From: an uncultured archaeon
Lineage (GTDB): Archaea > Altiarchaeota > Altiarchaeia > IMC4 > SCGC-AAA252-I15
Assembly (NCBI GenBank): GCA_964587725.1
Contig: CAZPLO010000006.1
Coordinates: 1 to 20,537 of the forward strand
Direction of reading: 5' to 3'
DNA length: 20,537 nt
The notes beneath the pieces were generated by a model. It had not been told where the DNA came from. It saw nothing but the letters and a program-made list of their open reading frames with translations, and did not search any database. Shown in pieces: positions 1-20,537 of the stretch. Each line of letters begins with the position of its first letter. Positions within the stretch are counted from its first letter, which is position 1. Both the position numbers and the translations under genes were made by a program.

Positions 1-1
1 A

Positions 2-3000
2 GCCACATACAACTGGAACATCACATGCTGGGACAACCAAGACAACACCAACACCAGCGAAGCGTGGAACTTCACAGTAGAGGCAATACCGCAGGTAGGG
101 TTGTATACAGTATACCCCACAGGAGACATAAACGCAACACAATATGAGTTCTTCAACGTCACATTGAACGTGTCATGTATACAGGGCAGCTGCGGCACAG
201 TCAACGTCAGCCTAGATCCCAGCGGAACATGGTGCTACCAGGAAACAGCAAACGAGTCGGACGATGATGACGGAAGTTGCAACTTGGATTACGGAGGGGA
301 ATATTCTTTCACAGCACCGGGATGGACTGCAGATGATTGGCCGACTGCAATGTATGATGGGAACTGGACCAGTAGAACATCTGCGGACGATGGTGGCATG
401 TACGTAAATTATTCAAAACCCTCGTCAGCGACGAATGAAAGCCTTTGGACGGTCGTGAACGGAGACGGCATGTGTATGGACGTGATTGCTCAGAATCTAT
501 CTATCACAGATTCTTGTTGGTTACAGGAACCTTTACAGTTGAGGGTTTGGATGTACGGAGGGGCTGGAACTGATTATTACTGCAAAAACGAATCTGACTG
601 GTACCTTTTAGGCAATTCAACAGTTACTGGAAATTGCGCATATTATTTCCACGAAGAGGCGATGTGGTGGTACGTCGAATCGTCAGAAAAAGGATTGGTA
701 AACACCTCGGAGGGGGCGACGCCTTTCTACACCAACGCCAGCAGCAACCCCCTGACCACAACATCCCTGAGCGCCGGGGGGAGCAAACTAATCACCTTCT
801 GGGTGAACGCCACAGGCGAAGAAGACACAACGCATGAGTTCTACGCCTACACCAACCTCACATCCGATTTGACAATAGGCAATGAAACAACACACTGGAA
901 CGTAACAATACAGTCACCAGATACCCAAAACCCCTGGGGCAGCCACATCAGCCCGGCAACCGCCACCACAACATCAGCAACCGAGATAACCTTCATAGCT
1001 AACGCATCAGACGACTTAAACCTACAGAATATGACGTTGTATGTCTGGAACAGTTCGGTAGAAGTGTACCACACCAACTCGACAGACGTGAGCGGAACCT
1101 ACAATGAAACAAACTGGACCACCACCTTAACAAGCGACACATACAACTGGACAGTACTGGTATTCGATGCAGCAGGGAAAACAAACTGGACTGACGAAAC
1201 AAACTGGACTTTAACAGTAGATTCAACAGAACCATCAATAATTTTAAATTCACCCAATCCAGGGTCGAGCACAACAGCCACCACCGTACTGTTCAACTGG
1301 ACAGCCACAGACAACATCGCATCCACATTGACATGCAACCTGAGCATAAACGACACCATAAACAAATCTGATATTGCTGCGACCTCCGGACTGGCCGCAA
1401 CAACCGAAGTAACAGACTTCGAAATAGGCTTTTACAACTGGAACGTCACATGCTGGGACAACCAAAACAACACCAACACCAGCGAAGCGTGGAACTTCAG
1501 CATTGTAAGCGGAGACACACAGAACCCCTGGGGCAGCCATCTGAACCCGTTATCCGGCACCACCACAGCCGACACCACCATACTATTCCAAGTCAATGCA
1601 TCAGATGACTCGAACCTCCAGAACATCACAATATACGTGTGGAATTCAACAGGCGAAGTATACTACACCAACACCACCAACATCAGCGGAACCAGCAACC
1701 AAACCAACTTCACACACACCTTCACACAGGACGGAACATACAACTGGACCGCGTTAATCTACGACGACACCGGCAAAACAAACTGGACAGACGAAACAAA
1801 CTGGACTCTGACCGTGGAGACTGGGTCGAACCTGACATTCTGCAGGGAACTGGACATCCCTGACTCCGTTTACTACCTTCTCAACAACGTATCCTCCTCA
1901 GGAACCTGCTTCACCATTAAAGCCAATAACGTCACTTTAGATTGTCTGGGCCACTGGATAAACTACTCTTCAGCGGGGGTGGCTGGCTATGGAGTCAGTG
2001 TAACCAGCTATAACTCGAGTTCCATAAGGGACTGCAGGATTGTGGAGGGATCGAGCACTCCGGCCAACAAGCATGCCGTCTACTTTGACGGCGCGAAAGA
2101 AGGCGTCGTATTCAATAACAGCATCATCACATCAGGTGAATCGTACGGCATATACTCGACCTCCACCTCAAAGCTGAACATAACCAAAAACACAATCGCT
2201 ACTTCGAGTTTAGGTAATAGTGCATTTGGGATCTATTACTACGGCTCCACCAACTCCACCATAGCAGAGAACATTGTCTCGACACTTGTCGGCAACCCCA
2301 TAATGCTGCGTTCAAGTTCGAATTTCAACGTATTGTCCAACAACACTTTCACATCCTCTGGCAATGCCTCAGGGAATAAGCAGCACGGCATCAGGATATT
2401 CTCCACATCAAACCTCAACTACCTGGCCAATAATTTCGTCAACGTAACCAATGCTTCCGGAATCACGCTGGAGGACAACTCCGACGGAAATACCTTAACC
2501 AACAATACAATCTACGTTTCGGGCAGCTCCGGTGTTAGTATGGATGGTATTTCATTATATGTGAACACCGACTCCAGCACTGTAAGCGTGAACACAATTA
2601 CAATCACTAATGGGAGGGGAATCAGGCTCTACTCAAACTGCAACTCCAACAACCTGACGAATAACGTAATCAGGGCATCCGGGAGCCCCAGTCAAGGCAT
2701 CTACCTGTCGTCGAACACCGGCTCTAACATATTCTCTGGCATGGACGTAGACACAAACGGCACTGGAAACCCCGTCTACCTCTATGACGCAACCCATAAT
2801 CTCACAATCAAAGACAGCATATTAAACCACTCCAGGAGCGGAGAATTCTATGTTGGAAGCAGCGTTGAAGGAGGGGAGTGGAATCTAACGAACGTAACAC
2901 AGGCGGACGGCAGCGGAATAGACGTGAACTGGACGGCCAGTGGAAACGGAACATTAAACATGATGTGGTACCTGGACGTCCACGTGAATGATTCGTCAGG

Positions 3001-6000
3001 AAGCGACCTCGAAGACGCGAATGTTACGGTATGGAACAGCAGCGGCACCAAAATGCTGTCAGAACAGACAACTGGAGACGGCCGCATTACTACTCAGCAG
3101 GTGATAGAGTACATAAACAATGACGGCAGCAGGACATACCACACCCCACTAACCTTGAACGTCAGCAAAACAGGCTACCAGACATACAGCAACGACACCG
3201 TAAACCTAACCGCAAATCTGTTCTTCAACATAATACTAGAGGAAGAAATACCAGACACCCAGAACCCCTGGGGCAGCCACATCAGCCCGGCAACCGCCAC
3301 CACAACATCAGCAACCGAGATAACCTTCATAGCTAACGCATCAGACGACTTAAACCTACAGAATATGACGTTGTATGTCTGGAACAGTTCGGTAGAAGTG
3401 TACCACACCAACAGCACAGACGTAAGCAGCACCTACAATGAAACAAACTGGACAACAATCCTGACAGATGGGGTATACAACTGGACAGTACTGGTATTCG
3501 ATGCAGCAGGCAAAACAAACTGGACAGACGAAACAAACTGGACTTTAACAGTAGATTCAACAGAACCATCAATAATTTTGAACAGCCCACTACCAGGCAG
3601 CAGCACAACAGCCACCACCGTACTATTCAACTGGACAGCCACAGACAACATCGCATCCACATTGACATGCAACCTGAGCATAAACGGAACCATAAACAAA
3701 ACAGATATTCCAGCGACTTCAGGGCTCGCAGCCACCACGGAAGCAGACCTCACAGTAGCCACATACAACTGGAACATCACATGCTGGGACAACCTAGACA
3801 ATGTAAACACCTCGGAGGCGTGGAACTTCACAATTGCTTTGGGGACTGAGGGCATATGTGATCTTGGCACCTACACCACCACCTGTTACTTGAACCACAC
3901 CCACAACTACACCGACGGAGACATACTCTCGATGAACAACCTCATAATACAGGAGGCTGGGGCGATAGTCAACGACACCATAGCGTTAAACGACCATGGA
4001 GTGGGTGTTTGGCTGAACCTCAGCGGAGACCTCACCATGTGGTCTGGGGCACGAATATCCGGCGGGAACATCACCGTGACCGCGGATGGGGTGAACATCA
4101 GCTCCGGAGCATCTGTGAACGCGAGCAGACTCGGCTACAACAGCAGCATGGGGGTAGGGCAGGGGATGGACGGTTCAGTCGACAATGGAGGAGGGGGTGC
4201 AGGCTATGGTGGAGGAGGGGGTGAAGGTGAAAGCGGCAGATCCGGTGGAGACGCATACGGCAGCTACCTGCAGCCGATCGACTACGGCAGCGGCGGCGGG
4301 AACGGAGTGTATGGTAAAATCGGCGGTACCGGCGGAGGAGTCGTCAGACTCAACGCATCCACTTTGACGGTTAACGGCGTATTATCGGCTGATGGAGAAC
4401 ACAGCACCGCAGGCGACCGCGGAGCCGGGGGAGGAGGCAGCGGCGGAAGCATCTGGCTATCCGCCACCACATTCGCGGGCTCAGGCACTGTAACAGCGGA
4501 CGGCGGAAACGGAGGGGACGGGACCAACGCCGACGGAGGAGGTGGTGCGGGCGGACGCATAGCATTGTATGCTGGAACATATGATTACGGTGGAACAATA
4601 ACCGCCTACGGCGGGTCAGGGCCGGGAGGTGGTGAGAGAGCAGCAGCCGGGACAGTGTATGTGAAACTCGACGGTGAAGACTACGGAGACCTCACAGTAG
4701 ACAACAACGGCGTTGAAGCCAACGACTACAACATCAAGGGGACGAGGTTGCACAGTGGAGTGCACACATTCAGGAACATAACCGTAACCAACAAAGGCAA
4801 CCTCGAAATACACAACACCAGCGTAGAACTAAACCTAACCGGAACCAACGTCATAGGAGACGCAGACACAGACTCACGAATAACCATAACAGGAAACGCC
4901 ACCATCACACCAGACTACACCATACAAGGATGGACACTAGCAATAAACAACGGAAGCAACATACACAACCTACAAAACCTAACCGTAGCAGCGGATGGGA
5001 TTCTAAGCCATGGAATGAACGAGGACACGTTCTCCAACTACATTGACATTAACCTGAGCGAACTTAGGGTGCTGTCTGGTGGAATAGTAAACGTCTCCGG
5101 CATGGGCTATGCACGTTCATACGGCCTGGGAGACGGCACGGACGGAGGATACAAAATAGGTAGTGGAGGGTCGGGCCACGGAGGATTCGGCGGTGACGGA
5201 GAAGGCAGTAGCGGTGGCAGAAGCGGTGGGGGAACGTATGGAAACTACCTGAGGCCATCTGACTTGGGCAGCGGCGGAGGCAGTGGAGATGAAACCTACG
5301 GTTACGGGGGGCCAGGAGGCGGCCTGGCTAAGATAAACGCGTCGGTCATACTGGTTGAAGGAACTATCTGCGCGGACGGTTTCACAGGTTACGGTGGAGG
5401 CGGCAACTACGTCGGAGGCGGCGGATCCGGCGGAAGCATATGGTTGACCGCCGACAACATCACATGCTCAGGCACCATAAAAGCAGATGGCGGAAACGGA
5501 GAGGGTGGGAGCGGAGCCGACGCCGGAGGCGGGTCAGGCGGACGCATAGCGTTGTACGCTGGAGACTACTCATTCAGTGGACAGGCAACAGCATACGGCG
5601 GCACAGCAGAGAAACCAGCCACCCACGGGGGCGCCGGAACAGTGTATGTGAAACTCGACGGTGAAGACTACGGAGACCTCACAGTAGACAACAACGGCGT
5701 TGAAGCCAACGACTACAACATCAAGGGGACGAGGTTGCACAGTGGAGTGCACACATTCAGGAACATAACCGTAACCAACAAAGGCAACCTCGAAATACAC
5801 AACACCAGCGTAGAACTAAACCTAACCGGAACCAACGTCATAGGAGACGCAGACACAGACTCACGAATAACCATAACAGGAAACGCCACCATCACACCAG
5901 ACTACACCATACAAGGATGGACACTAGCAATAAACAACGGAAGCAACATACACAACCTACAAAACCTAACCGTAAACACAGGCGGAACACTCACCCACAC

Positions 6001-9000
6001 ACCCAATCTAGCCTCACATACCGTGCATTTGGAACTGAACCTTACTGAACTGAGGGTAATGTCGGGTGGAACAGTAAACGTCTCCGGCATGGGCTATGGG
6101 AGAGGGGAGGGAGAGGGAGCAGGCACAGACGGAGGATACAGAATAGGTAGCGGGGGCGGAGCCTACGGCGGATACGGTGGCGACGGAGCGGGGGTTAGCG
6201 GAGGCAACGGCGGCGGAACACCCCATGGAAGATACCTTGAACCCGGCAGACTCGGGAGTGGAGGCGGAAGCGGAGACTCGGTGTACGGTTACGGAGGGTG
6301 CGGAGGCGGCCTAGCTAAGATTAACGCATCGGTCATACTGGTTGAGGGTTCGGTCACCGCCGACGGGTCCGTAGGGTACGGGGGCGGAGGCAGTTACACC
6401 GGAGGCGGAGGCAGCGGAGGGAGCATCTGGCTGACGGCAGACAACATCACCGCCTCAGGGCAGATAACCGCGGACGGAGGGAGTGGGGAAGCGGGAACGT
6501 CGTGTGACAGCGGAGGCGGGGGAGGAGGACGCATAGTATTGAAGGCAGTGGATTTGAGACTAGAGGATGGCATTTCCTCGGTTAGGGGAACGGCGTCTGA
6601 CTCAGCCACTCCAGGAACGAACGGCACTGTGGTGTTGGAGTTCACGGATTCCATAGATGTTAGCGCAGCCACCTTCGGTTCGCCGGTTATGCTGGCCCGC
6701 AACAACACCTACGGCCGCATCGTATACACGAACACGAACCAGACCGTAGACAACACCATAGCATTCCAAACAGCCATGAACGTGACATATAATCTGGTGT
6801 CGGTTGACAGCGAAACCCACGAAGACCTGAACACCACCGCACAGATTTGGTTTTACGGGATAGCCGGACTAACTAACCCGAAAATCCACCGGAACGGAGA
6901 AGAATGCTCCGGAATCATCTGCGCCTGGAACGACAACACCGGTCCAGACTACAGCTTCAACGTAACCCAGTTCACAAACTACACCATCACAGGCGACGGC
7001 GACTACCTCTACGGCAACCACATCAACCCCCCACTAGGAACAAGCACATCAGCGACAACCATAACATTCACAGCCAACGCCACAGACAACACCAACCTAC
7101 AAAACATGACATTGTACGTGTGGAACAGCACAGGCGAAGTATACCACACCAATTCAACAAATACCGCCAACACATTCAATGAAACAAACTGGACCACCAC
7201 ACTAACCAGCGGAACATACAACTGGAGCGTACTAATCTACGACACAACCGGGAAAAGCAACTGGACAGACGAAACAAACTGGACACTAACCATAGACAAC
7301 ATAAAACCACTGATAGAACTGAACAACCCAGCACCCGGCAACACCACAACCGCCACCACCGTACTATTCAACTGGACACCCACAGACAACCTGGCGTCGA
7401 TGCTGACATGCAACCTGTCAATAAACGGCACCACCAACAAAACAGACATAAGTGTGACCAGCGGACTGGCAGCCACAACCGAAGTAACAGACTTCATAGT
7501 CGGCACATACAACTGGAACATCACCTGCTGGGACAACACAAACAACACCAACACCAGCGAAGCATGGAACTTCAGCATTGTAAGCGGAGACACACAGAAC
7601 CCCTGGGGAAGCCACCTCAACCCGGGATTAGGAACAACCACCAGTGCGACTGACATAACATTCATCGCGAACGCGTCAGACGACACCAACCTCCAGAACA
7701 TGACGTTGTACGTCTGGAACTCAACAGGACAAGTATATCACACCAACAGCACAGAAGTCAGCGGCACATACAACGAAACAAACTGGACAGCCACACTAGC
7801 CTCAGGCACATACTACTGGTCGGCATTAATCTACGACACGGCGGGGAAGAGCAACTGGACGGACCAGAGTAACTGGAGCCTGACTGTCGATTCGATAGAA
7901 CCAGTAGTAGAACTGAATTCACCCACACCAGGGTCTAACACAACATCCACGACGATACTGTTCAACTGGACCGCCACAGACAACATCGCTAGCAGTTTAA
8001 CGTGCAATCTGTCAATTAACGGAACAATAAACAAATCGGATATTGCTGCGACGTCCGGGCTGGCCGCCACCACTGAAGCAGACCTCATCATCGGCAGCTA
8101 CAGCTGGAACGTCACATGCTGGGACAACCAAGACAACACCAACACCTCGGAAGCGTGGAACTTCACCATAGGCAGTGGAGACATCCTCCATCCGTGGGGT
8201 AACCATATTACGCCAACCGCAGATAACGTCACTTCAGAGACGGACATAACCTTCACAGTGAATGCTTCGGACGATCTGGCTTTGGAGAACATTACATTGT
8301 ATGTGTGGAACAGCAGCGGGGAAGTATACTACAGCAGCACCAGCAACATAGCGGGAACAGGGAATGAGAGCAACTGGATCACCACGCTGGCTGAGGATGT
8401 GTACAACTGGAGCGCCATCATATACGATGCAGAAGGCAACAGCAACTGGACTGATGAATCCAACTGGACTCTGATGGTGGACGCCACCGGTCCGCTGGTG
8501 GAGTTGAACGAACCCTATCCAGCCAACACAACGTCGGAGACGACAATACTGTTCAACTGGACCGCCACGGACAACATCGCGTCGACATTGACGTGCAACC
8601 TTTCAATAGACGGCGCAGTCAACAAGTCGGACGTCACAGCCACATCCGGTTTGGCAGCAACGACGGAGGCGGGTGTGTTCACATCCGGCACATACTATTG
8701 GAACGTGTCCTGCTGGGACAGCGCAGACAACGTGAACTGGTCTGAGACTTGGGATTTCACGGTGTCGGTGACAGGCCCGACGGTAACGTTGGAGGAGCCG
8801 GTGGACGGACACAACACCACCACACAGACCATACAGTTCAACTGCAGCGCCACAGACGACACCGGCCTCGTGAACATCACACTCTACGGAAACTGGAGCA
8901 GCTGGCACGCGAATGAAACCACAGACATTTCAGGCACGGAGAACAGCAGCGTGTGGGGTAAGACCGTGGACGACGGAATCCACATGTGGAGTTGCCTCGG

Positions 9001-11845
9001 ATACGATGAGTCGGGGATGAGCGACTGGGGCGGCAACCGCACATTCACAGTGGATTCGACAGCGCCCACTGTGGCGTTGGAGTCCCCCGGCGACGACACC
9101 CTCGAACAGTCCACCCACACCGTCGACTTCGAATACAACGTGTCCGACATCACATCGGATGTTGTTAACTGCAGCCTCATACTCAACGGCGCAGTCAACG
9201 AAACAGACGGACCCATCTCGGAAGACCTAACGCAGACGTTCACGAAGACGCTGGTGAACGGCCAATACAACTGGAGCATAAACTGCAGCGACACCCTCGG
9301 AAACAAGGGCAACGGCAGCGTATACAATCTGACCGTGGACGTCACCGCCCCCACCGTAACGTTGGAGGAGCCGGTGGACGGACACAACACCACCACACAG
9401 ACCATACAGTTCAACTGCAGCGCCACAGACGACACCGGCCTCGTGAACATCACACTCTACGGAAACTGGAGCAGCTGGCACGCGAATGAAACCACAGACA
9501 TTTCAGGCACGGAGAACAGCAGCGAATACGCGAAGACGCTGCCCGACGGCATGTACCTGTGGACCTGCGAAGCATACGACGAATCCGGGATGAGCGATAC
9601 CGCAGGCAACCGGACCGTTAAAGTTGATTCGACGACGCCGACCGTGAACTTGATGACTCCGGCGGACGACTCAACAGAAGAGAGCACTAGGACTGTGTCT
9701 TTCACATACAATGTGTCCGATGCCGGATCTGATGTGGTGAACTGCAGTCTCATCATCGACGACACATTGAACGCCACCAACACCACCGTCACAGAGAATG
9801 CGGAGCAGACGTTCACCGCCTTCTTGCAGAACGGAGTCTACAACTGGAGTGTGCGCTGCTTCGACTCCATGGGACACCAAGGCAACGGCAGCATATGGAG
9901 TCTGAACGTGTCCGTGGACGGGCCGGAGGTGACGTTGAACACGCCCGCAGACAACGCCACCGTCACCGAAGGCAACGTGCAGTTCACCTGCTCTGCCACA
10001 GACGACAGCGAACTCACCAACCTCACATTATACGGGAACTGGAGCGGGTGGAGTGCGAAGGAGACGAGGAGTATTTCAGGTAACAGCGATTCCGAAACGA
10101 TAACAGCGTCGTTGAGTGAGGGCCCCTACGTGTGGAACTGCCTAGCCTGTGACGCGGAGGGACTGTGCATCTGGGGGGACGACAACAGGACACTGTATGT
10201 GGATGAGGCTGCCGAGGAAGGAGGCGGCGGGAGACGGCAACCGTTCTATCTGGAGCTGGTGTGTCCGGAGACCGTGGAGGTCGGGGCAGTCAACGCCTTA
10301 ACGGTGAGGGTGCAGGCTGCCCGCGGGGAAGGCCGCAGGATATTCCGCGCCGACGTGTCAGCATACTACGACGACCGCGAAGTATACTACAACCTCACGG
10401 ACGTGCAGGGTAACGTCAACTTCACCGCCGACCGTGAAGGCAAGTACACGGTCACCGCCAACAAGAAAAGCTACCGCCGAGGCATATGCGTCATAGAGGC
10501 TGTGGTGAACATCAGCACCACAACCACGTCCACCAGCACAACAACGACGTCGACGGCTACGACAACAACCACCACGACGGTTACGACAACATCCACTTCC
10601 ACAACCAGTACCACCACGACCACAACGACCTCAACCACCACCACGTTGCCGCCGGCGACGCCAGGGGAGACGTTAACGTGGGTTGCTGCGGGAACAAGCG
10701 CGCTTATACTGTTCGCACTATTCGCTGCGGCAGCAAAGGATTACCGCAGAAAGAAGGAGGAAAAGAAGGGGTTGGTCGGGAAACCCCGGGCTTCGAAGAT
10801 AGGCGGCGCCGGCGTAGGCTCCGCAGTATCCGGATTAGGCGCGAAGGCGGGTGCGGGAGCCGGAGCCCTGGTTTCGGCTGTGCAGCCTAGGAAGGGGCTG
10901 GAGAAGGTGACGCCGCCGACCAAGGATTTGATGGACAGAATCGCCGGGGTGAAACGGATTCTGGCCGCCAAAACAGCAGCGTTCACGGAGTCTGTGAAGC
11001 CGAAGAAGAGCCTCAAGACGCTGACCACGCCGGTGCATGTGCTGGCGGACAAAATAGCTGCTTTGAAGATGCTGGTGGCGGCCAAGGCCAGAGAAACCGG
11101 CGAGAAACTGAAGCCGAAGAAGGGACTGGGTGAGGTTCAGAAGGCTCCAGAGAAAAAGTGGAAGGGTGTCACTGAGCAGAAGCCGACCCTCGGCGGACGG
11201 CAGCCTGAACCCGAAAAGCCGAGTCCAACGACAAAAACCCTTAGTGGAAAGGCCGCAGACGCATGGAATGGATTCAATGGTGGATTGGCTGCCGCGGCCG
11301 CCAAGCTGAAGCCGAGGAAGAAGCTTGCGGACACAGGGCCTAAGCCTGGTCTGAAGGACAAGGTCAAAGCATTCAGGGAAAAGCAGGAGAAGAAGGTCAA
11401 AGAAGCGGTTGAAACCGTGAAGCCTAAGAAAAAGCTGGGGGACGTTGTTCCGAAGCCGGGGCTGGGAGATAAACTGGAGGCTGTGAAGGAGAAGCCTAGG
11501 GAGAAGGTGCGTGAGGTGGCGGAGACAGTGAAACCCAGGAAGAACCTGGAGTCCGCCGTCCCATTGGGTAGGAGGGTGGAGGACGCGGTGGAGACGCTGA
11601 AGCACAGGGTGAAATATGCTGCGGGGAAGTCGATGCGGAAGCTGCGGCCGCGGAAACAGGGACTAGGCGACATCAAACTGAGGAGGGAGTTCGAGGAACG
11701 CATATCAGGCCGGAGAATAGAGCCGATAGAGGAGAGCAGAGGTTTGGAGGAAACGGAGCAGATGGACTTCGACGACGTGAAGAAGAAACTGGACGAACTC
11801 GCCAGAAGGGTTAAGAAAAAGAAGAGGGGATTGGAGGACATATGA
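2..11845 (+). CDS. Giant membrane-anchored surface glycoprotein/adhesin, at least 3947 aa, 5'-truncated by the window edge
   Basis: The frame is open from base 2 (ATYNWNITCWDNQDNTNTSEAWNFTVEAIPQVGLYTV...). This is the end of an internal repeat, so the TTG at 101 is not the start. The protein has repeated ~100-aa beta-sandwich units, a beta-helix, Gly-rich units, very many N-x-S/T sequons, a Thr-rich stalk, one hydrophobic helix and a basic tail. Stop TGA at 11843-11845. Confidence 0.93.
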   Translation, partial: ATYNWNITCWDNQDNTNTSEAWNFTVEAIPQVGLYTVYPTGDINATQYEFFNVTLNVSCIQGSCGTVNVSLDPSGTWCYQETANESDDDDGSCNLDYGGEYSFTAPGWTADDWPTAMYDGNWTSRTSADDGGMYVNYSKPSSATNESLWTVVNGDGMCMDVIAQNLSITDSCWLQEPLQLRVWMYGGAGTDYYCKNESDWYLLGNSTVTGNCAYYFHEEAMWWYVESSEKGLVNTSEGATPFYTNASSNPLTTTSLSAGGSKLITFWVNATGEEDTTHEFYAYTNLTSDLTIGNETTHWNVTIQSPDTQNPWGSHISPATATTTSATEITFIANASDDLNLQNMTLYVWNSSVEVYHTNSTDVSGTYNETNWTTTLTSDTYNWTVLVFDAAGKTNWTDETNWTLTVDSTEPSIILNSPNPGSSTTATTVLFNWTATDNIASTLTCNLSINDTINKSDIAATSGLAATTEVTDFEIGFYNWNVTCWDNQNNTNTSEAWNFSIVSGDTQNPWGSHLNPLSGTTTADTTILFQVNASDDSNLQNITIYVWNSTGEVYYTNTTNISGTSNQTNFTHTFTQDGTYNWTALIYDDTGKTNWTDETNWTLTVETGSNLTFCRELDIPDSVYYLLNNVSSSGTCFTIKANNVTLDCLGHWINYSSAGVAGYGVSVTSYNSSSIRDCRIVEGSSTPANKHAVYFDGAKEGVVFNNSIITSGESYGIYSTSTSKLNITKNTIATSSLGNSAFGIYYYGSTNSTIAENIVSTLVGNPIMLRSSSNFNVLSNNTFTSSGNASGNKQHGIRIFSTSNLNYLANNFVNVTNASGITLEDNSDGNTLTNNTIYVSGSSGVSMDGISLYVNTDSSTVSVNTITITNGRGIRLYSNCNSNNLTNNVIRASGSPSQGIYLSSNTGSNIFSGMDVDTNGTGNPVYLYDATHNLTIKDSILNHSRSGEFYVGSSVEGGEWNLTNVTQADGSGIDVNWTASGNGTLNMMWYLDVHVNDSSGSDLEDANVTVWNSSGTKMLSEQTTGDGRITTQQVIEYINNDGSRTYHTPLTLNVSKTGYQTYSNDTVNLTANLFFNIILEEEIPDTQNPWGSHISPATATTTSATEITFIANASDDLNLQNMTLYVWNSSVEVYHTNSTDVSSTYNETNWTTILTDGVYNWTVLVFDAAGKTNWTDETNWTLTVDSTEPSIILNSPLPGSSTTATTVLFNWTATDNIASTLTCNLSINGTINKTDIPATSGLAATTEADLTVATYNWNITCWDNLDNVNTSEAWNFTIALGTEGICDLGTYTTTCYLNHTHNYTDGDILSMNNLIIQEAGAIVNDTIALNDHGVGVWLNLSGDLTMWSGARISGGNITVTADGVNISSGASVNASRLGYNSSMGVGQGMDGSVDNGGGGAGYGGGGGEGESGRSGGDAYGSYLQPIDYGSGGGNGVYGKIGGTGGGVVRLNASTLTVNGVLSADGEHSTAGDRGAGGGGSGGSIWLSATTFAGSGTVTADGGNGGDGTNADGGGGAGGRIALYAGTYDYGGTITAYGGSGPGGGERAAAGTVYVKLDGEDYGDLTVDNNGVEANDYNIKGTRLHSGVHTFRNITVTNKGNLEIHNTSVELNLTGTNVIGDADTDSRITITGNATITPDYTIQGWTLAINNGSNIHNLQNLTVAADGILSHGMNEDTFSNYIDINLSELRVLSGGIVNVSGMGYARSYGLGDGTDGGYKIGSGGSGHGGFGGDGEGSSGGRSGGGTYGNYLRPSDLGSGGGSGDETYGYGGPGGGLAKINASVILVEGTICADGFTGYGGGGNYVGGGGSGGSIWLTADNITCSGTIKADGGNGEGGSGADAGGGSGGRIALYAGDYSFSGQATAYGGTAEKPATHGGAGTVYVKLDGEDYGDLTVDNNGVEANDYNIKGTRLHSGVHTFRNITVTNKGNLEIHNTSVELNLTGTNVIGDADTDSRITITGNATITPDYTIQGWTLAINNGSNIHNLQNLTVNTGGTLTHTPNLASHTVHLELNLTELRVMSGGTVNVSGMGYGRGEGEGAGTDGGYRIGSGGGAYGGYGGDGAGVSGGNGGGTPHGRYLEPGRLGSGGGSGDSVYGYGGCGGGLAKINASVILVEGSVTADGSVGYGGGGSYTGGGGSGGSIWLTADNITASGQITADGGSGEAGTSCDSGGGGGGRIVLKAVDLRLEDGISSVRGTASDSATPGTNGTVVLEFTDSIDVSAATFGSPVMLARNNTYGRIVYTNTNQTVDNTIAFQTAMNVTYNLVSVDSETHEDLNTTAQIWFYGIAGLTNPKIHRNGEECSGIICAWNDNTGPDYSFNVTQFTNYTITGDGDYLYGNHINPPLGTSTSATTITFTANATDNTNLQNMTLYVWNSTGEVYHTNSTNTANTFNETNWTTTLTSGTYNWSVLIYDTTGKSNWTDETNWTLTIDNIKPLIELNNPAPGNTTTATTVLFNWTPTDNLASMLTCNLSINGTTNKTDISVTSGLAATTEVTDFIVGTYNWNITCWDNTNNTNTSEAWNFSIVSGDTQNPWGSHLNPGLGTTTSATDITFIANASDDTNLQNMTLYVWNSTGQVYHTNSTEVSGTYNETNWTATLASGTYYWSALIYDTAGKSNWTDQSNWSLTVDSIEPVVELNSPTPGSNTTSTTILFNWTATDNIASSLTCNLSINGTINKSDIAATSGLAATTEADLIIGSYSWNVTCWDNQDNTNTSEAWNFTIGSGDILHPWGNHITPTADNVTSETDITFTVNASDDLALENITLYVWNSSGEVYYSSTSNIAGTGNESNWITTLAEDVYNWSAIIYDAEGNSNWTDESNWTLMVDATGPLVELNEPYPANTTSETTILFNWTATDNIASTLTCNLSIDGAVNKSDVTATSGLAATTEAGVFTSGTYYWNVSCWDSADNVNWSETWDFTVSVTGPTVTLEEPVDGHNTTTQTIQFNCSATDDTGLVNITLYGNWSSWHANETTDISGTENSSVWGKTVDDGIHMWSCLGYDESGMSDWGGNRTFTVDSTAPTVALESPGDDTLEQSTHTVDFEYNVSDITSDVVNCSLILNGAVNETDGPISEDLTQTFTKTLVNGQYNWSINCSDTLGNKGNGSVYNLTVDVTAPTVTLEEPVDGHNTTTQTIQFNCSATDDTGLVNITLYGNWSSWHANETTDISGTENSSEYAKTLPDGMYLWTCEAYDESGMSDTAGNRTVKVDSTTPTVNLMTPADDSTEESTRTVSFTYNVSDAGSDVVNCSLIIDDTLNATNTTVTENAEQTFTAFLQNGVYNWSVRCFDSMGHQGNGSIWSLNVSVDGPEVTLNTPADNATVTEGNVQFTCSATDDSELTNLTLYGNWSGWSAKETRSISGNSDSETITASLSEGPYVWNCLACDAEGLCIWGDDNRTLYVDEAAEEGGGGRRQPFYLELVCPETVEVGAVNALTVRVQAARGEGRRIFRADVSAYYDDREVYYNLTDVQGNVNFTADREGKYTVTANKKSYRRGICVIEAVVNISTTTTSTSTTTTSTATTTTTTTVTTTSTSTTSTTTTTTTSTTTTLPPATPGETLTWVAAGTSALILFALFAAAAKDYRRKKEEKKGLVGKPRASKIGGAGVGSAVSGLGAKAGAGAGALVSAVQPRKGLEKVTPPTKDLMDRIAGVKRILAAKTAAFTESVKPKKSLKTLTTPVHVLADKIAALKMLVAAKARETGEKLKPKKGLGEVQKAPEKKWKGVTEQKPTLGGRQPEPEKPSPTTKTLSGKAADAWNGFNGGLAAAAAKLKPRKKLADTGPKPGLKDKVKAFREKQEKKVKEAVETVKPKKKLGDVVPKPGLGDKLEAVKEKPREKVREVAETVKPRKNLESAVPLGRRVEDAVETLKHRVKYAAGKSMRKLRPRKQGLGDIKLRREFEERISGRRIEPIEESRGLEETEQMDFDDVKKKLDELARRVKKKKRGLEDI
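221..688 (+). other. Cys/Trp-rich passenger domain apparently inserted into a beta-sandwich domain of the giant protein
   Basis: WCYQETAN...DGNW...YVNYSKP...CW...LQLR...EEAMWW lies between ...NVSLDP (ends 220) and KGLVNTSEGATPFYTN (starts 689). It is visibly more T-rich than its flanks. Confidence 0.5.
920..1815 (+). repeat. Ig-like repeat block 1 (units A-B-A)
   Basis: A unit: DTQNPWGSH..P...ITF.ANASDD.NL.N.TLYVWNS...YNW...D..GK.NWTDETNWTLTV. B unit: D...P...LNSP...LFNWTATDN....LTCNLSIN...YNWN.TCWDN..N.NTSEAWNF. Boundaries approximate. Confidence 0.85.
929..1078 (+). repeat. 150-bp exact direct repeat, second copy at 3263..3412
   Basis: Read base by base at offset 2334. Near-identity continues for several hundred bases downstream in both copies. 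Confidence 0.85.
1830..2965 (+). other. Right-handed parallel beta-helix (NosD/CASH/pectin-lyase-like) domain in the giant protein
   Basis: Cap motif TCFTIKANNVTLDCLGH, then ~22-28-aa repeats such as GIYYYGSTNSTIAENIV, GITLEDNSDGNTLTNNTI and GIRLYSNCNSNNLTNNVI with Asn ladders. Boundaries approximate. Confidence 0.8.
3255..3840 (+). repeat. Ig-like repeat block 2 (units A-B)
   Basis: Same A and B consensus as block 1 and nearly identical in DNA to about 920..1500. Confidence 0.85.
4100..6630 (+). repeat. Three Gly-rich units with ~329-aa (987-bp) period
   Basis: Each unit reads VN.S..GY...G.G...GGG..GG.GG...YG.YL.P...GSGGG...GGG...NAS...V.G...ADG...GGGGSGGSIWL.A...ADGG.G...GGG.GGRI.L (first Gly run varies). 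Boundaries approximate. Confidence 0.85.
4652..4987 (+). repeat. 336-bp exact direct repeat, second copy at 5639..5974
   Basis: Read base by base at offset 987. Encodes an identical 112-aa segment TVYVKLDGEDYG...NLQNLTV, and the antisense ORFs 4726..4908 and 5713..5895 in the track are identical. Confidence 0.92.
7000..10205 (+). repeat. Ig-like repeat block 3: three A-B pairs followed by five more diverged units
   Basis: A/B consensus from about 7000 to 8770. After that, alternating P.VTL..P...QF.CSATDD..L.N.TLYGNWS.W and P.V.L..P.D...F.YNVSD..SDVVNCSLI...G.YNWS..C.D..G units. Confidence 0.85.
8783..8951 (+). repeat. 169-bp exact direct repeat, second copy at 9356..9524
   Basis: Read base by base at offset 573 (gtaacgttggaggagccg...gagaacagcagcg). 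Confidence 0.9.
10514..10645 (+). other. Thr/Ser-rich low-complexity stalk (probable O-glycosylated linker)
   Basis: STTTTSTSTTTTSTATTTTTTTVTTTSTSTTSTTTTTTTSTTTT lies just before the hydrophobic helix. Thr codons are mixed, so this is not a simple microsatellite. Confidence 0.85.
10673..11845 (+). other. Single TM anchor (10673..10735) followed by a 369-aa Lys-rich repetitive cytoplasmic tail
   Basis: LTWVAAGTSALILFALFAAAA is followed by KDYRRKKEEKK (positive-inside rule). The tail has seven [KQR]P[KR]K-x(1,2)-L motifs. Confidence 0.8.
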
Positions 11846-12108
11846 TAGACTCCAGACTATTGACTGCGGTGGGTTCCAAGGGTGCGGCGGAGATACTGGA
11901 GAGGCTGGTGGATGGGCCGCGCCGCCCAGGCGAACTCGCAGAGTCATCAGGTGTGTCGCAGCCGACGGCATACCTCCGGCTGAAGGAGTTACAGGATGCT
12001 GGCGTAATAGAGGCGTGCATAGTCGAGGAAGAAGGGAGAACACACAAGGGCTACCGGCTCACACCCCTGGGGAGGAAACTAGTGGAAACCATGGATAATT
12101 TAAGATAA
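11842..12108 (+). CDS. Winged helix-turn-helix transcriptional regulator (HxlR/ArsR-like), 88 aa
   Basis: ILERLVDGPRRPGELAESSGVSQPTAYLRLKELQDAGVIE...GYRLTPLGRKL. ATGA overlap with the giant gene stop and GGAGG upstream of the start. Confidence 0.88.
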   Translation: MIDSRLLTAVGSKGAAEILERLVDGPRRPGELAESSGVSQPTAYLRLKELQDAGVIEACIVEEEGRTHKGYRLTPLGRKLVETMDNLR

Positions 12109-12110
12109 AA
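12099..12110 (+). promoter_or_regulatory. Possible TATA-like element for the DUF1003 gene
   Basis: TTTAAGATAAAA begins 29 nt upstream of the ATG at 12128, in an AT-rich patch of otherwise GC-richer DNA. Confidence 0.3.
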
Positions 12111-12127
12111 CAAGGATAGTTTAAACA

Positions 12128-12826
12128 ATGCCCGTTAAACCACACAACACCTGCAGCATATGCGGGAAGGAACAGCCGCTGAAGAAGCTGACGGTAGGCG
12201 AACTGCTTAGGCCGAAACTGTTCAACTTCATCCGCAAACAAAAACCCGACTTCGCCCAAGACAACGTGATATGCACGGCCTGCCTGGACGCGAAACGCTC
12301 AGAATACATCATACACCTGCTCAAGGAAGACCGCAGGGAGATAACGCACCTTGAAAACGAGGTCGCTAAAAGCATCAGAGAAAACGAGACCCTTTCAGAT
12401 AACCTGCTGGAGGAATTCGAGGAGGAGCTGACCCTCGGCGACCAGCTCGCAGACAGGGTGGCGGAATTCGGCGGCAGCTGGAAGTTCGTCATAATATTTT
12501 TCGCATTCATCGCGGCGTGGGCGGCCATGAACCTGTACCTGCTCACCAAGGAGCCCTTCGACCCCTACCCCTTCATCCTGCTGAACCTCATCCTCTCATG
12601 CCTAGCGGCCATCCAGGCGCCAATCATCATGATGAGCCAGAACCGGCAGGAAGACCGCGACCGGCTGAGGGCGCAACACGACTACCAGGTGAACCTGAAG
12701 GCTGAGCTGGAGATACAGCACCTCAACGAGAAAATCGACCTGCTGCTGAAGCACCAGTGGCAGAACCTCATGCAGATACAGCAGATGCAGGTTGACATCC
12801 TCGAGGAAATCCGGGAAAAGAGGTAG
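12128..12826 (+). CDS. DUF1003-family membrane protein with an N-terminal CxxC...CxxC region, 232 aa
   Basis: Family motifs LADRVAEFGGSWKF, FDPYPFILLNLILSCLAAIQAPIIMMSQNRQ and DYQVNLKAELEI. CSIC and CTAC at the N-terminus. Confidence 0.9.
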   Translation: MPVKPHNTCSICGKEQPLKKLTVGELLRPKLFNFIRKQKPDFAQDNVICTACLDAKRSEYIIHLLKEDRREITHLENEVAKSIRENETLSDNLLEEFEEELTLGDQLADRVAEFGGSWKFVIIFFAFIAAWAAMNLYLLTKEPFDPYPFILLNLILSCLAAIQAPIIMMSQNRQEDRDRLRAQHDYQVNLKAELEIQHLNEKIDLLLKHQWQNLMQIQQMQVDILEEIREKR

Positions 12827-14098
12827 TCAGCATTCCTCCAACGCACACATGACGTTCAATACCGCCTGATCTTCCAATGGTTTACCCACCACATGCAGGC
12901 CCGTGGGCACGCCATCCACCCTCCCAGCCGGGACGCTCCCCGCCGGCAGACCCGCCAGGTTCGCCGGCGTCGTGTAGATGTCGTAGGCGTACATGATACG
13001 GGGGTCCGTGATTTCACCCCCCAGTTTATGGGGGAGCTTCGGCACAACCGGCCCCACCAGCACGTCCACGTCCTTGAGGGCTGCCTGCATCTCCCGCCGA
13101 ATCAGCGAACGGGCCTGCAACGCCTTACGGTAGTATCTGCCGCTGTACTCCCTCTGGCTAATGTACTGGCCAAGAAGTATCCTCCGCAGCACCTCCTCGC
13201 CGCATGCCTCTTCGATGCGGTGGCCGTAGCGGCGGCCGTCGTATTTACGGGTGGCGCTGAAAAACTCCACATACACGTTCAAGTAATACGTGGGCAAAGC
13301 CAGCTCCAGGTTCGGCAGGCTGACGTCCACTATTTCAGCGCCGGCCGAAGCCAGGCTATCCACCGCGGAGTGAACCACCTTGCCGATGCCCTTGTCTGCT
13401 ATGAGTTCGTCGAACTCCGCTGCGTACCCGAGCTTCACACCAGATACGTCTGGGTTCAGGTTCTTCTCAAAAACCCCCGCCTCCACATCCAACGAGGTGG
13501 CGTCACGGCGGTCATGGCCCGATATCACGTCCAGCAGCCGGGCGCATGTTTGAACACTACGGGCCAGGGGCCCAATCTGATCCAGACTCATCGCCATATC
13601 CAGCAGACCATAGCGTGAAACGAGGCCGTACGTGGGCTTATAGCCTACGACGCCGCAGTGCGATGCGGGGTTGCGGATGCTGCCGCCGGTGTCCGAACCC
13701 AATGCGCAGTCCACGAATCCTGCGGCAACCGCGGCTGCGGAGCCGCTTGATGACCCGCCAGGTATCCTGCCATCTGCGAAAGGGTTTTGCGTAAGCCCAT
13801 AGTATGAGGTTTCGCCTGATGCGCCGCACGCGAACTCGTCCATGTTCGCCATACCCACTATCCTGCCCCCAGCGGCCTTCACCTTCTCCACTACCGCCGC
13901 ATCATACGGGGCTATGTAGTTTTCAAGGGTTTTGGAGGCTGCGGACGTGAGCATGCCGTCTACGCAGATGTTGGATTTCACAGCCAATGTGAGGCCTGAC
14001 AGGGGACCCCTTTTGGAAGACTTTATCCTGCCGTCCTCGTCCAACGCGATGAATGCGTTAACCTCCTCGTCTTTATCGGCGATTTCGCCCGAATCCAT
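12827..14098 (-). CDS. gatA: Asp-tRNA(Asn)/Glu-tRNA(Gln) amidotransferase subunit A (amidase signature family), ~423 aa
   Basis: LAVKSNI (catalytic Lys), NMDEFACG, PGGSSSGSAAAVAAG, LGSDTGGSIRNPASHCG, KPTYGLVSRYGL, YDGRRYG, EVLRRILLG, MYAYDIYTTPANLAGLPAGSVP. Start placed at ATG 14098 (alternative 14122). The track's extension to 14545 overlaps the opposite-strand gene. Confidence 0.9.
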   Translation of the reverse strand: MDSGEIADKDEEVNAFIALDEDGRIKSSKRGPLSGLTLAVKSNICVDGMLTSAASKTLENYIAPYDAAVVEKVKAAGGRIVGMANMDEFACGASGETSYYGLTQNPFADGRIPGGSSSGSAAAVAAGFVDCALGSDTGGSIRNPASHCGVVGYKPTYGLVSRYGLLDMAMSLDQIGPLARSVQTCARLLDVISGHDRRDATSLDVEAGVFEKNLNPDVSGVKLGYAAEFDELIADKGIGKVVHSAVDSLASAGAEIVDVSLPNLELALPTYYLNVYVEFFSATRKYDGRRYGHRIEEACGEEVLRRILLGQYISQREYSGRYYRKALQARSLIRREMQAALKDVDVLVGPVVPKLPHKLGGEITDPRIMYAYDIYTTPANLAGLPAGSVPAGRVDGVPTGLHVVGKPLEDQAVLNVMCALEEC

Positions 14099-14104
14099 CC
14101 TGGG

Positions 14105-14128
14105 TATTTTATTCGCGCGCATTAAATA
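14105..14128. promoter_or_regulatory. Overlapping divergent promoter formed by a 24-bp imperfect palindrome
   Basis: TATTTTATTCGCGCGCATTAAATA, with 10 of 12 pairs complementary. The left arm is 23-31 nt before ATG 14136 (+). The right arm, read on the minus strand as TATTTAAT, is 23-30 nt before ATG 14098 (-). Confidence 0.6.
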
Positions 14129-14135
14129 ATAACTG

Positions 14136-15563
14136 ATGAGGGGGCAGGTGTCTCTGGAGCTGCTTGTCGTATTGTCGGTTGTGTTGACTGTCATAGGATA
14201 CGTTACGTTGGTGGCGCAGCGGGAGTACGAGGGCTCCAGGATGACGTTGGACGCGGTGAAAGCCCGGACGGCGTTGAGGATACTGCGCGAAGCGGGCGAA
14301 GACGTGTACGCCCAGGGAGAAGGCGCCTCGAAGAGGGTGTTTGTTGACGTGCCGGACAGGATAGTGGACAGCTGGGTGTCCGGGACGTCGCTCCGGTACA
14401 GGATGAACCTGGGCGGCAGCATACAGGATGTCTTGGAGGTGGCTGGCGTCTGCGTCACAGGGTACCTGCCCGAAGGCGGAGGCGGGCAGTGGGTGCGCGT
14501 GCGGAGCAGCGGAGGCTGCGTCCGATACGGTGAAAGCCTGCTCACGGTCCAGCCGTCGAGGCTCAGCTTCAGAGTCTACGCAGGCGGCGTCGAAGAGAAG
14601 ATTCTCACGGTAACGAGTTACAGCAACGACTCCATGACCGTGTATGCTGAGCTGGAGTCGGAGATAGTGGATGTCCTGCCGGAGTCCGCGGTGCTGCCGC
14701 CTTATGGTTGGGTGAACTTCACAGTCACAGCCAACCCCCCAGCCGGCGAAGACCCGGGATACAGGTACGCGCGGCTGACCGTAAACGGCACCGAAACACA
14801 CTACGTGGACGTGTCAACGTATGTGCTGGCGAACACGTCTCTTAGCATCCACCCAGGGGAGTGGAACCCCACAATCGGGGCCGGCGAGCCGCGGAGCCAG
14901 CCGTGGGTGATATGCAACAACGGCGACGACACCGTATCAGATATCGTGTTGTCAGACAGTTTCGGGTGGGCCGCGTACCCCGGCGGAGACACGGTGTCTC
15001 TCAGGTCGGGGGAATGCGACACCGTCGAATCCATAGTCACCGTGCCGGCCGACACACCGTATGGAATCTACACGGGAGCGTTCACCGCCGAATCCGGCTC
15101 CCTGGCTGCGGTGGCGGCGGTCGAGATTACGGTGGTGGAGGGAGTCAACGGCACCGACATAGTCATACTGCCGAGGGAGTGGAATGTGACGTTGTGGCAG
15201 GGATACAGCGAAGTGAAGAAGTACACCATATGCAACCTCGGCGACACGTTGTTCGACGACGTCGCATTAACCACCTCCGGGTCCGCGGACTGGATGAACT
15301 TCAGCCTAGGCCGCGACATCGGACTGTTGGACGACGGAGAATGCGTCAACAACATGGGGAACCTGACGGTGCCGGAGTCGGAGGCTGCGGGGGTATACCC
15401 GGGCCAGATAACCGTTTCAGCCGGCAACCAGAGCTCATACTCGGATGTGACAGTGTACGTATACCGTCTATTGGAAGTGGACGTGAGCAACGTCAGCAGG
15501 TGCATGGGGCCGATGAAGGAGACAGTCAACGTAAACAGTGTCAGGAGGTGCGTGGGTGGCTAG
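14136..15563 (+). CDS. Type IV pilin-like protein (class III signal peptide) with three C-terminal Ig-like domains, 475 aa
   Basis: MRG/QVSLE-LLVVLSVVLTVIGYV (Q+1, E+5), then pilin-like EAGEDVYAQGEGASKRVFVDVP. Three ~100-aa units of the form L.I.P..W...ICN.GD...L..GEC...TVP...G.Y.G follow, the first more diverged. Confidence 0.85.
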   Translation: MRGQVSLELLVVLSVVLTVIGYVTLVAQREYEGSRMTLDAVKARTALRILREAGEDVYAQGEGASKRVFVDVPDRIVDSWVSGTSLRYRMNLGGSIQDVLEVAGVCVTGYLPEGGGGQWVRVRSSGGCVRYGESLLTVQPSRLSFRVYAGGVEEKILTVTSYSNDSMTVYAELESEIVDVLPESAVLPPYGWVNFTVTANPPAGEDPGYRYARLTVNGTETHYVDVSTYVLANTSLSIHPGEWNPTIGAGEPRSQPWVICNNGDDTVSDIVLSDSFGWAAYPGGDTVSLRSGECDTVESIVTVPADTPYGIYTGAFTAESGSLAAVAAVEITVVEGVNGTDIVILPREWNVTLWQGYSEVKKYTICNLGDTLFDDVALTTSGSADWMNFSLGRDIGLLDDGECVNNMGNLTVPESEAAGVYPGQITVSAGNQSSYSDVTVYVYRLLEVDVSNVSRCMGPMKETVNVNSVRRCVGG

Positions 15564-15565
15564 AA

Positions 15566-15572
15566 TTTATTA
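15566..15572 (+). promoter_or_regulatory. Possible internal TATA-like element
   Basis: TTTATTA lies 26-32 nt before ATG 15598, in the only sizeable gap (34 bp) of the cluster. Confidence 0.35.
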
Positions 15573-15597
15573 CGACGCAGGAAGAATACAGTATCGT

Positions 15598-17040
15598 ATG
15601 AGGTGGGCTTGCATGTTTTTGGCGCTGCTGGCCGCGTCGGCTGCAGCCCAGTGGGACAATACGGGATACGATTACAGGCGGCAGGTGACCTTCACCGAGC
15701 CGGCGGGGGTGGCGAGAACCAGCGACCACATCCGCTTCGCCGTCGGACTGCAGGAGTTCAGGAGCACCGGCGATATGGCATTGTACTGTGGAGGCAGCCA
15801 GATGCCGCTGGAAACACATGTGCTGTCGATGAGCGGGGGATGGGCCACTAGTATTCAGGCGGTGGCTGAACTAGACTTCACAGCGGACGAGGTGAAGGAC
15901 TGCTACGTATACTATGACGCGGACGGCGGCGGCACAATGGACTTGACTGTGGCAGGTTGGGATACCGCGGGCCAGACTGGGGTTTCAGGATGCAACGTGG
16001 TCGACATCACCCCATCTTCAACCGACTGCTACGCACACTATAACGCGTTGAACTACTACGGCAGCGACATAGTCATCTGCGGCGGCACAGACTACATCAA
16101 ACTGAACGGATGGTGCTACTTAAAGGCCCCCTCCACAACCAACGAGCAGTTCCGGGTGTGGAGCGACGACGGGTCCGTACTCTACATGGAAGACTCCGCC
16201 GTGGTAACAGACGATAGCTGCCACAGCCCCCGGTGGAGCAGCTACGGGTACCGGGACACCGACGCGGGAAGATTCTACGCCATGAAGGTGTATTACGCGG
16301 AGCAGGGGGGGCAGGCTAGGATACAGCCCGTATACGACGGAGACAACGTCTTCGACACCGAATGCTACGGGTTTTTGGGGGATGAGTGGACTGTTTCCGT
16401 GAGCGTCGGCTCCGAGGAGCTGCGGAACCAGCCGCCGGCGCAGACCGGCAGTTCAGTGAACCCGGACCCCGGCGGATGGTTTGAAGGCTTCACATACAGT
16501 GTGGACTTCACGGAACCCGACGGGGACTCGGTGGACTGCGTGTTCAGCGTCTACCGCCCGTCCACCGGGACGTGGGAGGGGATAGGCTCCGACAGCGGAA
16601 CAACAGGGTGTTCACTCACACACACGCCGTTCTCGTGTTCGGACGTTGGCGTCAGCCAGTGGAGCGTGGCATACGATGACGGAACACACGCGGGCACTTG
16701 GGGTCCGTGGAGCGGACCCACGCTGACGGGCGAATGCTGCGACAACCCCATAGACTTCGAGTACACACTCGACTACTCCGGCACCGCCGTGCAGGGGCGC
16801 CTGTACTTCGACAAAGGCAACTGGGACCCTGGAGACTACCACTGCTTCAGCATAGACGACACACCGGTGGCTGCGTTGAACAGTTACACAAGTGAAGGAG
16901 TAACTATAACCAATGCGACGCTGATGTCGCCGGGCGCCCACACATTGACGGTGACACTGTCGGCGTCGGACTCATGCCTGCCGGACTCGCTGAACCAGTG
17001 GAACGTGTCCAACATCAACTTCGAACTAACGTACTATTGA
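15598..17040 (+). CDS. Secreted protein with a DUF2341-like N-domain, a PA14-like domain and C-terminal beta-sandwich domains, ~480 aa
   Basis: Class I signal peptide MRWACMFLALLAASAAA/QW. W...YDYRRQVTF...CYVYYD resembles DUF2341. FRVWSDDGSVLYME...YAMKVYYAEQGGQARI matches the PA14 core. No C-terminal TM helix. Start chosen at 15598 rather than 15538. Confidence 0.75.
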   Translation: MRWACMFLALLAASAAAQWDNTGYDYRRQVTFTEPAGVARTSDHIRFAVGLQEFRSTGDMALYCGGSQMPLETHVLSMSGGWATSIQAVAELDFTADEVKDCYVYYDADGGGTMDLTVAGWDTAGQTGVSGCNVVDITPSSTDCYAHYNALNYYGSDIVICGGTDYIKLNGWCYLKAPSTTNEQFRVWSDDGSVLYMEDSAVVTDDSCHSPRWSSYGYRDTDAGRFYAMKVYYAEQGGQARIQPVYDGDNVFDTECYGFLGDEWTVSVSVGSEELRNQPPAQTGSSVNPDPGGWFEGFTYSVDFTEPDGDSVDCVFSVYRPSTGTWEGIGSDSGTTGCSLTHTPFSCSDVGVSQWSVAYDDGTHAGTWGPWSGPTLTGECCDNPIDFEYTLDYSGTAVQGRLYFDKGNWDPGDYHCFSIDDTPVAALNSYTSEGVTITNATLMSPGAHTLTVTLSASDSCLPDSLNQWNVSNINFELTYY

Positions 17041-17041
17041 A

Positions 17042-17428
17042 ATGAAAGGCCAGGTCACAGTAGACTTCATGATAGCAGTCGGCATGGCGCTGGTGTTCTT
17101 CATACTGCTGGTGAACGCAGCCTACGGCAACAGCCGGCACGCCGCTGAAATGGAGCTCCGCTACTCAGCATACGACGTCCTGGAGACGGTGGCGTACGGC
17201 GTCAACTCCATCGGGGTATGCGGTCGGGGGTGCAGCACCACCGTGAACCTGCCCGCTACACTGAGGGGCGGCATACCATACAGCCTCACCTTCTACCCCG
17301 GCAGTGTATTGTTGAACGCCAGCGGCAGATACTACGGCCGGCAGACGCTGACCGGCGCATCAGGGACCGTCGAATCCGGGACGGTGAGAATATACTACGA
17401 CGGAGGGGTGGTGGTGGAGGATGCGTAG
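17042..17428 (+). CDS. Small type IV pilin-like protein, 128 aa
   Basis: MKG/QVTVD-FMIAVGMALVFFILLV, then VAYGVNSIGVCGRGCSTTVNLP, which parallels the pilin body of the 14136 gene. Confidence 0.85.
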   Translation: MKGQVTVDFMIAVGMALVFFILLVNAAYGNSRHAAEMELRYSAYDVLETVAYGVNSIGVCGRGCSTTVNLPATLRGGIPYSLTFYPGSVLLNASGRYYGRQTLTGASGTVESGTVRIYYDGGVVVEDA

Positions 17429-17903
17429 GGGCCAGATATCCACCATAGACCTGGTGGTGGCATCGCTGATTATGGTGTTGATACTACTGTCGGTGATGGA
17501 TGTGTGGAATACCGTGGTCGTGCGTTTCAGCAGCTTCAGCGAGTCCATGACGCTGCGTAGGGAGGCGCTGCAGGCCGCGGAACTGCTGGTGAAGACACCC
17601 GGCTCGCCTGCCGGCTGGGATGATGGGACCGTGAACGCCACCGCAGTATCGTACATGGGTCTTGTGAACAGGGAGAACGTGTTGGACGAAGGCAAACTGG
17701 AGGCGCTGGCGGCGGCAGACTACGGTGACTTGAAGGCCATACTGGGTTTGAACCGGGACTTCAGACTGGAGATAATGGAGTTGGGTGGGGGGACACTGTA
17801 TGAAGCCGGGATTTCATTGGATGATGACGCGGTGTTGGTGGAGCGTTTCGCACTATACAACGACACGTTGACGGGGGTGAAACTCACCTTGTACGAAAGA
17901 TGA
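17421..17903 (+). CDS. Type IV pilin-like protein, 160 aa
   Basis: MRRG/QISTID-LVVASLIMVLILL and an LVKTPGSPAGW motif. 8-bp overlap with the previous gene and GGTGG/GGAGG upstream. Confidence 0.85.
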   Translation: MRRGQISTIDLVVASLIMVLILLSVMDVWNTVVVRFSSFSESMTLRREALQAAELLVKTPGSPAGWDDGTVNATAVSYMGLVNRENVLDEGKLEALAAADYGDLKAILGLNRDFRLEIMELGGGTLYEAGISLDDDAVLVERFALYNDTLTGVKLTLYER

Positions 17904-18280
17904 CAGGCATACTCACGCTGGACTCCATTACCGCGCTGTTGATTGCGACGGTGGTGTTGACGGCGGTGTTGGGGATGGTTTCGCAGCCGAAGGGCTCCGA
18001 CACCGAGTATTTGTATCAGGTGTCCCTCGACCTCCTCACCATACTGGAGGAGAACGGCGGCCTGCATGAGACTGTGGACGGCGGGGACAGCCGGCTGGAT
18101 GAGGTGGAGGCGCTGCTGCCGGAACGCTTCTGCTACCGCCTCGACGTAAGGGAGAGCGGCGTGCTGGCCTACACCGGCGACAGAGGATGCGTTGAATCAC
18201 AGGACTACAGCATAGGGAGGCGGGCGTTCGTTTCAGGGGGGAGAATGTATGTCGCGGAGATGAGGGTGTGGTTCAAGTGA
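17900..18280 (+). CDS. Pilin-like protein with an atypical class III-like N-terminus, 126 aa
   Basis: MTG/ILTLD-SITALLIATVVLTAVLG (acidic +5 and hydrophobic helix, but no basic residue before Gly), then SLDLLTILEENG. ATGA overlap. Confidence 0.7.
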   Translation: MTGILTLDSITALLIATVVLTAVLGMVSQPKGSDTEYLYQVSLDLLTILEENGGLHETVDGGDSRLDEVEALLPERFCYRLDVRESGVLAYTGDRGCVESQDYSIGRRAFVSGGRMYVAEMRVWFK

Positions 18281-19599
18281 AGAAGGGTTTCTTGTTTTCG
18301 GTGCTGACGTTCCTGCTAACATTGAGCATGCTCACCCTCGCAGCATACTACATTACCCTGCACCCGGTGTCCGGCGTTTACGCTGAGAAGACGGCCAACG
18401 TGTTCGGGGACGCCGCATCAGACTACAGGTCGCTGCTGTCCGTGGACGTTGAAATACTCGACGGCTCCGTCGTGTTCACCGACGTGTTCCCCTACGTGAA
18501 CGGCACACAGTACGTCAACGACTACGAAGAGTTCATTGAGGGCGAATACGCGGGGGTTCTGAACACCGACATAGAATTGGACGCGGGACAGCCGCACATG
18601 GTGGTGGAGCCCGCCGGCATAGTATACGGCTACAGCACATACAATAAGCCGTCCATCCGAATATATAATGCCTCCGGAGGCGCCGACGGAGTAGACGGCT
18701 ATGACGTATACGTCTCCGCGGATAAGCCGCTGTTGAACGTGACAGAAGACGAATCCGGCACCGGCTTAACGGTGAGGTTGAACGGGTCCTTCAGCAACGG
18801 CACATACTACGGCACACACACGGTCGCTCCAGACACACAGTCGGCGTTCACGTTCACATTAGACGACTCTAAATTGATAGTGGAGGTGGGAGCCAACGTA
18901 ATAGACGGCGTGGGACGGAACGGTTCACTGGTCATCAGGAGAACGGGAGACGTTATATCGGAGGTCACAGTTGCAGTCCTCTTCGACGACACCGCAGGTT
19001 ATGGGGTGCGGACGGACATGTACCTGAACGTTTCTGACGTCGTCAGCAAGGGGGACTGGCTGTGGCTCACCCCCCCGGTGACACCAGGTCAACAGCCGAC
19101 GACACCGCCGACATCCACCTCTTCAACGACGTCTACGGCGACATCAACCCCAACATCTACTGCATCTTCAACCTCTACTTCAACATCCACGTCAACGACC
19201 CCAGAGACGTGCGGCGCACACTGCACCGGATTAGGATACGGCGGAGGCACGTGCAGGCAGAACCCCAACCAATGCAGCAACAACGGGGAAACACACGAAA
19301 CAGGCGGCGACACATACTGTACTGCGGGGCCGCAGGCTGACACGTGCTGCTGCGCGCCCGGCTCCACTTCATCGTCAACAGCATCAGCGTCCACGGCATC
19401 CTCAGCCCCTTCAACGTCTCCCTCGACTTCAACGACCACGACAACCTCCTGCGAAGGATACTGCACGGGACAGGGCTACGGCGGCGGAACCTGCAGGCAG
19501 AACCCCAACCAATGCAGCAACAACGGGGAAACACACGAAACAGGCGGCGACACATACTGCACCGGCGGACCCAGCCAGGACACATGCTGCTGCGTGTGA
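18277..19599 (+). CDS. Pilin-like protein with a beta-rich body, Ser/Thr linkers and two C-terminal 8-Cys modules, ~440 aa
   Basis: GTG start overlaps the previous stop (GTGA). MKKG/FLFSV-LTFLLTLSMLTLAAYYI. Pro/Thr/Ser linker at about 19070-19209. Cys modules at 19210 and 19450. Confidence 0.8.
   Translation: MKKGFLFSVLTFLLTLSMLTLAAYYITLHPVSGVYAEKTANVFGDAASDYRSLLSVDVEILDGSVVFTDVFPYVNGTQYVNDYEEFIEGEYAGVLNTDIELDAGQPHMVVEPAGIVYGYSTYNKPSIRIYNASGGADGVDGYDVYVSADKPLLNVTEDESGTGLTVRLNGSFSNGTYYGTHTVAPDTQSAFTFTLDDSKLIVEVGANVIDGVGRNGSLVIRRTGDVISEVTVAVLFDDTAGYGVRTDMYLNVSDVVSKGDWLWLTPPVTPGQQPTTPPTSTSSTTSTATSTPTSTASSTSTSTSTSTTPETCGAHCTGLGYGGGTCRQNPNQCSNNGETHETGGDTYCTAGPQADTCCCAPGSTSSSTASASTASSAPSTSPSTSTTTTTSCEGYCTGQGYGGGTCRQNPNQCSNNGETHETGGDTYCTGGPSQDTCCCV
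19210..19593 (+). repeat. Tandem 48-aa Cys-rich modules (19210..19353 and 19450..19593), period 240 bp
   Basis: Both read C-x3-C-x9-C-x6-C-x14-C-x8-CCC. They share a 68-bp identical DNA core (19252..19319 = 19492..19559) and are separated by a 32-aa Ser/Thr linker. Confidence 0.93.
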
Positions 19600-19603
19600 G
19601 GCG

Positions 19604-19630
19604 TTAAATACTATTTTATTTAATAATACA
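19604..19630 (+). promoter_or_regulatory. AT-rich intergenic patch: probable TATA box for parA, possibly also an oligo-T terminator of the pilin cluster
   Basis: TTAAATA at 19604-19610 is 25-31 nt before ATG 19635 and is followed by CTATTTTATTTAATAATA. Confidence 0.45.
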
Positions 19631-19634
19631 TGTG

Positions 19635-20537
19635 ATGCTGTCCGAACGCAACCTCCTTAAGGTGCTGCCCGACAGGGAGGTGAAGGTGGGGGAGGTCGCA
19701 TCTGCGTTCAAGACCGGGAAAGACAGGATTCTCGAAGTCGCGGAGAGGCTTCGGCGAAAAGGCTGCGTCAGAATCCGGAAGCCACTGTTCCGCGAGCACA
19801 GGATACTGAAGACCGGCGAATACCCGGAAGGCGAATGCCGGGTCATAGCCGTGGTGAACCTGAAAGGCGGGGTAGGTAAGACGCTGACGACCGTGAACCT
19901 CGCCGCCGCGCTCGCGGCACGCGACAGAAAAGTGTTGGCTGTTGACCTGGACCCGCAGGCCAACGCCACATCCGCGGTGAAGGCCGGTTCAGACAAGACA
20001 ATCTACGATGTTCTGGTGGGCGGGGAACCCACCGCCTCCGCGGTGAAGGAAACATACGGGTTCCACATAATCCCGTCTGAAATAGATTTGGCGGGGGCGG
20101 AGGTGGAGCTGATGGGCTCCGACGGAGTATTCCGCCTCCGCGAGGCACTGGATGAAGTCAAAAGCAGATACGATTACGTGCTCGTAGACTGCCCGCCGTC
20201 ATTGAGTCTGCTGTCCATAAACGCCGTAGCCGCGGCCGACGAGCTGCTGGTTCCCGTGCAATGCGACGGATTCGCGTTGAACAGCCTCAATAAGCTCATG
20301 GAGGCGCTGAAGCTGCTGGAGGAAGTCAACCCGGAAGCGCACGTGGGAGGGATACTGTTGACCATGCAGGACGACACGGGGTTGGCGGCGGACGTGTCCC
20401 GGAAGGTGAGGCGGGAATACGGGGACAGAGTGTATGAGACGGTGGTGCCGCGGGACCCCGCAGTGGGGGAGTCCGCCGAAAAAGGCGTGCCTGTTACGCA
20501 GACGGGGTCGCCGGCCGCCAGGGCATACGTTAAAGTC
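19635..20537 (+). CDS. parA: ParA/Soj-family ATPase with an N-terminal winged-helix-like extension, 3'-truncated (not in the ORF track)
   Basis: Manual translation: MLSERNLLKVLPDREVKVGEVASAFKTGKDRILEVAERLRRKGCVRIRKPLFREHRILK...RVIAVVNLKGGVGKTLTTVNLAAALA..VLAVDLDPQANAT...IIPSEIDLAGAEVEL...YDYVLVDCPPSLSLLSINAVAAADELLVPVQCD. Deviant Walker A at 19863-19883. Open to the window end. Confidence 0.9.
   Translation, partial: MLSERNLLKVLPDREVKVGEVASAFKTGKDRILEVAERLRRKGCVRIRKPLFREHRILKTGEYPEGECRVIAVVNLKGGVGKTLTTVNLAAALAARDRKVLAVDLDPQANATSAVKAGSDKTIYDVLVGGEPTASAVKETYGFHIIPSEIDLAGAEVELMGSDGVFRLREALDEVKSRYDYVLVDCPPSLSLLSINAVAAADELLVPVQCDGFALNSLNKLMEALKLLEEVNPEAHVGGILLTMQDDTGLAADVSRKVRREYGDRVYETVVPRDPAVGESAEKGVPVTQTGSPAARAYVKV

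Follow-up and report, generated by a model that had tools for sequence, protein, structure and literature searches.

A probable pilus-displayed, defensin-like eight-cysteine module in an uncultured archaeon

The pilus locus and its last pilin-like gene

The window (the whole stretch of archaeal DNA that was analyzed, 20,537 nt) contains a run of five or six pilin-like genes (14136-19599), the last of which specifies a protein of 443 amino acid residues and is the only long frame in its region (Table 1). The earlier note had described this gene as the end of a pilin cluster, and its surroundings bear this out: a ParA-like gene follows and then, beyond the window on the same contig, a T2SSE ATPase (C6 20733-22925), two T2SSF genes, and a Class_IIIsignal pilin. 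Pfam analysis thus reveals all members of a Tad/Epd-like set, that is a ParA-like ATPase, T2SSE, two half-size T2SSF proteins, and a class III pilin, and we take the locus to be an archaeal pilus locus of the Tad/Epd type. Its gene order is conserved in a related genus (genome G040), where the three small pilin-like genes are syntenic and an orthologue of the 443-residue gene is found in the corresponding position. A prepilin peptidase (A24) is encoded elsewhere in the genome from which the window derives. The first, large pilin-like gene gives weak Pfam matches to Class_IIIsignal, NPCBM_assoc, and Cep192_D6.

Table 1. Positions of the genes and protein segments discussed in the text
Feature	Position in window	Strand	Basis or remarks
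First, large pilin-like gene, 475 aa	14136..15563	+	RGQ class III-type N-terminus, Ig-like domains
Secreted or anchored 500-aa protein	15538..17040	+	Weak PA14-like region (Pfam PA14 E 0.0026, below cut-off)
Three small pilin-like genes	17042-17428, 17421-17903, 17900-18280	+	KGQ/RRGQ-type N-termini, hydrophobic helices
Modular pilin-like protein gene, 443 aa	18268..19599	+	ORF list and translation
Putative class III (prepilin-type) signal	18268..18354	+	Short basic leader to KKG, then ~22 hydrophobic residues; motif and context
Tether 1, Ser/Thr/Pro-rich, aa 279-314	19102..19209	+	92% S+T+P
8-Cys module 1, aa 315-362	19210..19353	+	Translation; 69.8 bits against the A1 profile
Tether 2, Ser/Thr/Pro-rich, aa 363-394	19354..19449	+	81% S+T+P
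8-Cys module 2, aa 395-442	19450..19593	+	Followed by one Val and the stop codon
ParA/MinD-family ATPase gene	19632..20537, beyond window end	+	First of the assembly genes; Pfam AAA_31 E 4.9e-51, CbiA 2e-23

The 443-residue protein is laid out as a class III-like N-terminus, a β-rich body possessing seven N-x-S/T sequons, and two tethered eight-cysteine modules. Its N-terminal motif, [KR]-[KR]-G followed by a hydrophobic stretch, recurs in the proteins P0027 and P0037, in an ORF of locus L007, and in the G040 orthologue; the Class_IIIsignal model gave no match to the ORF in a Pfam scan. The public gene model (P0002, 435 aa) begins eight codons too late and as a result is missing the KKG leader motif. 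Orthologues with a single module each were recognized in P0027 (E 9.6e-61) and P0038 (E 3.6e-36), these E-values deriving from a small local database; a word-based homologue search using the N-terminal 290 residues returned the protein itself and nothing else. AlphaFold2 modeling of the N-terminal body (aa 1-281) from a four-row alignment resulted in an unusable model (pLDDT 37.8). The Ser/Thr/Pro-rich tethers are, from their composition, probably O-glycosylated.

Both modules are 48 residues in length and display exactly the spacing C-x3-C-x9-C-x6-C-x14-C-x8-CCC, so that the earlier description of two such modules on Ser/Thr tethers is confirmed by the translated ORF. They are 85% identical at the protein level, and a 122-nt direct repeat (86% identity, 240 nt spacing) runs across the two copies.

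The module family and its carriers

Among 1,835,955,588 cluster representatives, relatives of the module were found in 113 at E≤1e-3 and in 26 at E≤1e-10. With 113 such relatives the module must be regarded as a real family, far beyond chance. A total of 164 distinct modules was collected, 139 of which retain all eight cysteines. Alignment of 56 sequences reveals ten invariant columns (C1, C5, G13, C15, C22, G33, C37, C46, C47, and C48), and approximately three-quarters or more of 166 copies also keep R16, N18, N25, E27, G33, D34/N34, Y/F36, and D44. No Pfam-A or NCBIfam model reaches its cut-off on the module, and neither these collections nor the literature searched contain an already described cysteine-rich repeat of CPR or DPANN organisms which would account for it. 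The module appears to be an undescribed extracellular domain and is a candidate for a new Pfam/InterPro family. A word-based search with one module recovered the parent protein only, and a search of the ESM Atlas produced no usable match.

The carriers are for the most part proteins resembling type IV pilins, from Patescibacteria (CPR) and from Altiarchaeota/Aenigmarchaeota. A prepilin-type regular expression matches 60 of the 113 carriers, Pfam N_methyl is found in 19/58 and 21/56 of those scanned, and the names given in the source records include “pseudopilin PulG,” “prepilin-type...,” and “UPF0333.” At two CPR loci (L004 and L006) the carrier gene follows T2SSE, T2SSF, and an N_methyl pilin. 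The proposal that a disulfide-type module is borne by a pilin-like protein is thus upheld both by the type IV pilus locus in the window and by relatives located on other pilins of such operons. Seven related loci were gathered through the pattern PS[AQ]DTCCC, taken from eight closer rows, and consequently form a biased sample.

Carriers possess from one to four copies, and in 119 of 137 the last module lies no more than four residues from the C-terminus; in some proteins it is also internal or N-terminal. A C-terminal sorting or lipidation signal was considered and dropped as the main reading, the module being a confidently folded globule of disulfide type which also occurs at internal and N-terminal positions. 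Homologues of two other pilins of the window bear the module in other organisms. Those of the first, large gene (P0052, E 1.3e-67; P0107, 7.1e-65; P0007, 2.6e-50) all end in it, and a homologue of the small pilin gene at 17042 (P0047, E 1.4e-12) carries it as well, from which it follows that the module is independent of any particular carrier. The domains that accompany it are of binding type and include CBM_2, CBM_6, CBM96, Laminin_G_3, fn3, LVIVD and Kelch propellers, and cohesin. Non-pilin carriers also exist; these are anchored by a transmembrane segment or secreted through Sec, and include a GH5 cellulase, a cohesin protein, and a second carrier in the window's genome.

Fold, disulfides, and likeness to defensins

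AlphaFold2 modeling of module 2 from 56 sequences gave a confident structure (pLDDT 92.5) with helices at residues 2-8, 19-24, and 31-36, and strands at 14-16 and 45-47. The C-x3-C motif is situated on the first helix (C1 being present in 163 and C5 in 149 of 166 copies), and C46-C47-C48 form the last strand, where the middle residue of a C-x-C motif is also cysteine. The natural loss of cysteines is informative. C5 and C48 are absent together in 17 modules, with no single loss among 163, although these 17 cases resemble one or two clades, so that the Fisher p of 2e-23 overstates their independence. C1 and C46 are both missing from two modules on different types of carrier, and C1 is never lost without C46 (2/2). 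From this co-loss we surmise that C1 pairs with C46 and C5 with C48, which would imply the CxxxC/CxC staple of CS-αβ defensins.

Two parallel disulfides would then fasten the N-terminal helix (C1-x3-C5) to the final strand, with the strand bearing the invariant G13-x-C15 alongside, and an inserted stretch, conserved and some 28 residues long (N25-G-E27...G33-D34-x-Y36-C37), would be pinned by the remaining cysteines, for which the pairs C15-C37 and C22-C47 are proposed. An acidic module held together by four disulfides would result. The window's genome (92% complete) contains a gene for a DsbA-like Thioredoxin_4 protein; VKOR was not found in it.

Eight invariant cysteines in 48 residues, terminating in CCC, might be expected of a Zn, Cu, or Fe-S cluster serving, for example, redox reactions or metal capture on the filament, and in one carrier (P0079) another part of the sequence contains a MopE-like motif for Cu binding. 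Metal binding had been named in the earlier note as an outcome that would speak against a disulfide module. However, the cysteines disappear in specific pairs and leave the other six invariant, which is the behavior of independent disulfides rather than of a shared metal site, and it is upon this pairwise loss that the metal-cluster reading was rejected. The extracellular location, the confident metal-free AlphaFold2 model, and the DsbA-like oxidoreductase gene also count against it, and we regard it as very improbable.

Sequence searches returned a series of weak matches to defensins. In a PDB sequence search module 1 is matched best by two mutant defensins, 2e3e and 2ny9, over its residues 1-22 (E 0.85-0.99), and its best Pfam match is PF01097 (E 0.078; 13.3 bits, below the cut-off of 20.4). 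The similarity to insect defensins to which the earlier note had drawn attention is therefore visible, but not significant by itself. PF24552 (“Defensin-like”) gives weak, sub-threshold matches to 44 of 56 modules (6.9 bits for module 2, the cut-off being 27), P0105 scores 18.3 bits with PF00304 (cut-off 25.1), and the best E-values of other members in the defensin Pfam scan are 3.5e-4, 2.2e-4, and 1.3e-3. Sub-threshold matches thus extend to PF24552, PF00304, PF01097, and PF08119, and the cut-off of a defensin family (PF24552, PF00304, PF01097) is never reached. Cysteine-rich queries tend to draw cysteine-rich models in profile scans. The alignments to defensin PDB chains place C22 opposite the first cysteine of the defensin CxC, which conflicts with the co-loss pair C1-C46. 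Foldseek comparison of the model with the PDB yielded one match at E 9.2 and nothing usable. An NS1 protein, the top row of the PDB profile search (E 0.046), was set aside as unrelated.

The module resembles cis-defensins in its helical CxxxC, in the GxC of a strand, and in the CxC of the final strand (C-C-C in this case) and, as judged from co-loss, probably also in its two helix-to-strand disulfides. The suggestion of a CS-αβ-like fold gains indirect support from the CxxxC helix, the C-C-C strand, the co-lost cysteines, the invariant G13-x-C15, and the weak PF24552 matches. It fails with respect to the β-hairpin, since in the AlphaFold2 model the two strands do not form one and are kept apart by some 28 residues, which include short helices and a further pair of cysteines, where cis-defensins have a short hairpin. 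The module also differs in that no cysteine precedes C1, leaving the GxC cysteine without an N-terminal partner, and whereas cis-defensins are free and usually cationic peptides, the module is acidic and resides within surface proteins of approximately 150-900 residues. A second set of comparators is provided by the trans-defensins and β-defensin-like proteins, including platypus DLP-1 (1b8w), avian AvBD11 (6qes/6qeu), oyster big defensin (6qbk), and helianthamide (4x0n_B). The adjacent cysteines in the last strand of trans-defensins are present in the module as CC(C), and the trans-defensin connectivity C1-C5, C2-C4, C3-C6 would map to C1-C46, C15-C37, and C22-C47, in agreement with the co-loss pair C1-C46.

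Xanthusin-1 and actifensin are examples of bacterial defensins; the published bacterial set comes from Proteobacteria, Acidobacteria, and Actinobacteria, and transmembrane proteins and those longer than 130 aa were excluded from it (PMC11561630); the words archaea, pilin, and Patescibacteria are absent from its text.

To judge from sequence, the module appears to have a defensin-like disulfide core; homology to defensins is unproven. The likeness is rather probably a matter of convergence, the module being a lineage-specific small disulfide-rich fold whose resemblance arises from cysteine spacing. Against convergence it may be argued that the weak signals, several in number and independent, lead without exception to defensin-type families. 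Convergence is a statement about ancestry alone and does not conflict with a binding function. That the module is instead a genuine relative of the eukaryotic defensins, a prokaryotic pilus-borne form combining the cis staple with the trans adjacent cysteines in 48 residues, we consider improbable. Were it so, Archaea would gain their first defensin-type fold, and defensin scaffolds would have begun as acidic binding knobs on the filaments of ultra-small prokaryotes, been exchanged between Bacteria and Archaea, and later become free cationic killers. A prokaryotic, notably archaeal, and domain-embedded example is added to the question of how defensin-type disulfide scaffolds originated.

Display, function, and distribution

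CPR bacteria and many small archaea are believed to make contact chiefly through type IV pili, and to our knowledge the ligands of their pilus tips are largely unknown. In bacteria, adhesive modules grafted onto tip-located minor pilins are described by Raynaud et al. (10.1101/2021.01.27.428410), the modular type IV pilins PilB (vWA module) and PilC (lectin module) of Streptococcus sanguinis being examples, and many of the grafted modules have so far no database signature. The window protein shares with these the order of N-terminal anchor (in its case a putative pilin-type one), linker, and grafted module, as well as a gene position among the minor pilins of a type IV pilus locus, with the tip as the expected location. 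By comparison, that survey addressed bacteria through InterPro IPR012902, whereas our carrier is archaeal, with a putative class III-type leader and a Tad/Epd-like locus; a 48-residue four-disulfide knob is not named in the part of the text available. A further parallel is found in the minor pilins PilX1 and PilX2 of the CPR Saccharibacteria, which in PMC11623550 are proposed tip adhesins with additional lectin-like or propeller C-terminal domains; PilX2 is required for host binding and not for filament extrusion. Those domains are a jelly-roll and a β-propeller, unlike the 8-Cys module, and the words cysteine and disulfide are absent from the main text.

Tethering to the last minor-pilin-like protein encoded by the Tad/Epd-type operon would place the modules on the pilus and most likely at its tip. 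The module would be an add-on “effector” of modular type IV pilin-like proteins, present here in two copies on flexible, probably glycosylated tethers. Binding is its most likely function. Each copy may constitute a rigid, protease-resistant knob presenting a conserved acidic and aromatic loop, possibly stabilized by a cation, to one common ligand, for example a glycan, another cell, or some other surface. The earlier note had suggested recognition of a host or prey; the strong conservation of polar residues in bacteria and archaea alike favors a single common ligand, or a structural ion, over host receptors that vary. Taken as a whole, the explanation that this is a new pilus-displayed, four-disulfide, defensin-like acidic binding knob is one to which we give slightly better than even chances.

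The very strong conservation of the whole sequence between bacteria and archaea would also fit a purely structural role, in which the module caps and protects the pilin C-terminus or joins minor pilins in a priming or tip complex without contacting any external ligand. It could be viewed as an enlarged version of the disulfide loop that closes the C-terminus in type IV pilins, in keeping with its extreme C-terminal position in most carriers, and minor pilins do form tip or priming complexes (PMC11623550). Yet long flexible tethers and one to four tandem copies suit reach and avidity better than packing, and the module moves among different pilin carriers and is found on secreted proteins which are not pilins. 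A structural cap is, in our estimation, unlikely, if worth bearing in mind.

The charge of the module bears upon whether a binding knob or a killing device is being displayed. Module 1 has a net charge (K+R-D-E) of -3 and module 2 one of -4, confirming the earlier assessment of both as acidic, and the value is negative in 143 of 166 modules (mean -2.7) and positive in only 10. Membrane-active defensins are cationic. This weighs against a true defensin-type effector, that is a pilus-delivered antimicrobial or toxin which damages or permeabilizes the contacted cell, as do the covalent tethering of the module at the C-terminus and the kinds of domain found beside it, which are CBMs, lectin-like domains, and propellers and not toxins. 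Such an effector would be in line with the CS-αβ-type staple suggested by cysteine co-loss, with the weak matches to defensin and scorpion-toxin Pfam families and defensin PDB chains, and with the origin of many carriers, as given in record titles, from episymbiotic or parasitic lineages. Since the bacterial defensin xanthusin-1 is without antimicrobial activity (PMC11561630), the fold does not in any case predict killing. We deem the effector reading very unlikely, and membrane killing less likely than binding.

As a short, confidently folded, easily expressed, and sharply conserved unit, which recurs on various pilins of both Bacteria and Archaea, the presumed binding knob offers a handle on what these pili touch. 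Its phylogeny shows weak clustering and no clean split between the domains: in a FastTree analysis of 165 modules (48 columns) the archaeal-type carriers need 12 label changes against a mean of 15.2 after shuffling, and one shuffle in 200 required 12 or fewer. A tree of 48 columns is too poorly resolved to indicate a donor, and no direction of transfer is claimed. Within the window's phylum the module is present in 24 of the 61 genomes searched, as against five of 301 sampled Patescibacteria.

The module and its family

The module-bearing gene terminates a run of pilin-like genes (14136-19599), as the earlier note had claimed, and is followed by a gene for a ParA/MinD-type ATPase. Its 443-aa product carries two modules whose eight cysteines are spaced exactly as that note had described, and the Ser/Thr-rich tethers it reported are borne out by composition. 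A 122-nt repeat (86% identity) is common to both modules, and because the closest orthologue (P0027) possesses only one, the second copy is a recent internal duplication. The public version of the protein (P0002; 435 aa) starts eight codons downstream of 18268 and lacks the basic KKG leader. Since this leader is retained in the orthologues, the GTG at 18268, which overlaps the preceding gene by 13 nt, is more likely to be the true start.

Positions of the module-bearing gene, its parts, and other features discussed (window positions unless a contig is named)
Feature	Position	Strand	Basis or remark
Gene for 443-aa module-bearing protein	18268-19599	+	ORF translation
N-terminal leader: short, basic, ending in KKG, then ~22 hydrophobic residues	N-terminus of 18268-19599	+	Sequence
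Body, ~250 aa, seven N-x-S/T sequons	Between leader and tether 1	+	Sequence
Tether 1, 36 aa, 92% Ser/Thr/Pro	Between body and module 1	+	Composition
Module 1	19210-19353	+	Sequence
Tether 2, 32 aa, 81% Ser/Thr/Pro	Between modules 1 and 2	+	Composition
Module 2	19450-19593	+	Sequence; one Val and the stop follow
Giant open frame, at least 3,947 aa	2-11845	+	Runs off contig start
GatA-type amidase gene	12830-14545	-	TIGR00132, E 1.4e-155
Side features near amidase gene	12893-13618 / 14109-14801		Listed with 12830-14545 (-)
T2SSE ATPase	C6:20733-22925 (locus L011, 734-2926)		
Third module copy of the genome	C3:115556-116263 (locus L003, 1318-2025)		

A word-based homologue search with the module returned no protein besides the window protein itself. 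When 1.84 billion cluster representatives were searched in full with HMMER, 113 proteins matched at E≤1e-3, including 26 at ≤1e-10; a profile search added 24 more. The module set comprises 166 copies (164 distinct) drawn from 137 carriers, with the majority consensus CxxYCxxxGYxxGTCRxNxxxCxxNGETxExxGDxYCTGGxxADTCCC. In a 56-row alignment C1, C5, G13, C15, C22, G33, C37, C46, C47, and C48 are invariant, and R16, E27, and D44 are at least 90% conserved. In scans of the window protein and 114 carriers the module fell below the cut-off of every Pfam-A (24,736 models) and NCBIfam model; source databases name the carriers only as “pseudopilin PulG,” [quoted passage not shown] “UPF0333,” or “hypothetical.” Full-text literature searches gave no description of the module. 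It is a real family that has no entry in Pfam-A or NCBIfam. We regard it as a new domain family that is conserved, associated with pili, built on a defensin-like disulfide core, and shared by Archaea and CPR bacteria; the finding is interesting and testable, while function and any defensin kinship are what we infer from it.

Disulfide pairing and likeness to defensins

AlphaFold2 modeling on the 56-row alignment (pLDDT 92.5, pTM 0.67) predicts a helix at residues 2-8, a strand at 14-16, short helices at 19-24 and 31-36, and a strand at 45-47. Disulfide pairing was judged from natural cysteine variation across the 164 distinct modules, 139 of which keep all eight residues. C5 is missing in 17 modules (15 Ala, 2 Val) and C48 is missing in all 17, whereas single loss of either was seen in 0 of 163; C1 is missing in two modules of different carrier types, both of which have Ala at position 46. 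These paired losses (17/17 and 2/2) imply the putative pairings C1-C46 and C5-C48, that is, parallel bridges from the C-x3-C helix to the C-x-C strand. The 17 modules look closely related, and their C5/C48 losses would therefore go back to only a few separate events. Because C15, C22, C37, and C47 are invariable, co-loss carries no signal on their pairing. A metal cluster, the rival reading of the cysteines, is made unlikely by losses in specific pairs with the other six residues kept.

The defining motif of the CS-αβ (cis-) defensins, a two-bridge C-x3-C/C-x-C staple together with a G13-x-C15-type strand, would be present in the module. The best Pfam match of module 1 is arthropod defensin (E 0.078, below cut-off) and its best PDB matches are insect-defensin mutants (E ~0.9), and a PDB search with the family profile gave a plant defensin at E 0.19. 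In single-module searches, PF24552 “Defensin-like” was matched by 44 of the 56 (best E 3.5e-4; an uncalibrated raw count), Gamma-thionin by seven (best E 2.2e-4), the arthropod defensin family by four (best E 1.3e-3), a scorpion toxin family by two, and each of a further seven listed families by one; wherever scores were printed, they lie under the curated cut-offs. Foldseek, among the checks against defensin folds which the earlier note had proposed, yielded no meaningful PDB match for the module model.

Mapped onto the module, beta-defensin (trans) connectivity would give C1-C46, C15-C37, and C22-C47, leaving C5-C48 as an extra staple. It agrees with C1-C46, the sole one of its pairs open to co-loss. 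Sequence-based and structure-based placements of C22 disagree. The picture is of a defensin-like scaffold combining a cis-type staple, trans-type adjacent cysteines, and a large conserved insert. Unlike defensins, the module is under the family cut-offs, has no short hairpin, and has no free cationic peptide form. Because several membership features are thus absent and the C22 mappings disagree, it is filed as working like a defensin-type scaffold and not classed as a defensin; convergence is more likely than homology. The interpretation in the earlier note is partly supported: the claimed likeness stands for the inferred CxxxC/CxC staple and the GxC strand, but not for family scores or a short hairpin.

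Carriers, pilus operons, and distribution

The last module ends within four residues of the C-terminus in 119 of 137 carriers; 112 have one copy, 22 two, two three, and one four. A regular expression for the prepilin-type motif (G|F-T/S-L-I-E and variants) within the first 70 residues matches 60/113 carriers, and one for archaeal class III peptides matches nine more (by eye, approximately six convincing, two bacterial-looking, and one false). The remaining 44 match neither, several being visibly truncated at the N-terminus. Pfam N_methyl was found in 19/58 carriers at E≤1e-3 and in 21/56 at E≤5e-3. Partner domains include fn3, LVIVD and Kelch propellers, Laminin_G_3, CBM_2, CBM_6, CBM96, GH5 cellulase, cohesin, DUF5667, and DUF4215. 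From the motif share and these varied partners, the module is an extracellular domain that is mobile and strongly, though not exclusively, prefers pilins.

Past the window, the same contig encodes a T2SSE ATPase, two T2SSF proteins, and a 153-aa protein in which Pfam recognizes a class III signal peptide (E 2.4e-5); a KaiC-like ATPase is encoded next, on the opposite strand to the pilus genes. This set (ParA-like, T2SSE, two T2SSF, class III protein) we take to be typical of Tad/Epd-type archaeal pili. The rest of the genome, which is 92% complete, holds six T2SSE genes, one A24 prepilin peptidase, and one DsbA-like Thioredoxin_4 gene; VKOR was not found in it. The whole operon is syntenic in G040, a genome from a different genus within the same family, where the orthologue has one module. 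On CPR contigs the carrier directly follows T2SSE (PilB-like), T2SSF (PilC-like), and a 154-aa N_methyl pilin, which is the position of minor pilins; further pilin genes follow, the next being module-bearing in two loci. The 475-aa gene at 14136 has module-bearing homologues elsewhere (P0052, E 1.3e-67; P0107; P0007), as does the 128-aa gene at 17042 (P0047), and the module therefore moves from one pilin subunit to another within operons of this kind. Such movement is as expected for an effector that needs only display on the filament.

Several neighboring features deserve mention. At its N-terminus the T2SSE ATPase is extended by ~400 aa that give weak helix-turn-helix matches of MarR-like and DeoR-like type, and its G040 orthologue has a similarly weak Fe_dep_repress match; a DNA-binding-like domain on a pilus assembly ATPase is unusual. 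The giant open frame, probably a giant surface protein adjoining the operon, matches Pfam only at one Ig-like domain, Big_7 (aa 3275-3315 in the 3,914-aa form; E 9e-12), and parts of it are at ~48-50% G+C, against 55-60% elsewhere, with strong AT skew. The amidase gene is flanked by a DUF1003 gene and the pilin cluster; since, as listed, it reaches ~400 nt into the first pilin gene at its 5′ end, one of the two probably starts further in than listed.

Seven module loci are assigned by contig record to a Patescibacteria SAG, Paceibacterota, WWE3, Saccharibacteria, Altiarchaeota, Aenigmarchaeota, and a “Gammaproteobacteria” MAG. The last (L008) encodes a 642-aa carrier in a CPR-like pilin operon with several GFTLIE-type small pilins, and its label may reflect mis-binning. 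At E≤1e-5 the module occurs in 24/61 genomes and 11/31 genera of the window's phylum, all within one order, and in 0/12 genomes of the two families outside it; in an even sample of Patescibacteria it occurs in 5/301 (center genome counted). In a FastTree phylogeny of the 48 columns archaeal-type and bacterial-type carriers are interspersed (12 label changes versus a shuffled mean of 15.2), which points to a module that has evidently crossed between these two domains of life. Besides the two copies in the window protein, the genome of the window has a third. This one, N-terminal and directly after a Sec-type signal peptide, differs slightly in spacing (loops of x13 and x10) and shares 53% identity with module 2; its Cys-rich carrier, in which no Pfam family was found, is cut off by the contig end.

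Candidate role

Modules 1 and 2 are net acidic (-3 and -4, counted from the protein sequence), as had been noted, and so are 143 of the 166 copies (mean charge -2.7); this charge makes the rival reading, a killing effector, less likely. The module is tethered, terminal, sometimes tandem, and found alongside lectin-like, CBM, and propeller domains; the terminal position would also suit a purely structural cap, a less likely rival. Its tethered, terminal placement fits the concept of modular pilins, in which a minor pilin at the tip carries a grafted adhesive module (10.1101/2021.01.27.428410), and the C-terminal adhesin domains described for Saccharibacteria PilX proteins (PMC11623550). Since acidity, tethering, position, and partner domains fit these cases, a rigid binding knob is, by analogy, the favored candidate role. 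Displayed on the filament, such a knob would present its conserved acidic/aromatic loop for binding. The N25-G-E27...G33-D34-x-Y36 loop, together with D44 and R16, probably forms the functional surface; a bound cation is conjectured from the example of other small acidic modules rich in disulfides. The same residues are kept in bacteria and archaea, and for this reason a common ligand or structural ion is more plausible than lineage-specific host receptors.

Some bacterial-type pilins (P0115, 502 aa; P0003/P0006) carry three or four modules in tandem, where very short linkers (5-10 residues) take the place of the long Ser/Thr tethers. Modules of this group are Arg/Lys-rich and may account for the few that are net positive.
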